A stretch of DNA of 64,000 bases from an uncultured Pseudomonadota bacterium (GTDB lineage Bacteria > Pseudomonadota > Alphaproteobacteria > Acetobacterales > Acetobacteraceae). This document shows, in pieces, positions 1 through 64,000 of this stretch; position 1 is the stretch's first letter; the number at the start of each line of letters is the position of its first letter. Location: positions 431,532 to 495,531 of the forward strand of contig CAWHWH010000041.1 of assembly GCA_963832865.1 (NCBI GenBank), written 5' to 3'. The position numbers were made by a program, and so were the translations under genes. The notes below the pieces were generated by a model. That model did no database searches and was not told the origin of the DNA. It saw only the letters and a program-made list of their open reading frames with translations.

Positions 1-1292
1 GGGTCGAACTTTGGCCAGCCAACCGGCGGCAGCCTCGGGATCTGTTGCGCCACCGCGGGCAGGTCGGCAGTCGGAGGGGCAGCGGGCAGCGGAGGTCCGC
101 CGTTGTTTGTCAGGATGTGACGCAGATCAGCCTCGCGCTCCGGTCCGAAATGCGGCGCTGGCGTGCGCGTTTCCTCCACCTCGACGTTCGGCGTGATACC
201 GACACCTTGGATCGACCGTCCGGAAGGCGTGTAGTACCGCGCCGTCGTCAGCCGGATCGCGCCGTCACCTTGCAGCGGGAACAAGGTCTGCACCGAACCC
301 TTGCCGAACGATTGCGTGCCTAGCACTAATGCCCGTCGGTTGTCCTGCAGGGCGCCTGCCACGATCTCGGCCGCCGACGCCGTACCATTACTCGTCAGCA
401 CTACGATCGGCAGGCCCCCGGATATATCGTGGCCCCGTTTGGCCGACCAGCTTTGGTTATCGTCCAAATGCCGGCCCCGCGTCGAGACGATGCCGCCGCT
501 ATCAAGGAAGTCGTTCGACACCGCGATCGCTTGGTCCAGCAGACCGCCTGGATCATTGCGCAAATCGATGATCAATGCGCGCAGCCGTCCCGCGGACTCG
601 GCGCGCAGTGACTTCATCGCCGCCCGCACGCCGTTATCGGTCTGCTCGGTGAACTCGCTGATCCGGATCACCCCGACGTCGCCCATCAACTGGCTCTTCA
701 CCGTACGGATATGAATGATTTGCCGGATCAAGGTCAGCGTGATCGGGGAGTCCAAACCCTCACGCTTAAGGATCAGTCCCACCTTGGTGTTCGGCGGACC
801 CCGCATCTCGGCAACCGCGTCATTCAGGCTCACACCCTCAATGGACTTGCCGTTCACCGAGGTGATCAGATCGCCCGGCCTGATGCCAGCCTCAGCCGCT
901 GGCGTCCCGTCGATTGGGCTGATCACCTGCAGCATGCCGCCTTTATCGGTCAACTCCAGCCCGATGCCGCCGAAGTGGCCCGACGTCTCGCTCTCCATCT
1001 CCTGCCATTCTTGTTCATTCATATAGGAACTATGGGGGTCGAGCCCTGTCAGCATGCCGTTCATTGCATTTTCAACTAACGTGCGTGCTGTGACTGGTTC
1101 GACATAATCGGCCTGAGCGCGCGCCATCACGTTGCTGAACAGCGATAACAAGCGCGGAATTTGCTGTGAATCAGATGCTTCCGCAACGGCGGGCACGAAC
1201 AACCGAGCCTGGCCCCAACCTGGCCCGAGCGCTAAGCCTACAGCAAAACTGCTGCCCATCATCACGGCGGCGCCGATGCGTGTGATTTTCAT
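1..1292 (-). CDS. ctpA: carboxy-terminal processing (S41, tail-specific) peptidase; C-terminus runs off the window start
   Basis: My own reverse translation from ATG 1292-1290. It gives MKITRIGAAVMMGSSFAVGLALG (signal), 'GHFGGIGLEL', PDZ-like 'GTPAAEAGIRPGDLITSVNG', 'IDLRNDPGGLL' and 'LTSNGTASAAEIVAGALQD..LGTQSFGKGSVQ'. The frame is open to nt 1. It is absent from the ORF track because there is no in-window stop. Confidence 0.85.
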   Translation of the reverse strand, partial: MKITRIGAAVMMGSSFAVGLALGPGWGQARLFVPAVAEASDSQQIPRLLSLFSNVMARAQADYVEPVTARTLVENAMNGMLTGLDPHSSYMNEQEWQEMESETSGHFGGIGLELTDKGGMLQVISPIDGTPAAEAGIRPGDLITSVNGKSIEGVSLNDAVAEMRGPPNTKVGLILKREGLDSPITLTLIRQIIHIRTVKSQLMGDVGVIRISEFTEQTDNGVRAAMKSLRAESAGRLRALIIDLRNDPGGLLDQAIAVSNDFLDSGGIVSTRGRHLDDNQSWSAKRGHDISGGLPIVVLTSNGTASAAEIVAGALQDNRRALVLGTQSFGKGSVQTLFPLQGDGAIRLTTARYYTPSGRSIQGVGITPNVEVEETRTPAPHFGPEREADLRHILTNNGGPPLPAAPPTADLPAVAQQIPRLPPVGWPKFD

Positions 1293-1496
1293 CGAACCAC
1301 CTTGCTTTGAGTTAACAACGGAGCCGACCCGAGGCCATCAGCCATATAAGCACGATGCCAGACTGCGGATTAATGTCTCATCTCTTACATCGCTGCCATG
1401 TGAATGCAACATGCCGCCGTAGGGGAGCAGTTGTCTCGTGGACAGAGTGTTTTGCAATATGCCGATCAAAGCCGTCATCAAAGTGAGGAACAATCC

Positions 1497-2279
1497 ATGG
1501 ATCTGGGACTTCAAGGCAAGAAAGCCATCGTCTGCGCCGCCAGTAAAGGCCTCGGCAAAGCTTGTGCGATCGCCCTGGCGAGGGAAGGGGTGGAACTGGT
1601 CATCACCGCCCGCACCGCTTCGGCATTAGAGCAGACAGCGGCGGAAATCCGTCAACTGACCGGCACCAAGGTCACCCCGGTGGCCGGCGACATAACCAGC
1701 GAGGCTGGACGCGCAGCAGCGCTGGCAGCGTGTCCCGCGCCGGACATTCTGGTGAATAACAACGGTGGGCCGCCACGCGGTGACTTTCGTGAATGGGATC
1801 GCGACATGTGGATCGCTGCGGTGGACGCCAACATGCTGGCGCCCATCTTCCTGATCAAGTCGGTCATCGACGGCATGATCGATCGGAAGTTCGGCCGCAT
1901 CGTCAACATTACCTCGGCCTCGGTGCTGTCGCCAATTCCCGAACTGGGCATGAGCAATGGTGCCCGAGCCGGCCTGACCGGTTTCGTCGCCGGCCTTGCT
2001 CGACAAGTGGCGAAGCATAACGTGGTGATCAACAATCTCCTGCCGGGCCCGTTCCTGACCGACCGCCTGCGCGCTGGCTTTCAGGAGGTCGCGCGCAAGA
2101 GCAACCGGCCCGTGGATGAGATCGTGCAGGAGCGGCAGGCGCATACGCCAGCTGGACGCGCCGGCGACCCAGCCGAGTTCGGCGACGCCTGTGCGTTCCT
2201 ATGTTCGGCGAAGATCTCCTTCCTCGTGGGGCAGAATTTGCTGCTAGATGGCGGCACGTTCAATTCATCCAGCACATAG
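1497..2279 (+). CDS. SDR-family oxidoreductase (FabG-like)
   Basis: Carries the Rossmann motif 'KKAIVCAASKGLGKA', plus 'NNNGGP' and 'IVNITSAS'. Start moved to the internal ATG at 1497, which is preceded by GAGGAA; the track ORF begins at 1404. Confidence 0.85.
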   Translation: MDLGLQGKKAIVCAASKGLGKACAIALAREGVELVITARTASALEQTAAEIRQLTGTKVTPVAGDITSEAGRAAALAACPAPDILVNNNGGPPRGDFREWDRDMWIAAVDANMLAPIFLIKSVIDGMIDRKFGRIVNITSASVLSPIPELGMSNGARAGLTGFVAGLARQVAKHNVVINNLLPGPFLTDRLRAGFQEVARKSNRPVDEIVQERQAHTPAGRAGDPAEFGDACAFLCSAKISFLVGQNLLLDGGTFNSSST

Positions 2280-2381
2280 ACCCAAGGGCCGAGCGAGGTC
2301 GCCGACCCTCGGCGGCCTACACCAAATGCTGGACTCGTCCGGCTCCGATACGGTTTCCTCCGCCGCATCGGAGGTCTCCAC

Positions 2382-4199
2382 ATGCGTCGGCTGATCGCGT
2401 CGCTGATCATCGCACCCATCCTGGCCACGACCGCAATCGGCGCAGAGCCGCAAAAACCCCACAATGTGCTGCTGTTCGTGGCCGATGGATTGCGGCCCGG
2501 CATGATCAACGAGCAGACAGCTCCAGCCATGGCGGCGCTGCTCAAGCGAGGCGTCACGTTCTCCAACACCCACTCAGTTTTCCCAACGCTAACCACGGTC
2601 AACGCCGCGTCTATCGCGACCGGCCACATGCCTGGCGACACCGGCGACTTCGGAAACGCGATCTACGCGGGCTTCCCCGTGCCGAGCGCCGGAGGCAGCC
2701 CAACCCCGTTGCTGGAAAGCGATACCGTACTCGGCGACACCGATGCCCATTTTGGCGGCAACTATCTGAACGAGGAATCCATCCTCCGCACCGCCGCCGC
2801 TTACGGCATCTCCACCGCCACGATCGGCAAGCTCGGTCCCAGCCTGATCCTCGACCACACAGACCGTTCCGCGCAGCAGACGGTGATTATCGACGATCAG
2901 ACCGGTCAGCCCGGCGGCATTCCCATTAGTTCCGAAATGCAGACAGCCTTCCAGGAATTTGGTCTGGCCACTGGCGCACCCTCTCGCGGCGACAACGGGC
3001 AGCCCGGCGATGCCATGCATCCAGGAACACTGGGTGCCAATGTCGACCAACAGAAGTGGTTCACCGATGTCGCCGCACTGGCGACGCTGCCGAGCTTCAA
3101 GGATCGGCACAAGCCGTTCGTCATGGTGTTCTGGTCCCGGGACCCAGATGGCACGCAGCACAATCAGGGCGACTCACTGATGCGGCTGCTCCCGGGGATC
3201 AACGGGCTCACGTCCGAGTTGGCGATCCGCAACGCTGATGCCAATCTTGCGAGGCTGCTCGCGTCCCTGAACGAGCAGGGCCTTGTAGCGACCACGGACA
3301 TCATCCTTGCGTCCGATCACGGCTTATCAACGATATCGAAGGAGAGCGCCACAAGTTACGCGGCCACCCGGTCATACCCGGCCGTGCCGGCGGGTCTGCT
3401 GCCTCCTGGGTTTGTCGCGATCGACCTCGCGCATCGCCTGCGTATGAGTCTGTTTGATCCGGATGCAACCGGGGACGCCAAGAACATCGCTGTCCCGGAC
3501 GGCAGCTTTCCGGCTCGTGGCAACGGCCTGATCGGCGACTCGGCAGCGCAGCCCGAGGTAGTGGTCGTGGCCAACGGGGGCTCGGATCTGATCTATGTAA
3601 CCAACTCGGACAAGCTGATGGCCGAGCGCATCGTGCAGCTTTTGTCAGCGCAGGACTACACCAGTGGCATCTTCGTCAATACGCGCTTCGGCTCGATCAG
3701 CGGCACGCTGCCGCTATCGGCGGCGGCGCTGGAAGGGTCCGCGGTAACCCCAACACCCTCCATTGTCGCAAACTTCCGAAGTTTTTCCGTTGGTTGCGTT
3801 GATCTTACGGCGTGTGGGATAGAGGTTGCCGACACCCCTCTGCAACAGGGTCAAGGCATAGCCGGCAGCTTTAGCCGAGCGGACACGCGCAGCGTGATGG
3901 CGGCCGCGGGACCGGATTTCCGGCAGGGTTACGACGACGCGGCGCCGGTCAGCACGGCCGATCTCGGCAAGACAATCGCCGCCTTGCTGGGCCTCAAAAC
4001 GAAGGACAAGGGCAAACTGATCGGGCGCGTGATAACGGAGGCGTTGGTGAATGGGGCGCCGAGTTCAGCCAAAGCCGGGGTGCTGAGATCGCCGCCGGAT
4101 GAGTTCGGGCGTGTGACGGAGCTCAAATTTCAAACGATCGGCAGCACCCGCTATTTCGACGCCGCCGGATATCCTGGCCGGACACTGGGGCTTGATTAA
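2382..4199 (+). CDS. secreted alkaline-phosphatase-superfamily enzyme (nucleotide pyrophosphatase/phosphodiesterase-like)
   Basis: N-terminal signal peptide MRRLIASLIIAPILATTAIGA. 'LLFVADGLRPG' and 'FPTLTTVNAASIATGH' match the metal-ligand and Thr-nucleophile block of NPP/AP enzymes. Confidence 0.75.
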   Translation: MRRLIASLIIAPILATTAIGAEPQKPHNVLLFVADGLRPGMINEQTAPAMAALLKRGVTFSNTHSVFPTLTTVNAASIATGHMPGDTGDFGNAIYAGFPVPSAGGSPTPLLESDTVLGDTDAHFGGNYLNEESILRTAAAYGISTATIGKLGPSLILDHTDRSAQQTVIIDDQTGQPGGIPISSEMQTAFQEFGLATGAPSRGDNGQPGDAMHPGTLGANVDQQKWFTDVAALATLPSFKDRHKPFVMVFWSRDPDGTQHNQGDSLMRLLPGINGLTSELAIRNADANLARLLASLNEQGLVATTDIILASDHGLSTISKESATSYAATRSYPAVPAGLLPPGFVAIDLAHRLRMSLFDPDATGDAKNIAVPDGSFPARGNGLIGDSAAQPEVVVVANGGSDLIYVTNSDKLMAERIVQLLSAQDYTSGIFVNTRFGSISGTLPLSAAALEGSAVTPTPSIVANFRSFSVGCVDLTACGIEVADTPLQQGQGIAGSFSRADTRSVMAAAGPDFRQGYDDAAPVSTADLGKTIAALLGLKTKDKGKLIGRVITEALVNGAPSSAKAGVLRSPPDEFGRVTELKFQTIGSTRYFDAAGYPGRTLGLD

Positions 4200-4290
4200 C
4201 CTGGGCGAGTACTCGGCTACAAGCGTCGTTGAGGACAGCGAGGCCAGCGACACCTCAGCCCCCCGGGGGCAAGGGTTTGATGCTGGCGGC

Positions 4291-4944
4291 CTAGACCGGG
4301 CACGCCGTTGCGCGGACCACAGCGGTTGCCAACGCGTCCTGTCCGTCCTGCCGCAACCCGTCGATCACCCCTGAAATATCCGTGGCCGGACGGTTCTGGC
4401 TCATTTTCACTTTGCCCTCCAGCCGCACGATCGGCAGGACGATGCCGACGATGCTACGCAACATGCTCTGAACAAAGTTCTCGGGCGCGTCGGAAACAGC
4501 CCAGGGCTTGGTCCGTGCTTTCTCGTGCCGTCGGGTCAGCCGCGTCACCACCTCCAGCAATCGGGCGGGGTCATCGAACGCCTCCAACGTCCCATAGGCG
4601 TGAATCGCGGCGTAGTTCCACGTCGGCACAACCTTCCCGTGCTCCTGCTTCGCCGCATAATACGAAGGGGTTATGTAACCGTCCGGCCCCTGGAAGATCA
4701 CCAGCGTCTGCACGCCCGGGTTAGCCGCCCGAGCATGCGGGTTGGCCTTCGCTAAATGGCCGATCAGAGTGCCGTATGGAGCCGGATCGGGATCCAGCAT
4801 CAAGGGCGCGTGGCTAGCGATCATCCCGTCGGCGGTCATCGATACCAACGTGGCGAGAGCGCTCGCACGGATCAGTTCATGCAGAACCGCGATGCGGTCT
4901 TCAGCGAAATGGGCGGGGACATACACGGCATGCAACTCCGGCAT
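4291..4944 (-). CDS. paiB: FMN-binding negative transcriptional regulator, PaiB family
   Basis: 217 aa. 'MPELHAVYVPAHFAEDR...ATLVS...ASHAPL' and the C-terminal 'GKVKMSQNR' are typical of PaiB. Confidence 0.75.
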   Translation of the reverse strand: MPELHAVYVPAHFAEDRIAVLHELIRASALATLVSMTADGMIASHAPLMLDPDPAPYGTLIGHLAKANPHARAANPGVQTLVIFQGPDGYITPSYYAAKQEHGKVVPTWNYAAIHAYGTLEAFDDPARLLEVVTRLTRRHEKARTKPWAVSDAPENFVQSMLRSIVGIVLPIVRLEGKVKMSQNRPATDISGVIDGLRQDGQDALATAVVRATACPV

Positions 4945-5429
4945 CTGACTCGACAGCCTGCGCTGAAATCGGACGAAGCGAAAGGAACGATTTCACGCGG
5001 TTCATTCGGACCAATCCACCGGATTGCCTCATGCATGACCACCCGAAGCAGCTCGCGCCATAGCCTGGTGGTCGTTGCTACGCCGCTTCCAGTTCGGTCT
5101 CTGTCTGCGACACGGGATTCCAGCGTCTTGGTCCGCTGGTGCTCGCTGCTGCGACAGCGCCGCGGGTTCCGCCATCGTGCCGGCAGCGGATTGCGTGGTC
5201 CGTCGGCAGATTAGCTGGCGTGAGGCGCCGGAGATCTGAGACCGCTAGGTCGCGATAACTTACCCCACGCCCGGCGTGTTCTGACACACTCTCTCGAAGG
5301 CCGTAGCCGTGACCGATCGGTGGCGGCTCTGAACCCCGTCCTGGCACCTCTGCCTATGGCGCTTGCGTACCTGGAGGCAATCCAAGCCGCCGAACTTGCT
5401 TCAATCAGTGGCGCCTGCGGTGAATGCGG

Positions 5430-6659
5430 TTATAGCGACCCGCCTCGCCGCCCTGCCATCGCCCCCAGCCGCAGCCGCAGCGCGTTCAGCTTGATGAATC
5501 CCTCAGCATCGACCTGGTCATAAGCGCCCTGATCGTCCTCAAACGTGACAACCTTCGTCGAATACAGGCTGTTCGGGCTTTCTCGACCGATGCAGGTAAC
5601 ATTGCCCTTGTAGAGCTTCAGCCGCACTCGTCCCGTCACACTGTGCTGGCTGGTGTCGATCAGCGCCTGCAGCATGCGACGCTCCGGGCTGAACCAGAAA
5701 CCGTTGTATATTAGCTCCGCATAGCGAGGCATCAGGCTGTCCTTCAGGTGCGCCGCCTCACGATCCAGCGTGATGCTCTCAATCCCTCGGTGCGCGGCCA
5801 GCAGGATCGTGCCCCCCGGCGTCTCATACACTCCCCGAGATTTCATGCCGACGAAGCGGTTCTCCACCAGATCTAGCCGTCCGATCCCGTTCGCCTTCCC
5901 CAGTTCATTGAGCTGCGTCAAGATCGCGGCCGAGGACAACGTCACCCCATTGATCGCCACTGGATCCCCAGTAACGAAATCCATCGAGACGACCGTCGCC
6001 TTATCGGGCGCGTCCTCCGGTCGGACGGTGCGCTGATAGACGATCTCATCCGCCTCCTCGGCGGGATCTTCCAGAAGCTTGCCCTCTGAGGACGAGTGCA
6101 GCAGATTCGCATCCACACTGAATGGCGCCTCGCCCCGCTTGTCCTTGGCGATCGGAATTTGATGCTTCTCCGCGAACTCGATCAGCCGCGTCCGACTGGT
6201 GAGGTCCCATTCCCGCCACGGTGCGATAATCTTGATGTCCGGCTTCAGGGCGTAATAGGACAGCTCGAACCGCACCTGGTCGTTGCCTTTGCCGGTCGCC
6301 CCATGCGCCACTGCGTCGGCGCCCACCTGTTCAGCAATTTCAATCTGCCTCTTTGCGATCAATGGGCGCGCGATCGAAGTCCCCAGCAAGTATTGCCCTT
6401 CGTAGAGCGTGTTGGCGCGGAACATCGGAAACACGAAATCGCGGACAAATTCTTCACGCAAGTCATCGACGAAGATTTCCGTCACCCCGAACATCTCGGC
6501 CTTTTTGCGCGCCGGCCCCAGTTCTTCGCCCTGTCCGAGGTCGGCCGTGAAGGTCACCACCTCGCAGCCATAGGTTGTTTGCAGCCAGCGCAGGATCACG
6601 CTGGTGTCTAACCCGCCCGAATAGGCGAGAACGACTTTTTTCACATCCTTGACGGCCAT
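5430..6659 (-). CDS. argG: argininosuccinate synthase
   Basis: 409 aa with '[13 protein letters not shown]' and '[13 protein letters not shown]'; full-length match to type I ArgG. Confidence 0.97.
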
Positions 6660-7229
6660 GGCGGGGCGACTCTCCGAACTTTTCGCGCCCGGGAGTATCG
6701 CCCTCAGATCCCCTCGCGCAAGCCACGACGTGAACCGGCACTTGAAGCTCGATTTTCGGCTGGTTTTAAGTAGATATGAAGTCGGCCCGCGATCTCAACA
6801 GTATCCAATCGTATTCCGCTTCGCACCCGGCGACGTCCTTCGTCCCGGGCGTCGCCGGGTGCACCCTGGCGTGGTCTACCCCACCCTCCGGCGCCGCCTG
6901 TTCACCCGAGCCGCCGGATCGGCCGCGCCTGGAGCTTCACCGGAGGGGGATCCCGCCAGCCCCGGAACCGCCGTCGCCCGCGAGTTCTCCAGGGCCTCCG
7001 GTCTGAGCGAAGGCGCCCGGCTTATGGCGGCCGCCGCGTGGTCTTTCGAGGCGCGTTTCAGCGACCGGCGCGACCGGATCCTTGTCCCGAAGGCAAGCCA
7101 CTCAGAACACGCTCTCGCCTTCAGGGAGTTGGGGCAATCGATGGAATCCAGGGATTTTGCGGTCGCGCTGACCTTTCGGAAGCACTCATGATGCCTTATC
7201 TGCCACTCTGTAGCCAGGAAGAACGATCC

Positions 7230-7985
7230 ATGGACATCAATGCCGATCCCTCGCGTGGGCGCAATCCCTTAACGCTGGCGATAGATATCGGCGGCACGAA
7301 ACTGAAAGCCGGATTGCTTGACCAGCATGGCACAATGGTCGCCGGACCCAACCGGGTAGAGACGCCGCCGAATCCGACGCCTCAAAAGGTTGTCGATGCC
7401 CTGGTCGAGTTGGCGATGCCGCTTGGTGCTTTTGACCGAGTTTCGGTTGGGTTTCCTGGGGTGGTGCGACATGGGCAAGTGCTGACAGCGCCAAATCTTG
7501 GCACGCCGTCATGGCGACACTTCCCGTTGGCATCGTCGCTCGCAGGCAAGCTCGGCAAGCCAACACGCATGCTGAACGATGCCGAGGTGCAGGGGCTGGG
7601 TGTCATTACCGGCACCGGTCTGGAATGCGTGATCACCTTGGGCACCGGGATGGGCTTCGCGCTGTTTCAGGATGGCCGCCCCGCGCCACATCTGGAACTA
7701 AGCCAGCACCCTGTCCACAAGGGCAAGACCTACGACCAGTTCATCGGCCACGTCGCCTTGAAGGAAGTCGGGCGGGCTCGCTGGAACCGCCGGTTGCGAC
7801 GGGTGCTGGCCTGCATCACGACGTTGGTGGGGTTCGACGTTCTGCACATCGGGGGCGGCAATGCCAAGCAGGTGGATCTGAAGTTGGCGCCGAACATGCG
7901 GCTGGTCGCCAACGAGGCGGGAATTACCGGCGGCGTGCAGCTTTGGAATAAGACATTGGATTTGGTCTTTACCGAGGAACGGTAG
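7230..7985 (+). CDS. ROK-family sugar kinase (polyphosphate glucokinase-like)
   Basis: 'LAIDIGGTKLKAGL' ATP-binding motif and 'GFPGVV..G' match the ROK/PpgK pattern. Start placed at ATG 7230, preceded by AGGAAG; the track ORF starts at 7038. Confidence 0.75.
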   Translation: MDINADPSRGRNPLTLAIDIGGTKLKAGLLDQHGTMVAGPNRVETPPNPTPQKVVDALVELAMPLGAFDRVSVGFPGVVRHGQVLTAPNLGTPSWRHFPLASSLAGKLGKPTRMLNDAEVQGLGVITGTGLECVITLGTGMGFALFQDGRPAPHLELSQHPVHKGKTYDQFIGHVALKEVGRARWNRRLRRVLACITTLVGFDVLHIGGGNAKQVDLKLAPNMRLVANEAGITGGVQLWNKTLDLVFTEER

Positions 7986-8478
7986 GCGCACCTTCTCGGA
8001 GAGATCAAGCACTGGGCGCCCACGATCACGACCGTGAAGCGGCGGAGGCCAGCCCCGCACGTAGCTGATCATCCGTCTGGGCCGGCACCGGGGCGCTGGG
8101 TTTGATCATCTCTGCCCGTGAGACCATCCGGGCGCTGGCCTGTAGGCCGTCCGGATGATCAGCCGCAGCCGACTTCACCCGGTTTCGGGCCCTGCCGCCA
8201 GCCACCTGATCGGGAGGCAATGTCTCTCCATGCCCCACAGATCGGGTATCGGACTCGCGGTGGTTGCAAAAGCTCAAACCCGGACCCGCCTGCCATGCAG
8301 ACGCATCCGACAGAAAGATGATGTCAATGCCACACTGGCCCAGCCCCTTCGTAGCCAAAAATCCATTGATCGTCCAACGGGCCCGCCGTTTTGTTCGGGA
8401 ATCCTGGGCGACCGGTTTCCTTGACCCGCCATTCATCCCCGGCTCAAATCGTGGAAAATCGTTGAAGGCCGTCATCCC

Positions 8479-8691
8479 ATGGCGCTCAGCCGCTCGACCC
8501 GCGTTAATGTCCTGGTTGGCAACGGCCATTTTCTGTCTCATTTCTATGTCCTGTCCCTCCCGCCGATGTTCCTGGCGTGGCAGAGCGCCTTCCACGTCAG
8601 CTTTGCCCAGCTTGGGATGACGATCATGCTGATGTCCGGCACTACGGCCATTTTGCAAACTCCGGTTGGCTTTTTAGTGGACCGGCACGGC
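8479..8691 (+). pseudogene. MFS transporter, 5' fragment (TM1-TM2 up to motif A 'GFLVDRHG'), truncated by insertion
   Basis: MALSRSTRVNVLVGNGHFLSHFYVLSLPPMFL...PVGFLVDRHG, after which the frame runs into foreign sequence and stops at 8712. Confidence 0.7.
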
Positions 8692-10181
8692 AGCGGTTCT
8701 CAATGCGAATGAGTTGCGCTCTGAGTCTGCAGTGTACGATGACCTGAGTTCGATATGCCACATATTGTGGAGTTATTGACTGGCTCCCACAGCATGCGGT
8801 GATTTTCTCTTGTGGGTAGGCTCGATCGTCGATTTAAGGGCGAGGGTGAGCGCCATTGCAGACATGATCGGGGCGTTGAGCGAAGTCTGCGCCGGTCTGC
8901 ACGACCAGCGCAGAGGCCCGCGGCGCGACGGCGACTACACAATGGCGGACATTGGTCTGGCGGCGTTTTCGATCTTCTTCATGGGAAGCCCGTCGTTCCT
9001 TGGGCATCAGCAAGCGCTGGCGGAGGGGCACGGTCGGTCGAACTGCGAGACGCTGTTCGGCATGTCGGCGATCCCCTCCGACAACTACATCCGCCTGATG
9101 CTGGACGGCGCTTCGCCTGCGGCATTCGACGGACTGTTCGTGAAGGCGATCGAGGCAGCGGGGCCACTGACACCGTTCCAGTGTCTTGACGGGCGGGTGC
9201 CGATCGCGCTCGATGGGAGCGAGCACTTCTGTTCGCGCAAGATCAAATGCGAGCAGTGTTCGACACGGCGGCGCGCCGATGGCGGCACCGAATACTTCCA
9301 CGCCTTCCTGGGTGCCAGCTGGTCGACCGGGCCACAGCGTAGGTCCTGCCCCTGCGCCGGAATTTATCGCGCCGCAAGATGGGGCGGAGAAGCAGGACTG
9401 CGAGCGCAATGCCGCGAAACGGTGGCTGGCCCGGCACGGCGCCGACCTCGCTCACCTCCGGCCTGTCTATCTCGGCGACGATCTGTTTGCCTGCCAGCCG
9501 ATCGTTGCCGCCATCCAAGATGCCGGCGGCAACTTCATCCTCACCTGCAAGCCAGCTTCGCATAAGACGATTGCTGAATACCTGCAGGGCGCCGAACTGC
9601 AAGAACATCGTCAGACCATCTGCAAACGCGGCAAGCGCACCACCACCACCTACCGCTGGCTCAACGCCGTGCCGCTGCGCGCCACGGACGATGCCATCCT
9701 GGTCAACTGGTTCTCCATCGAGACCTTCAACGCCAAGGGCAAGCGAACCTATTACAACAGCTTCGTCACCGATCTCGCCATCACACGCGACACTGTCGCC
9801 GAACTGGCCGCCTGCGGCCGCGCCCGTTGGAAGATCGAAAACGAGACCTTCAACGTGCTCAAGACCAACGGTTACAATCTCGAACACAACTTTGGGCACG
9901 GCAAGAAAACCCTCGCCAGCATCCTGGTCACCCTCAATCTGCTCGCTTTCGCATTCCACACCGCCGCTTATCTCGGGGTCCTCGCCTGGCGAGCCGCCAT
10001 CATCGCCCGTGGCCCCATGTATCGCTTCTTCGAGCATCTGCGGACTGTCACCGCCTATGTTGTCTTCCAGGACTGGCCTCACCTGCTCCAGTCCATCGCC
10101 GCGGCCGCGATACGGCCACCTTGACCACAGGCATCCCACCGTCCCGCCACTCAACCCACCTCAACACGGAGCCGAAACGCC
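8692..10181 (+). mobile_element. IS element (~1.5 kb, DDE transposase of IS4/ISNCY-like type) inserted in the MFS gene; ends approximate
   Basis: It separates the two MFS halves. The left boundary is inferred from where MFS coding ends and where a 62-nt repeat shared with 57398-57458 begins. The right boundary is inferred from where homology to the second copy (near 16608) ends. Confidence 0.7.
8810..10124 (+). pseudogene. DDE transposase, frameshifted (two overlapping ORFs 8810-9565 and 9186-10124)
   Basis: C-terminal 'GRARWKIENETFNVLK' is a YREK-type DDE signature. Comparison with the copy at 15636-16565 shows small indels around 9305-9360 that switch frame ('FHAFLGASW|STGPQ..' versus 'FHAFLGASMVAPGHKQVLPLPPEF'). 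Confidence 0.75.
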
Positions 10182-10209
10182 GAAAAATAACTACAACCCC
10201 TTGGATTTA

Positions 10210-11154
10210 GAGATGGGCCTCGCTACTCAATTCTGGCAAATCCTGGTGCTGGCGACGCTGTCCGGCGTTGGCAACTCGGTCATCCATCCTGCCGACTACG
10301 CCATCCTATCCGGATCGGTGGACAAGAACCGGATGGGACGCTCCTTCGCGCTCCACACGTTCAGCGGCAATCTCGGTTTTTCGGCCGGACCGCCGGTGAC
10401 GGCGTTCCTGATGGCCCTCATCGGCTGGCGAGGCGCCCTGCTGACGGTTGGCCTGCTTGGTATCCCTGTCGTGGTCTCGATCCTGCTGCAAAGCCGCATT
10501 CTCAGCGACCAGGTGCGCGAGACGAGCCACGGTGGGATCAAGATGTCCGGGTGGGACCTTCTCACGTCGCGCACCATGATCCTGTTCTTCTTGTTCTTCA
10601 TGCTCGGCGCGATGGCTGGCGGCGGCGTTCAATCCTGGCTAGTGACCGTGTTGCATACCTACAAAGGCATAGAGCTCGAGGTCGCCGCCACCGCCCTGAC
10701 CGCCTACATGTTGGGCTCGACCAGCGGCGTGCTGTTCGGTGGTTGGTTCGCCGACACGCTGAAGCACCATATCCTGCCGTTCGTGACCGGGTTGACGATT
10801 TTGTCCGCCCTGCTGATGGTCGGCATCGACTGGTTAAGTCTGCCGACCGTAGCGGTCATTGGCATGACCTTCATGTCCGGACTCGCTCTGGGCGCGAGCC
10901 GCACTCCGCGCGACGTTATGGTGAAGGACGCGGCACCTCCGGGACAGATCGGCAAAGTGTTCGGCTTCGTCAGTGCGGGATTGCCGCTGGGCAGTGCCGT
11001 CACACCGGTGCCGTTCGGCATCCTGATCGATAAGGGCCATCCGGAACTGGTGCTAGTCCTGGTCGCGGTCATCCTGTTGCTCAGTTTGTTGTGCGCGGGC
11101 TCGGCGAGGGTTTCGGCCCGGACGGGGGAAGCCGTGGTGCAGCCGGCGGAGTAG
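10210..11154 (+). pseudogene. MFS transporter, 3' fragment (from TM4 'GVGNSVIHPADYAILS' to the C-terminus)
   Basis: This is the tail of track ORF 9379-11154 and reads as a typical MFS. About 15-25 residues between motif A and TM4 are missing. Confidence 0.7.
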
Positions 11155-11388
11155 CGGTCGAGGTTTCTGGGCCGGGCTGCGGGAGACTTTGACAGTGGTC
11201 GCCGGGCAGCATGCATTTTTTATTAAACTACGTCGATTCATGTGCTGATCCAGGATCGAGGATGATGATGTGTTCGATGCCCTGATGATCGCCGCCCTCG
11301 TCGCCTCGTGTGCTGCCTCGGCGGCCTATGCGCGCGCCTGCGCGAGCCTTGTTCGCTCCTCGCCCGGCGACGCGGCGAACCGAACGCT

Positions 11389-12460
11389 ATGACGCCGCTG
11401 GGGTGGTTGCAGATCGCGCTGTTCACGGCGCTGATCGTGGCCGTGATCAAGCCGTTGGGCGGCTATATCGCCGGCATCGTGGAGGGCAAATTCAGGATAC
11501 CGCGTCCGCTTGGGGTGCTTGAGACCGGGATCTATCGGCTCGCTGTAATCGATCCCGCGCGTGAGCAAACCTGGGCTGAATACGCGCTTGCGCTGATGGC
11601 GTTCAACTTGGTCGGGATCCTTGCGCTATACGGGCTGCAACGCGCTCAGCATAGGCTGCCCTTCAATCCGCAAGGCTTCGATGCCGTGTCGCCAGTCGGC
11701 AGTCCTACGCGGGCGAAACGACGCTGAGCCATCTGACCCAGATGGCTGGAATCACGGTGCAATCATCTTTGTCCGGCGCATCGGGCATTGCCGTTGCGAT
11801 CGCGCTGATCCGCGGCTTCGCTCGCCGCACGTCTTCAACGGTCGGCAATTTCTGGACGGACATGACCCGGATCACGCTCTACGTCCTGTTGCCGGTGTGC
11901 ATTGTCGCAACGTTGCTACTGGTCTGGCAGGGCGTGCCGCAGACGCTGGGATCCTATGTGGATGCGACGACCCTGGAAGGCCCGCGTCAGGTGCTGGCAC
12001 GCGGACCGGTGGCGTCGCAGGAGGCTATCAAACTGCTGAGCGGCGATGGAGGCGGCTTTTTCAACGCCAACTCGGCACATCCGTTCGAAAACCCCACGGC
12101 GTTGACGGGACTTTTCGAGCCGCTGCTGATATTCCTGATTGGAGTGGCTCTGACCAATACGTTCGGCCGGATAGTCGGCGATCCACGGCAGGGCTGGACA
12201 TTGTTCGCCGCCCTAACGCTGGCCGCTGCGATGTTCGCCGGCCGGTTCCTGGTGATCGTTCCGGTGCTGTGCATCGCGGGGACGGTGGCGGCGAAGCGGC
12301 GTGTGCCGGTCTCGGCCGGAACGCTGCCGACCCATGGAACTCAGTTCGTGACGCTGCTGGTGGGCACGATCGTGATCGTTGGCGGCCTGACGTTCCTGCC
12401 GCCCCTCGCGCTTGGCCGGTCGCGGAACAATTCGCCATGCTGGCTGGCGCCACGTATTGA
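11389..12460 (+). pseudogene. kdpA: kdpA (K+-transporting ATPase subunit A) remnant with frameshifts and a large internal deletion
   Basis: The pieces match E. coli KdpA from memory: 'MTPLGWLQIALFTALIV..KPLGGYIA', '[20 protein letters not shown]', '[35 protein letters not shown]', '[29 protein letters not shown]'. There are frame changes near 11695 and 12420. About 230-250 codons are missing near 12225. No kdpB or kdpC follows. Confidence 0.85.
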
Positions 12461-12556
12461 ACTGGGGTCGGTAGCCGCAAGGGCTCAATGATCTTAACTT
12501 ACGGCTGGCGAGCGCCGACGTGGTCGAACGCCGGAATTCAGCCCAGGAGGCTTTTT

Positions 12557-13480
12557 ATGAAGTTTGGCATTCACAATCCGTCATTTGTGTTCGGTCCCGA
12601 TCCGGCCGAAGCCTTCGAGGGACTGAAGACGAAAGCGCAATGGGCCGAGACTCATGGCTTCACCTGGTTCTCGGTGATGGACCACTTGATCCAGATCCCT
12701 CCGGTCGGTCAGCCGGATGAACCCTTCATCGAAGGCTGGACGGCGCTGTCCGCACTGGCCGCCGTTACCGATCGCATTCGCCTTGCCACGCTGGCGTCCT
12801 CGGTCGCCTATCGCAATCCCGCTCACCTGGCCAAGATCGCCGCCGGCGTTGACCTGATCAGCCGAGGCCGTCTCACGCTTGGCATCGGCGCCGGCTGGTT
12901 TGAGACCGAATACCGCCAATATGGCTGGGAGTTTCCGGAGCGGCCGGCCGTGCGGATCCGTCAACTGGAGGAGGCCGTCAGGCTCATTCTCGCGATGTGG
13001 TCGGAGAAGCGGACGACGTTCCACGGCAAGTACTTTCATGTTGAGGACGCGATCCTGGAGCCAAAGCCCCGATCCCGGCCACCAGTCATGATCGCCGGCG
13101 GTGGCGAGCAACTCACATTGCGCGTGGTCGCCCGTCTGGCGGACGCCTGCAATGTGTTCGGCGATCCAGCAGAGGTTAGGCGGAAGTTCGCTATTTTACG
13201 CGACCATTGCGAAACCGAACAGCGCGACTATGGGGCGATCGAGAAGACTGTCGTGATCGGGTTGCTGTTAGCGCGGGACGAAGCGACGCTTGCTGCCAAA
13301 CGCGCCCGCCTTGGAGCGCGGGAGCAATTTCGGGGCTTTGCCGGCACGGTTTCCACCGTCACCGACCTAGCTGGGCGATATCAGGACGCGGGTGTGCAGA
13401 CTTTGATCTGCGGGGCGTTCAAGAATGATCGGGAAACACTGGAATTGCTCGCCTCGGACGTCATCCCGCGATTTGGTTGA
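12557..13480 (+). CDS. LLM-class (luciferase-like) flavin/F420-dependent oxidoreductase
   Basis: 'MKFGIHNP...WFSVMDHLIQ...EGWTALSALAAVTDRIRLATL...YRNPAHLAKIAAGVDLISRGRLTLGIGAGW'. ATG 12557 is preceded by AGGAGG. Confidence 0.85.
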   Translation: MKFGIHNPSFVFGPDPAEAFEGLKTKAQWAETHGFTWFSVMDHLIQIPPVGQPDEPFIEGWTALSALAAVTDRIRLATLASSVAYRNPAHLAKIAAGVDLISRGRLTLGIGAGWFETEYRQYGWEFPERPAVRIRQLEEAVRLILAMWSEKRTTFHGKYFHVEDAILEPKPRSRPPVMIAGGGEQLTLRVVARLADACNVFGDPAEVRRKFAILRDHCETEQRDYGAIEKTVVIGLLLARDEATLAAKRARLGAREQFRGFAGTVSTVTDLAGRYQDAGVQTLICGAFKNDRETLELLASDVIPRFG

Positions 13481-13782
13481 CAGCGCGAGCCTTTTGCCGA
13501 TCGGAGACGGCCGCCACGGACGCGCCGCATTCGAACCTCGGGACCATGCTCTAGTCCGAACTTCGCCCTGAAAATTCACCAACTAGCTGATATCGCTCAA
13601 TTTCCTTTTTGAGCTCTGTCTACATCGGCTACCCCAACAAGGTGGTCGAAATTCAATTCAAAGCGGGTGCCTCGTGCCAAGTTGTGTTCGCCGCGATGCA
13701 TATTCGATCCACCGGACAACTCCTTGTCAAGACATTTTGGAGCCAAAACATGACTACGTCCGTACCCATGTTTTGAGCTATT

Positions 13783-14181
13783 TCAATGTATTAGTCGAAA
13801 AAGGGCGCAAAGTTCGGTCTCGTGGACCGTCTGCTGGGTGTTTCCAGCCGCGTCGCCGTAGGTTGCGATCGTCGCCATTCCCTCGACCTGCCAGCGCTTC
13901 ATTGCGAACGAAACCGCTTTTCCCTCCGGCGTTCGCAAAGTTAACACCAGATCCTGACCAGTTGGCGTCCGCTCAAGCCTCCAGCTATCGAGCGGATGCA
14001 CTACACCGTCGCCGCCGGAACGCGGCAGCGCGTTCAGCATACTGTTCAACCAATTCGCAGGGAGCGTGAAGCGGACCGTTCGGCCGGACCGATCGCGAAC
14101 CCGCAGTCGCAGCCGCCTCCCGTCCGTCGAAATATGAACGCTGTCCAGTTCCATCGCTTCTATGACGCTCGGATCGGTCAT
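13783..14181 (-). CDS. hypothetical protein (132 aa), downstream partner of the DUF2325 gene
   Basis: Same strand as the DUF2325 gene with a 41-nt gap. Its 14-nt initiation region (AGGCGAGATCATGA) is identical to that of the upstream gene. No motif recognised. Confidence 0.5.
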   Translation of the reverse strand: MTDPSVIEAMELDSVHISTDGRRLRLRVRDRSGRTVRFTLPANWLNSMLNALPRSGGDGVVHPLDSWRLERTPTGQDLVLTLRTPEGKAVSFAMKRWQVEGMATIATYGDAAGNTQQTVHETELCALFRLIH

Positions 14182-14222
14182 GATCTCGCCTCAAATGTTG
14201 AAGTCGGCGAATTCGTTGTGGA

Positions 14223-15479
14223 TCAATCGGCGGCCTCGGCCAGTTTCGTCACTTCCGGGGCGTGGAGCGCGGTCAGGAGGGAGGTCACGCTGGCGGACCG
14301 CAGCGGGATAAAGCGCTTGCCCGTCTGACGGCAGAGCGATTTGACGATGTTCGCGGCATCGTGGCTGATGCAATCAACCGGAAACAGAACAAGGCTGGCG
14401 CGGCTGGCGAGGCCCGCGAGTAGGTTCGGGTGGTTTTCCACGCCGCCATCGTGGTGCAGGAACGTAGCCCCCGACTGCTCCACCACGGCCCGCATATGGG
14501 CAACCTGGTTCGGTCTGCCACCGACATAAAGCAGTACGACGCCGTCCAACCGAGCGGCGGGGGAAGTGGGAGTAAGGGGCTGCAAAAGAGAGGATTCGAT
14601 TGCCTCCAGTTCCGCCCGCATTGCCTTGTGGGTTCGTTCCGTCGTCAAGCGCGCCACCCGTTCGGAATCGAGATCGTTGCGGATCGCGGTCAGTCGTTCC
14701 TCTAATGTTGATCGCCGCCGACTCTCGGCGGCGAGGCGCCGTTCCAGGTCGATGATGATGCCTTGCAGCGCGCCATCGTTATCCGGCATGACAGGGTCGG
14801 TGATGATCCGGGTCATGAGAGCGTCGCGCAGTGCCTGGATCTGTGCGTCACGAGTCACCAGGGCGGTATGAAGTGCCTGTTGCTGCCGTTCCAGCCTCGT
14901 CTCGAGCTCTGCATTTGCTGCTTCAAGCTGGCACAATCGCCGGATATCGGCCCTGTTCGCCGAGCCCACCAGGTGCGACAGCATATGCACCTCGCCGAAG
15001 GCTTCACGAATAATCGTCTGGTTGGCGAGCGGGTGCGTCAGCGTTGCCCAATAGGCGCCCGGGATATCGCCACGCCGGACCGCGTCGCGCCACATGGCAC
15101 GCAGGTCGTCCTGGGTGGCCGCCTTGCCGAACTGACTGACCGCCAGCTTGTGGCGGCGATCCAGCGCCTTGTGCAACTGGCGCGCGGCTTCGTCGTGGCG
15201 AGAGGCGAGGGTGACGGCTCTGCCATGCAAGTCGTGATCGGTGCATTCCGCGGACGCCAGGCCGAACTTCCGCAGCACCTGCCGCAACTCTCCGGTGGAG
15301 AGGCATGTGCCAATGATCGAGCAGTGCAGGTGGGTGCTGAACTCCCAGATTTTCGTCCGCCGCGGCGCCGCTTCGCGCTTGATCAATGTTGGCGGGATGG
15401 CGCGGAGGTCGATGCCCATCGACAGTGCGGAGGTGCTTGGCGGGTTTGCGATCGCGATAGAAAGCCCTGCTGCGCTCAT
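14223..15479 (-). CDS. DUF2325-domain protein (N-terminal conserved domain, coiled coil, C-terminal DUF2325)
   Basis: C-terminal 'LLYVGGR...HHDGG...LVLFPVDCISHDA...K..C...GKRFIPLRSAS' fits my recollection of DUF2325. The N-terminus carries 'KIWEFSTHLHCSIIGTCL..ELR' and 'FGEVHMLSHLVG'. The middle is heptad-rich. Confidence 0.7.
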   Translation of the reverse strand: MSAAGLSIAIANPPSTSALSMGIDLRAIPPTLIKREAAPRRTKIWEFSTHLHCSIIGTCLSTGELRQVLRKFGLASAECTDHDLHGRAVTLASRHDEAARQLHKALDRRHKLAVSQFGKAATQDDLRAMWRDAVRRGDIPGAYWATLTHPLANQTIIREAFGEVHMLSHLVGSANRADIRRLCQLEAANAELETRLERQQQALHTALVTRDAQIQALRDALMTRIITDPVMPDNDGALQGIIIDLERRLAAESRRRSTLEERLTAIRNDLDSERVARLTTERTHKAMRAELEAIESSLLQPLTPTSPAARLDGVVLLYVGGRPNQVAHMRAVVEQSGATFLHHDGGVENHPNLLAGLASRASLVLFPVDCISHDAANIVKSLCRQTGKRFIPLRSASVTSLLTALHAPEVTKLAEAAD

Positions 15480-15512
15480 GATCTCGCCTTTTTCTATTCG
15501 TCTATCCCATCA

Positions 15513-15570
15513 GGATATAGCGATACGCCTGATCGGCTTCTTCCGTAATATCCTTTTGGATATAGCGATA
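15513..15570. repeat. 13-nt direct repeat GGATATAGCGATA x2 (15513-15525 and 15558-15570) in the 100-nt leader/promoter region of the DUF2325 gene
   Basis: Exact repeat read directly from the sequence. It is AT-rich against a GC-rich background and lies between start codon 15479 and the truncated IS edge near 15580. Confidence 0.6.
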
Positions 15571-15579
15571 ATGACCTAA

Positions 15580-16608
15580 AAAGGCGCATCCGCCAGGCCG
15601 GGCCGCTGACGCCGTTCCAATGCCTGGATGGGCGAGTGCCAATCGCGCTCGATGGGACCGAGCACTTCTGCTCGCGCAAGATCAAATGCGCGCAGTGTTC
15701 GACGCGCCGGCGCGCGGACGGCGGCACGGAATACTTCCACGCCTTCCTGGGTGCCAGCATGGTGGCCCCCGGCCACAAGCAGGTCCTGCCCCTGCCGCCG
15801 GAGTTCATCGCGCCGCAGGACGGGGCCGAGAAGCAGGATTGCGAACGCAACGCTGCGAAACGCTGGCTGGCCCGGCATGGCGCTGGCCTCGCCCATCTTC
15901 AGCCGGTCTATCTCGGCGACGATCTGTTTGCCTGCCAGCCGATCGTCGCTGCCATCCACGATGCCGGCGGCAACTTCATCCTTACCTGCAAGTCCACCTC
16001 CCATCAGACTGTCGCCGAATACCTGCATGGCGCCGAACTGCAAGAACATCGACAGGCCGTCTGCAAACGCGGCAAACGCACCACCACGATCTACCGTTGG
16101 CTGAACGCCGTGCCGCTGCGTGGCACGGACGATGCCATACTGGTCAACTGGTTCTCCATCGAGATCCTCAACGCCAAGGGAAAGCGAACCTATTACAACA
16201 GCTTCGTCACCGATCTCGCGGTCACCCCCGACAGCGTCGCCGAACTGGCCGCCTGCGGTCGCGCGCGGTGGAAGATCGAGAACGAGACCTTCAACGTGCT
16301 CAAGACCAACGGATACAATCTCGAGCACAATTTTGGCCACGGCAAGAAAACACTGGCCAGCGTCCTGGTCACCCTCAACCTGCTCGCCTTCGCGTTCCAC
16401 ACCGCGGCCTATCTCGGTGTTCTCGCCTGGCGAACCGCCGTGATCGCGCGTGGCCCGACCTACCGCTTCTTCGAGCATCTGCGGACCATAACGGTTTACG
16501 TGGTTTTCGAGGACTGGTCCCACCTCCTTCAGTCCATCGCCGCAGCAGCGATGAGGCCACCTTGAGAAGAGGCCTTCTCGTCCTGCACTCAACCCACCCG
16601 AGCCTGAT
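15580..16608 (+). mobile_element. 5'-truncated, diverged second copy of the IS at 8692-10181 (first ~450 nt missing); ends approximate
   Basis: Nucleotide alignment by eye with 9143-10181 gives roughly 85-90% identity, in the same orientation. Confidence 0.7.
15636..16565 (+). pseudogene. DDE transposase fragment lacking the N-terminal ~125 aa
   Basis: 309-aa ORF collinear with the C-terminal two thirds of the 8810-10124 transposase, including 'GRARWKIENETFNVLK'. Confidence 0.7.
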
Positions 16609-16653
16609 GCGTGGGATTGTTTTGGCCCTGGGTCCGAGTGGTGGAGGCGGCGG

Positions 16654-17643
16654 CTATTCCTCAGCCTGCCGAGCCAGCCAGGCTTCCGCCGCAAGGTCCG
16701 CGCCGGATGGCAGCGGCGCGTCGGGGTGTCGGATCCACGCCAGGATGTCGTCGATCGGTTTGGCGCGGTCCTTGTCGCGCAATAGCAAGTGATAGCCGTC
16801 CGGGTAGAACGCCCGCACCGGCCCGGCGGGCATCGCCCGCCATGTCGCCGCGGTCGCCCTGGCAGGGACCAGTTCGTCATGGCCGCCGTAGAGGAACAAC
16901 GCCGGTGCGTGGAAACTCGAGGCGGCTGCCAGGGCTTGGCTCATCAGATCCACCAGGCCGGCGATCGCGTCGATTCGCGTCTCGTGGATCGTCAGCGGGT
17001 CGTGCGACAGGCGGATTAAGGCCTGCCGGTTGTCGCTGGCGGTCACCTTGACGATGCCGCGGCCGGTCACAGTCAACCCAGGGACGGTGTGATCAGCGAG
17101 CCACAAGGCCGCCCGCATCAGCACGTTCATCTCCGCCCGTCCCCATACGGCGGGCGCGATCAGCACATAGCCGTCCACCGGCGGGGGATGGGGTTGGGTC
17201 GCCAGGACCATCAAGGCGGCGGCGCCCATGCTCTCGGCCATCAGGATCAGCCTGGTGTGCGGATATCGGTGCCGCAGCAGCCGAACCATGACGCGGATGT
17301 CGCTGGTGAACCCGTCGGTCCCGGGCCATAATCCGCGACTGCGGGTGGCACCGAAGCCACGGAGATCGGGGGCAAACAGGGCCATCCCCGCGCTGGCGAA
17401 ATCGGGGCCTGGATACTCCCACGCGTCGCGGCTATCGTTCATGCCGTGCAAGGCCAGCACGATGGTGTCCGGAGTACTGGCCGGCAGCCATTCCCGATAC
17501 GGCAGTTCGGTGCCGTCCGGCATAATGAAACTATCCGCTGTTTCGGTGGGTCTTTCTACCATTGGGCCAGGTCGCGCGACCTCCGCGACACAGCCGGCCA
17601 GCGAGAGAATGGCTAACAGGACAAAGGTGGCGCGCAGGTTCAC
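16654..17643 (-). CDS. alpha/beta hydrolase lipoprotein (lysophospholipase/monoacylglycerol-lipase-like)
   Basis: Lipobox 'LSLAGC', 'HGMNDS', and the nucleophile elbow 'AESMG'. Confidence 0.8.
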   Translation of the reverse strand: MNLRATFVLLAILSLAGCVAEVARPGPMVERPTETADSFIMPDGTELPYREWLPASTPDTIVLALHGMNDSRDAWEYPGPDFASAGMALFAPDLRGFGATRSRGLWPGTDGFTSDIRVMVRLLRHRYPHTRLILMAESMGAAALMVLATQPHPPPVDGYVLIAPAVWGRAEMNVLMRAALWLADHTVPGLTVTGRGIVKVTASDNRQALIRLSHDPLTIHETRIDAIAGLVDLMSQALAAASSFHAPALFLYGGHDELVPARATAATWRAMPAGPVRAFYPDGYHLLLRDKDRAKPIDDILAWIRHPDAPLPSGADLAAEAWLARQAEE

Positions 17644-17714
17644 GGGAACATGGTTGAAAGCATTCGCCGCATCGCTATCATCGCGCCGCTTCCCAGACCA
17701 GATAAAGGATCAAC

Positions 17715-17942
17715 ATGCCGGAAGGCGCCGCCTCGACACCTGCCTCCGCCACTACGGGCAACCAGGTGACACCGACCGAGATCATCCATGTGGATACGCG
17801 CACAGTCGCCTGCGATGGCGGTGACGGCGCTTTGGGTCACCCGAGGGTTTTTCTGCGCATTCCCGGCGAACAGGTCATGTGCCCGTATTGCTCGCGCCTT
17901 TACGTCCTGAACCCGGGAGCGGGCCACGACAGCGGACACTGA
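17715..17942 (+). CDS. small zinc-finger (zf-CHCC, NDUFS6-like) protein
   Basis: 'VACDGG..LGHPRVFL......CPYCSRLY'. From memory, this gene is commonly found just upstream of polA in alphaproteobacteria. Confidence 0.65.
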   Translation: MPEGAASTPASATTGNQVTPTEIIHVDTRTVACDGGDGALGHPRVFLRIPGEQVMCPYCSRLYVLNPGAGHDSGH

Positions 17943-17955
17943 TATTCCCGGGGAT

Positions 17956-20781
17956 GTGCGTGGGGAAATCCCCGGCGACATCCCGGACCAGCCGGAGGTC
18001 GCGCCCGCTAAGCTGCACCTGATCCTGATCGACGGGTCGGGTTTCATTTTCCGCGCCTTTCACGCCCTGCCGCCGATGACCCGGCCGGACGGAACCCCAG
18101 TGAATGCAGTGTTCGGCTTCACCAACATGCTGGCGAAGCTGATGAAGGAGCATGTCGGCACCCATCTCGCCGTCATCTTCGACGCGGGGCGGGTAACGTT
18201 TCGCAACCGGCTATATGACGCCTACAAGGCGCAACGGCCGCCCCCGCCGGATGAATTGATCCCACAATTCGCCCTCGTGCGGGAGGCGACCGAGGCGTTC
18301 GGCGTTCCAGCGATTGAGCTGCCGGACTGGGAGGCGGATGACCTGATCGCCGCCTATTGCGTGGCGACGACGGAGGCGGGCGGCCAAGTGACCATCGTCT
18401 CCTCCGACAAGGATCTGATGCAGTTGATCCGGCCCGGCGTGGAAATGCTGGACCCGATCAAGCAGAAGCCGATTGGACCCGCCGAGGTGATGGAGAAATT
18501 CGGCGTTATCCCGGGTAAGATGGTCGAGGTCCAGGCGCTGATCGGCGACGCGACCGACAACGTCCCAGGCGTGCCGGGGATTGGGCCGAAGGGCGCGGCT
18601 CAGTTGATCAACGAATTCGGCGACCTGGAGACCTTGCTGGCGGCGGCGCCGGCGATGAAACCGTCCAAGCGGCGTGACATGCTGATCGAGCACGCTGACA
18701 AGGCTCGGATTTCACGCGAACTGGTTCTGCTGCGCGAGGATACACCGCTGCCCCAACCAGTGGAGACGCTGGGTCTGCGTGAGCCTGATCGGCCCAAGCT
18801 GTTGGCATGGCTGACGAAGCAGGGATTCCGCAGCACGATCGGTCGTCTCGGCCTGGACAAGGCGGGGCCGGTGATCGAGGCCAAGCCCGAGGCGGACTTG
18901 AAGCCCGAGGTGGACGTCAAACCAAAGCCGGTCCTGCAGCCTGATCTCGGGCTGACTCCGCCGCCGACGGAAGCCGGGTTCGGACCGTACGAGAGCGTCA
19001 CCTCCGTCGAAGCTCTCCGGCAGTGGGTTGCCGAGGCGGCGGCATCCGGGCGGGTCGCCATCAATGCCGCGGCCGAGGGGCCTGACGTGATGCGCGCTCG
19101 GCTGATCGGGTTCTCGATCGCCGTCGGGCTTGGCCGCGCTTGCTATGTGCCGATTGGGCATGAGGTGCTTGGTGAGCAGATCAAGGTTTCGGAGGCGATC
19201 GCGGTGCTCGCGCCGCTGTTGACGGACTCGTCGGTGTTGAAAATCTTTCAGGATGCCAAGTTCGACATGATGGTGCTGTCGCGCGCAGGTTTTCCGATGC
19301 CGGCGCCGGTCGATGACACGATGCTGATCTCCTACGCACAGGAAGCCGGTCTGCATGGTCATGCCTTGGAAGAGCTATCGCAGCTTCACCTTGGTCACAC
19401 CCCGATCTCCCTCGATGCTGTCACCGGCACCGGCCGCAATCGCGTGCCATATGCACAGGTGCAGATCGACCGGGCGACGGCCCATGCTGGGGAGAGTGCC
19501 GACGTCGTGCTGCGACTGTGGGAGGCATTGCGACCCCGATTACGTCTGAACGGCAGCTTGGCGCTGTACGAACAGGTTGAGCGCCGCTTGGTGCCGATCT
19601 TGCTGGAGATGGAGCGCGCCGGGATCAAAGTTGATGCCGACGACCTGAGGCGTATGTCTCTCGATTTCGAATCGCGGATGGCGGTGATGGAACAGGACTG
19701 CCATCGATTGGCGGGCCACCCTTTCAATGTGGGTAGCCCAAAGCAGTTGGGCGAGGTGTTGTTCGACGAACAGAAGCTGCCCGGCGGCAAACGGATGAAG
19801 ACGGGCGCGTGGGGAACCGACTCTGCGGTGCTGCAAACCCTGGCGGAGCAGGGGCATGAATTGCCGAACCGCATCCTGGAATGGCGGCAACTGGCGAAGC
19901 TCAAATCCACCTATGCCGATTCGTTAGTGACCGACATCAATCCGGCGACCGGGCGAGTGCACACGTCGTTCGCGATGGCGGTAGCCTCGACCGGGCGGCT
20001 GTCGTCGAACGACCCGAATCTACAGAACATTCCAATCCGCACGGAGGAAGGCAGCCGCATTCGTCACGCATTTATCGCCGAACCGGGGCATGTGCTGGTC
20101 AGCGCGGACTATTCTCAAATCGAGCTGCGGCTATTGGCGCATGTCGCCGATCTGCCCGTGCTGCGGGACAGTTTTGCCAACGGCGAGGATATCCACGCGC
20201 GCACTGCCAGCGAGGTGTTCGGCGTGCCGATGGCGGGCATGGACCCGATGACGCGGCGGCGGGCGAAGGCGATCAACTTCGGTATCATCTACGGAATTTC
20301 AGGTTTTGGGCTGGCGCGGCAGCTCGGGATCACGCCGGGAGAGGCTCGGGGATACATCGGTCGTTACTTCGAGCGCTATCCGGGAATTCGTGACTATATG
20401 GAACGAACGAAGGAGGAAGCGCGGATCAAGGGGTACGTGGTCTCGCCATTCGGACGGCGCTGTTGGGTGCCGGGAATTGCCGACAAGCATGCCGCCCGGC
20501 GGGCCTATGCGGAGCGGCAGGCGATCAACGCGCCGTTGCAGGGTGGAGCGGCGGATGTCATCAAACGGGCGATGGTCCGGTTGCCCGCGGCGTTGCGGGC
20601 CGAGGGATTGCGATCTCGGCTGTTGCTGCAGGTGCATGACGAACTGCTGTTCGAGGCGCCTGTGGAGGAGGCGGAGACGTTGGCTGGCCTCGCGCGCCGG
20701 GTGATGGAGAGCGCGGCAACGTTGTCGGTACCGCTGGTGGTGGAGACGGGAGCGGGAAAGACTTGGGCGGCGGCGCATTAG
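17956..20781 (+). CDS. polA: DNA polymerase I
   Basis: 941 aa with a 5'-nuclease N-terminus 'LILIDGSGFIFRAFHAL', 'DNVPGVPGIGPKGA', and polymerase motifs 'RRAKAINFGIIYG' and 'QVHDELLFE'. GTG start. Confidence 0.97.
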   Translation: MRGEIPGDIPDQPEVAPAKLHLILIDGSGFIFRAFHALPPMTRPDGTPVNAVFGFTNMLAKLMKEHVGTHLAVIFDAGRVTFRNRLYDAYKAQRPPPPDELIPQFALVREATEAFGVPAIELPDWEADDLIAAYCVATTEAGGQVTIVSSDKDLMQLIRPGVEMLDPIKQKPIGPAEVMEKFGVIPGKMVEVQALIGDATDNVPGVPGIGPKGAAQLINEFGDLETLLAAAPAMKPSKRRDMLIEHADKARISRELVLLREDTPLPQPVETLGLREPDRPKLLAWLTKQGFRSTIGRLGLDKAGPVIEAKPEADLKPEVDVKPKPVLQPDLGLTPPPTEAGFGPYESVTSVEALRQWVAEAAASGRVAINAAAEGPDVMRARLIGFSIAVGLGRACYVPIGHEVLGEQIKVSEAIAVLAPLLTDSSVLKIFQDAKFDMMVLSRAGFPMPAPVDDTMLISYAQEAGLHGHALEELSQLHLGHTPISLDAVTGTGRNRVPYAQVQIDRATAHAGESADVVLRLWEALRPRLRLNGSLALYEQVERRLVPILLEMERAGIKVDADDLRRMSLDFESRMAVMEQDCHRLAGHPFNVGSPKQLGEVLFDEQKLPGGKRMKTGAWGTDSAVLQTLAEQGHELPNRILEWRQLAKLKSTYADSLVTDINPATGRVHTSFAMAVASTGRLSSNDPNLQNIPIRTEEGSRIRHAFIAEPGHVLVSADYSQIELRLLAHVADLPVLRDSFANGEDIHARTASEVFGVPMAGMDPMTRRRAKAINFGIIYGISGFGLARQLGITPGEARGYIGRYFERYPGIRDYMERTKEEARIKGYVVSPFGRRCWVPGIADKHAARRAYAERQAINAPLQGGAADVIKRAMVRLPAALRAEGLRSRLLLQVHDELLFEAPVEEAETLAGLARRVMESAATLSVPLVVETGAGKTWAAAH

Positions 20782-20871
20782 CAACAACAGACCGGGGAAT
20801 GTTGCGTAAATCGTTTCTTATCTAATTTGTGGGCCTTATCAAGGCCAGTCCACGACCCGGGAGCCCTGCCT

Positions 20872-21210
20872 GTGTCCCTGCCGACCGACGACGTGACGAA
20901 CTGGATGCACTTGTTCCGATGGATCGTGAAGACCATCCGCGACGAGTATGAGGTGGACGAGACGATGCTCACACGCTCCACCGTGCTCGAAAGCGACTGC
21001 GGCCTCGCGGTCGAACAAGTAGAGACGGTGCTCGACACCATCAGCGGCAGTTTCAAAGTTACGTTTCCACCGGGGACATTGGACGAGGTGGTGAGGCTGG
21101 AGGAGCTTTGCATGCTTACGGCCTGGATGAAGGGGCTTTACAAGCGCCCGGACTTCATCTCGGCGGGTTTTGAGCAGACCTGCCGGGCTGCCAACGCGGG
21201 ATGCGGATAG
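20872..21210 (+). CDS. hypothetical protein (~112 aa)
   Basis: High GC3 coding look. GTG 20872 has GGGAG 9 nt upstream; the track ORF starts at TTG 20827. No confident family assignment. Confidence 0.4.
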   Translation: MSLPTDDVTNWMHLFRWIVKTIRDEYEVDETMLTRSTVLESDCGLAVEQVETVLDTISGSFKVTFPPGTLDEVVRLEELCMLTAWMKGLYKRPDFISAGFEQTCRAANAGCG

Positions 21211-21286
21211 ACGGGTTACTGAACATTAAGAGGTAAAAACATCCGAACAGAGCTATCGATGCAGATCGCAATAACAAGGCTTGCCA

Positions 21287-21967
21287 ATGCGCGCCGCGAT
21301 CATCGGATTTGCCTTTGCCACAGTCCTGGCCACCAGCGTTCAGGCGCAGGAAGCGCCAGTTGTGGTGGAACTCTTCACCTCCCAGGGTTGTTCGTCTTGT
21401 CCCCCTGCGGATGCATTCCTGACCGATCTGGCTCATCAGCGCCATGACGTTCTGCCGCTGGCGTTCCACGTCACCTATTGGGACTACCTCGGCTGGAAAG
21501 ATCCCTATTCACTAGACGCCGCCACCGCTCGGCAGCGTGAGTATGCCCGCCATCTGGGCGAGGACGGCGTGTACACGCCGCAGATGGTGGTGGACGGAGC
21601 GAAAGGCTTTGTGGGCTCCAGCCGGGCGGAGGGGTTAAGCGCGATTGCGGGAGCGGCCCCCAAACAGGTTCCGGTCAGCGTCGCTCGTGACGCGGGATCC
21701 CTGTTGATCATGGTCGGCGCCGGGGTTGGAAAAGCCCAGGTGCTGTTGGTCGGCTTCGATCGGACCCATGAGACTCCGGTCGGCCGAGGCGAAAACAGAG
21801 GGCATACGTTGCTAGAGTCCAACGTTGTCCGTTCATTGGCACCGATCGGCGCCTGGAATGGGTCGGCGGTGACGCTGCGTCAGACCCCGCCCGCCGGGGA
21901 TGGCTTCGCCGTGCTGCTTCAAGCCGAGGATGGCCGCATCTTAGGGGCCGCTCGGCTAGCATCCTGA
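21287..21967 (+). CDS. DUF1223 thioredoxin-like secreted protein
   Basis: Signal peptide followed by 'VVELFTSQGCSSCPPAD', the hallmark of DUF1223. Confidence 0.8.
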   Translation: MRAAIIGFAFATVLATSVQAQEAPVVVELFTSQGCSSCPPADAFLTDLAHQRHDVLPLAFHVTYWDYLGWKDPYSLDAATARQREYARHLGEDGVYTPQMVVDGAKGFVGSSRAEGLSAIAGAAPKQVPVSVARDAGSLLIMVGAGVGKAQVLLVGFDRTHETPVGRGENRGHTLLESNVVRSLAPIGAWNGSAVTLRQTPPAGDGFAVLLQAEDGRILGAARLAS

Positions 21968-22047
21968 CCGCTTGCCGTTTTTCCGCGGAGACAGCAACGG
22001 GTCGTGCACGCGCTAGCCGGCCCGGGCATCGCATGATCCACGAGCCG

Positions 22048-22073
22048 CTTTTGGCTTCTGGGACAGCCAAAAG
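22048..22073 (+). terminator. perfect 9-bp stem hairpin (CTTTTGGCT-N8-AGCCAAAAG) downstream of the DUF1223 gene
   Basis: Read directly from the sequence. There is no clear U-tract, so terminator function is uncertain. Confidence 0.25.
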
Positions 22074-22159
22074 GGCGGACTTGCGGCGTCAGGATACCTT
22101 GCGGCCCTGAAATTAATATCGTAAATCATCCAAGACAGATAAGCTCTTGGGGGAAAACA

Positions 22160-23761
22160 ATGTTCCATCAGCTGCTGACGCCCATCGGCGATAGCCTTCC
22201 GCTGTCGTTCCTGGTCGCGGCGCTGCCGATTGTCGTTGTGCTGGTCATGTTGGGCGCGCTGCGTCGGCCGGCTTGGCAGGCATCGTTAGCCGGCCTGATC
22301 GTAGGCTTCGTTGTCGCCGTCGCAGCCTGGCAGATGCCGGTGGCCCTGGCACTGGACAGCGTTGCGGCTGGCGCGGTTTTCGCGCTGTGGCCGGTGATGT
22401 GGATCGTATTCAACGCCCTGCTACTTTACAACATCGCCGTTGCCTCCGGGCGGTTCGATGCTTTCCGCGACTGGGTTCTGAATCACCTGCCAAATGATCG
22501 GCGAATCGTGCTCGTGGTGATTGGGTTCTGCTTCGGTTGCCTGCTTGAGGGCATCGCCGGCTTCGGCACTCCGGTCGCGATCACCAGCGCGTTGCTGATC
22601 CTGGTTGGATTTCCCCCGCTGGAGGCTTTGACCTTCACGTTGATTTTCAACACGGCCCCGGTGGCGTTCGGCGCGTTGGGTGTTCCTGTGACGGTGCTGG
22701 GCCAGGTTACCGGCCTTCCGGCGATGAAGCTTGGCGCGATGATCGGCCGGCAATTGCCGTTTCTGGCGATGCTGCTGCCGTTCTATGTCATGACGTTGTA
22801 TGGCGGAGTGCGATCGGTGAAAGTGCTTTGGCCGGTGCTGCTGGTCTCAGGCGCCAGCTTCGCCATAGCACAGTTCGTGACCTCCAACTACCTGGATTAT
22901 GCCTTGACCGACGTGCTGTCATCCTTGACCGCACTGATAGTGACTTTGTTGTTCCTGCGAATTTGGAAGCCGGACGCCGACCCTAGTTTTGCAGTGAGCT
23001 CAAAGGTGACTGGCGCGGCGCGACAAACGGCGGTGCCGCTCTGGCAGGGCTGGCTACCGTGGATCGTAGTCTCTGTAGTCGTCATCGCCTGGACCCACCT
23101 TAAGGTCTCTGCCATCGGCCAGCAGGCAATCCCCTGGCCAGGGCTGCACAATCAGATTGCGATCACGCTGTATGATAACAAACCCTACGCAGCCATCTGG
23201 GCGTTCCAGCCGCTGGCAACCGGGACGGCAATCCTGGTGGCGGCCGTCATCACCGCGGCCTGGGTTGGCATTGGCCCGGCCCGGTTTTTGACAGCCGTCG
23301 GTAGTACCTGGAAGCAGAGCCGGATCGCGATCCTGACCGTCGCCCTGATCGTCGCCCTTGCCTACGTGATGAACTACTCCGGTCTCAATTATACGCTCGG
23401 CAAAGGCGCGGCCTCGATGGGCTTCCTTTTCCCGCTGGTGTCGCCCTTCCTGGGATGGGTGGCGGTGTTCCTGTCGGGCAGTGACACCTCAGGGAACGCA
23501 CTGTTCGGAAACCTACAGGTAGTGGCGGCGAATCAGCTCGGGTTGAATCCGGTGCTCATTGCGGCGACAAATTCCTCCGGCGGGGTGATGGGTAAGATGA
23601 TATCGCCGCAGAATATCGCGACCGGGGTTTCAGTCACGGACCTGAAGGGACATGAGGGCGTGGTGTTCGCTCGGACCTTCAAACATAGCATTGCGTTGAC
23701 AGTGCTGCTGGGCCTGCTGGTGGTCATGCAGCAATACGTTGTTCCATGGATGATCCCGTGA
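22160..23761 (+). CDS. lctP: L-lactate permease (LctP family)
   Basis: 533 aa, polytopic, with an N-terminus and 'GFCFGCLLEGIAGFGTPVAIT' typical of LctP/LldP. Confidence 0.9.
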   Translation: MFHQLLTPIGDSLPLSFLVAALPIVVVLVMLGALRRPAWQASLAGLIVGFVVAVAAWQMPVALALDSVAAGAVFALWPVMWIVFNALLLYNIAVASGRFDAFRDWVLNHLPNDRRIVLVVIGFCFGCLLEGIAGFGTPVAITSALLILVGFPPLEALTFTLIFNTAPVAFGALGVPVTVLGQVTGLPAMKLGAMIGRQLPFLAMLLPFYVMTLYGGVRSVKVLWPVLLVSGASFAIAQFVTSNYLDYALTDVLSSLTALIVTLLFLRIWKPDADPSFAVSSKVTGAARQTAVPLWQGWLPWIVVSVVVIAWTHLKVSAIGQQAIPWPGLHNQIAITLYDNKPYAAIWAFQPLATGTAILVAAVITAAWVGIGPARFLTAVGSTWKQSRIAILTVALIVALAYVMNYSGLNYTLGKGAASMGFLFPLVSPFLGWVAVFLSGSDTSGNALFGNLQVVAANQLGLNPVLIAATNSSGGVMGKMISPQNIATGVSVTDLKGHEGVVFARTFKHSIALTVLLGLLVVMQQYVVPWMIP

Positions 23762-23856
23762 AGCGAGGCAGGCGCTACGTCAACACATTTTCCTGCTCTG
23801 CTCCACGCGAAACAACTGAGATACTGACCTGCTGATTATTGGCAGACCAGGCAGCG

Positions 23857-24273
23857 CTATTCCTCGTTTTCCTCTGCGGCCTCAACAGGACCGCTGTCAA
23901 GCCCTTTGGCGGATGTATCGCGATCGACCAGCTCGATGACGGCCATGTCGGCGGCATCCCCGTAGCGAACGCCAGCCTTCAGCACTCGAGTATAGCCGCC
24001 CGCGCGCGTCTTGTAACGATCAGCCAGGGTGCCGAAGAGCTTTGTAACGATCACATCGTCACGCAATTCAGCGTAAGCCAAACGCTTGTTAGCCAGGCCC
24101 CCCTTCTTGCCCAGGGTTATCAGTTTCTCCGCGACTGGGCGGAGTTCCTTTGCCTTCGGCAGGGTCGTGGTGATCTGCTCGTGCTTCAGCAGCGCATGCG
24201 CCATGTTCCGAAACATGGCCAAGCGGTGGGTGGAGGTAACCCCGAGCTTCCGGCCGGCAACACCGTGACGCAT
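23857..24273 (-). CDS. rplQ: 50S ribosomal protein L17
   Basis: '[20 protein letters not shown]' plus operon position after rpoA. Confidence 0.97.
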
Positions 24274-24337
24274 AATCTATTTCCTTGATTCCGATCTGAC
24301 CGACTTGCGCCGATTCAAGCATAAGTTCGATCTCTGC

Positions 24338-25369
24338 TCAGAACGGCTCCTCGAGCCGCTTGGCCAGGTCTTCGATATTCTCGGGCGGCCAACCGGCGAC
24401 GCTCATGCCGAGGCCCAGCCCCATGGAGGTAAGAACCTCCTTTATCTCGTTCAGCGACTTGCGGCCAAAGTTCGGCGTGCGCAGCATTTCCTGTTCCGAC
24501 TTCTGCACCAGGTCGCCGATGTAAACGATATTGTCGTTCTTCAGGCAGTTAGCGCTGCGGACTGACAGTTCCAACTCATCCACCTTGCGGAGCAGGTTGC
24601 GGTTGAAGGGCAGATCGTCCTCGGGCTCCTCCGCGCGGATCTGCTGCGGTTCATCAAAGTTGATGAACAGCTGGAGCTGATCCTGCAAAATGCGCGCTGC
24701 AAGGGCCACGGAGTCTTCCGGCGTAACGGCGCCGTTGGTCTCCACCGTCAGCAACAGCTTGTCGTAGTCGGTCACCTGGCCCACACGGGTGGGCGCCACG
24801 CTGTAAGACACACGGCGTACCGGAGAGTAGATGGAATCAACGGGGATGAGGCCGATCGGGGCGTCTTCTGGACGGTTGACGCTCGACGGCTGGTAGCCTT
24901 TGCCCAGGTTGACCGTGAACTCCATGCCCAACTTTACGCCATCGTCAAGGGTGCAGATAACCAAGTCCGGGTTCATGATGTCTATATCGTGACCGGACTG
25001 GATCTGGCCGGCGCGCACCTCACCCGGACCGGTCGCAGTCAGCGTCATGCGTTTCGGGCCTTCGCCGTGCATTCGCAGCGCGAGCTGCTTGATGTTTAGC
25101 ACGATGTCGGTCACGTCCTCCCGCACACCAGGAACGCTGCTGAACTCATGCAACACGCCGTCGATCTGCACCGCTGTCACCGCGGCACCTTGCAATGAGG
25201 ATAACAGGATGCGACGGATGGCGTTGCCCAGGGTCATGCCGAAGCCGCGCTCCAGCGGTTCGGCGACAACGGTGGCGACGCGCGATGGATCGGCGCCTGG
25301 CTCGACCTCCAACTTTTCTGGCTTGATCAGAGACTGCCAATTTCTCTGAATAACTGCGCTTTGCCTCAT
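24338..25369 (-). CDS. rpoA: DNA-directed RNA polymerase alpha subunit
   Basis: 343 aa with '[16 protein letters not shown]' and the C-terminal domain '[13 protein letters not shown]'. Confidence 0.97.
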
Positions 25370-25545
25370 ACTACCAACACCTTTCGAACCGCGTCAGGGC
25401 GCGGTTGACGTCCCTTGGGCAGTGTTCAAAACCCGGCCAGGTCAAAACCCCCAGCTTGGTAAACGCTTACTATTTTCGCCCGCCCCTACCCGTCACGCCG
25501 GTTGTCGTCCGGTCAGGGGCGAACGTGAAACTCGAACGCCTCGCC

Positions 25546-25941
25546 TCAGACGCGGCGCCGCTTGCGCGGCCGGCAGCCATTGTGCGGTATCGGCGTCATG
25601 TCCCGGATGGTGGAGACTGCGAAGCCCACCGCTTGCAGCGCGCGCAGAGCGCTCTCACGTCCCGAACCTGGGCCGCTTACCTCGATCTCCAGCGTCTCCA
25701 TACCATGTTCACGGGCTTTCTTGCCGGCATCCTCGGCCGCGACCTGGGCGGCGTAGGGCGTGCTTTTGCGGCTGCCCTTGAAACCCTGGCTGCCCGCCGA
25801 CGACCACGCGATCGCGTTACCTTGTGCATCCGTGATAGTGATCACCGTATTGTTGAACGTAGCAGCAACGTGCGCTACGCCGGCGATAATATTCTTGCGC
25901 TCCTTGCGGCGAGGCCGAGCGGCTGCGGCGGGTTTCGCCAT
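25546..25941 (-). CDS. rpsK: 30S ribosomal protein S11
   Basis: '[20 protein letters not shown]' pattern. Start trimmed to [14 protein letters not shown]. Confidence 0.95.
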
Positions 25942-26027
25942 GGTGTTTTTTAATCCTGCTTCAACTGCCAACCACGCCGGGGACCGGCACGGCATAACGC
26001 TTCGATAAGAAGGCCCCGGGGAGGACC

Positions 26028-26405
26028 TTATTTGGTGACTTTCTTCTTGCCGGCGATTGCCACCGCCTTGCCCTTGCGGGTCCGGGCATTGGTGTGGGTT
26101 CGCTGACCACGCACCGGCAGGCCACGGCGATGCCGCAAGCCGCGGTAGCAGCCCAAGTCCATCAGTCGTTTGATGTTCATCGCAACTTCGCGCCGCAGAT
26201 CTCCTTCCACGCGATACTCGCGGTCAATCAATTCCCTGATGCGGAGTATTTCCTCATCCGAGAGCTGATTGACCCGGCGCTCGTCCGGTATGCTAAGCTG
26301 CTGGCAGATCGCCGCCGCCTTAGCCGGGCCGATGCCGTAGATATATCGAAGCCCGATGGTCACTCGCTTGTTCGTTGGGATATTCACGCCGGCAATACGC
26401 GCCAC
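26028..26405 (-). CDS. rpsM: 30S ribosomal protein S13
   Basis: '[14 protein letters not shown]'. GTG start at 26405. Confidence 0.95.
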
Positions 26406-26583
26406 GCTCAACACTCCTGTCGCCCGACATTCCATCAGGCCTTCTGCTGCCCCGCCGGGCTGAAAATACGCGCAAGCAGCGCCAAACCTATATGGGGTCG
26501 CGCCGGAGCGCGGGACTATAGGTCCCGGCGCGCAGGAGTCAATGAAGACTTATCAACTCTGCGTGAGGAATTCAATATCAATC

Positions 26584-27234
26584 TCAAGCCACGGCCAGAG
26601 CAGCTTCGATTTGCCTGGCCACCTCGTCAATATCGGCCATCCCGTCTACGGGTCTTAGTTTTCCAGCCTTTGCGTAGTGCGGGATAATCGGCGCGGTTTG
26701 ACGGTGGTAGGCCTCCAACCGAGCAGCAACGGTTTCGCGGTTGTCGTCCGCGCGGCGGATAAATTCGGTTGCGCCACAAACGTCGCAGACGCCAACAGTG
26801 GCGGTTGGTTTAAAGGTGTCGTGGTAGCCGGTGCCGCATTTGGCACAGGTGAAGCGGCCGGCAATGCGATCGGTTAACGCGGCGTCATCGACTTTCAGTT
26901 CGACCACGGCATCCAGATTAAGATGTTTCTCGGCCAACATTTGGTCCAACGCCTGGGCCTGTGGTACCGTGCGCGGAAAGCCGTCGAGGATGAAGCCGTT
27001 GACGGCGTCGGGTTGCTCCAGCCTGGATGCCAGCATGCGGATCAGGATGTCGTCGGAAACGAGTTGCCCCGCCTCCATAATCGCCTTGGCCTCCCTGCCG
27101 ATCGGGGACCCGGCGCCAACCTCAGCCCGCAACATGTCGCCGGTGGAGATTTGGACGATTCCATACCTGTCCTCCAAGCGCTTGGCCTGAGTGCCCTTGC
27201 CCGCGCCGGGTGGGCCCAGGAGAATGAGTTTCAC
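26584..27234 (-). CDS. adk: adenylate kinase
   Basis: '[17 protein letters not shown]' and the lid 'CAKCG...CDVCG'. Confidence 0.97.
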
Positions 27235-28568
27235 CGACGTCCCTTTGCCCGCGTTTTTCGGATCAGGCCTTCGTATTGATGTGCGAGCAGATGCGACTGG
27301 ATCTGCGTCACAGTATCCATTGTAACCGAGACCACGATCAAGATCGAGGTGCCACCGAAATAGAACGGCAGACCGTAGTCTGTGATCAGAATTTGCGGCA
27401 GCAGGCAGATCAGCACCAGGTATATGCCGCCCACCGTCGTTAAGCGGGTCAGGATTCGATCGAAATACTCTGCGGTGGCGCTCCCAGGCCGAATGCCCGG
27501 AATGAAACCGCCGTATTTCTTCAAATTATCCGCGGTTTCCTCCGGGTTAAAGACCACCGCGGTGTAGAAATAGGAGAAGAAAATGATCATGAAGGCGTAC
27601 AAGCCCAGATACAGCGGCTGACCCTGCCCAAGCTGGGACGCGATCGCCTGTAGCCAGGGCGGCCCATTGGTCGCGAAGCCTGCGATCGCCGCCGGAATCA
27701 TCAGGATAGAACTGGCGAAAATCGGCGGAATGACGCCCGAGGTGTTGATCTTCAGCGGTATATGTGTCGAGTCGCCACCAAACATCCGGTTGCCGACCTG
27801 GCGCTTGGGGTACTGCACCGCGATCCGGCGCTGCGCCCGCTCCACGAACACTATGATAGCGATCGTGGCGACGGCGATGACCATGAACAGCAGTATAAAT
27901 AACGGTGATAGCGCGCCGGTCCGTCCCATCTCCAGCAATGAAGCGAACGCGTTTGGCAGATTGGCGACGATGCCGGACATGATGATCAGGCTGGTGCCGT
28001 TGCCGATGCCGCGGGCGGTAATCTGCTCCCCCAGCCACATCAGGAACATGGTGCCGCCGACCAGTGTGATCATGCAGGACAGGCGGAAAAACCATCCTGG
28101 ATCGATTACCGCGGCGCCAAAACTGCCATGCATCGTCTCGAGGCCCACGGCAATGCCGTAGGACTGGAACATAGCGATGACGACTGTCAGATAGCGGGTG
28201 TATTGGTTGAGCTTCTTGCGCCCCTGCTCGCCCTCTTTCTTGAGGGTCTCGAGCGTCGGGATCGCGGCGGACATCAACTGGATGATGATGCTGGCGCTGA
28301 TGTAGGGCATGATGTTCAGTGCGAAGACGGTCATGCGCCGCAAGGCGCCTCCGGTGAACATGTCGAACATGCCGAGGATGCCCCCGCCGTGTTGCGACAT
28401 CATCTCCCCCATCACCGAGGCATCGACGCCGGGGACGGGGATATAGGTGCCGATCCGGTAGACGATCAGCGCCCCGAGCGTAAACCATATCCGTTGCTTG
28501 AGCTCGGTCGCCTTTGAAAAGACGCCCATGTTGAGATTGGCTGCAAGCTGTTCGGCAGCGGAGGCCAT
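27231..28568 (-). CDS. secY: preprotein translocase subunit SecY
   Basis: 445 aa, polytopic, in the canonical position between rplO and adk. ATGA overlap with adk. Confidence 0.97.
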
Positions 28569-28708
28569 GAGATGTCCTTTTTACGACGGCCGGCGAGGGG
28601 CTATTGTCTGCCCGGCTGGAGTTGGGCGCAAGCCGAATGCTGATCAAGCCACAATCTGCAACAGCGGCTCATCGCCGGAGCCCATCTCGCGCCTACCGGA
28701 GCCGCGAG

Positions 28709-29197
28709 TTAGGTCGCTTCCGCGGGAGGCACTTTCGCGGCGACGGTAGTGGTCAGCGAACCGCCTGCCTGTTCTACAGCGGCCTTCGCCGTCGCGGAGG
28801 CGCCCGAGACGGTTATGGTGACCGCACGAGAGATCCGGCCGTCGCCCAGCAGGCGGATGCCGTCCTTATCGCTGGACGCCAGGCCCGCAGCATACAGCGT
28901 CGCCTCAGTAATAGGTTGCGACCCGTCGATTTTTCCCGAACTTATTGCTGTGTCGAGCGCACCCAGGTTCACCGGAGCATATTCTTTGCGAAAATGATTG
29001 TGGAAGCCACGCTTCGGCAAGCGGCGATAAATCGGGAGCTGTCCGCCTTCGAAACCGTTCAGCGCCACACCCTCGCGGGCTTTCTGGCCCTTGACGCCCT
29101 TGCCGGAGGTCTTGCCCTTGCCGGAGCCGATGCCGCGACCAAGCCGCTTGGATTTCAGCCGCGCGCCAGGATTGTCACGCAAATCGTTGAGGTTCAT
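28709..29197 (-). CDS. rplO: 50S ribosomal protein L15
   Basis: '[12 protein letters not shown]...[20 protein letters not shown]'. Confidence 0.95.
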
Positions 29198-29198
29198 T

Positions 29199-29381
29199 TT
29201 AGGAAAGCTCCTCCACCTTGATTAGGTGGGCGACCTTGCGGATCATCCCGCGAACTGATGGGGTGTCTTCCAGCTCACGGGTGCTCCGCAGTTTGTTCAA
29301 GCCCAGACCCACCAGCGTTTCCTTCTGGCCGGGCTTGCGACCGAGTGCCGACGCAGTCTGCGTCACGCGAACCTTAGGCAT
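29199..29381 (-). CDS. rpmD: 50S ribosomal protein L30
   Basis: 60 aa, '[24 protein letters not shown]'. Start trimmed to the internal ATG. Confidence 0.9.
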
Positions 29382-29985
29382 TGGCAGGTGCCTCCGGCGC
29401 CGCGGGTGGGGCGCCGATGACCGCGTTCGGGATCTCGCGGCGGCCAAACAGCTCTGGCACCTTCTTGCCACGGCGGGTGGCGACGGAGCGCGGGCTGGCG
29501 CATTTCTGCAGCGCCGCGAACGCCGCCTTCACCATATTATGCGGGTTCCGGCTGCCGAGGCTTTTGGCCACGACGTCGCCGATGCCCAACGTTTCGAACA
29601 CCGCGCGCAGCGGGCCGCCGGCGATGATCCCGGTGCCCGCGGTGGCGGAGCGAAGGATGACGTTGCCGGCACCGTAGTGACCCTCGACGTCGTGATGCAA
29701 CGTGCGGCCTTCTTTCATCGGCACCCGGATCATGCCGCGCTTGGCGCGTTCGGTTGCCTTGCGAATGGCCTCTGGCACCTCGCGTGCTTTGCCGGCGCCA
29801 TAGCCGACGCGGCCCTTCTGATCGCCTACAACGACCAGAGCTGCGAAGGCAAAGCGACGTCCACCCTTCACCACCTTGGCGACGCGGTTGATGGTGACCA
29901 GCTTGTCGATGATGCCGTCATCGGGCTCGCGGTCACCGCCGCGATCTCGGCTCCGGCCGCCACCTTCTCTCGGTTCACGTGCCAT
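29374..29985 (-). CDS. rpsE: 30S ribosomal protein S5
   Basis: '[31 protein letters not shown]'. Confidence 0.95.
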
Positions 29986-30025
29986 AAACTATTCCTTCAA
30001 GCGCCCACATCCGCGGGACGTTCCC

Positions 30026-30388
30026 TTAAAAGTCCAGCCCGCTTTCACGGGCGGCATCGGCCAGGGTCTTGACCCGGCCATGATACAAATAGGCACCGCG
30101 GTCGAAGACCACCTGCTTGATCCCGGCCGCCAGCGCGCGCTCGGCGACTAGTTTTCCTACAGCCGCGGCGGCGGCCTTATCCGCCCCGGTCTTCAATTCG
30201 GCCTTCAGCGCAGCGTCCAGAGTCGAGGCGGCGGCCACTGTGCGGCCCTGCGTATCATCGATGATCTGGGCATACATGTTCTTGCCGGACCGAAAAACCG
30301 ACAGACGGGGCCGCCCGTGTGACTTGTGCTTGATCTGGTAACGCAGCCGGCTCTTGCGGCGAACAGCGAGGTCGTGCTTGGCGCTCAT
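30026..30388 (-). CDS. rplR: 50S ribosomal protein L18
   Basis: '[17 protein letters not shown]' and 'FDRG.Y.YHGRVK.LA'. Confidence 0.95.
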
Positions 30389-30918
30389 TTCTTCTTGCCT
30401 TCCTTGCGCCGGATGGTTTCGTCAGTGTAGCGAGCCCCTTTGCCCTTGTAAGGCTCGGGGGGGCGGAACGAGCGAATCTCAGAAGCGACCTGGCCAACCA
30501 AGCGCTTGTCGGTGCCTTCAACTTTGATCGCGGTCGGCCGCTCGCAGGTGATCTTGATCCCTTCCGGAACCGGGTAGACCACCGGATGCGAGAACCCGAG
30601 ATTGATTTCCAGGTTCTTGCCCTGAACGGCGGCGCGATAGCCGGTGCCGGTGATCTCCAGCGACTTCGAGTAGCCGGTCGACACGCCCTTCACCATGCAG
30701 GCGATGATCGCGCGCGTCGTGCCCCACATCATGCGGTTGCGGGTCTCATTGCTGCGCGGTTTGACAACAACCTTGTTGGCATCGATCGTGACCTCGACGA
30801 GCTCGGAAAGCGGCATCTTCTGCTCGCCGAGCTTGCCTTTCGCGGTCACCATCCCCCCGGCGATGGCGACCTGCACACCGGCGGGAATTTCGACCGGGTA
30901 TTTTCCTACGCGTGACAT
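30385..30918 (-). CDS. rplF: 50S ribosomal protein L6
   Basis: '[15 protein letters not shown]'. Start trimmed; ATGA overlap with rplR. Confidence 0.95.
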
Positions 30919-30931
30919 ACGCGCTTTCCCC

Positions 30932-31330
30932 TTAGAACACGCGACAGAGGACTTCGCCGCCAACATTGGCAGCGCGTGCCTCGGCATCGCTCATCACGCC
31001 CTGCGGCGTAGAAAGGATGGAAATACCCAGGCCAGCATAGACCCGCGGCAATTCCTTGATCTTCGCATATACCCGACGCCCAGGCTTGGACACCCGATTG
31101 ATCTCCTTGATGACCGGTTCCCCCTCATTGTACTTCAGCTCGATGCGCAGTTGTGCGACACCAGGACGAAGCTGTTCAGAGGCATAGCCCCGGATGAAGC
31201 CTTCGCGCTTCAGCACACCCAGTACGTTTTCCCGAAGCTTGGACGCCGGCGCCACACACACGGAATGGCGCGCGCGCTGTGCATTACGGATGCGGGTCAG
31301 CATATCCCCAACGGGATCGGACATGGACAT
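30932..31330 (-). CDS. rpsH: 30S ribosomal protein S8
   Basis: '[13 protein letters not shown]'. Confidence 0.95.
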
Positions 31331-31342
31331 CGTTCCGTCCCC

Positions 31343-31648
31343 TTACCAGCTTGCCTTGACCATACCGGGTATCTGCCCGGCGCTGGCCAAATCGCGAAGC
31401 GCAATACGGCAGAGCTTGAACTTGCGATAATTGCCGCGTGAGCGGCCGGTCAGCTCACAGCGCAGGCGAACGCGCACGGCCGCACCGTTACGTGGCATCT
31501 GAGCCAGCTTCAGCGACGCATTGAAACGATCCTCGACAGGGAGCGTGCGGTCCATCAGCACGTCCTTGAGGACCCGGCGCTTCGACTTGTCGCGCTTCGC
31601 CATCTTCTCACGCATTATATTGCGGTTGACCTGGGAAGTTTTGGCCAT
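31343..31648 (-). CDS. rpsN: 30S ribosomal protein S14
   Basis: '[11 protein letters not shown]' and the C-terminal '[19 protein letters not shown]'. Start trimmed. Confidence 0.95.
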
Positions 31649-31715
31649 CCTGTTTAGATCCTCCGGAACCTTTCGTCCCCTGGCTCGTCCAGGAGATCGG
31701 CGGTTTTCCAAAAAC

Positions 31716-32417
31716 TCAATTGGCGAAAGGTATGTCGAAAGCCTTCAGCAAGGCCTTCGCTTCGGAATCGGTTTTCGCGGTGGTGACGAACTGGATGTCC
31801 ATGCCGCGAACATCGTCCACCCGGTCGTAGTTGATTTCCGGGAAGATGATTTGTTCCTTGAGGCCCATGGCGAAGTTGCCACGACCATCGAAGCCCTTGC
31901 CGGTGATGCCACGGAAATCACGCACCCGCGGCATAGCGATAGTCACCAGACGATCGAGGAACTCATACATGCGCGCCTTGCGAAGCGTGACCTTGCAGCC
32001 GATCGGCAGGCCCTTCCGGATCTTGAAACCGGCGATCGCCTTCTTGGCGACGGTCTTCACCGGGCGTTGTCCGGCGATCGCGGCCAGTTCGGCAACCGCA
32101 GCGTCCAGCTTCTTCTGATCGCCGGTCGCTTCACCAACGCCCATGTTGATGACGATCTTTTCCAACTTCGGGATCTGCATCTCGTTCTGATAGTTGAACT
32201 CGCTACGCAGCTTTGCCCGCACTTCCTCCCGGTAGCGCTTCTGCATCCGCGGTATCTCAGGAGCCGACGCCGACGGGTTGTCGACGCCGACGATCGCTAC
32301 CCGTCGAGCTGCCCGCTGAGCTTCTTTCCCGGCCGGCGGGCCGCCGGCACCACGCGGGGCGGCGGCCTTCGCACCGCTCTTAGCACCACCTTTGGCCGGT
32401 TTTTTGGTTCCACTCAT
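31716..32417 (-). CDS. rplE: 50S ribosomal protein L5 with a ~57-aa Lys/Ala/Gly-rich N-terminal extension (alternative start 32246)
   Basis: The core 'MQKRYREEV...[16 protein letters not shown]' begins at residue 58. The upstream in-frame ATG at 32417 lies 4 nt after the rplX stop and has a GAAGG SD. Confidence 0.9.
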
Positions 32418-32421
32418 GGCA

Positions 32422-32742
32422 CTAGCCTTCGATCACTTCGCCGGTCGCCTTTGCGATCCGGACCTTGCGACTGCCCTCCAGGACGCGGAACCCGACCTTG
32501 GTCGGCTTTTCGCTCTTAGGGTCGATCAGCTTCAGATTGGAGAGGTGAATCGTCGCTTCCTTGTCGACGATCCCGCCGGGCTGGCCCATGCCTGTCGGTT
32601 TCGTGTGATGGCGCGCCATGGCAGCACCCGCCACGATGGCCCGCTCGGCTTCGGGAAATACCCGCAGCACCTCGCCGCGTTGGCCCTTGCTCTTGCCGGT
32701 GGTGACCAGAACCCTGTCGCCCTTGCGAATACGTGCGGCCAT
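32422..32742 (-). CDS. rplX: 50S ribosomal protein L24
   Basis: '[22 protein letters not shown]'. Start trimmed; 1-nt overlap with the rplN stop. Confidence 0.95.
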
Positions 32743-33110
32743 TATAAAACCTCCGGCGCTAGGGAGATGATCTTCATGAATTTCCGGCCACGCAGTTCGC
32801 GTACGACCGGGCCGAAGATCCGGGTGCCTATCGGCTCCTGCTGCTTGTTGATCAGCACGGCTGCGTTGCGGTCGAAGCGGATGGCGCTTCCATCGGGCCG
32901 GCGCACCGGGAAGGACGTCCGCACGATCACCGCCTGATGGACGTCGCCCTTCTTCACCTTGCCGCGCGGAATCGCTTCCTTGATCGACACGACGATAACG
33001 TCTCCCACCGACGCGAACCGACGCTTCGAGCCGCCAAGCACCTTGATGCACTGCACGCGGCGCGCGCCGGAATTGTCGGCGACCTCGAGATTGCTCTCTA
33101 CCTGGATCAT
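32742..33110 (-). CDS. rplN: 50S ribosomal protein L14
   Basis: '[17 protein letters not shown]'. Confidence 0.97.
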
Positions 33111-33122
33111 TGCCCCATCCCC

Positions 33123-33440
33123 TTACAAGGTTGGTGCGGGTGCGGGGGGCGCCGGATGCGCTTCGGCGACCGCGACGGCTTCTTCCGGCGCGCTGCCTAG
33201 GATCTGACCGTTCCGCTCAACCAGAGTCCAGGTCTTCCGCTTACTAATCGGAGCGCATTCGACGATACGCACCATGTCGCCGACCTTGCAAACATTCGCC
33301 TCGTCGTGCGCTGCGTACTTCTTCGACTTCCGAATAAACTTTTTGTACAGCGGGTGCATAACGCGGCGATCGACCAGAACCGTAATGGTCTTGTCCATCT
33401 TGTCGCTGGTCACTCGCCCTGTCAGGACGCGCCTTGGCAT
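33123..33440 (-). CDS. rpsQ: 30S ribosomal protein S17 (with a ~25-aa Ala/Pro-rich C-terminal tail)
   Basis: '[19 protein letters not shown]' and 'HDE.N.C..GD.V.I.E..P.SK.K.W'. Confidence 0.95.
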
Positions 33441-33452
33441 CGCCCTCTCTCC

Positions 33453-33674
33453 TTAAGACTTAGCGGCGGAACGAGTTTTTTCCGCCTGAATGGTTTTCAC
33501 CCGAGCGATTTCGCGGCGACATTCTCGCACCCGCCCGGTACCTTCCTGCTGGCCGGTGGCCCGCTGGAAACGCAGGTTGAACTGCTCCTTGCGCAGGTCC
33601 AGCAGCAGGCCGGACAGCTCATCCGGCGTCTTCGCGCGGACGTCACGCGCCTTGTAGAGGGCATTCTTGGCCAT
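33453..33674 (-). CDS. rpmC: 50S ribosomal protein L29
   Basis: '[19 protein letters not shown]'. Confidence 0.93.
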
Positions 33675-34090
33675 CAGGCGTCTCCGATCCGCGCGACGAA
33701 TTTCGTCCGGATCGGCAGTTTGGCCGCGCCAAGCGTCAACGCTTCCCGCGCCAGGGCCGCCGTCACGCCGTCAATCTCGAACATGATGCGGCCAGGCGCC
33801 ACGCGGGCCACCCAGAACTCGGGCGAACCCTTACCCGAGCCCATGCGGACTTCGGCAGGCTTCGTGGAGACCGGAACATCCGGAAAGATGCGGATCCATA
33901 CGCGCCCGGCGCGCCTCATGGCACGGGTGATTGCCCGCCTGGCGGACTCGATCTGACGCGCGGTGATCCGTTCCGGCTCTAGAGCCTTGAGACCGAAGGA
34001 GCCGAAATTCAGCTCCGTCCCACCCTTCGACAAGCCATGGATGCGGCCCTTATGCTGCTTGCGATACTTTGAACGCTTCGGAGAGAGCAT
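33674..34090 (-). CDS. rplP: 50S ribosomal protein L16
   Basis: '[16 protein letters not shown]'. Confidence 0.97.
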
Positions 34091-34106
34091 TTTCTACTAT
34101 TCCAAC

Positions 34107-34784
34107 TTACCGCTGCGGCGCCTGTTCGGCGGCCTTGCGATCCTGAGCCATTGGGTCGTGAGCAAGAATCTCGCCTTTGAATACCCACACCTTGACGCCG
34201 CAAGTACCGTATGTCGTCTTCGCCGTGGCTGTGCCGTAATCGATGTCGGCGCGCAGGGTATGCAGCGGCACGCGGCCTTCGCGATACCACTCCACCCGAG
34301 CTATTTCCGCCCCGCCGAGACGCCCGCCGCAATTGATCCGGATGCCCTGAGCGCCGAGACGCATCGCCGACTGCACCGCACGCTTCATCGCGCGGCGAAA
34401 CGCCACACGGCGCTCAAGCTGCTGCGCAATGTTCTCAGCCACCAGCGTCGCATCGATTTCCGGCTTGCGGATTTCGACGATGTTCAGCGAGACATCGGCT
34501 TTGGCCATTTTGCTGAGGTCCTTCTTGAGAACCTCGATGTCCTGGCCTTTTTTGCCGATCACCACACCTGGGCGGGCCGCATAGATCGTCACCCGAGGCT
34601 TCTTCGCTGGGCGCTCGATCACCACACGGGACACGCCGGCGCCGCGCAACTTGGTGCGCAGATGATTGCGCAGCTTGAAATCCTCGTGCAGCAATTTGGA
34701 ATAGTCGGCACCGGCGAACCAGCGGCTATCCCAGGTACGGTTGATGCCGAGGCGTAGGCCGACCGGATTTACTTTGTGACCCAT
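34107..34784 (-). CDS. rpsC: 30S ribosomal protein S3
   Basis: '[23 protein letters not shown]'. Start trimmed. Confidence 0.97.
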
Positions 34785-34785
34785 A

Positions 34786-35178
34786 TTATGCGGTCTCCCC
34801 TTCGTCCTGCGCGCGTTCAGCGACAACGATCTTTAAATGGCTGAACCACTTTTCAACGCGTGAGGCACGGCCTCGGCCACGGGCGTGGAAGCGGCGCATC
34901 ACGATCGAACGCCCCACTTCGGCGCGGGCAACGACCAAGCGGTCCACGTCAAGCGAATGATTGTTCTCGGCGTTCGAGATAGCGCTTTGAAGTGCCTTCT
35001 TCACTTGACCCGCGATACGGCGCTTACTGAAGGTCAGCGTCGCGACGGCACGTTCGGCCGGCAGGTTACGGATCATCGCGGCAACCAGATTGAGCTTTCG
35101 AGGGCTGATCCGCAGGTTGCTGACAATGCATTGAGCCTCGGTGTCCGGGAGGCCCCGATCGTGGGATGGCTTGCTCAT
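34786..35178 (-). CDS. rplV: 50S ribosomal protein L22
   Basis: '[17 protein letters not shown]'. Start trimmed. Confidence 0.95.
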
Positions 35179-35179
35179 G

Positions 35180-35458
35180 TTAGCCGCGCCTCGCCTTCTT
35201 GTCGGCCGCGTGACCAGTAAAAGTACGGGTTGGCGAGAATTCACCAAACTTGTGGCCGACCATGTTCTCGTTCACCTGCACCGGCAGGAACTTGTGACCG
35301 TTGTAGACCCCGAAGGTTAGGCCAACGAATTGCGGCAGTATGGTCGAGCGGCGCGACCAGATCTTGATGATCTCGTTGCGCGACGATGCCTTCGACGTCT
35401 CGGCCTTTTGCAACAGGTAACCGTCCACGAACGGCCCCTTCCATACGGAACGCGCCAT
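35180..35458 (-). CDS. rpsS: 30S ribosomal protein S19
   Basis: '[12 protein letters not shown]' and 'VYNGHKF'. Confidence 0.97.
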
Positions 35459-35459
35459 C

Positions 35460-36290
35460 TTACTTACCCTTGTTCCGGCGGCGGATGATCAGGCTGTCCG
35501 TCCGCTTGTTGCCGCGCGTCTTGTAGCCCTTAGCCGGCTGACCCCAGGGCGAGACCGGATGACGGCCACCCGAGCTGCGGCCTTCGCCACCACCTAGCGG
35601 GTGATCGACTGGGTTCATCACCACACCGCGGTTGTGCGGCTTGAACCCCAGCCAGCGCATGCGCCCGGCCTTCCCGACTTTCTGGTTCATGTTGTCCGGA
35701 TTGGACACCGCACCGACCGAGGCAATGCACTCGGATCGCACGACGCGCAGTTCACCCGACATCAGTTTGATCTGGGCGTAGCCCGCGTCCTTACCGACCA
35801 ACTGCGCGAAGGTGCCAGCTGACCGGGCGATCTTGCCACCGGCACCAACCTTCATCTCGATATTGTGGATGATCGTGCCCACCGGAATGGCGGCGAGCGG
35901 CATCGCGTTACCTGGCTTGATGTCCACCCGGTTCCCGGCGATCACCTGGTCACCAACCTTCAATCGCTGCGGTGCCAGGATGTAAGCGAGTTCGCCGTCC
36001 TGGTACTTGATCAGCGCAATGAACGCGGTGCGGTTGGGGTCGTATTCCAGCCGCTGAACCACGCCTGGCACGTCGAACTTGCGACGCTTGAAGTCCACCA
36101 CACGATAGGCTTGCTTATGTCCACCGCCGCGGAACCGGGTAGTGATGCGGCCATGGTTGTTGCGTCCGCCGTGGCTGTGCTGTCCCTCGGTCAGCCCCTT
36201 GACGGGCTTGCCCTTCCACAGCTCGGAGCGGTCGATCAGGATGGTGCCGCGAAGGCTGGCCGTAACGGGATTAAATTGCCTGAGTGCCAT
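35460..36290 (-). CDS. rplB: 50S ribosomal protein L2
   Basis: 276 aa with 'GGGHKQ.YR' and 'MNPVDHP.GGGEGR'. Confidence 0.97.
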
Positions 36291-36315
36291 TTCAGTTCTG
36301 TGCCTTCCGGGCGCT

Positions 36316-36636
36316 CTACGCGAGGCCGGTGGTGAAATCGATCGACTGGCCGGGCGCCAGGGTCACGATGGCCTTCTTAAGGTCCGAGCGCACGCCCGGG
36401 CGTCCCTTGAAGCGCTTGGTCTTGCCTTTCTGGATCAACGTGTTCACCGAGAGCACCTTGACGTTGAACAGCGTCTCGATCGCCGCCGCGATCTCCGGCT
36501 TGGTAGCGTCGGTGGCGACCTTGAAGCCGACCTGATTCTGCTCGGACAGAATGGTCATCTTCTCGGTGATCAGCGGCGCGCGAATGATGTTGTACATCCG
36601 CTCCCGCGAAAGCGGCTGCTTCGGGGCGACGGTCAT
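36316..36636 (-). CDS. rplW: 50S ribosomal protein L23
   Basis: '[10 protein letters not shown]' and 'VNT....GK.KRF'. Confidence 0.95.
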
Positions 36637-37529
36637 GCCGTTTCTCCTGTGCCAGACGCTTTGGCGGTGCCAGACGCTTCAGCGGTGCCAGACGCTTCGG
36701 CGGTGCCAGACGCTTCGGCGGTGCCAGACGCTTCGGCGGTGCCAGACGCTTCGGCGGTGCCAGACGCTTCGGCGGTGCCAGACGCTTCGGCTGTCGCAGG
36801 CGCTTCGGCCTCTACTGTCTCCCGCGCTTCGGCGACGCTCCCCGCCACGGGGGGTGCGGTGACCTCTTCTGTCCTTGGGAGAACTTGGGCGGAGATAGTT
36901 TGGGCGGTTGGGGCACCATTAATGCGCGCCTTCAGACCCTCGAGCCCGGCGGCAGTGATCGCTAGAACGTCATGGTTCAGGATGTCGTACACGTTAGCGC
37001 CGATGGTCGGCAGCACATCCAGTCGATGGATATTGCGGCAGGCGCGCTGGAAGCCCTCATCCACGGCACCATCGATAATAAGTGCCGACGTCCAGCCGAG
37101 TAACTTGATCTTCTTGGCCAATTCACCGGTCTTCGGCGCAATCTTCGCATCGTCCAAGATGACCAGCTTGTTCTCAGCTAGTTTTTGGGACAACGCGGAA
37201 ATCAGTCCCAGTCGGCGCACTTTCTTGTTGAGGCTGTACGCGTGAGACCGCACGACCGGACCATGAACCACGCCACCGGTGCGAAACTGCGGTGAACGCA
37301 GGCTGCCCTGACGTGCGTTGCCTGTGCCCTTCTGCTTGTATGGCTTCCTCGTCGTACCGGAGACTTCCGCCATCCCCTTGACCTTGTGGTTGCCGCCGCG
37401 ACGCTTGGACAACTGCCAATGAACAACACGCGCCATGATATCCGGGCGGGGCGTAATCTTGAAAATCTCGTCCGGCAGATCGGCGTTGCCGGCGGAGGCG
37501 TTTTCAAGCGTAATGATATCTACCTGCAT
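36633..37529 (-). CDS. rplD: 50S ribosomal protein L4 with a ~90-aa acidic Ala/Glu/Ser/Thr/Gly C-terminal extension
   Basis: Core '[26 protein letters not shown]'. The product is 298 aa against about 205 aa typical for L4, and the tail ends in (AEASGT)x7-AKASGT. Confidence 0.95.
36649..36810. repeat. tandem 18-bp repeat GTGCCAGACGCTTCGGCG, 8 near-perfect units (36649-36792) plus 1 degenerate unit, inside the 3' end of rplD
   Basis: Units counted directly at 36649, 36667, 36685, 36703, 36721, 36739, 36757 and 36775. The repeat is in-frame and encodes a hexapeptide. Confidence 0.95.
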
Positions 37530-37540
37530 CTGCCTGTTCC

Positions 37541-38242
37541 TCAGCCCGCCGCTGTCGCTTCAATGAGCGCCGCCGGATAGGCCGCATCAGCTGGACGCGC
37601 GCTCTTGATCGCGTCGCGCACCAGCACGTAGCCATTCTTGCTGCCGGGAACCGCACCCTTGATCATCAGCAGGCCTTTTTCCGCGTCCACCGCCGCCACT
37701 TCCAGATTGAGGGTGGTGATCCGCTCGACACCGAGGTGACCGGCCATCTTCTTGTTCTTGAAAGTCTTTCCGGGATCCTGTCGATTACCCGTCGAACCCA
37801 GGCTGCGATGGCTGACCGATACGCCATGCGAGGCTTCGAGACCGGCGAAGTTCCACCGCTTCATACCCCCAGCGAAGCCTTTACCCTTAGAAGTGCCACA
37901 CACGTCGACCTTCTGGCCGGCAAGGAAGTGTGCGGCTGACAAAGTGGCGCCGGGCTCGAGCAGCGCATCGGTTCCTACACGGAATTCCACCAGCTTCTGT
38001 TTCGGCTCGACCTTCGCTTTGGCAAAATGACCACGTTGAGGCCTGGTGACGTTCTTCACCTTCGCCTTTCCGTACCCAATCTGGATGGCCGTGTAGCCGT
38101 TCTTTTCCTCGGTGCGCGTGGCCACGACCTGCACTTGGTCGAGGTGCAGCACGGTGACGGGCACATGAGTGCCATCGTCTTTGAATATGCGGGTCATACC
38201 AAGCTTTTTGGCGAGCAGACCGGTGCGTAGAGGCTGGGGCAT
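37541..38242 (-). CDS. rplC: 50S ribosomal protein L3
   Basis: '[15 protein letters not shown]'. Start placed at MPQPL, 4 nt after the rpsJ stop. Confidence 0.95.
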
Positions 38243-38246
38243 GGCG

Positions 38247-38555
38247 CTAGATCTTGATCTCAACATCCACGCCGGCGGCGAGGTCGAGCTTCATCAGCGC
38301 GTCCACCGTCTGCGGCGTCGGTTCGACGATGTCCAACAGCCGGCGATGCGTTCGGATTTCGAACTGCTCGCGGCTTTTTTTGTCCACGTGCGGGGATCGG
38401 TTCACCGTGAAACGCTCGATATGCGTCGGCAGCGGGATCGGTCCGCGAACCCGGGCACCCGTGCGCTTGGCCGTGTTCACGATCTCCTTCGTGCTGTTGT
38501 CCAGCACGCGGTGATCGTAGGCCTTCAGGCGGATGCGGATATTCTGGTTGTCCAT
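38247..38555 (-). CDS. rpsJ: 30S ribosomal protein S10
   Basis: '[15 protein letters not shown]'. Confidence 0.97.
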
Positions 38556-38651
38556 CGTTCGCTCTCAAATCCTCGCCGAAACGAGGGCCGGCGTCCCGCG
38601 CGTCCACCAAGGGATCTTGGCACGGGCGAGACGCCGGCGGTGTTTCGTCTC

Positions 38652-39842
38652 TTACTTCTGGATGCTGGCAACCACGCCCGCGCCGACGGTCCGGCCACCT
38701 TCGCGGATCGCGAAGCGCAGACCGTCATCCATCGCGATCGGTGCGATCAATTCAACCGACATTGAGACGTTGTCGCCCGGCATCACCATTTCCGTGCCTT
38801 CCGGCAACGAAACGACGCCGGTCACATCCGTGGTACGGAAGTAGAATTGCGGACGATAGTTGGTAAAAAACGGGGTGTGACGGCCGCCTTCTTCCTTCGT
38901 CAAAATGTAGGCTTCCGCCTTGAACTGGGTGTGCGGCGTAATGCTGCCGGGCTTGGCCAAAACCTGACCGCGCTCGACGTCCTCACGCTTCGTGCCGCGC
39001 AACAGTGCGCCAATGTTGTCCCCCGCCTGGCCCTGATCGAGAAGTTTGCGGAACATTTCGACGCCCGTCACGACGGTTTTCACAGTCGGCTTGATACCAA
39101 CGATCTCGACTTCCTCGCCGACCCGGACGATGCCGCGCTCGACGCGGCCAGTCACCACGGTGCCGCGGCCGGAGATGGAGAAAACGTCTTCGATCGGCAT
39201 CAGGAACGGACGGTCGGTCGCGCGCTCCGGTTGCGGGATGTAGGCGTCGACCGCTTTCATCAGCTCCAGGACGGAATCATGGCCGAGTTCCGGCTTGGTC
39301 CCTTCCAGGGCGCACAGGGCCGAGCCCTTGATGATGGGAATGTCGTCGCCAGGAAACTCATAGAAGGACAGCAACTCGCGCAGTTCCATCTCCACAAGCT
39401 CGACCAACTCTGGATCGTCCACCAAGTCGATCTTGTTCAGGTAGACCACCAGTGCCGGCACGCCGACCTGACGGGCGAGCAAGATGTGCTCCCGGGTCTG
39501 CGGCATCGGGCCATCGGCGGCGGACACGACAAGGATAGCGCCGTCCATCTGCGCGGCGCCGGTGATCATGTTCTTCACATAGTCGGCATGACCGGGACAA
39601 TCGACGTGTGCGTAATGGCGGTTCTTCGTCTCGTATTCGACGTGCGCGGTGGAGATCGTGATGCCCCGCGCCTTTTCTTCCGGCGCCTTATCGATCTGGT
39701 CATAGGCCGTATAGGTAGCGCCGCCGGTTTCCGCCAGCACCTTGGTGATGGCGGCTGTCAGCGACGTCTTGCCGTGATCGACGTGGCCGATCGTGCCAAT
39801 GTTGCAGTGCGGCTTGTTCCGCTCGAATTTCGCCTTACCCAT
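38652..39842 (-). CDS. tuf: elongation factor Tu
   Basis: 396 aa with '[15 protein letters not shown]', 'DCPGHADY' and 'NKIDLV'. Confidence 0.98.
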
Positions 39843-39914
39843 CGTAATCTCCGTAGATCCGGAACGGGACCTGTTGAGTTGCCCTTGCCTAAGTCATCCA
39901 GGCGCTACCAGCGC

Positions 39915-40391
39915 CTACCAACGATAATGGGAGAAAGCCTTGTTGGCTTCAGCCATTCGATGGGTATCTTCGCGCTTCTTCACTGCTGAGCCACGGTTGT
40001 TCACCGCATCCAGCAATTCATTGGATAGACGATCCTGCATCGTATGCTCCCCGCGCTTCCGGGCGGCATCGATGATCCAACGGATTGCCAGCGCCTGACG
40101 CCGCTCCGTCCGCACTTCGACCGGCACCTGATACGTGGCACCGCCGACGCGGCGAGAACGGACCTCGACGGCCGGCTTCACGTTGTCCAGGGCCTCATGG
40201 AACATCCGCACCGGATCGGCCGCCTGGCCGCCACGGCGCTTCAACACGTCGAGCGCATTGTAGACAATCCCCTCCGCGGCGGACTTCTTGCCATCATACA
40301 TCAGCGCATTCATGAAACGACTGATGACAATGTCGCCGAACTTCGCGTCCGGCAGGATCTCGCGCTTATCAGCGCGGTGACGACGAGACAT
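39915..40391 (-). CDS. rpsG: 30S ribosomal protein S7
   Basis: '[17 protein letters not shown]'. Confidence 0.97.
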
Positions 40392-40402
40392 GCGATCGCC
40401 CC

Positions 40403-40774
40403 TTACTTTGGACGCTTCGCGCCATACAGCGACCGGCGCTGACGGCGCTTGGCGATGCCCTGGGTATCCAGCACGCCACGAAGGATGTGATAGCGGACGC
40501 CGGGAAGGTCCTTCACGCGCCCGCCGCGGATCAGAACCACCGAATGTTCCTGCAGATTGTGGCCTTCGCCCGGAATATAGCTGACCACCTCGTAGCCGTT
40601 GGTCAGACGAACCTTCGCGACCTTACGCAGCGCGGAGTTCGGCTTCTTCGGCGTCGTGGTATAGACACGCGTGCAGACGCCGCGCTTCTGCGGGCAACCT
40701 TGCAGGGCCGGAACCGAGTTTCGGTGCTTCGGCCGCTCGCGCCCGTGGGCGATAAGCTGGTTGATGGTCGGCAT
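40403..40774 (-). CDS. rpsL: 30S ribosomal protein S12
   Basis: 'MPTINQLI' and '[17 protein letters not shown]'. Confidence 0.98.
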
Positions 40775-41008
40775 GGACCTCTTTCTCTATCTCGGTTCGT
40801 GCTTCGCCTTGGGGGTTTTGCTCCAATCGCCGCTTAACAGACAAAACCCACCGGCATGGGAACAATCCCATCCAGCGGGGTTTCGGAGACAGACGGCCTA
40901 AGCCCAACCTAACCGGGTGAGCGGCGCCGCATGCGTCGTTTGCCTGCGAACCGACGACTGTCCCGTCAGGAAAGGCTCCTGAATCCCTTGGGTCAGCCGA
41001 GGGCGCGA

Positions 41009-41037
41009 TCTCTAGAAGCCCCTTCGGACCGAGTCAA
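41009..41037 (-). promoter_or_regulatory. candidate sigma70-type promoter for rpsL (TTGACT-N17-TAGAGA)
   Basis: On the minus strand, TTGACT sits at 41037-41032, then a 17-nt spacer, then TAGAGA at 41014-41009. This is about 235 nt upstream of the rpsL ATG. Motif match only. Confidence 0.3.
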
Positions 41038-41316
41038 GCGGTCAAGGCCGCCGCTATGTCGGAATCGTGCATGGCGGATATTCCGTGCTTCTGGAACACC
41101 ATCGGCACGGACTAAGCTTGGCGCGTCCAGGTCAGGAAGCACCCGCGTGCGCAAGGCCAATGCTTAATCGCACCGTTCACGGCGGCAGGGGGGATTCGTT
41201 CACGGCATGACCAGGTTCCGCCAGCTTGGCCGCTGTCACCGTCGAATGGACGTTCCGCTTTGCGGGACCATGCTCTATGCACGCCCGCGCCGGCTATTCG
41301 GTCAGTCGGGGGATTC

Positions 41317-41371
41317 GGAGAGACCTTATATGGAGAGACTCTATATAATTATATGGAGAAACTCTGTATAA
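41317..41371 (+). promoter_or_regulatory. AT-rich leader with three ~15-nt direct repeats (GGAGARACYYTRTAT) and a 13-codon uORF (41330-41371, MERLYIIIWRNSV*) whose stop overlaps the asnB-like start (TAATG)
   Basis: Repeat units at 41317-41331, 41332-41346 and 41355-41369. The uORF has a GGAG SD 9 nt upstream and is built almost entirely of codons that are rare in a GC-rich genome (AGA x2, ATA x2, ATT, TAT, GTA, TCT). Confidence 0.5.
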
Positions 41372-43134
41372 TGTGCGGTATTGCTGGTCTGCTCCTATCC
41401 CCCGGCGCGCCACCGCCAGACCCCAGAGTGCTGTCCAAACTGATTGGAGCCCTGCACCATCGCGGCCCGGACGGGATCGGCCACGCGGTGATGGGCCGCG
41501 TAGCGCTGCTGCACAACCGGCTGGCGATCATTGACCTGGTGACGGGCGATCAGCCGTTTTTCTCTGGGACCGCGACACTGGTGGCAAACGGAGAAATCTA
41601 TAACTACCGCGAGCTTCGCGAATCGTTGCCCGGTGTCAGTTTTGCAACCAACAGTGACTGCGAACCGCCGCTCCATCTCTGGTTGCGCGATGGGTCTGAC
41701 TACGTGAAGCAGCTTCGTGGCATGTACGGAATCGCTATTCACGAGCGCGTGCGTCGAACCGTCACGCTGTCTCGCGACCCTTTCGGAATCAAGCCGCTGT
41801 ATGTCGCTACAGTCGATGGAGGTCTGGCATTCGCCTCGGAGCCTCAGGCGCTGCTCGAAGCCGGCCTTGTGAAGCGCGTGGTACGGCCGGCGGCGGTGGA
41901 GGAGCTATTGCAACTCCAGTTCACCACCGGCGCGGATACCATTTTTGAAGGCATCCAGCGGGTGCTGCCGGGTGAGACGATCACCTGTTCCGGCGGGCAC
42001 ATCCTGGAGCGGCGGCAAATCAATCCGGTCCCGATGACGCCGCCGGAGGATATAGATGAGGCAACCGCGATCCAGCGGCTGGATCAGGCGTTGATGGAGA
42101 GTGTCGATCTGCATCAGCGCAGCGACGTGCCATATGGGATGTTCTTGTCCGGCGGCATCGATAGTGCGGCCCTGATCACCCTGATGGCTCGGCTGAATGA
42201 GGAGCCTGTGCTGGCGTTTACCGCCGGATTCGACACGCCCGGCGCCGCCGACGAACGTGAGCAGGCAGCGATTGTCGCCCGCGCTGTAGGAGCCAGGCAC
42301 GAACCGATGGAAGTATCGGAAAAAATGGTGTGGCAGCATCTGCCGGAGATTGTCGCGGCGATGGACGACCCAACGATGGATTACGCCATCATCCCATCGT
42401 GGTTTCTCGCCAGGCGTGCCAGGGAGGACGTCAAGGTGGTATTGACCGGCGAGGGCGGCGACGAGATCTTCGGCGGATACAAGCGCTACCGGCAGGCCAC
42501 ATTGCCCTGGTGGCGCGGCGGCCGGACGATGTGGGCCGGCGGCAGCTTCGATAAAGTCCCGGTACTCCGTTCGCACCCGACTACTTGGCGCGATGGCATG
42601 GCAGCAGCGGAAATCCGAGCGGCGGAGGGCGGCCGGTCTGCCTTGGCGGCGGCTCAGGCGCTGGATATGACCGACTGGCTGCCGCATGACCTGCTGCTGA
42701 AACTGGATCGCTGCATGATGGCGCACGGAGTTGAGGGACGAACGCCGTTCTTGGATTCGGGCGTAATGGCCGCCGCGTTCCGGTTGCCCGACGCGATGAA
42801 GTTGCGGCGCGGGATCGGGAAGTGGATTCTCCGCAAATGGCTGGAGAAGAACCAGCCCGCAGTGCAGCCGTTCGCGCCTAAATCGGGGTTTACCGTACCA
42901 GTCGGCGAATGGATCAAGGTGCAGGGGACGCGGCTGGGTCCACTTGTGGCGGCGCAACCAGGGGTAGCAGAGATCGCCCATCCTGAGAGGGTGGAGGCGC
43001 TGTTTCGAGATATCCGGCGCTGGCGGCACGGGTTTGCCTGCTGGAAGCTGCTGTTCTATGCGCTGTGGCACAGGCGGCACATCCTGGGGCTGCGGCCCTC
43101 AGGGGATGTCTGGGAGACACTGGCGGCGCGGTAA
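41371..43134 (+). CDS. asnB: asparagine synthase (glutamine-hydrolysing), AsnB family
   Basis: 'MCGIAG' gives the obligatory N-terminal Cys nucleophile, which fixes the start at 41371; the track ORF starts at 41260. Also 'FLSGGIDSAAL' (PP-loop) and 'EGGDEIFGGY'. Confidence 0.9.
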   Translation: MCGIAGLLLSPGAPPPDPRVLSKLIGALHHRGPDGIGHAVMGRVALLHNRLAIIDLVTGDQPFFSGTATLVANGEIYNYRELRESLPGVSFATNSDCEPPLHLWLRDGSDYVKQLRGMYGIAIHERVRRTVTLSRDPFGIKPLYVATVDGGLAFASEPQALLEAGLVKRVVRPAAVEELLQLQFTTGADTIFEGIQRVLPGETITCSGGHILERRQINPVPMTPPEDIDEATAIQRLDQALMESVDLHQRSDVPYGMFLSGGIDSAALITLMARLNEEPVLAFTAGFDTPGAADEREQAAIVARAVGARHEPMEVSEKMVWQHLPEIVAAMDDPTMDYAIIPSWFLARRAREDVKVVLTGEGGDEIFGGYKRYRQATLPWWRGGRTMWAGGSFDKVPVLRSHPTTWRDGMAAAEIRAAEGGRSALAAAQALDMTDWLPHDLLLKLDRCMMAHGVEGRTPFLDSGVMAAAFRLPDAMKLRRGIGKWILRKWLEKNQPAVQPFAPKSGFTVPVGEWIKVQGTRLGPLVAAQPGVAEIAHPERVEALFRDIRRWRHGFACWKLLFYALWHRRHILGLRPSGDVWETLAAR

Positions 43135-43236
43135 CTTTTCCTGACACCCTTTCCCGACACTGCTTGACTTGGATGAACGCTCCGATCATAGGGCGGCTTG
43201 AAATCGGCGTTATAAGGGCGCCGCGGAGCCGGCGAT

Positions 43237-43312
43237 GGGGCTGTAGCTCAGTTGGGAGAGCGCCTCGTTCGCAATGAGGAGGCCAGGGGTTCGATTCCCC
43301 TCAGCTCCACCA
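43237..43312 (+). tRNA. tRNA-Ala (anticodon CGC), CCA encoded
   Basis: Cloverleaf folded by hand: acceptor GGGGCTG/CAGCTCC with the G3:U70 Ala identity pair, D-arm GCTC-AGTTGGGA-GAGC, anticodon loop TTCGCAA, and T-arm GGGGTTCGATTCCCC. Confidence 0.93.
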
Positions 43313-43411
43313 TCGTCCGGAGTGGGGGAACGCGGATGCACCATGTCGGGTCTTCGATAAGCGCGCGCACTCTATTCGCTTTGCCGGAATGAATTATGGC
43401 GCCTAAGTGAC

Positions 43412-43822
43412 ATGAGCATCCCGTTCCTGGTTTGCATGGCTGTCGCCGCTTCTTTCTACCATTTGCCTCCGCGCGTGTTGCCCGCGATCCAGGCGGTTGA
43501 AGGGGGACGGCCGGGCCTGATCCAGCCAAACACCAATGGCACCGCCGATCTGGGACTGATGCAAATCAACAGCATCTGGATCGAGCCGCTGGCTCGACTT
43601 GCCCATATGCCGGCGCAGACGGTGGCTTATCGGCTCCTCGACGATCCCTGCTTCAATATCGCAGCCGCGGCGGCGATTATGCGAGCGTATCTAAGCGAGG
43701 CGCAGGGAAATCTGATGATCGCGATCGGGTTCTACAATTCGCATACCCCGGGGTTCGGTGCCATCTATCAGCAAAAGGTGCTGGCCGCTGCCGCAACGTT
43801 GTTCAGCGGAAAGCGGCACTAG
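43412..43822 (+). CDS. small lytic transglycosylase (SLT-domain, VirB1/IagB-like)
   Basis: 'AIQAVEGG' (catalytic Glu) and 'NGTADLGLMQINS'. Confidence 0.8.
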   Translation: MSIPFLVCMAVAASFYHLPPRVLPAIQAVEGGRPGLIQPNTNGTADLGLMQINSIWIEPLARLAHMPAQTVAYRLLDDPCFNIAAAAAIMRAYLSEAQGNLMIAIGFYNSHTPGFGAIYQQKVLAAAATLFSGKRH

Positions 43823-43837
43823 ACACGATAGAAGATC

Positions 43838-44281
43838 GTGTCTCTTCAATCGGATGAGCAGCGCATGCGCAAACGCCTCCAGCGTGACAACCGTGGCTTC
43901 ACCTTGCTTGAACTGCTTGTGGTCATCGCCATCCTGGGGCTGCTGATCGGCCTCGTCGCGCCAGCGGTGCTTCGGCAGCTTGGCAGCGCCCGGACCTCGA
44001 TTGCCAAGCAGTCGATTGATCGGATTGGGTCCATCCTGGACATGTACAAGCTGGACGCCGGGACCTACCCGAGCACCGATCAGGGCCTGCGGGCGCTTGT
44101 GGAGCGACCTACGGACGTTCCTAGTTGGAACGGGCCTTATGTTAAAGGCGATGTCCCGGTCGATCCTTGGAACCACCCTTACGTCTATCGTGATCCATCC
44201 GCGCGAGCCGGGCATGACTATGACCTGTGTTCGGCGGGGCCATCGGGAAGCGGTGGTGATCAGGAGATCTGCAACCCCTAG
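43838..44281 (+). CDS. gspG: type II secretion major pseudopilin GspG (alternative start ATG 43865)
   Basis: 'RG|FTLLELLVVIAILGLL' prepilin motif, and 'YKLD.G.YPST.QGL.ALV..P...P.W.GPY......DPW..PY.Y' typical of GspG. Confidence 0.9.
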   Translation: MSLQSDEQRMRKRLQRDNRGFTLLELLVVIAILGLLIGLVAPAVLRQLGSARTSIAKQSIDRIGSILDMYKLDAGTYPSTDQGLRALVERPTDVPSWNGPYVKGDVPVDPWNHPYVYRDPSARAGHDYDLCSAGPSGSGGDQEICNP

Positions 44282-46595
44282 TCATTGCTGCAGTTGCAGT
44301 TGTTTTCGCAGACGGGCCGATGGATCGGACTGGCCGGAGGGGCGTAAATTATTCAGCAAGCCCGGTACCGCCGCCGCGTTGATCAGTTGATCGCGCAAGT
44401 CCTCGGTCAGTGCCCGCGCGTCGCGTTGATCGTGGATGACATGCGGCGTGATCAGGATTAGCAATTCCGTCCGGGTCCTCGTATTGTTCTGATTGCCCGC
44501 CAGCAACCCGAGCAGCGGCACGTCCTTAAGCCAGGGGATGCCTTGGTTGCCCAGCGACGCCGAATCGGTGATGAGACCCGCGAGGCCGACCGTTTGTCCG
44601 TCCTGCACAACGACGCGGGAGGTGACATTCCGTTCGTCAAACGTCGGGGAGTTGACCCCCGGCGTGGTGATGACCCCTGTCTCGACGCTGCTCACGTCCT
44701 GCATCACGTCCAGCGTTACGAGGCCTCCGCTGTTGACTTCGCGGAGTGACCTCCATGATCACGCCGGTCTGCTGGTAATTGACCTGATTGACGATGGGAG
44801 CGTTTGTGGCGATAGTGCTCTGCGAAGACTGGCTGAGATAGGGGACCACGGCTCCTACCTGAAGGCGGGCCGGCTGGTTGTCCAAAACCATGAGTTGTGG
44901 TGACGACAGCACATGCACGGTGGTAACCTGCTGTAGCGCCTGGATCGCGAAGGGGGCCCCGCCGTTTCCCGACCCGCCCAGGAAGAATCCCGGGAATGTC
45001 ATGTTCAAGGTGGCGGCCGCCGGGTTGGCCACCGTAGCCGCGGGCCCGGTATTCAGGATTCCGTTGATGCCGCCGGACTTGAAAAAGAACTGCGTGCCAT
45101 ATTGGAGATTATCGTTGAGGGTCACTTCCGCGATGACCGCATCGATCCGAACCTGCAACGGAAGGATATCGATCTTGCGTAGCATCGCTTGCATTGTGGC
45201 CAGCTCGCGTTCGGTTCCATACACCAGGACCGCGTTGTTCTGATCATCCGGTATTACACGTAACGCATCGGTTCCCTGCTCGGAGCCACCCGGCTCCAAT
45301 CCGCCCAGCAGCGGGTTCGCGCCCGGCGCGGCTTGCGGCGGCGGCTGTTGCCCGGAGGGCGGCGCCAAGCCGGTGGTTTGCTGTTGGCCGCCCAAACCCC
45401 CCGAACTTGCACCGCTGATCCCGCCGGAGAGGCCAGACCGCCCTAGCGAACCGGCTGAACCGCTGCCGAGACCCCCGCCTCCGCCGGGATTTCCGAAGGT
45501 ACTCCCGCCCGTCGATTGTCCGGTTTGCGAACGCGTGTTGGCCGTCGGTTGCGCGGTGACGTTGCCTGGCGTGAACGCCTGTTGCAGCACATACGCTACG
45601 TCCTCGGAATGACTGTTCTGCAGGTAATACACGTGCCAACTGCGCAACGTCTGCCGGCGTGCGCGGTCGATGAGCGAGTACACCCTGCGAGCTTCGTCGA
45701 TATATCGTTGCTGGGACGAGACTATCAGCACTGCGTTGATCCGCGACAGCGGAATGACCCGGATCAATCCCGCCAGGGTGCCCCCATTCTGTCCCCTGAA
45801 CGCATCCTGCAAGGCGGAGGCGAAATCCTTCACGTCGCCGTTTCCGACCGGCAACAGCGCGTAGGATTGCCCGGCCAGGACATCCACATCAAACGCCCTT
45901 ACCAGGCCGATCAGCCCTTCCCGCGCTCCAGGTTCGCCGGAGATGAGGAGCGCGTTCCGAGCCGGATCGGCCGCGATCTTGCCACCCTCGCCAACATAGG
46001 GCTGCAAGATTTTGGCTAGGTTCTCGGCAGTGGCATATTGCAGCGGCACCACCACCGCCCCCGCTGTCCCGGCGCTACTTGCTGCGGTCGCGATGGCCTG
46101 GGCGACCGGCACGACCCGGTAGAGCCCGCCATTTGTAACCAAGGCCGCGCCATTCTGCGCAAGAAGCGACTCCAGCGTCGGCACGAGTTCGGAGCGGTTC
46201 AACGGCCGGGTAGTGTGCAACGTGGCGGTGCCATGAACCGCGGGATCGATCGTGTAATTCACCTTCAGGATAGATCCCAGGATTTGCGCCGCAACCTCCC
46301 GGATGTCGGTATCTGCGAAGTCCAGACTAATATTCCCCGTACCCGCCTCGGTCGCCGACGGCTCGGGCGATGGTTGGTCTTGCCGGCCGTAGGCGATCTG
46401 CGCGGGCGGCAAGGCGTCAGGCGTGCCAACCGCGCCATTAATGCGAGGGGGCGCGGCGGTGGCTCCGTTGGGCAACGGAGATAGTGCGGGAATCGCCGGC
46501 GGCGGGACGTGGGTGCATCCAAAAACTTGTATCAGGCCAAGCAAAAGGGTCAGTGCTCGTGGCAAACTCCGCTTGCGAACGATGTTTTGTCGCAT
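44282..46595 (-). pseudogene. gspD: T2SS secretin GspD, interrupted by a single-base frameshift near 44738
   Basis: Track ORFs 44637-46688 and 44282-44707 join into one secretin if one base is removed at 'CGAAGTC', giving ..EVTPR|VNSGGLVTLDVMQDVSSVE... The span is 2314 nt, which is 3x771 plus 1. Lipobox-like start MRQNIVRKRSLPRALTLLLGLIQVFGC at 46595. C-terminal 'GIPWLKDVPLLG.L' secretin motif. Confidence 0.85.
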
Positions 46596-47006
46596 ACTTT
46601 CGCTTAACTCCGCCACCCAGCCCAGAAGCTGTGATGGACCGGACCGGGGAGCCGATGCGACGCAATCCCTTGTGATCTGAAGGCGCAAACGCGTGAATAA
46701 CGTTAAGATAACGCAAGAAGGTAGGCCACGAGCACGCCCTTTCTGGCACTTATTGGCTGTGGGGCCGGTAGCGTTGGAACAGAGACATCAGATGGCCAAA
46801 ATTGGTTCTTCACCGATCACGGGTCGGACGAGTGGGCACTGGGGTCAGCGAGGTCGTCGCCGCTCCGGTCGGAAATCATCAGCAGTCCCCACTTCTCCTC
46901 GATGCTTCGGCAACGCCGCAAGAGAAACCTGTGACATCTATGGGACGGCGTTACTACTCGGTCCATATAAATCCTCAGAACGTTCTGATTCTGTCGGCGT
47001 CTGGCT

Positions 47007-47868
47007 CTATTCGACTACCTCCCCAGGTCGTGCGTCCAACTTCGCAACAGCGTCTTTTGCCAAAGCCGTGCCACGCTCGCGTAACAAGACGTTCACACGC
47101 GGCGTCGAATTTTGAAAATCTCCCGATACAACAGCGACAACCGAATACCGTGCTGCTCCACGCCCGATGGCGGTAACGGTGATTCTCAACAACGAGTCCG
47201 CAGGCTGCTGAGCTGATCCAGAAGCAGCGGCAACCCCGGCGGCATCTGTCAGCGCCCTTGCAACGACGGGATCGCGTGTCGACATGTCAGGATCGCCATC
47301 GGTCAGCACCGTCAGATGCGGAGCCATGCGAGCGAACAAATCCGGAGACATTCCTAACACGTCCGCCAGTTCGTCGACACTTTGAAACGGTGTGCCAGGC
47401 GGACCATAGTCACGTCCGGCAGCCCGATAGTCTGCCGCCTTGGCGCCGCGGGGCCGAGCATTAGCCCCCGCTGTGCGCCAGTCCAATATCGCGGCGGCAA
47501 GTCGGTCGGCCAAACCCGGCGCACCACCAACTTCGATGATCAAAGATCGCAGTAAGACCGCCGACGCGGTATTGAGATTGACCCGGTCGCCCTCGTTCTC
47601 CACACGGACCAGAACCGGCGTTCCCCCGACGCGCACCTCCGACATCACGCCATACGTCTGGAATTGCGGATCTTTTGCACCCAATCAGAAATGTAACATT
47701 CTGTATGGCGCCGGCCGCTGCCGCCTCCAGGACAGCCTCTTGCCTTAGATTGTCCGCCAATCGAGTATCCGATCGCCCGGCCGCGACGATTTGCGTTCCA
47801 AGCAGCGCGAGAAACGCTACGGTCCACAGCACGATCAGCAATGCGAAACCGCGCTGGCGATTGATCAT
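47007..47868 (-). pseudogene. gspK: T2SS minor pseudopilin GspK, interrupted by a single-base frameshift near 47680
   Basis: The N-terminal part 'QRGFALLIVLWTVAFLALL' (ORF 47461-47907) and the C-terminal part 'VNLNTASAVLLRSL' and 'FQSVDELADVLGM' (ORF 47007-47684) are in different frames. The span is 862 nt, which is 3x287 plus 1. Confidence 0.8.
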
Positions 47869-48449
47869 GGCCGGGACAACAGCGGGGCGACCACGATGTC
47901 GGGCCATCGCTGTGCGGGTGAACCAGCAAACGTCACTCGGAAACGGATCAGCAACGGAAGGTCCGGCTCATGCCATTTGGCTACCCATACTCCGGGCGGC
48001 CGCCAATATTCGATCCCCAGGCGAGTCACACCGCTGATCAGTTCCGTTTCGGCCGGTGCGGGCGGCGGCCCCAACGGCACGGCGTGATGATAGGGACGCC
48101 AGCGCAACACTAGACGCGTGCCGGAAACCGCCAACCCGGCCTCGATGCGCATTGGCATCAGCCCCGAGCGTGGCAGGCGAAGGCGGGTGACGCCAGTCAA
48201 GGTATCGGCCGATCCCTCGATTGACGACTGAGCGGCGTCATCGGCCGGCGCAAGGTTTTCCACCACCGCTCTGAGGGTGCGATCCAGCGCGTCCAGGTCG
48301 GTTTTACCGTCGGACAGGCGGGCGTCCTGACGCCATGCGGCAAGACCGAACCGGACAGTTTGACTGAGGCCGGCCAACAAGAAGCCGAACACCGCCAGGG
48401 CGACCAGGATCTCCAGCAATGTGAACCCGTCCGACGCCCGCGCTTTCAT
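47865..48449 (-). CDS. gspJ: T2SS minor pseudopilin GspJ-like
   Basis: 'DG|FTLLEILVALAVFGFLL' prepilin motif, ~194 aa, ATGA overlaps on both sides. Start trimmed from the track ORF. Confidence 0.75.
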   Translation of the reverse strand: MKARASDGFTLLEILVALAVFGFLLAGLSQTVRFGLAAWRQDARLSDGKTDLDALDRTLRAVVENLAPADDAAQSSIEGSADTLTGVTRLRLPRSGLMPMRIEAGLAVSGTRLVLRWRPYHHAVPLGPPPAPAETELISGVTRLGIEYWRPPGVWVAKWHEPDLPLLIRFRVTFAGSPAQRWPDIVVAPLLSRP

Positions 48450-48844
48450 CCGCCGACCTGTTCGGTGTCCAGCCGTACGTCTCGTTCGGAGCCGCCGTCG
48501 TTCCAGCCGATCCAGACACTGACGGCATAAAGCACAACCGGGACGGACGCGGCGGCTCGAGGGCCTACCACCCCGGTCGGCCGTAGCGAGGCGCTCGCGA
48601 CAGGAACCACGTGCAATCGCCACCGAAAGCCGCCGCCGTCATCGCCGCGCCAGTCTCCGGCAGCCAGCTTCGTACCATGGGTCGCCGCGGCCAAGCGCGA
48701 CTTTGCCCGGACAACGGCCTGATCGTACATCGAGGCAGTCTGAGTTTCGTGCAGACCACTTCCGGCCGCCTCGAACAGCGCCACTGCCGCCATGCCGGCG
48801 ATCATCAGCGCGATGATCACTTCCAGCAGGGTGAAGCCTCTCAT
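48446..48844 (-). CDS. gspI: T2SS minor pseudopilin GspI-like
   Basis: 'MRG|FTLLEVIIALMIAG', 132 aa. Confidence 0.75.
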   Translation of the reverse strand: MRGFTLLEVIIALMIAGMAAVALFEAAGSGLHETQTASMYDQAVVRAKSRLAAATHGTKLAAGDWRGDDGGGFRWRLHVVPVASASLRPTGVVGPRAAASVPVVLYAVSVWIGWNDGGSERDVRLDTEQVGG

Positions 48845-50064
48845 CCGGATGCCAAGTTGTTCAGGCTGAGCATGGCGGTCATCAGGGAGGCGACGATGCC
48901 GCCGACCGCGACGCCCATCAGGATGGTCATCGCCGGGACCAGCAGGGCGGTCAGCCGCTGCGTCGCGAGGCGCGTTTTTTCCTCATGGATATCCGCGGCG
49001 CGTAGCGCCATAGGGGCAAGCTGCGCGGTTTCCTCGCCGAGGCGTAGCAGGTGGATCGCGCGTGCCGGGAACACGCCGGCGGCCTCCAGGTCGCGGGTCA
49101 GCGATCCGCCGCCGCGGGCCGTCACGCTCGCCTGCTCGACCGCCGACCGCGCCGCGTGGTTGCCCATCGCATCGCGCACGATCGCCAGCGCGGGGATCAA
49201 GGCGACACCGTTGTGCAGCAAGGTCCCAAGGACGCGGGTAAATCGAGCCGCCAGCACTTCCTGTGTCAGCCCGCCGATCACCGGCAGGCGCAGCACGATG
49301 CGATCGACGATCAGACGCACGCGTGCTTGCCGCAGTGCAAATCGGAGTGCGACGATCAGCACCAGTATCGCCAGCAACAGGAACAGCCCGTCTTCCTGGA
49401 CAAAGTTTCCCGCGGTGATCAGAAATTGGGTCGAAGCCGGCAGAGCGACGCCACTCTGCTCGAACATCGGCACGAACTGCGGCAGCACCTCGGTGAGCAA
49501 AAGCGTAACCGCGCCGATCATCGCCAGAAACAAGACAGCTGGATAGATCAGCGCCGAGGTTACGGTGGAAGCCAGCGCCCGTTGCCGGTCCAGCAGGTCG
49601 GCGATCCGCGACAAAGTCGGGCCCAGATTGCCGCCAGCCTCACCCGCACGCACCATACCGACATGCATCGCCGGGAACGTGGCCGGGTAGCGCGACATCG
49701 CGACCGACAATGGGCTGCCGTCGCGGACCGCGTCGCGCAGCCCGGTCACGGTGGGCCGCATCCGCCTTGGGGCGGTCTCCTGCATGTAGCGAAGGGCGCG
49801 GTCCAGATCCTGTCCGGCGGTCAGCATCGTCGCCAGTTCGCGGATCAGGTCGGCAACGTCCTGCTTGCGCAGTCCGCGCCGGCCCCCCAGGTCCATCTGC
49901 AACAACCCCGTCCAGCGCGAGGCCTTGTCCGCCGGTTCGGCGCGGACCGGCATCGAGCCCTGACGCTGCAGGCGGACGATGACCTCGGCCTCCGTCGCTG
50001 CTTCCATCAGGCCCGCAAGGCGTTCGCCACCGGCACCGATCGCTGTGTAGCGAAAGGTGGTCAT
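48841..50064 (-). CDS. gspF: T2SS inner-membrane platform protein GspF
   Basis: 407 aa with a duplicated GspF/PilC-type architecture and three predicted TM regions. Confidence 0.9.
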   Translation of the reverse strand: MTTFRYTAIGAGGERLAGLMEAATEAEVIVRLQRQGSMPVRAEPADKASRWTGLLQMDLGGRRGLRKQDVADLIRELATMLTAGQDLDRALRYMQETAPRRMRPTVTGLRDAVRDGSPLSVAMSRYPATFPAMHVGMVRAGEAGGNLGPTLSRIADLLDRQRALASTVTSALIYPAVLFLAMIGAVTLLLTEVLPQFVPMFEQSGVALPASTQFLITAGNFVQEDGLFLLLAILVLIVALRFALRQARVRLIVDRIVLRLPVIGGLTQEVLAARFTRVLGTLLHNGVALIPALAIVRDAMGNHAARSAVEQASVTARGGGSLTRDLEAAGVFPARAIHLLRLGEETAQLAPMALRAADIHEEKTRLATQRLTALLVPAMTILMGVAVGGIVASLMTAMLSLNNLASG

Positions 50065-51791
50065 GCATCCGCTCGGATGCTGCGGGTGAGTTCCTCGATC
50101 GTTGTCTCACCCGCCAGCGCAGCCGCGAGACCAGCCTCGAACATGATCTGCATGCCCTCGGCGACGGCGGCGCGTTCAATGGTAGCATGGTCCGCCCGCG
50201 CGAAGATCAGCCGTTCGATCTCGGGCCCGAGTTGCAGGAACTCGGCGATAGCGGTTCGTCCGCGGTATCCTGTCTGCCGGCACGCCGGGCAGCCGACGGC
50301 GCGCGATAGCATGATTGGTCGATCGCGTGTCAGACGATCGAGACCGAAACGTTGGACCAATTCGCCAGGCGCCGGTTCAGGCCGGCAGCAGTCTGCACAC
50401 AGACGCCGCACCAGGCGCTGCGCCATGATCCCGCGAAGCACAGCCGTGAGAAGGTAATCCTCGACCCCCATGTCGCGGAGCCGTGTGACGGCGGCGGCGG
50501 CGGAGTTGGTATGCAGCGTCGAGAGCACCAGATGCCCGGTCAACGCCGCCTGCACGGCGATCTGCGCGGTCTCCCCGTCGCGGATTTCGCCGACCATGAT
50601 GACGTCGGGGTCCTGCCGCAATATGGACCTCAGCAGGCTGGCGAAGGTCAGGCCGATCTGCGAGCGCACCTGAATCTGGTTGATGCCCTGGAGCTGATAC
50701 TCGATCGGGTCTTCAACAGTGACGATCTTTCGCGTGACCGCGTTGAGTGCCAACAGCCCGGTGTAGAGCGTCGTGGTCTTGCCGCTGCCGGTCGGCCCGG
50801 TCACCAGCACGATCCCGTTGGGCAACTCCAGCGCTGACCCCAGCTTGCTGATCACCGCCGGCGCAAGCCCCAGCCGAGCGTAATCGAACACCACGGCGGA
50901 TCGGTCGAGGATTCGCAGCACCACCGTTTCCCCGTGCAATGACGGGATCGTGGACACCCGGAAATCGACGTCCTGACCGCGCACCGCCATCTTTATGCGC
51001 CCGTCCTGTGGCATCCTCCGCTCGGCGATATCCAGACGAGCCATGATCTTGATGCGTGAAGTGATTGCTGCCGCGAGTTGCCGTGGCGGCGCCTCCGCCT
51101 CGTGCAACACCCCGTCATAGCGGTAGCGGACACGCAGCCGGTCCTCAAACGGTTCGATGTGGATGTCGGAGGCCTGCGTCTCCACGGCGCGCGTGATCAG
51201 CAGGTTCACCAGGCGAATCACCGGCGCCTCGCTGGCAAGGTCTTTCAGCCGTTCGGCGTCCTCTTCGAGCGGCGCCTCAGCCTCGGATGCGGAGGCGGTC
51301 GAGGTTTCCTCCGGGTAAAGCCGGTTCAGCGCCGCTTCCAGTTCGATCGGTACCGCGACCTCCAGCCGAACGCGCAAGCCGGTGGCAACCGCAACGGCAG
51401 CCTGAGCGAATGGGTCAAGCGGATCGGCCGCAGCCAACACTACCGTTTCAGCGTCAGCCGCAAGCGGAACGGCTCGGGTGTGCCGCAGGAATTCCGCGCT
51501 CAATCGGTCCGGCAGCACCGGTTCCAACGTCGGATATCGGTCGGCCGAGACCACTGGGATAGCAAGCAAATTGGAGTAGGCATCGGCCAATCCGCGCTCG
51601 GAGACCAGGCCCAACTGGATCAGGACCGCATCCAGGCGTTGGTCGGACTCGACCGCGACGCGCCGGGCACGCTCCAACGTCCTCTGGTCGCAGTGGCCCT
51701 GGCGCAGCAATATGTCGCCCAGTGCGTCAAGCTGGTGATCGGTGACGGTGGTTCCCATTTGGGGCCGCATTCCTGACGTGCTTGTCCGCAT
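50061..51791 (-). CDS. gspE: T2SS ATPase GspE
   Basis: Walker A 'VTGPTGSGKTTT', 'VGEIRD', tetracysteine 'CADCC...CPAC', and an N-terminal GspE_N-like domain. Confidence 0.93.
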   Translation of the reverse strand: MRTSTSGMRPQMGTTVTDHQLDALGDILLRQGHCDQRTLERARRVAVESDQRLDAVLIQLGLVSERGLADAYSNLLAIPVVSADRYPTLEPVLPDRLSAEFLRHTRAVPLAADAETVVLAAADPLDPFAQAAVAVATGLRVRLEVAVPIELEAALNRLYPEETSTASASEAEAPLEEDAERLKDLASEAPVIRLVNLLITRAVETQASDIHIEPFEDRLRVRYRYDGVLHEAEAPPRQLAAAITSRIKIMARLDIAERRMPQDGRIKMAVRGQDVDFRVSTIPSLHGETVVLRILDRSAVVFDYARLGLAPAVISKLGSALELPNGIVLVTGPTGSGKTTTLYTGLLALNAVTRKIVTVEDPIEYQLQGINQIQVRSQIGLTFASLLRSILRQDPDVIMVGEIRDGETAQIAVQAALTGHLVLSTLHTNSAAAAVTRLRDMGVEDYLLTAVLRGIMAQRLVRRLCADCCRPEPAPGELVQRFGLDRLTRDRPIMLSRAVGCPACRQTGYRGRTAIAEFLQLGPEIERLIFARADHATIERAAVAEGMQIMFEAGLAAALAGETTIEELTRSIRADA

Positions 51792-51856
51792 AGTTCGCCG
51801 GTGTGATCGCAGGCAAATGACAGGTCAGCGATCCACCGTTCCGCGAAGGGATACGC

Positions 51857-52642
51857 GTGATAGATTGGTTCGGTTCAGCCTGGTCATGGCCGCTGTTGGC
51901 CGCGCCATTTGTTGGCAGTTTTCTGGGCGTCCTGATTGTCCGTCTGCCAAGCCGTGCGCCTGTCGTTTTGGCGCGCTCAGCCTGTGCCCACTGCGGCACG
52001 CGGCTAGGCGCGCTCGACCTTGTGCCGCTGATTAGCTTTGCAGTTTCTCGCGGCCGCTGCCGATATTGCCGGGCACCGATCGGGCTGTTTTACCCGGCGG
52101 TGGAATTGGCCGCCACCGCGGTCGCGCTTTGGGCGGTGCTGGTCGATCCCGAGACCGGCCGTGTTTGGGCTGACTGTGGGTTGGGGTGGACTTTGCTGGC
52201 CCTGGCATGGATCGACTGGACCGATTTCCTGCTGCCTGACGTGCTAACGTTGCCCCTCGTTCTGGCTGGCCTGGCGTCGACCTTGACCTTTGATTCGAAC
52301 GCACTGACCGACCACTGCCTCGCCGCTATCTTAGCCTACTTGTCGTTCCGCAGCCTGGCTGCCGCCTACCGCCGGCTGCGCGGCCGGGATGGGCTCGGCG
52401 GGGGCGATGCCAAGTTAATCGCCGGAGCCGGCGCGTGGTGTGGCTTGGCTGCGTTACCGTTGGTGGTGCTGGGCAGCGCTCTGCTGGGGTTGCTCGCAGC
52501 CTTGGGATTGGCGCTGACCGGGCGATCCGTGACATCCACAACGCGGATCCCGTTCGGCCCCTGCATCGCGTTGGCCTTCTGGCTGGTGCGGATGCACGGT
52601 GCCTTGGCCGAGGATCTGCTCCGATTGCTGGGGAAATTCTGA
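51857..52642 (+). CDS. gspO: prepilin peptidase (A24 family, GspO/PilD)
   Basis: 'CAHCGTRL...CRYCR' zinc-knuckle region and 'GGGDAKL'. GTG start; divergent from gspE with a 65-nt gap. Confidence 0.9.
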   Translation: MIDWFGSAWSWPLLAAPFVGSFLGVLIVRLPSRAPVVLARSACAHCGTRLGALDLVPLISFAVSRGRCRYCRAPIGLFYPAVELAATAVALWAVLVDPETGRVWADCGLGWTLLALAWIDWTDFLLPDVLTLPLVLAGLASTLTFDSNALTDHCLAAILAYLSFRSLAAAYRRLRGRDGLGGGDAKLIAGAGAWCGLAALPLVVLGSALLGLLAALGLALTGRSVTSTTRIPFGPCIALAFWLVRMHGALAEDLLRLLGKF

Positions 52643-52968
52643 TGCGACGGATGGCTGCGACGCTTCTCCTGCTGCTCGCCGTGACGCCAGGGCTTGCCGC
52701 CGAACGCGGTCCCGTCTGCCGGGAGACGTCGGTGGTGGACGAAATCAGTCGTCAGGTCCGGGCCGGGGACTACTATGCCGACGTTGATCCACGATTGGTG
52801 GCTGAACAGCCCACTGCCGACCCGCGCTTCGTGCATTGCCAGGTCTGTGTGTTGGTCGCGCCGTTCGACACCCCACGGTTCGGAGACCGCCCGATCGCGC
52901 AATGCATATCTCGACGCTTTGAGGTGCAAATCTTGTCCGACGGCTTTGTCGTGCGCGCGCTCCAATAA
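52642..52968 (+). CDS. small secreted Cys-containing hypothetical protein (108 aa), translationally coupled to gspO
   Basis: Its ATG overlaps the gspO TGA by 1 nt. Signal peptide MRRMAATLLLLLAVTPGLAAE; 4 Cys; no recognised family. Confidence 0.55.
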   Translation: MRRMAATLLLLLAVTPGLAAERGPVCRETSVVDEISRQVRAGDYYADVDPRLVAEQPTADPRFVHCQVCVLVAPFDTPRFGDRPIAQCISRRFEVQILSDGFVVRALQ

Positions 52969-52983
52969 CCGCCGGGTCATTAC

Positions 52984-53400
52984 GTGAAGGCCAAAAGACA
53001 TCAGGCAGGCTTCACCTTGCTCGAGATGATCGTGGTGATCGTCATCATGGCAATGGTTGCTGGACTGGTCTTGGTCAAACAACCCTGGCACAGCGTTGGA
53101 TTAAACACGGACGCGACCGTCAGAGCGTTGACGAACGGATTACGATTGGCTCGGTCGCGCGCGATTGCGCAGGACCGCATCGTTTCGGTGGTCACCGCCG
53201 CCGGAGGATTTTCGGTCGACGGTGGGGCAGCCTGGAAGCTGCCGCCAGAGGAGACACTCAGTGCATCGCAGGTGGTGTTCATGCCGGACGGAGGATCCAC
53301 TGGCGGGACGATCCTGCTCGCGGCTGGTCCCAGGCGCATCGCGGTGGATGTGAATTGGCTGACCGGACGCGTCCGGTCGCGGGACGTAGCGGCGGAATGA
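52984..53400 (+). CDS. gspH: T2SS minor pseudopilin GspH-like
   Basis: 'AG|FTLLEMIVVIVIMAMVAG' and 'L...L..AR..AI' (GspH/FimT-like). GTG start. Confidence 0.75.
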   Translation: MKAKRHQAGFTLLEMIVVIVIMAMVAGLVLVKQPWHSVGLNTDATVRALTNGLRLARSRAIAQDRIVSVVTAAGGFSVDGGAAWKLPPEETLSASQVVFMPDGGSTGGTILLAAGPRRIAVDVNWLTGRVRSRDVAAE

Positions 53401-53589
53401 AATAATTCCACAATTGTCTAGTTCCGACTACCTCCTTGACTGCCCGGATACAAATTCGTGACCAATTTGATTGACTTCATCTGTAATCCATCGCCGATAA
53501 GCCTCCGTAGAGAGCATGTGATGTCGGTTTCGGCCAATAAAGCCCAGCAGATACACAGTCACGTGAAAAATGAACGGGAGTTCAGGCTA

Positions 53590-54477
53590 ATGCCAGATTT
53601 CGACGAAATCAGCACGAAACTGCTGACATCCAATCGCCGCAAGCTTCTTCGTAATGCTGGACTGGGAACAGCGTTCGCCGCGACGTCGGGATTAGGGCTT
53701 TTCGGTCCAAAACGGGCGCAGGCCACCGGCGCGCCGAGCGACGCGGATATTTTGAACTTCGCCTTGAACCTGGAGTATCTGGAGGCCGAGTATTATCTGA
53801 TCGCGGTCAACGGGACCGGCCTTCCAAGCACCGACATCAACGGCGTGGGAACCACAGGCAATGTCATCGGCGGAGCAGCAGTACCCTTCCAATCCTCCAC
53901 CATCCAGCAATTCGCCAAGAAGATCGCCATTGATGAACAGGCTCACGTCCTGTTCCTTCGGTCGGCTCTGGGCAGCGCTGCCGTCGCTCGCCCGACGATC
54001 GACCTTTACAACAGCTTCAACACGCTGGCGGTCGCAGCCGGATTGATTCAGGCTGGGCAGACATTCAATCCCTTCGCGGACGACGTAAATTTCCTGTTGG
54101 GTGCTTACGTTTTCGAAGACGTCGGGGTAACCGCCTATAACGGCGCTGCGCCGCTGATACAGTCCAAGACCTACCTCGCTGCCGCGGCGAGCATTCTGGC
54201 GGTAGAGGCGTATCATGCCGGGAACATTCGCACGGAGCTGTTTAAGAAGGGCCAAGGTCCCGCCACGGCGGCGATCTCGGCGGTTCGCGCAGCACTGTCT
54301 GGTGCGAATGACGACCAGGGCGTTGTCATGAACGGTGTGGCTAACATAACGCCAACCGACGTGAACGCGCTGGCATTCAGCCGCACGACGACTCAAGTGC
54401 TGAATATCGTCTACGCCGGGGGCGCCAGTGGCAATTACGGGTTCTTCCCCCAAGGATTGAACGGCGCCATCGCTTAG
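53590..54477 (+). CDS. Tat-signal ferritin-like domain protein (start uncertain: 53458, 53521 or 53590)
   Basis: Twin-arginine motif 'SNRRKLLRNAGLGTAFAATSGLGLF', then 'DILNFALNLEYLEAEYY' and 'DEQAHV.FL', typical of Ferritin_2-type proteins. Confidence 0.75.
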   Translation: MPDFDEISTKLLTSNRRKLLRNAGLGTAFAATSGLGLFGPKRAQATGAPSDADILNFALNLEYLEAEYYLIAVNGTGLPSTDINGVGTTGNVIGGAAVPFQSSTIQQFAKKIAIDEQAHVLFLRSALGSAAVARPTIDLYNSFNTLAVAAGLIQAGQTFNPFADDVNFLLGAYVFEDVGVTAYNGAAPLIQSKTYLAAAASILAVEAYHAGNIRTELFKKGQGPATAAISAVRAALSGANDDQGVVMNGVANITPTDVNALAFSRTTTQVLNIVYAGGASGNYGFFPQGLNGAIA

Positions 54478-54647
54478 TTAGTAAGACAGTCTGGACCATT
54501 TTCAGCCTGCGGAATCGGGCTGAAAATGGCCCATCCGTCGCTGCATACTCCCGCAGAGGTATAATGTCGGCGCACCATTTCTGATGCGCCGCCCAAGCCA
54601 CTGAAACGGCATCGCCACCGGTTCGCCGCTATGGCAGGCTCCCAGCC

Positions 54648-55628
54648 ATGCGCATCCATCTGCAGAATCCAGATAACGATCCTCTGTTCGATTTTACGCG
54701 GGCGATGTGGGAGACTGCCGCGACGCACGCCCCCGATGTCGGCGGCGGGCATGTGGTCAGCATAGGTGTGACCCCGGCCGATTTCGTCGCAGCGATGCGG
54801 GACGCCGAGGCACTTGTCACCGACGTGAGCGTCATCAAGGCGTTGTTTCCTTGCCCAGCGCCCCAACTGAAGCTGATTTTTCTGACCAACGCGGGCCTCG
54901 ACCGGCTGGCGCCATTCGACTGGTTGCCGCCGGGGGTCGCGTTGCTAAACAATCGCGGCACCCACGCGGAGAAGTCCGGCGAGTTCGCCATCATGTCTAT
55001 CCTGATGCTGGCCAATCGGCTGCCCGCCATGGTGACCAACCAGCGGCAGGGCATGTGGCGCAAAGTTTGGGGATCGGTGCTGGCCGGCCGTAACCTGACG
55101 GTGATCGGCCTAGGCACACTGGGAGGTGCCACGGCGGAGCTAGCCTCACGCTTCGGCATGCGGGTGACCGGTGTCAGAGCCAACCCCGCGCCGCATCCCG
55201 CCTGTGTCCGGGTCGTCGGAACTCTCGCGCTTGATGACGTGGTCCCGGAGACGGAGTTCCTCGTGCTGGCCTGTCCGCTGACCGCAGTCACACGCGGACT
55301 GATGAGCCGAAGGCGCCTGGAGTGCCTGCCGTCCGGCGCCGGAGTGGTGAACATCGGCCGTGGCGAGTTGCTGGACCAGGACGCGCTGTGCGATCTGCTC
55401 GATCAGGGGCACCTGTCCGGAGCGGTGCTGGACGTATTCACCCCCGAGCCGATCCCACACAACCACCGGCTGTGGTCCACGCCGAACCTGATCATCAGCC
55501 CTCACACCGCCGCCGACGATCCCGCGACCTATAACGAACGTAGCCTGGAAATCTTTCTGGACAATCTGCGCGCTTTGCAAGACGGGCGGCCTCTGCCCAA
55601 CCGTTACGACATCGAGCGCGGCTACTGA
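54648..55628 (+). CDS. D-isomer-specific 2-hydroxyacid dehydrogenase family protein
   Basis: NAD fingerprint 'VIGLGTLGGATA', 'NIGRGELLD', and the C-terminal 'SPHTAA'. Confidence 0.85.
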   Translation: MRIHLQNPDNDPLFDFTRAMWETAATHAPDVGGGHVVSIGVTPADFVAAMRDAEALVTDVSVIKALFPCPAPQLKLIFLTNAGLDRLAPFDWLPPGVALLNNRGTHAEKSGEFAIMSILMLANRLPAMVTNQRQGMWRKVWGSVLAGRNLTVIGLGTLGGATAELASRFGMRVTGVRANPAPHPACVRVVGTLALDDVVPETEFLVLACPLTAVTRGLMSRRRLECLPSGAGVVNIGRGELLDQDALCDLLDQGHLSGAVLDVFTPEPIPHNHRLWSTPNLIISPHTAADDPATYNERSLEIFLDNLRALQDGRPLPNRYDIERGY

Positions 55629-57385
55629 TGCTGCCGACACTTGTCGTCTTGCTCGGAGCCGCGACCATCGCGGTGCCGCTGACACGGCGGTTCGGGCTGG
55701 GCAGCGTGCTGGGCTATCTGCTGGCGGGCGTTGCGATCGGTCCTTCCGGTCTAGGGTTGGTCAGCGACGTTGAGCAGATCGCCAGCATCGCATCGCTTGG
55801 CGTCGTCATGCTGCTATTCCTGATCGGGCTGGAGTTGCGGCCGCGCCGGCTTTGGGTGATGCGGCGGGCGGTGTTCGCTCTCGGATCAGCGCAGGTGGTC
55901 CTGAGCGCCGCGGTGCTGGCGGTCCTGTCGCACGGGATCGGCGTCCCGTGGGCCGGCGCGATCGTGCTGGGCGCGGGACTCGCGATGTCCTCTACCGCGA
56001 TCGTGCTGCCGATGCTGTCCGAGGCTGACTTGCTGAAAAGCCGAGCCGGGCGTGATGGGTTCGCAGTGCTGCTGTTCCAGGATCTGGCGTTCATTCCGCT
56101 GGTCGCACTGGTGCCACTGTTGGCGGAACAAACACTGCCGGACCATGTCCCGTGGCACGACGTCGCCCGAGCCGCCGCCGCCGTCGCGGTAATTCTTGTT
56201 GGCGGCCGCTTCGTGATACCGCCGCTGATCCGCACCCTTGGGGGTCCTCGGACGCGCGAAATCTTTACGACGGCGTCGCTACTGATCGTAGCGGGCACGG
56301 CCTATATCGCCGCGTTGGCTGGGCTTTCGATGTCGCTTGGGGCGTTCATGGCCGGCGTGCTGCTGTCGGAGTCGGAATACCGGCACGAATTGGAGGCCGA
56401 TATCGACCCGTTCGAGGGGCTCTTGCTTGGATTCTTCTTCATCTCGGTAGGGATGTCAGCGGATCTGGGATTGGCCTACGCACATCCCGCGCTGTTGGCC
56501 GGAGCGGCGGGGGCGCTGCTGCTGGCGAAGACCATCGTCTGCTTTATCCTGGCGCTGCTATCACGACAGGGGGGCGCCGACGCGGTGCGGTTTAGCCTGG
56601 CCCTGCCGCAAGCCAGCGAGTTCAGCTTTGTGCTGTTCGGCGCCGCCGTCGCGGTGGGCGCATTGGACGCCGGCAGCGCGGCGATGGCGACGCTCGTCGC
56701 CGCGGTCTCGATGGCCGCGACGCCGGTGCTGTTCGCGTTATCCGAGCGGTTCGTTATCCCTCGGCTGGAAGCGGGACCGGTGCCTGATTATGACACCATC
56801 GAGGCGGCAAGCGCGCCCGTTATCATCTGCGGTTTCGGGCGTTTCGGCCAGATCATCGGCCGTGTGCTGCGGATGCACGGGATCCCTTTCACCGCACTGG
56901 AGCGGGACCTCGGCCAGGTGGATGTGGTCCGCCGGTTCGGCAACAAGGTCTATTTTGGCGATCCAAGGCGGGTCGACCTGTTGCGGTCGGCGGGGGCCGA
57001 GCAGGCGAAGCTGCTGATCGTTGCGCTGGACCATCCGGAGGATGCGCTGCGGGTCGTCGAAGTAGCTAAGCGGGCCTTTCCCCAGTTGAAGGTCATGGCG
57101 CGGGCGCGCAACCGGCGGCACGCGTTTCTGCTGATGGACCGCAATGTGGACGGGTTAGTCCGCGAGACTTTCTACTCCAGTTTGAAGATGGCGGAAGATT
57201 CGCTCAAGGTATTGGGGGTCTCACCCGAGGATGCCGCGAGATCGGTGGAATTGTTCCGAGCACACGACGAACAGAATCTGCTGGATATGCACGCGATCTA
57301 TCGCGACGAGAAGCAGTTGATCCAAAGCACGCAGCAGGCGACGGAAGAATTGATGGCGTTGTTCGAGGCAGATCAGAAGGGGTGA
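55628..57385 (+). CDS. glutathione-regulated K+-efflux type CPA2 antiporter (KefB/KefC-like) with RCK/TrkA-N domain
   Basis: 585 aa. Na+/H+-exchanger membrane domain, then 'VIICGFGRFGQIIGRVL' Rossmann. Its start overlaps the preceding stop (TGATG). Confidence 0.88.
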   Translation: MLPTLVVLLGAATIAVPLTRRFGLGSVLGYLLAGVAIGPSGLGLVSDVEQIASIASLGVVMLLFLIGLELRPRRLWVMRRAVFALGSAQVVLSAAVLAVLSHGIGVPWAGAIVLGAGLAMSSTAIVLPMLSEADLLKSRAGRDGFAVLLFQDLAFIPLVALVPLLAEQTLPDHVPWHDVARAAAAVAVILVGGRFVIPPLIRTLGGPRTREIFTTASLLIVAGTAYIAALAGLSMSLGAFMAGVLLSESEYRHELEADIDPFEGLLLGFFFISVGMSADLGLAYAHPALLAGAAGALLLAKTIVCFILALLSRQGGADAVRFSLALPQASEFSFVLFGAAVAVGALDAGSAAMATLVAAVSMAATPVLFALSERFVIPRLEAGPVPDYDTIEAASAPVIICGFGRFGQIIGRVLRMHGIPFTALERDLGQVDVVRRFGNKVYFGDPRRVDLLRSAGAEQAKLLIVALDHPEDALRVVEVAKRAFPQLKVMARARNRRHAFLLMDRNVDGLVRETFYSSLKMAEDSLKVLGVSPEDAARSVELFRAHDEQNLLDMHAIYRDEKQLIQSTQQATEELMALFEADQKG

Positions 57386-57397
57386 GGTCGCGCAGGG

Positions 57398-57458
57398 TCG
57401 GACTCAGGTGATCACACGCTGCAACTCAGAGCGCAACTCATCCGCATTGCGAACCGCT
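57398..57458 (-). repeat. 61-nt copy (about 87% identical, opposite orientation) of the sequence at the MFS/IS junction 8692-8753; probable solo IS-end remnant
   Basis: Aligned by hand: AGCGGTTC(G/T)CAATGCG(G/A)ATGAGTTGCGCTCTGAGT.. gives 8 differences over 62 positions. Confidence 0.7.
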
Positions 57459-57540
57459 GGGACACGAGGCACCGGCTTGTGGCCAGACAACGTCCATAGT
57501 ACGGCGACCACACTGCTCCCGAGGCTCGATTCGATTATGC

Positions 57541-58923
57541 ATGCTGTTTAACAGTTACTCCTTTCTGCTGGCGTTCCTACCTGGATCCCTGCTCGCATAC
57601 CGGGCTATCGACGGTTACGCGCGATTGCGTGTCCCGATGTTGATCCTGGCTTCGCTGCTGTTTTACGGCCTCTGGAACCCAGAATTCATCCCCCTTCTCG
57701 TGGGATTGATCGTCGTCAACTGGCTGGCCGCGCGATGGTTTGGGCGAACCCGGAACGGCGCGATCATCACCGCCGCGATCGTTTTGACTCTGATCGTACT
57801 GGGCTTGTACAAATACGCGGATTTCTTCGCTGCCACCTTGACTGCGCTGACCGGCATTCCGCTCGGCCGGCTGCATCTCACGCTGCCCATCGGTATCAGC
57901 TTCTTTACCTTCCACCACATCATGTATTTAGCGGATCTTCGGCGCGGGCGCGCTCAGTTGACGACACTAGACCGCTACGCGCTTTATATTTGCTTTTTCC
58001 CTCAAGCGGCCGCGGGTCCCCTGGCGCGATGGTCAGAAGTGGGCAATCAATACGGTCAGCGGGCGTTCGGTCCCGGGTGGGAACGGCGCTGCGCGCTGGG
58101 GATTACCTTCATCGTCCTCGGCCTGGTCGAGAAAGTCGCGTTCGGAGATCCGATCGGTCACATCGTAAATCCGATCTACCAAGCAGCCGCCGAGGCGCCG
58201 GTCACTGACGGGTCAGCGTGGCTGGCACTGGGCTTCGGCTTCCAAATCTTCTTCGATTTCACCGGTTATAGCGACATGGCCATCGGAATCGGGCTACTTT
58301 TCGGAATTCGGCTCCCCGATAACTTCAACGCGCCATTTCGGGCGCCCAGCATTCTAGTGTTCTGGCAACGTTGGCATATGACGTTGTCGCGCTTCCTGCG
58401 GGATTACGTCTTCTTGCCGCTGGCCGATATGCGCATTGCCGGCACCCGCCACACAGTCGCGCAGTATGTCCTGGCGATCCTTGCGACCATGGCGCTGTGC
58501 GGCCTCTGGCATGGCGCAGGCTGGAATTTCGTCCTTTGGGGCGTCATGCACGGCGTGGCCATCATCGTTGCCCTGGGTTGGCGGCGGTACGCCATCCGGC
58601 CGCCCCGTGTGGTCGGTTGGTTTCTCACCGTCCTGTTTTTCCTGCTGAGCGGGATCGTGTTTCGCACCGGCACACTGAACGCAGCGTGGAACCTATACTC
58701 GGGTCTGGCGGTGACGCCGAGTCTCGAGTTGTTGGGAAAGTCGTGGCTTCTCGGGGTGGCCATCGCGTTCGCGACGCTGCTGCCGGGGTCGCGGGAGCTT
58801 TGCGCCCGCATCTGCGATCGGCCAAGGATGATCGTCCCCGTTGCATTCGGTCTGGTCTGCATGGCGATGATGACGCTGCTCGGAGGCGATGAGAGCTATG
58901 AGTTCATCTACTTCAAGTTTTGA
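57541..58923 (+). CDS. MBOAT-family membrane O-acyltransferase (AlgI/DltB-like)
   Basis: 'MLFNSYSFLLAFLP', 'FWQRWHMTLSRFLRDYVFLPL', 'CGLWHGAGWNFVLWGVMHG' (conserved MBOAT His). Confidence 0.9.
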   Translation: MLFNSYSFLLAFLPGSLLAYRAIDGYARLRVPMLILASLLFYGLWNPEFIPLLVGLIVVNWLAARWFGRTRNGAIITAAIVLTLIVLGLYKYADFFAATLTALTGIPLGRLHLTLPIGISFFTFHHIMYLADLRRGRAQLTTLDRYALYICFFPQAAAGPLARWSEVGNQYGQRAFGPGWERRCALGITFIVLGLVEKVAFGDPIGHIVNPIYQAAAEAPVTDGSAWLALGFGFQIFFDFTGYSDMAIGIGLLFGIRLPDNFNAPFRAPSILVFWQRWHMTLSRFLRDYVFLPLADMRIAGTRHTVAQYVLAILATMALCGLWHGAGWNFVLWGVMHGVAIIVALGWRRYAIRPPRVVGWFLTVLFFLLSGIVFRTGTLNAAWNLYSGLAVTPSLELLGKSWLLGVAIAFATLLPGSRELCARICDRPRMIVPVAFGLVCMAMMTLLGGDESYEFIYFKF

Positions 58924-59932
58924 TTCCCCATCCGGCGTTGCAGCTGACGCGGGCGCCGAGGCATCCTGGCGTCGGTGGATCATTGTATTTTGCGCCACCT
59001 TTTTCGGTCTCGGCGGCCTGTTGTTCACCCTGTTGCTGCTGATCGATCCGTACGACAGCGCCCGTTTCCCCACGTTCGGAATAGTCGGTATTGACGATCA
59101 CAATCCGCGCATGGCGAATGTCAGCCGCGGGCGCGATCCAGCCTTCGATAGCGCGGTCTTCGGCAATTCAACCGGTCAGTTGATCGATCCGCACCGCATT
59201 GGGCCACCCACCCACCTGCGTTTCACGCAGTTGACGGTGCCCGCGACCGGGCCTCGAGAGCAACTGGCGATGATGGGATGGTTCGCCTCCCACCACGACA
59301 AGATGGGCGCCCTTATTCTGGTGGCCGACAATAGCTGGTGCGCGCAAAGCGCTGATCTTCAGGTCACGCACCCGTTTCCATTTTGGCTTTATGGCGGCGA
59401 TCGCGACTACCTGGCCCATGTGCTGAACAGCAAATCGTTGGATCGCGCGGTCTGGCGGGTGGAGCTCGCTTTCGGGATGCGACGCCGGACCGACCCGGCG
59501 GGCTATTCGGATTACATGGCGGGCAAAAAGTTTACGTTCGTGCCACAAGTTCCGGAACCGGCCGAGGATCTATCCTTCGCGAAGTTCCCGCTGCAGTTTC
59601 CCTGGATTGACCGCCTGCGGGATCAGATCGCGAGGCTGCCGCCGGAAGCAGCCGTTGTCATCGTCGTGCCGCCGATCTACGCCCCGCTGCTCGAACCGGC
59701 TAACAGCGTCGGGGCCTTGGCCGAAACGGCGTGCAAATCCATGCTGGAAGCTTCAGTGGCCGGTCGGCACCGCAGCGCGTTTCTGGATTTCCGCGTTGAC
59801 AACGCTGTCACGCGCGATCCCGGCAACTTCGCTGACGGAGTGCATTACCGCAACGATATCGCACGGGAGATTGAGGAACGGATCGTCGCCACGTTGCGTC
59901 CCGCCGCCGAGCGAACAGCGGAGGTGCGCTGA
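58889..59932 (+). CDS. membrane-anchored extracytoplasmic protein, putative SGNH/DltD-like partner of the MBOAT (start 58889 or 58898)
   Basis: Overlaps the MBOAT 3' end. Single N-terminal TM 'WIIVFCATFFGLGGLLFTLLLLI'. 'VFGNSTG' is a candidate block-I Ser, and the C-terminal 'FADGVHY' is a candidate DxxH block V. The fold assignment is inference. Confidence 0.6.
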   Translation: MRAMSSSTSSFDSPSGVAADAGAEASWRRWIIVFCATFFGLGGLLFTLLLLIDPYDSARFPTFGIVGIDDHNPRMANVSRGRDPAFDSAVFGNSTGQLIDPHRIGPPTHLRFTQLTVPATGPREQLAMMGWFASHHDKMGALILVADNSWCAQSADLQVTHPFPFWLYGGDRDYLAHVLNSKSLDRAVWRVELAFGMRRRTDPAGYSDYMAGKKFTFVPQVPEPAEDLSFAKFPLQFPWIDRLRDQIARLPPEAAVVIVVPPIYAPLLEPANSVGALAETACKSMLEASVAGRHRSAFLDFRVDNAVTRDPGNFADGVHYRNDIAREIEERIVATLRPAAERTAEVR

Positions 59933-60050
59933 TGGTTGCTCTGCCGCACCTGATCCCGACGTCAGCAGATCGCTACGACTAAACAATGACACGCCATTTT
60001 GATAAACGAATGCTGTGTTTCGCGCCACTCGGCGGACAATGGGAGTTATC

Positions 60051-60341
60051 ATGGCACCCCCTGAGCAGGATGTGACAGAAGCGGAGGTTCGAACATGGTG
60101 CGGCGACTATCTGGCTAAGGCGCTGCGTATTCGTCGGAATCGCATCGAGGATGACGCAAACTTCGCCGGTTTAGGTCTTGATTCAGCCGAGTCCGTGTTC
60201 ATGGTGACCGCACTCGAGGACTGGCTGGGACTGGAACTCGAGTCCGAGACAGTTATTGAACATCCTAGCGTCACCGAACTGGCACGGTTCATCATGAAAC
60301 GGCTCGCAGACCGGTCAGCCGCACCGACCGGGCGACGGTGA
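60051..60341 (+). CDS. acyl/peptidyl carrier protein (DltC-like position)
   Basis: 'FAGLGLDSAESV' phosphopantetheine-attachment Ser motif. GGGAG SD before ATG 60051. Its stop overlaps the FAAL GTG start (GTGA). Confidence 0.8.
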   Translation: MAPPEQDVTEAEVRTWCGDYLAKALRIRRNRIEDDANFAGLGLDSAESVFMVTALEDWLGLELESETVIEHPSVTELARFIMKRLADRSAAPTGRR

Positions 60342-62080
60342 CAGGTTTGGACGCGGACCTGTTTCGATACAGACCGGTGTCGATGACCGATCTGCTCGTG
60401 AGGCGGGCGGTAGAGAACCCGGACGGCCAGGCGTTCGCATACGTCCCCGAGCGGGAAGTCCCTCGCGTGACCCTGACCTACCGCGAGCTCGAAATGGGCG
60501 CCCGTGCCACTGCTGCGCGGTTGTCCAGGCAAACCACCCCTGGCGATCGCGCCATTCTGTTGTTCCCACCGGGACTGGATTTCATTGTCGCGTTCTTCGG
60601 TTGCCTTGCCGCCGGCGTTATCGCCGTGCCGTTGATGGTGCCCAGACGAACCGCCGCGCGGGATTCCAGCACAGCGATTCTAAAGAATTGTGCGCCGCGC
60701 GTCGTGTTGACCAGCCGGGATCTATGGGACGGACGGCCGGACCTGAAGGAGAAATTCGACGGCACGAATTTCTCATGGATGGTCGTGGACGCCAATGACA
60801 ACGCGCCGCCGCCGGAGTTGGAGGTTCCCGCGCCCGGCCCCAATGACATTGCGCTGTTGCAATACACCTCGGGTTCAACGTCCAGCCCCAAGGGGGTGAT
60901 GGTTTCTCACGCCAACATCATCGCCAATCTCGAAATGATCCGCCTGTGCATGAGCAATCCGGCGCGTGCGATCAGCGTGAGTTGGGTGCCGCTGTATCAC
61001 GACATGGGACTTATGATGGGCGTGATGCAGCCACTGTATCTTGGCGGCCTGTCGGTCCTGCTGGCGCCCGCTTCGTTCATGCGACGGCCGTTGAATTGGC
61101 TTCAGGAGATCCATGCAAATCGCGCGGCACTGACCAGTTCTCCAAACTTCGCGTTCGATCTGTGCGTCAGCCGCCTGCAGCCGGGGATGATGCGCGGTAT
61201 CGACCTGTCCTGTTGGCAGCTCACGCTGAACGGCGCCGAGCCGGTTCAGGCCGCCACAATCGAACAATTCACGCGCGCTTTCGCCCCGTATGGCTTCGAC
61301 CCAGGGGCAATGTATCCTGGCTACGGGCTGGCGGAGGCGACCCTACTGGTCTCGGGCGGTCGTCGCGGTGCCGAGCCGATACGACGGCGTGTGAGCCGCG
61401 ATGCATTGCGGAACGACCTGGTGACGGCGCCACGCGACGATGCCGACGCACAATGGGTCGTCGCCAGCGGGCGGTGTGTTCCCGGCGCTCGCATCGCCAT
61501 CGTGGATCCGGAAACGTCGCGTCAGGTCCCGGCCTTATCGGTTGGTGAGGTGTGGGTATCAGGCCCCAGTATCGCGCGCGGCTATTGGCATGATCCGCAG
61601 GCGACAGCAGAGACATTCGAGGCGCGGATCGCAGGCACCAGCGGCGAGACGTGGCTGCGGACCGGCGATCTAGGCTTTCTCGATCCAGACGGCGCACTGT
61701 ATCTGACCGGCCGGATCAAGGATCTGATCATCATTCGCGGTATGAACCACTACCCTCAAGATATCGAGCGGACCGTGCAGGATAGCCATCCGGCACTACG
61801 ACGCGACTGCGGTGCCGCGTTTTCGGTCACCGACGAAACCGGGGCAGAACGGCTTGTAGTCGTGCAGGAAGTCGAGCGGACGCAGCGGATGCATCTCGAC
61901 ATCGAACCATTGTTGCGTACTATCCGAGAAGCGGTGACGACGGCGCATGAAATCTCCGTTCACTCCATCACGCTGATCCGTCCAGCCAGCCTACCCAAGA
62001 CTACAAGCGGCAAGGTTCAGCGGTCGTTAACGCGCCGTTTATGGTTGGAAAACGGACTGGACGTTGTGGGCGAGCCGTAA
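60338..62080 (+). CDS. fatty-acyl-AMP ligase (FAAL, FadD32-like adenylating enzyme)
   Basis: 'LQYTSGSTSSPKGVMVSHANI', 'WVPLYHDMGL', 'SPNFAF', 'GYGLAEATL', 'WLRTGDLGF', 'GRIKDLIIIRGMNHYPQDIE', 'KTTSGKVQR'. Confidence 0.88.
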   Translation: MTGLDADLFRYRPVSMTDLLVRRAVENPDGQAFAYVPEREVPRVTLTYRELEMGARATAARLSRQTTPGDRAILLFPPGLDFIVAFFGCLAAGVIAVPLMVPRRTAARDSSTAILKNCAPRVVLTSRDLWDGRPDLKEKFDGTNFSWMVVDANDNAPPPELEVPAPGPNDIALLQYTSGSTSSPKGVMVSHANIIANLEMIRLCMSNPARAISVSWVPLYHDMGLMMGVMQPLYLGGLSVLLAPASFMRRPLNWLQEIHANRAALTSSPNFAFDLCVSRLQPGMMRGIDLSCWQLTLNGAEPVQAATIEQFTRAFAPYGFDPGAMYPGYGLAEATLLVSGGRRGAEPIRRRVSRDALRNDLVTAPRDDADAQWVVASGRCVPGARIAIVDPETSRQVPALSVGEVWVSGPSIARGYWHDPQATAETFEARIAGTSGETWLRTGDLGFLDPDGALYLTGRIKDLIIIRGMNHYPQDIERTVQDSHPALRRDCGAAFSVTDETGAERLVVVQEVERTQRMHLDIEPLLRTIREAVTTAHEISVHSITLIRPASLPKTTSGKVQRSLTRRLWLENGLDVVGEP

Positions 62081-62474
62081 AGTCCGTCCACTTGCTTTCG
62101 ACAGCGAAGCCGCCTCCCGGCTTCATTGCTTGAAAGGCAACGTTTTCGACGCGTTAAAGCCGAGCCCTCACACTTCTACGCTGCGCACTTGGGGCTCGGC
62201 GTACTGGGAGCTATTCGACAGAGACGCCTATCAGCAGCCAAACAGGCCTTTGCCAAATAGACCCACGTGGCCGCCGAGGTGGCGATGAGCGGGCTAACGG
62301 ACACGGTAATCGAGTCGCCGACCTTCAGCAGTGCGATGGAAGCTCCGTTGGCCGCTATGCAGATTTGGCATCCGCGGCAGGGCATCGTACAAGTGGCGAA
62401 CACACTCCTCCACACGCATGATCGGCGAGCGGCGGGGCGGCCCTCGCAAGCCACCCGCCCTGGAGACCACCGGT

Positions 62475-64000
62475 TTAGTTGCTCGGGCCTTTGGCTGCCT
62501 GCTCCGCCTCGGCCATCCTTTTCGCCATTTCCGCTTTCACAGCCTCAAGGTTGAAGCTCGCGCCACGTTGCATCGGTGGGAAATCGAGGAAGGTTTGAAG
62601 TTCCTTGCCCACTATCTGTTGAACAAGCACAAAGCGCCAGAATTGGTACTTGAACCAATCGAAATATTGCTGCGCCCCGTCTTTTGTCCCGTTGCCGGGC
62701 CAGCCCGTGCGCTCGAATGGATCAAGGCGCAGGTTGGTGATGTAAGGCACGTCAGGATGCGTCTTTTCACCCAGCCAGCCCTGAGGTTGGTCGATGAAGC
62801 GGAACTTGTAATCGTCAATACGAACCGCGCCGACCGTGCTTTCGCCGAGGTAGAAGATCTCGTGACGCGCGGACGGCCCCTTGCCGGTGATGGCGGCCAT
62901 CTGATCATAGCCGTCCAGATGATTTTTATAAGTGGCGTCGCCAAGCTTTACCCCTTTGAGCAACTGTTCCGTGATGTTCGGGTTGCCCGCGGCATCGAGA
63001 AAGGTGGGGTACCAGTCCAGTCCGGAGAAGATGCCGTTTTGCACCGAGTCCGCCGGCACATGACCGGGCCAGCGAAGCAGCGCGGGCACCCGAAAGCCGC
63101 CCTCGAGGACCGTTCCCTTGGACTGTGCGAACGGCGTCTGACCACCATCGGGCCAGGTGAAGACTTCGGTGCCGTTGTCGGTGGTGAACACGACGATAGT
63201 GTTTTCGTCCTCGCCAATGTCCTTAAGCTTCTTCATTACCAAACCGACGTCGTCATCGAGTTGAGCCATGCCGGCTTCTTCTCCCGACCAGCCATTCTCC
63301 GAGTTGCGCAGCGCTTCATACTTCGGGGATAGATGGGTGACGATGTGCATGCGAGTGGGATTGAGCCAAACGAAGAACGGCTTACCATCTTTCTTGGCCT
63401 TGTCGATAAAGTTTATGGCGAGGTCGCGGATCTCGGCATCCACGGTCTCCATGCGCTTGGGATAGAGCGGCCCGGCGTCCTCGATCCTCTGTTTGCCGAT
63501 CTTGCCCCACCGTGGCATCTCCGTCTGGTCATCGACGGTCGTCGCCCAGCTATGTACCATGTTCCGTGGGCCGACCACGTTCAGCAGATTCTGCGGGTAG
63601 TTGGGATGCGCCGGATCTTCCATCGCGTCCAGGTGGTATAGATAGCCGAAAAACTCGTCGAACCCGTGGACCGTCGGCAGGAATTCGTTCAAGTCGCCGA
63701 GATGGTTTTTGCCGAACTGGCCGGTTTCGTAGCCCTGTTCCTTGAGCGCCGTTGCGATGGTGCTTGCTTCCGCTGGGATGCCGATTTTGGCGCCCGCCTG
63801 GCCCACCGTGGTCATCCCAGTGCGAATTGGCAACTCGCCCGTAATGAAGTTCGCACGACCCGCGGTGCAACTCGCTTCGGCGTAATAGTCGGTGAATATC
63901 ATGCCTTCCTTGGCGATTTGATCCAGGTTCGGCGTCTTGCCGGCCATCAGGCCGCGATGGTACGCGCCGATGTTCCACATGCCGATATCGTCGCCCATGA
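62475..64000 (-). CDS. arylsulfatase (formylglycine-dependent sulfatase), N-terminus runs off the window end
   Basis: 'GDDIGMWNIGAYHRG' and 'SCTAGRANFITG' (C-x-A/P-x-R FGly motif). The apparent M at 63998 aligns to an internal Met of the conserved '..IMGDDIG' block. Confidence 0.88.
   Translation of the reverse strand, partial: MGDDIGMWNIGAYHRGLMAGKTPNLDQIAKEGMIFTDYYAEASCTAGRANFITGELPIRTGMTTVGQAGAKIGIPAEASTIATALKEQGYETGQFGKNHLGDLNEFLPTVHGFDEFFGYLYHLDAMEDPAHPNYPQNLLNVVGPRNMVHSWATTVDDQTEMPRWGKIGKQRIEDAGPLYPKRMETVDAEIRDLAINFIDKAKKDGKPFFVWLNPTRMHIVTHLSPKYEALRNSENGWSGEEAGMAQLDDDVGLVMKKLKDIGEDENTIVVFTTDNGTEVFTWPDGGQTPFAQSKGTVLEGGFRVPALLRWPGHVPADSVQNGIFSGLDWYPTFLDAAGNPNITEQLLKGVKLGDATYKNHLDGYDQMAAITGKGPSARHEIFYLGESTVGAVRIDDYKFRFIDQPQGWLGEKTHPDVPYITNLRLDPFERTGWPGNGTKDGAQQYFDWFKYQFWRFVLVQQIVGKELQTFLDFPPMQRGASFNLEAVKAEMAKRMAEAEQAAKGPSN

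Follow-up and report, generated by a model that had tools for sequence, protein, structure and literature searches.

A four-gene cassette is confirmed on the + strand of the window, by which we mean the whole 64,000-nucleotide stretch of DNA analysed; it encodes an MBOAT-family membrane acyltransferase, an anchored protein with a new SGNH-fold domain (protein X), a stand-alone acyl carrier protein and a fatty-acyl-AMP ligase (FAAL)-type adenylating enzyme. As judged from its sequence, the cassette is a hybrid of two designs, since its MBOAT bears a fused FXYXXF motif that is absent from DltB: a PatA/AlgI-type MBOAT–SGNH pair is joined to a Dlt-like carrier donor and to a FAAL loader in place of DltA. 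Two known bacterial envelope-acylation designs appear to be merged here in a manner for which no prior description was found. We consider it probable that the proteins form a self-contained relay, in which an acyl group crosses the inner membrane on its way from FAAL to carrier protein, to MBOAT, to X and on to an acceptor. The original prediction had proposed a Dlt-like logic, in which an adenylating enzyme feeds a carrier protein, an MBOAT and a membrane-anchored SGNH-fold protein in turn, and this logic is supported, together with the FAAL; the DltB-type MBOAT and the DltD-like X of the same interpretation need correction, the carrier protein does not resemble DltC, the proposed GTGA gene overlap is doubtful, and the case for an accessory origin is weak. 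A literature search found no characterised system composed of MBOAT, SGNH protein, carrier protein and FAAL, as had been anticipated.

The coordinates and strand of all four open reading frames (ORFs) agree with those predicted. The MBOAT gene (57541-58923, + strand; 460 aa) overlaps the gene for X, as expected, by 26 or 35 nt depending on the start of the latter: 35 nt from ATG 58889 (58889-59932; 347 aa), and 26 nt from ATG 58898 (58898-59932, + strand; 344 aa). The second start is the one used by homologues and gene callers, and the 26-nt overlap recurs in loci L083-L089. The carrier protein gene follows at 60051-60341 (+ strand; 96 aa, or 108 aa if started at GTG 60015, 60015-60341), and the ligase gene at 60383-62080 (+ strand; 565 aa, or 580 aa if started at GTG 60338, 60338-62080). 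The GTGA overlap proposed between these two genes requires the unlikely GTG start at 60338 and is doubtful, because the ligase is called from ATG 60383 on contigs with an identical MBOAT, which leaves a 41-nt gap after the carrier gene, and because alignments of the ligase to solved FAAL structures start at residue 16.

The first protein matches the Pfam MBOAT model (E 1.5e-18), and its core resembles DltB, with extra C-terminal helices present. The NCBIfam DltB model gives 175 bits, under its cutoff of 375, and the only PDB sequence matches are to DltB (6bug/8jem; E 5e-33, residues 114-349). Foldseek analysis of the AF2 model (pLDDT 88.3) likewise places DltB at the top (TM 0.65/0.72), with HHAT and PORCN next. 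Both are eukaryotic MBOATs whose cargo is a long acyl chain, moved from one side of a membrane to the other; their place as the next structural neighbours of the model suggests that such a transfer would be feasible. H279 and H324 (WHG) are invariant. The protein had been predicted to be a DltB-type MBOAT; its fused FXYXXF motif and extra C-terminal helices instead put it in the PatA/AlgI class, with no DltX. The motif, FIYFKF, can be read directly in the sequence at 58903-58920 (+ strand), with the codon of Tyr457 at 58909-58911, and FXYXXF stands at the extreme C-terminus of 65 out of 65 related MBOATs. It has been shown to carry an acyl-tyrosine intermediate in PatA and DltX (PMC12148441). 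The tail (residues 452-460) comes after the last helix (431-449) and is probably flexible, because the confidence of the model is low there (pLDDT 36). This shuttle motif had been missed in the original prediction.

Protein X gave no sequence match in Pfam, NCBIfam or the PDB, also when searched with a profile. Its AF2 model (pLDDT 89.5) consists of a helix (residues 18-52) followed by an alpha/beta domain, for which Foldseek returned SGNH hydrolases, among them PAF-AH (E 1.6e-4) and DltD (6pfx; E 6.4e-4), and furthermore sialate O-acetylesterases and the C-terminal domain of OatA. The SGNH fold foreseen for the 347-aa protein was thus recovered, and the Ser(GNST)-Asp/His(DGVH) residues are present: numbered from 58889, the putative triad comprises Ser94 (59168-59170), Asp316 (59834-59836) and His319 (59843-59845), all on the + strand and invariant in 38 of 38 homologues. 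The further suggestion that X is DltD-like stands in part, as DltD is among the structural matches; however, it is ranked ninth among generic SGNH matches (TM about 0.33), and there is no DltD-family sequence match. C151 and C282 are also invariant, being the sole cysteines of the globular domain in 35 of the 38 homologues, and together with the N-terminal anchor helix they would fit a periplasmic globular domain with a disulfide.

A cytoplasmic role on the acyl-carrier protein was once proposed for DltD. We give very little weight to an equivalent role for X, in which it would serve as a thioesterase, proofreader or acyl-transfer helper on the acyl-carrier while the MBOAT directly acylates a membrane lipid. 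The positive-inside signal of X is indeed weak (Lys+Arg 1.8 vs 1.2 on the two sides of the helix), and in a few metagenomic lineages (L081, L082) X and the carrier protein form a single ORF without a hydrophobic linker between the parts. For the relay these ORFs cut both ways: their existence is evidence in its favour, but if X is periplasmic, such a fusion would put the carrier domain outside the cell, which counts against it. However, the fusion junction contains an internal ribosome-binding site and start (GGGGAGAG-N4-TTG), and the codon read as TAT in the fusion is a stop codon in a close relative, so that the conflict with a periplasmic X is lessened, though still present. The cysteine pair, suggestive of a disulfide, also argues against a cytoplasmic X, as does the fused shuttle motif, which needs a periplasmic SGNH partner in all studied systems (PMC12148441).

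The carrier protein (PP-binding, E 2.8e-12) has its phosphopantetheine serine in LGLDS (Ser57 of the 108-aa ORF; 60183-60185). Its nearest relatives are FAAL-loaded or PKS-type carriers (the Pks13 N-terminal ACP, CurA and 6d8i), with no DltC among its matches, and in sequence it resembles the PKS-type carriers loaded by FAALs rather than DltC. The ligase combines an AMP-binding domain (E 3.8e-65) with PF23024, the DIP2/FAAL-type C-terminal domain. Its best NCBIfam matches are fatty-acid--AMP ligases, the stand-alone subfamilies scoring 381-464 bits; the N-terminal (loading) region of the NRPS/PKS model PRK05691 gives 510 bits, and acyl-CoA ligase models, PRK07768 excepted, give at most 188 bits. 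In the PDB, 7r7f (E 2.7e-149) and the Legionella FAAL 3kxw (E 6e-116) are followed by FadD32, FadD23 and FadD28; non-FAAL adenylating enzymes reach E 6e-51 or weaker, and DltA is absent from the 55 hits at E <= 1e-20. Both sets of matches agree with the predicted FAAL-type, rather than DltA-type, ligase; all of the FAAL model scores lie under the curated cutoffs (every equivalog). FAAL-like enzymes are able to activate other acids too. The acyl group is most likely a medium- or long-chain fatty one, given the family to which the ligase appears to belong, and the nearest solved relatives of ligase and carrier are FAAL/ACP loading pairs from lipid pathways, which would count in favour of a fatty-acyl relay.

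In Firmicutes, teichoic acids are D-alanylated by DltABCD(X), and Bordetella has a Dlt-like counterpart in its dra locus. That the cassette similarly transfers D-alanine or another amino acid onto an envelope polymer is scarcely credible, even though the four-part logic is identical and DltB is the sole solved relative of the MBOAT by sequence, since the ligase prefers FAAL-type models (381-510 bits) and lacks DltA among its 55 PDB hits at E <= 1e-20, the carrier protein is not DltC-like, and the MBOAT has a fused shuttle motif instead of DltX.

We surveyed 80 loci around the MBOAT–X pair, each from a different species. MBOAT and X are adjacent in 75 of these, FAAL and carrier protein lie within 5 kb of the pair in 51, and a carrier-protein match adjoins the FAAL in every locus whose contig reaches that far. 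This arrangement is far beyond chance, and the predicted conservation of the genes as neighbours was borne out, the cassette being found across many Alphaproteobacteria. Two layouts occur, colinear in Acetobacteraceae/Rhodospirillales-type loci and convergent in Bradyrhizobium/Xanthobacteraceae; hence, the proximity of FAAL and carrier to MBOAT–X has outlived inversion. The pair stands without a nearby FAAL or carrier protein in 21 of the 63 loci with adequate flanks, and can therefore use another donor, a point against the relay. Presence of the FAAL goes with the lineage of the MBOAT, which counts in favour of the relay: MBOATs with a FAAL nearby are 52-96% identical to that of the window, and those without have a median identity of 40%. 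The FAAL-linked MBOATs make up a clade of their own, marked by five diagnostic positions, among them one in the motif FW[Q/R]RWH, where FAAL-linked MBOATs have Q276, unlinked ones Arg, and carrier-dependent DltB Asn.

FAAL genes are rare in genomes. This bears on the question as to whether MBOAT–X might simply be an AlgI/AlgJ- or PatA/PatB-type O-acetyltransferase pair that depends on acyl-CoA, with the carrier protein and FAAL as functionally unrelated neighbours. The 21 loci lacking both genes are in keeping with this idea, as are the architecture of the MBOAT, which is that of CoA-using MBOATs, and the name AlgI given to it by annotators. Nevertheless, we regard it as decidedly unlikely, since so rare a gene lies at most 5 kb away in 51 of 80 loci and in two orientations, the FAAL-linked MBOATs, with Q276 and the other diagnostic positions, are a clade of their own, and X–carrier fused ORFs occur.

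The genes flanking the cassette vary by lineage. Directly upstream of the MBOAT, 14 Bradyrhizobium-type loci carry a gene for a fatty-acid desaturase, and Xanthobacteraceae-type loci have a thiolase and an ABC exporter beside the cassette; these neighbours are of lipid type and count in favour of a fatty-acyl relay. No consistently linked polysaccharide, LPS or lipid gene was found in the flanks, which suggests a widespread acceptor, either an envelope component or a membrane lipid, and not a polymer peculiar to individual strains.

What the sequences and models show is the identity of the domains, their folds, the invariance of the catalytic residues, a shuttle motif fused to the MBOAT, and genes that stay linked across species; the favoured relay would operate as follows. 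The FAAL, going by its family, would adenylate a carboxylic acid in its free form, most likely a fatty acid of medium or long chain length. It would attach this acid through a thioester bond to the phosphopantetheine of the neighbouring carrier protein and not to CoA. By analogy with DltB/DltX and PatA, the acyl-carrier protein may then dock at the cytoplasmic face of the MBOAT, whose H324 would catalyse acyl transfer to Tyr457 in the FIYFKF tail on what would be the periplasmic side. Finally, Ser94 of X would take the acyl group from the tyrosine ester, and X would place it on an acceptor near the outer face of the inner membrane, at a hydroxyl or amine group.

The same relay might handle an unusual carboxylic acid, for example a hydroxylated, branched or very-long-chain one, or else a C35 hopanoid acid; we view this as unlikely, if worth keeping in mind. 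The cassette could then supply a missing late lipid A-decorating activity of Bradyrhizobium-type bacteria, the candidates being the hopanoid-to-VLCFA attaching enzyme and a second VLCFA acyltransferase, both listed as missing as of 2017 (PMC5613085). Besides this gap, the cassette is common in Bradyrhizobium and Xanthobacteraceae, the sub-cutoff equivalog scores of the FAAL leave room for a different specificity, and an acceptor found in all these bacteria, such as lipid A, would agree with the lack of linked polysaccharide genes. The basis of this proposal is, however, purely taxonomic overlap. The loci recovered by the search include only some Bradyrhizobium genomes. Hopanoid-lipid A, which was defined in strains BTAi1, ORS278 and USDA110, is undocumented for Acetobacteraceae-like MAGs, to which the window organism and many other carriers belong, and the desaturase and thiolase neighbours indicate ordinary acyl chains.

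The proposed relay has parallels in several known systems. As in DltABCD(X), an adenylating enzyme would load a small carrier, the MBOAT would take the acyl group from the phosphopantetheine thioester, and an FXYXXF tyrosine would shuttle it to an SGNH-fold protein that is anchored in the membrane and works on its outer side; the window MBOAT also has DltB as its nearest solved structure. In contrast to that system, the ligase is a FAAL and not DltA, and the carrier is of PKS/FAAL type, unlike DltC. The MBOAT itself bears the shuttle motif, on extra helices, where Dlt uses the microprotein DltX. In sequence, X is not similar to DltD, and the host is Gram-negative, without teichoic acid. With PatA/PatB, AlgI/AlgJ/AlgX and WssH/WssI, the MBOAT–SGNH O-acetyltransferases of Gram-negative envelope polymers, the cassette shares the fused C-terminal FXYXXF, the adjacent SGNH-fold partner, here a putative periplasmic transferase, and the Gram-negative host, though X falls outside the PatB, AlgJ, AlgX and WssI sequence families. 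Those systems use acetyl-CoA and have no carrier protein according to PMC12148441, whereas the dedicated carrier and FAAL linked here imply a carrier-bound, probably long acyl donor.

FadD32 with the Pks13 N-terminal ACP, 7r7e-g and 6d8i provide the best sequence matches for ligase and carrier; we take 7r7e-g and 6d8i to be olefin synthase FAAL and ACP, the entries being labelled just 'Polyketide synthase'. As in such FAAL–ACP loading pairs, a fatty acid would be adenylated and put on a carrier, CoA being bypassed, but the downstream partner in the cassette is a membrane MBOAT and SGNH protein instead of a ketosynthase or condensation domain. Like the eukaryotic protein-lipidating MBOATs HHAT, PORCN and GOAT, the MBOAT would bring a fatty acyl group of medium or long chain length to the far side of a membrane, where the acceptor lies; unlike the cassette, these enzymes use acyl-CoA and acylate the acceptor directly, with no tyrosine shuttle, SGNH partner or carrier protein.

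An IS-end remnant had been predicted at 57398-57458, together with an accessory origin of the cassette. The case for the latter is weak: the module is chromosomal, its G+C shows no clear departure from that of the flanks, and inheritance of it is widespread within Acetobacteraceae, Xanthobacteraceae and Bradyrhizobium lineages. The remnant itself is partly supported by a 36-nt repeat in the upstream intergenic region (57424-57459), a possible solo IS end, which matches window positions 8691-8726 on the opposite strand (94% over 36 nt). That second copy adjoins frameshifted transposase-like ORFs at 8810-10124, and L001 and L002, the closest relatives, are homologous to the window from about 57460-57467 onwards, just past the repeat, which thus marks the left edge of synteny.

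The cassette at 57541-62080 is real, conserved and uncharacterised. It holds four ORFs, all on the + strand, and is flanked by KefC-like antiporter and sulfatase genes. The MBOAT gene (57541-58923; 460 aa; Pfam MBOAT, E 1.5e-18) is followed by that of a membrane-anchored protein, here called X (58889-59932), unmatched in Pfam, NCBIfam and PDB sequences. Next come a phosphopantetheine carrier protein (60015-60341; PP-binding, E 2.8e-12) and a FAAL-type adenylating enzyme (60338-62080), whose best model matches include fatty-acid--AMP ligases and which carries the DIP2/FAAL-type C-terminal domain PF23024. An environmental contig of 545 kb in the ENA (assembly ERZ25039525, contig_104223) has the same MBOAT and the same neighbour genes, and its gene calls put the starts at 58898 for X, 60051 for the carrier protein and 60383 for the ligase. 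The proposed MBOAT/X overlap can thus be taken as firm at 26 nt; seven related loci (L083-L089) share it. The GTGA overlap claimed for the carrier-protein and ligase genes requires the ligase to begin at an earlier GTG, which it probably does not, the contig_104223 calls using 60383. The overlap of MBOAT and X also explains the conserved Ser-rich N-terminus of X, MSSSTSS. A functional motif was considered here and rejected, since the MBOAT codons for YEFIYFKF and stop (58898-58923) give this very segment when read in the +1 frame, and its conservation is a by-product of the 26 shared nucleotides. An Rfam scan in and around the cassette returned zero matches, and promoter and terminator scans of the cassette gave background level only.

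The locus scan, which took one genome per species, returned 207 loci with a relative of X, and the 80 that were kept belong to uncultured Alphaproteobacteria, Acetobacteraceae, Rhodospirillales, Xanthobacteraceae, Bradyrhizobium, Methylorubrum/Methylobacterium and Microvirga. The expected conservation of the four genes as neighbours is borne out: an MBOAT adjoins X in 75 of the 80 loci and a FAAL lies at most 5 kb downstream in 51, with a carrier-protein match beside the FAAL wherever the contig reaches that far. Three arrangements were observed. The colinear order MBOAT-X-ACP-FAAL is found in 23 loci of the Acetobacteraceae/Rhodospirillales type, the window included (MBOAT identity to that of the window 56-96%), while 28 Bradyrhizobium and Xanthobacteraceae loci have the convergent order MBOAT-X> <FAAL-ACP (52-62%). 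The remaining 29 loci, 21 of them with adequate flanks, have no FAAL nearby; these come from Methylorubrum, Pseudolabrys and others, have a median identity of 40%, and some carry tandem X paralogues. About a third of the MBOAT-X pairs are without a linked FAAL, which marks the FAAL and its carrier protein as a donor module of particular lineages that was added to a more ancient MBOAT-SGNH pair. In six loci (L037, L041, L042, L043, L044 and L046; ~6800-10100 in each) a single MBOAT is followed or flanked by 2-5 tandem X paralogues, and neither a FAAL nor a carrier protein is near these genes. This suggests that one MBOAT may serve several acceptors or specificities.

The original prediction likened the MBOAT to DltB. 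Indeed, the only PDB sequence relatives of the window MBOAT are DltB structures (E 5e-33, residues 114-349), and its predicted fold matches DltB at a TM of 0.65-0.72 in structure comparison. A DltB assignment does not hold at the level of the family, as the match to the DltB equivalog model of NCBIfam reaches 175 bits, short of its 375-bit cutoff, and the protein bears a fused FIYFKF and ~110 residues that extend past the DltB-alignable core. The histidines H324 (in WHG) and H279 (in RWH) do not vary in sets of 34 and 53 homologues. The C-terminus reads ESYEFIYFKF followed by the stop codon, so that residues 455-460 constitute the FXYXXF acyl-shuttle hexapeptide; the last helix spans 431-449, and the tail (452-460) is modelled at low confidence, which would suit a mobile arm. 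Among 65 related MBOATs readable to their stop codon, all 65 have FXYXXF at the extreme C-terminus. This fused shuttle motif is a feature that the original prediction overlooked. In the PatAB system, PatA auto-acetylates the tyrosine of FXYXXF and PatB then takes the acetyl group (Anderson et al., J Biol Chem 2025, PMC12148441); for Dlt, the motif is placed on a separate microprotein, DltX, and DltB is without the two extra C-terminal helices that bear it (PMC12148441).

Five positions of the MBOAT (190, 244, 276, 298 and 340) split FAAL-linked (38 sequences) from unlinked (15 sequences) members. Within the FW[Q/R]RWH motif the FAAL-linked proteins have Gln at 276 and the unlinked ones Arg, while the carrier-dependent DltB has Asn there. 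From these alignments, the Q276/Arg difference is a lead, short of a proven docking signature.

The homologues of X number in the hundreds and are all annotated 'hypothetical'; a profile run against 1.84 billion cluster representatives recovers 1,383 clusters at E <= 1e-3, and 376 when the threshold is E <= 1e-30. Pfam, NCBIfam and PDB sequence searches with X itself, and searches of Pfam and PDB sequences with a 38-sequence profile, matched nothing, so X was placed by fold comparison alone. The best Pfam SGNH/GDSL model, Lipase_GDSL_2, is seen in four of the 38 members at E 0.059, which is below significance. The AlphaFold model of X (pLDDT 89.5, pTM 0.85) places an alpha/beta domain after one long helix at the N-terminus (18-52), and Foldseek searches of the PDB with this model gave SGNH hydrolases as top matches, including PAF acetylhydrolase (E 1.6e-4, target TM ~0.57), sialate O-acetylesterases, GDSL lipases and the C-terminal domain of OatA. 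In the alignment of 38 homologues, Ser94 (GNST), Asp316 and His319 (DxxHY), Cys151, Cys282 and a PFPFWLY segment are invariant. Of the SGNH blocks, block I (GNS(94)T) and block V (D316-x-x-H319) are invariant, as is G121, while the block III position is occupied by an invariant Asp147 (D-x-x-W-C) where the SGNH superfamily has Asn. The predicted SGNH fold is upheld by the structural matches of the model, and the putative Ser/Asp/His triad by the conservation of S94, D316 and H319. The proposed identity of X as a DltD is not, since by sequence X is a new family outside that of DltD, and DltD (6pfx) appears as a structural match only, at rank 9 of the Foldseek list (E 6.4e-4, TM ~0.33). One X-family member, P0527, is of double length (683 aa), its X domain covering 35-350, with ~330 further residues.

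The globular domain of X contains exactly two cysteines in 35 of the 38 homologues, both of them invariant, and together with the predicted anchor helix these favour a periplasmic, disulfide-bonded location for the domain. Some caution is warranted by a weak positive-inside charge bias and by two clusters of metagenomic proteins in which X and the carrier protein occupy a single ORF (456-464 aa, on three contigs; L081 6001-7395 and L082 1709-3103, proteins P0046 and P0053). If translated as one chain, such an ORF would export the carrier domain, which would argue against a periplasmic X. We downgraded this evidence and regard it as weak, because the fusion junction carries GGGGAGAG-N4-TTG just ahead of the carrier part, that is, an internal ribosome-binding site and start codon, and because P0044, a close relative of the fused ORFs, has a stop codon at the position of the fusion's TAT.

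The donor side of the cassette was expected to involve a FAAL-type ligase rather than a DltA, and this is what the comparisons indicate. Stand-alone fatty-acid--AMP ligase subfamilies of NCBIfam score 381-464 bits against the ligase, and the model for the N-terminal region of an NRPS/PKS (PRK05691) scores 510, while acyl-CoA ligase models reach at most 188 bits, with the exception of PRK07768 (long-chain-fatty-acid--CoA ligase) at 326 bits. All of these scores lie below the curated cutoffs, and a fatty acid is thus a putative substrate. The best PDB match is the FAAL 7r7e-g (E ~1e-149, residues 16-579), and Legionella FAAL 3kxw (E 6e-116), FadD32, FadD23 and FadD28 also match, the range being 1e-149 to 1e-69; amino-acid adenylation domains and CoA ligases follow at E 6e-51 or weaker. 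DltA is absent among the 55 PDB matches at E <= 1e-20. Compared with the FAAL 7r7f only, the alignment is essentially gap-free over 340-372, the site of the FAAL-specific insertion. The carrier protein finds its best matches in CurA, the PKS carrier protein 6d8i and the N-terminal ACP of Pks13, which is loaded by FadD32, and DltC is absent among its matches. Because the nearest relatives of both proteins are FAALs and PKS or FAAL-loaded carriers, the donor side looks like a lipid-loading FAAL/ACP pair rather than an aminoacyl pair.

In current models, bacterial MBOAT-SGNH envelope acylation falls into two classes: the Dlt system, which works with D-alanine, a carrier protein and DltX as a shuttle of its own, and systems fed by acetyl-CoA, whose shuttle is fused and which lack a carrier protein (PMC12148441). 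The cassette resembles Dlt (dltABCD/X) on the donor side, although none of its four proteins belongs with the Dlt counterparts (DltA, DltB with DltX, DltC and the DltD family). On the membrane side it is like PatAB/AlgIJ in having an MBOAT with the invariant His and fused FXYXXF next to an SGNH-fold partner with its triad, but it departs from these systems, which are without a carrier protein (PMC12148441), through the linked carrier protein and FAAL of 51 of 80 loci. The cassette thus merges both designs, with the amino-acid ligase replaced by a fatty-acyl-AMP ligase. No description of a system composed of an MBOAT, an SGNH protein, a carrier protein and a FAAL was found by full-text searches of literature outside subscription journals, in agreement with the original prediction, which knew of no characterised system of this composition.

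The components of the cassette, their invariant residues and the linkage of their genes are established in this analysis, and they can be arranged into a relay. The FAAL would adenylate a fatty acid and load it onto the carrier protein, and the acyl-carrier protein would dock on the MBOAT. His324 would then catalyse acyl transfer to Tyr457 in the MBOAT tail, from which Ser94 of X would take the acyl group and pass it to an acceptor close to the inner membrane's outer face. We infer every chemical step of this relay from the Dlt and PatAB precedents. It is physically reasonable, since the structural neighbours of the MBOAT after DltB are HHAT and PORCN, which implies that MBOAT folds can handle long chains. 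To our knowledge, MBOAT transport of such acyl chains across a membrane is so far known only for the eukaryotic HHAT, PORCN and GOAT. The most far-reaching reading, to which we give somewhat less than an even chance, is that the cassette represents the first bacterial MBOAT pathway to export a long-chain fatty acyl group, passing it from a FAAL and dedicated carrier to an MBOAT with a tyrosine shuttle and on to anchored SGNH transferases of a new family, and lipidating an extracytoplasmic envelope component in many Alphaproteobacteria. If the relay is true, bacteria move CoA-independent, probably long, acyl chains over the inner membrane by means of an MBOAT, and ~1,400 sequence clusters of 'hypothetical' SGNH-fold proteins acquire a function. 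It would also provide a defined candidate for envelope acylations that lack an explanation in Bradyrhizobium, Xanthobacteraceae and Acetobacteraceae. Among the carriers are symbionts of agricultural importance that grow in culture and are open to mutagenesis. The cassette is testable in cultured Bradyrhizobium, where carriers include B. elkanii WSM2783, B. guangdongense, B. cenepequi and Bradyrhizobium sp. LjRoot220.

With regard to the acceptor, the neighbourhood comparison across lineages revealed no glycosyltransferase or LPS genes recurring in the flanks. With no glycan genes linked to it, the cassette may act on a widespread molecule of the envelope. In Bradyrhizobium, the late lipid A acylations listed as unassigned as of 2017 include hopanoid attachment and the addition of the C30:29OH VLCFA (PMC5613085). 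Either is a speculative candidate there; if the MBOAT does export acyl chains, its target could be such a late Bradyrhizobium-type lipid A acylation, for example hopanoid or second-VLCFA attachment.

No genes beyond the four are universally conserved in the compared loci. The lineage of the window has no conserved neighbours of the cassette, while in other lineages the cassette is flanked by a helicase gene, by genes for a carbonic anhydrase and a PfkB kinase, or by a gene for a desaturase, thiolase or ABC exporter. In the Bradyrhizobium-type locus L049 (1412-6571), the three genes directly upstream of the MBOAT encode a divergent FAD/amine-oxidase-type oxidoreductase, a polytopic membrane protein of 782 aa that Pfam does not match, and a membrane fatty-acid desaturase, and loci of this type have a YkuD L,D-transpeptidase and an ABC-2 transporter after the carrier protein; equivalent layouts occur in L045, L047, L050, L051, L053, L056, L059, L063, L066, L069 and L071. 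In the Xanthobacteraceae-type locus L086 (7442-8608 and 13162-15156) a thiolase gene is found upstream of the MBOAT, and the carrier protein is immediately preceded, on its own strand, by an ABC exporter of 664 aa (ABC_membrane + ABC_tran), a layout also seen in L026, L029, L030, L035, L038, L039 and L070.

Upstream of the cassette, a solo IS-end remnant had been proposed at 57398-57458 and taken as a hint of accessory origin. The segment 57424-57459 matches 8691-8726 at 94% over 36 nt on opposite strands, and this second copy adjoins frameshifted transposase-like ORFs (8810-9565 and 9186-10124; Pfam DDE_Tnp_1, E 2e-4, below cutoff), which partly supports the remnant itself. Synteny with the nearest relatives (L001 and L002) starts just past the repeat at 57424-57459, and the downstream sulfatase is syntenic. 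The repeat and the edge of synteny are consistent with a rearrangement confined to the region upstream of the cassette, and do not fit a recent gain of the cassette itself by horizontal transfer. The proposed accessory origin is weak. Further upstream, at ~47540-52970 (from the gene calls of L089, 1-5427), are type II secretion/type IV pilus-like genes (GspE/F/K-type and prepilin peptidase), followed by those for a ferritin-like protein, a 2-hydroxyacid dehydrogenase and KefC. On sibling contigs, GmrSD-like and IS66 genes are located downstream of the sulfatase.
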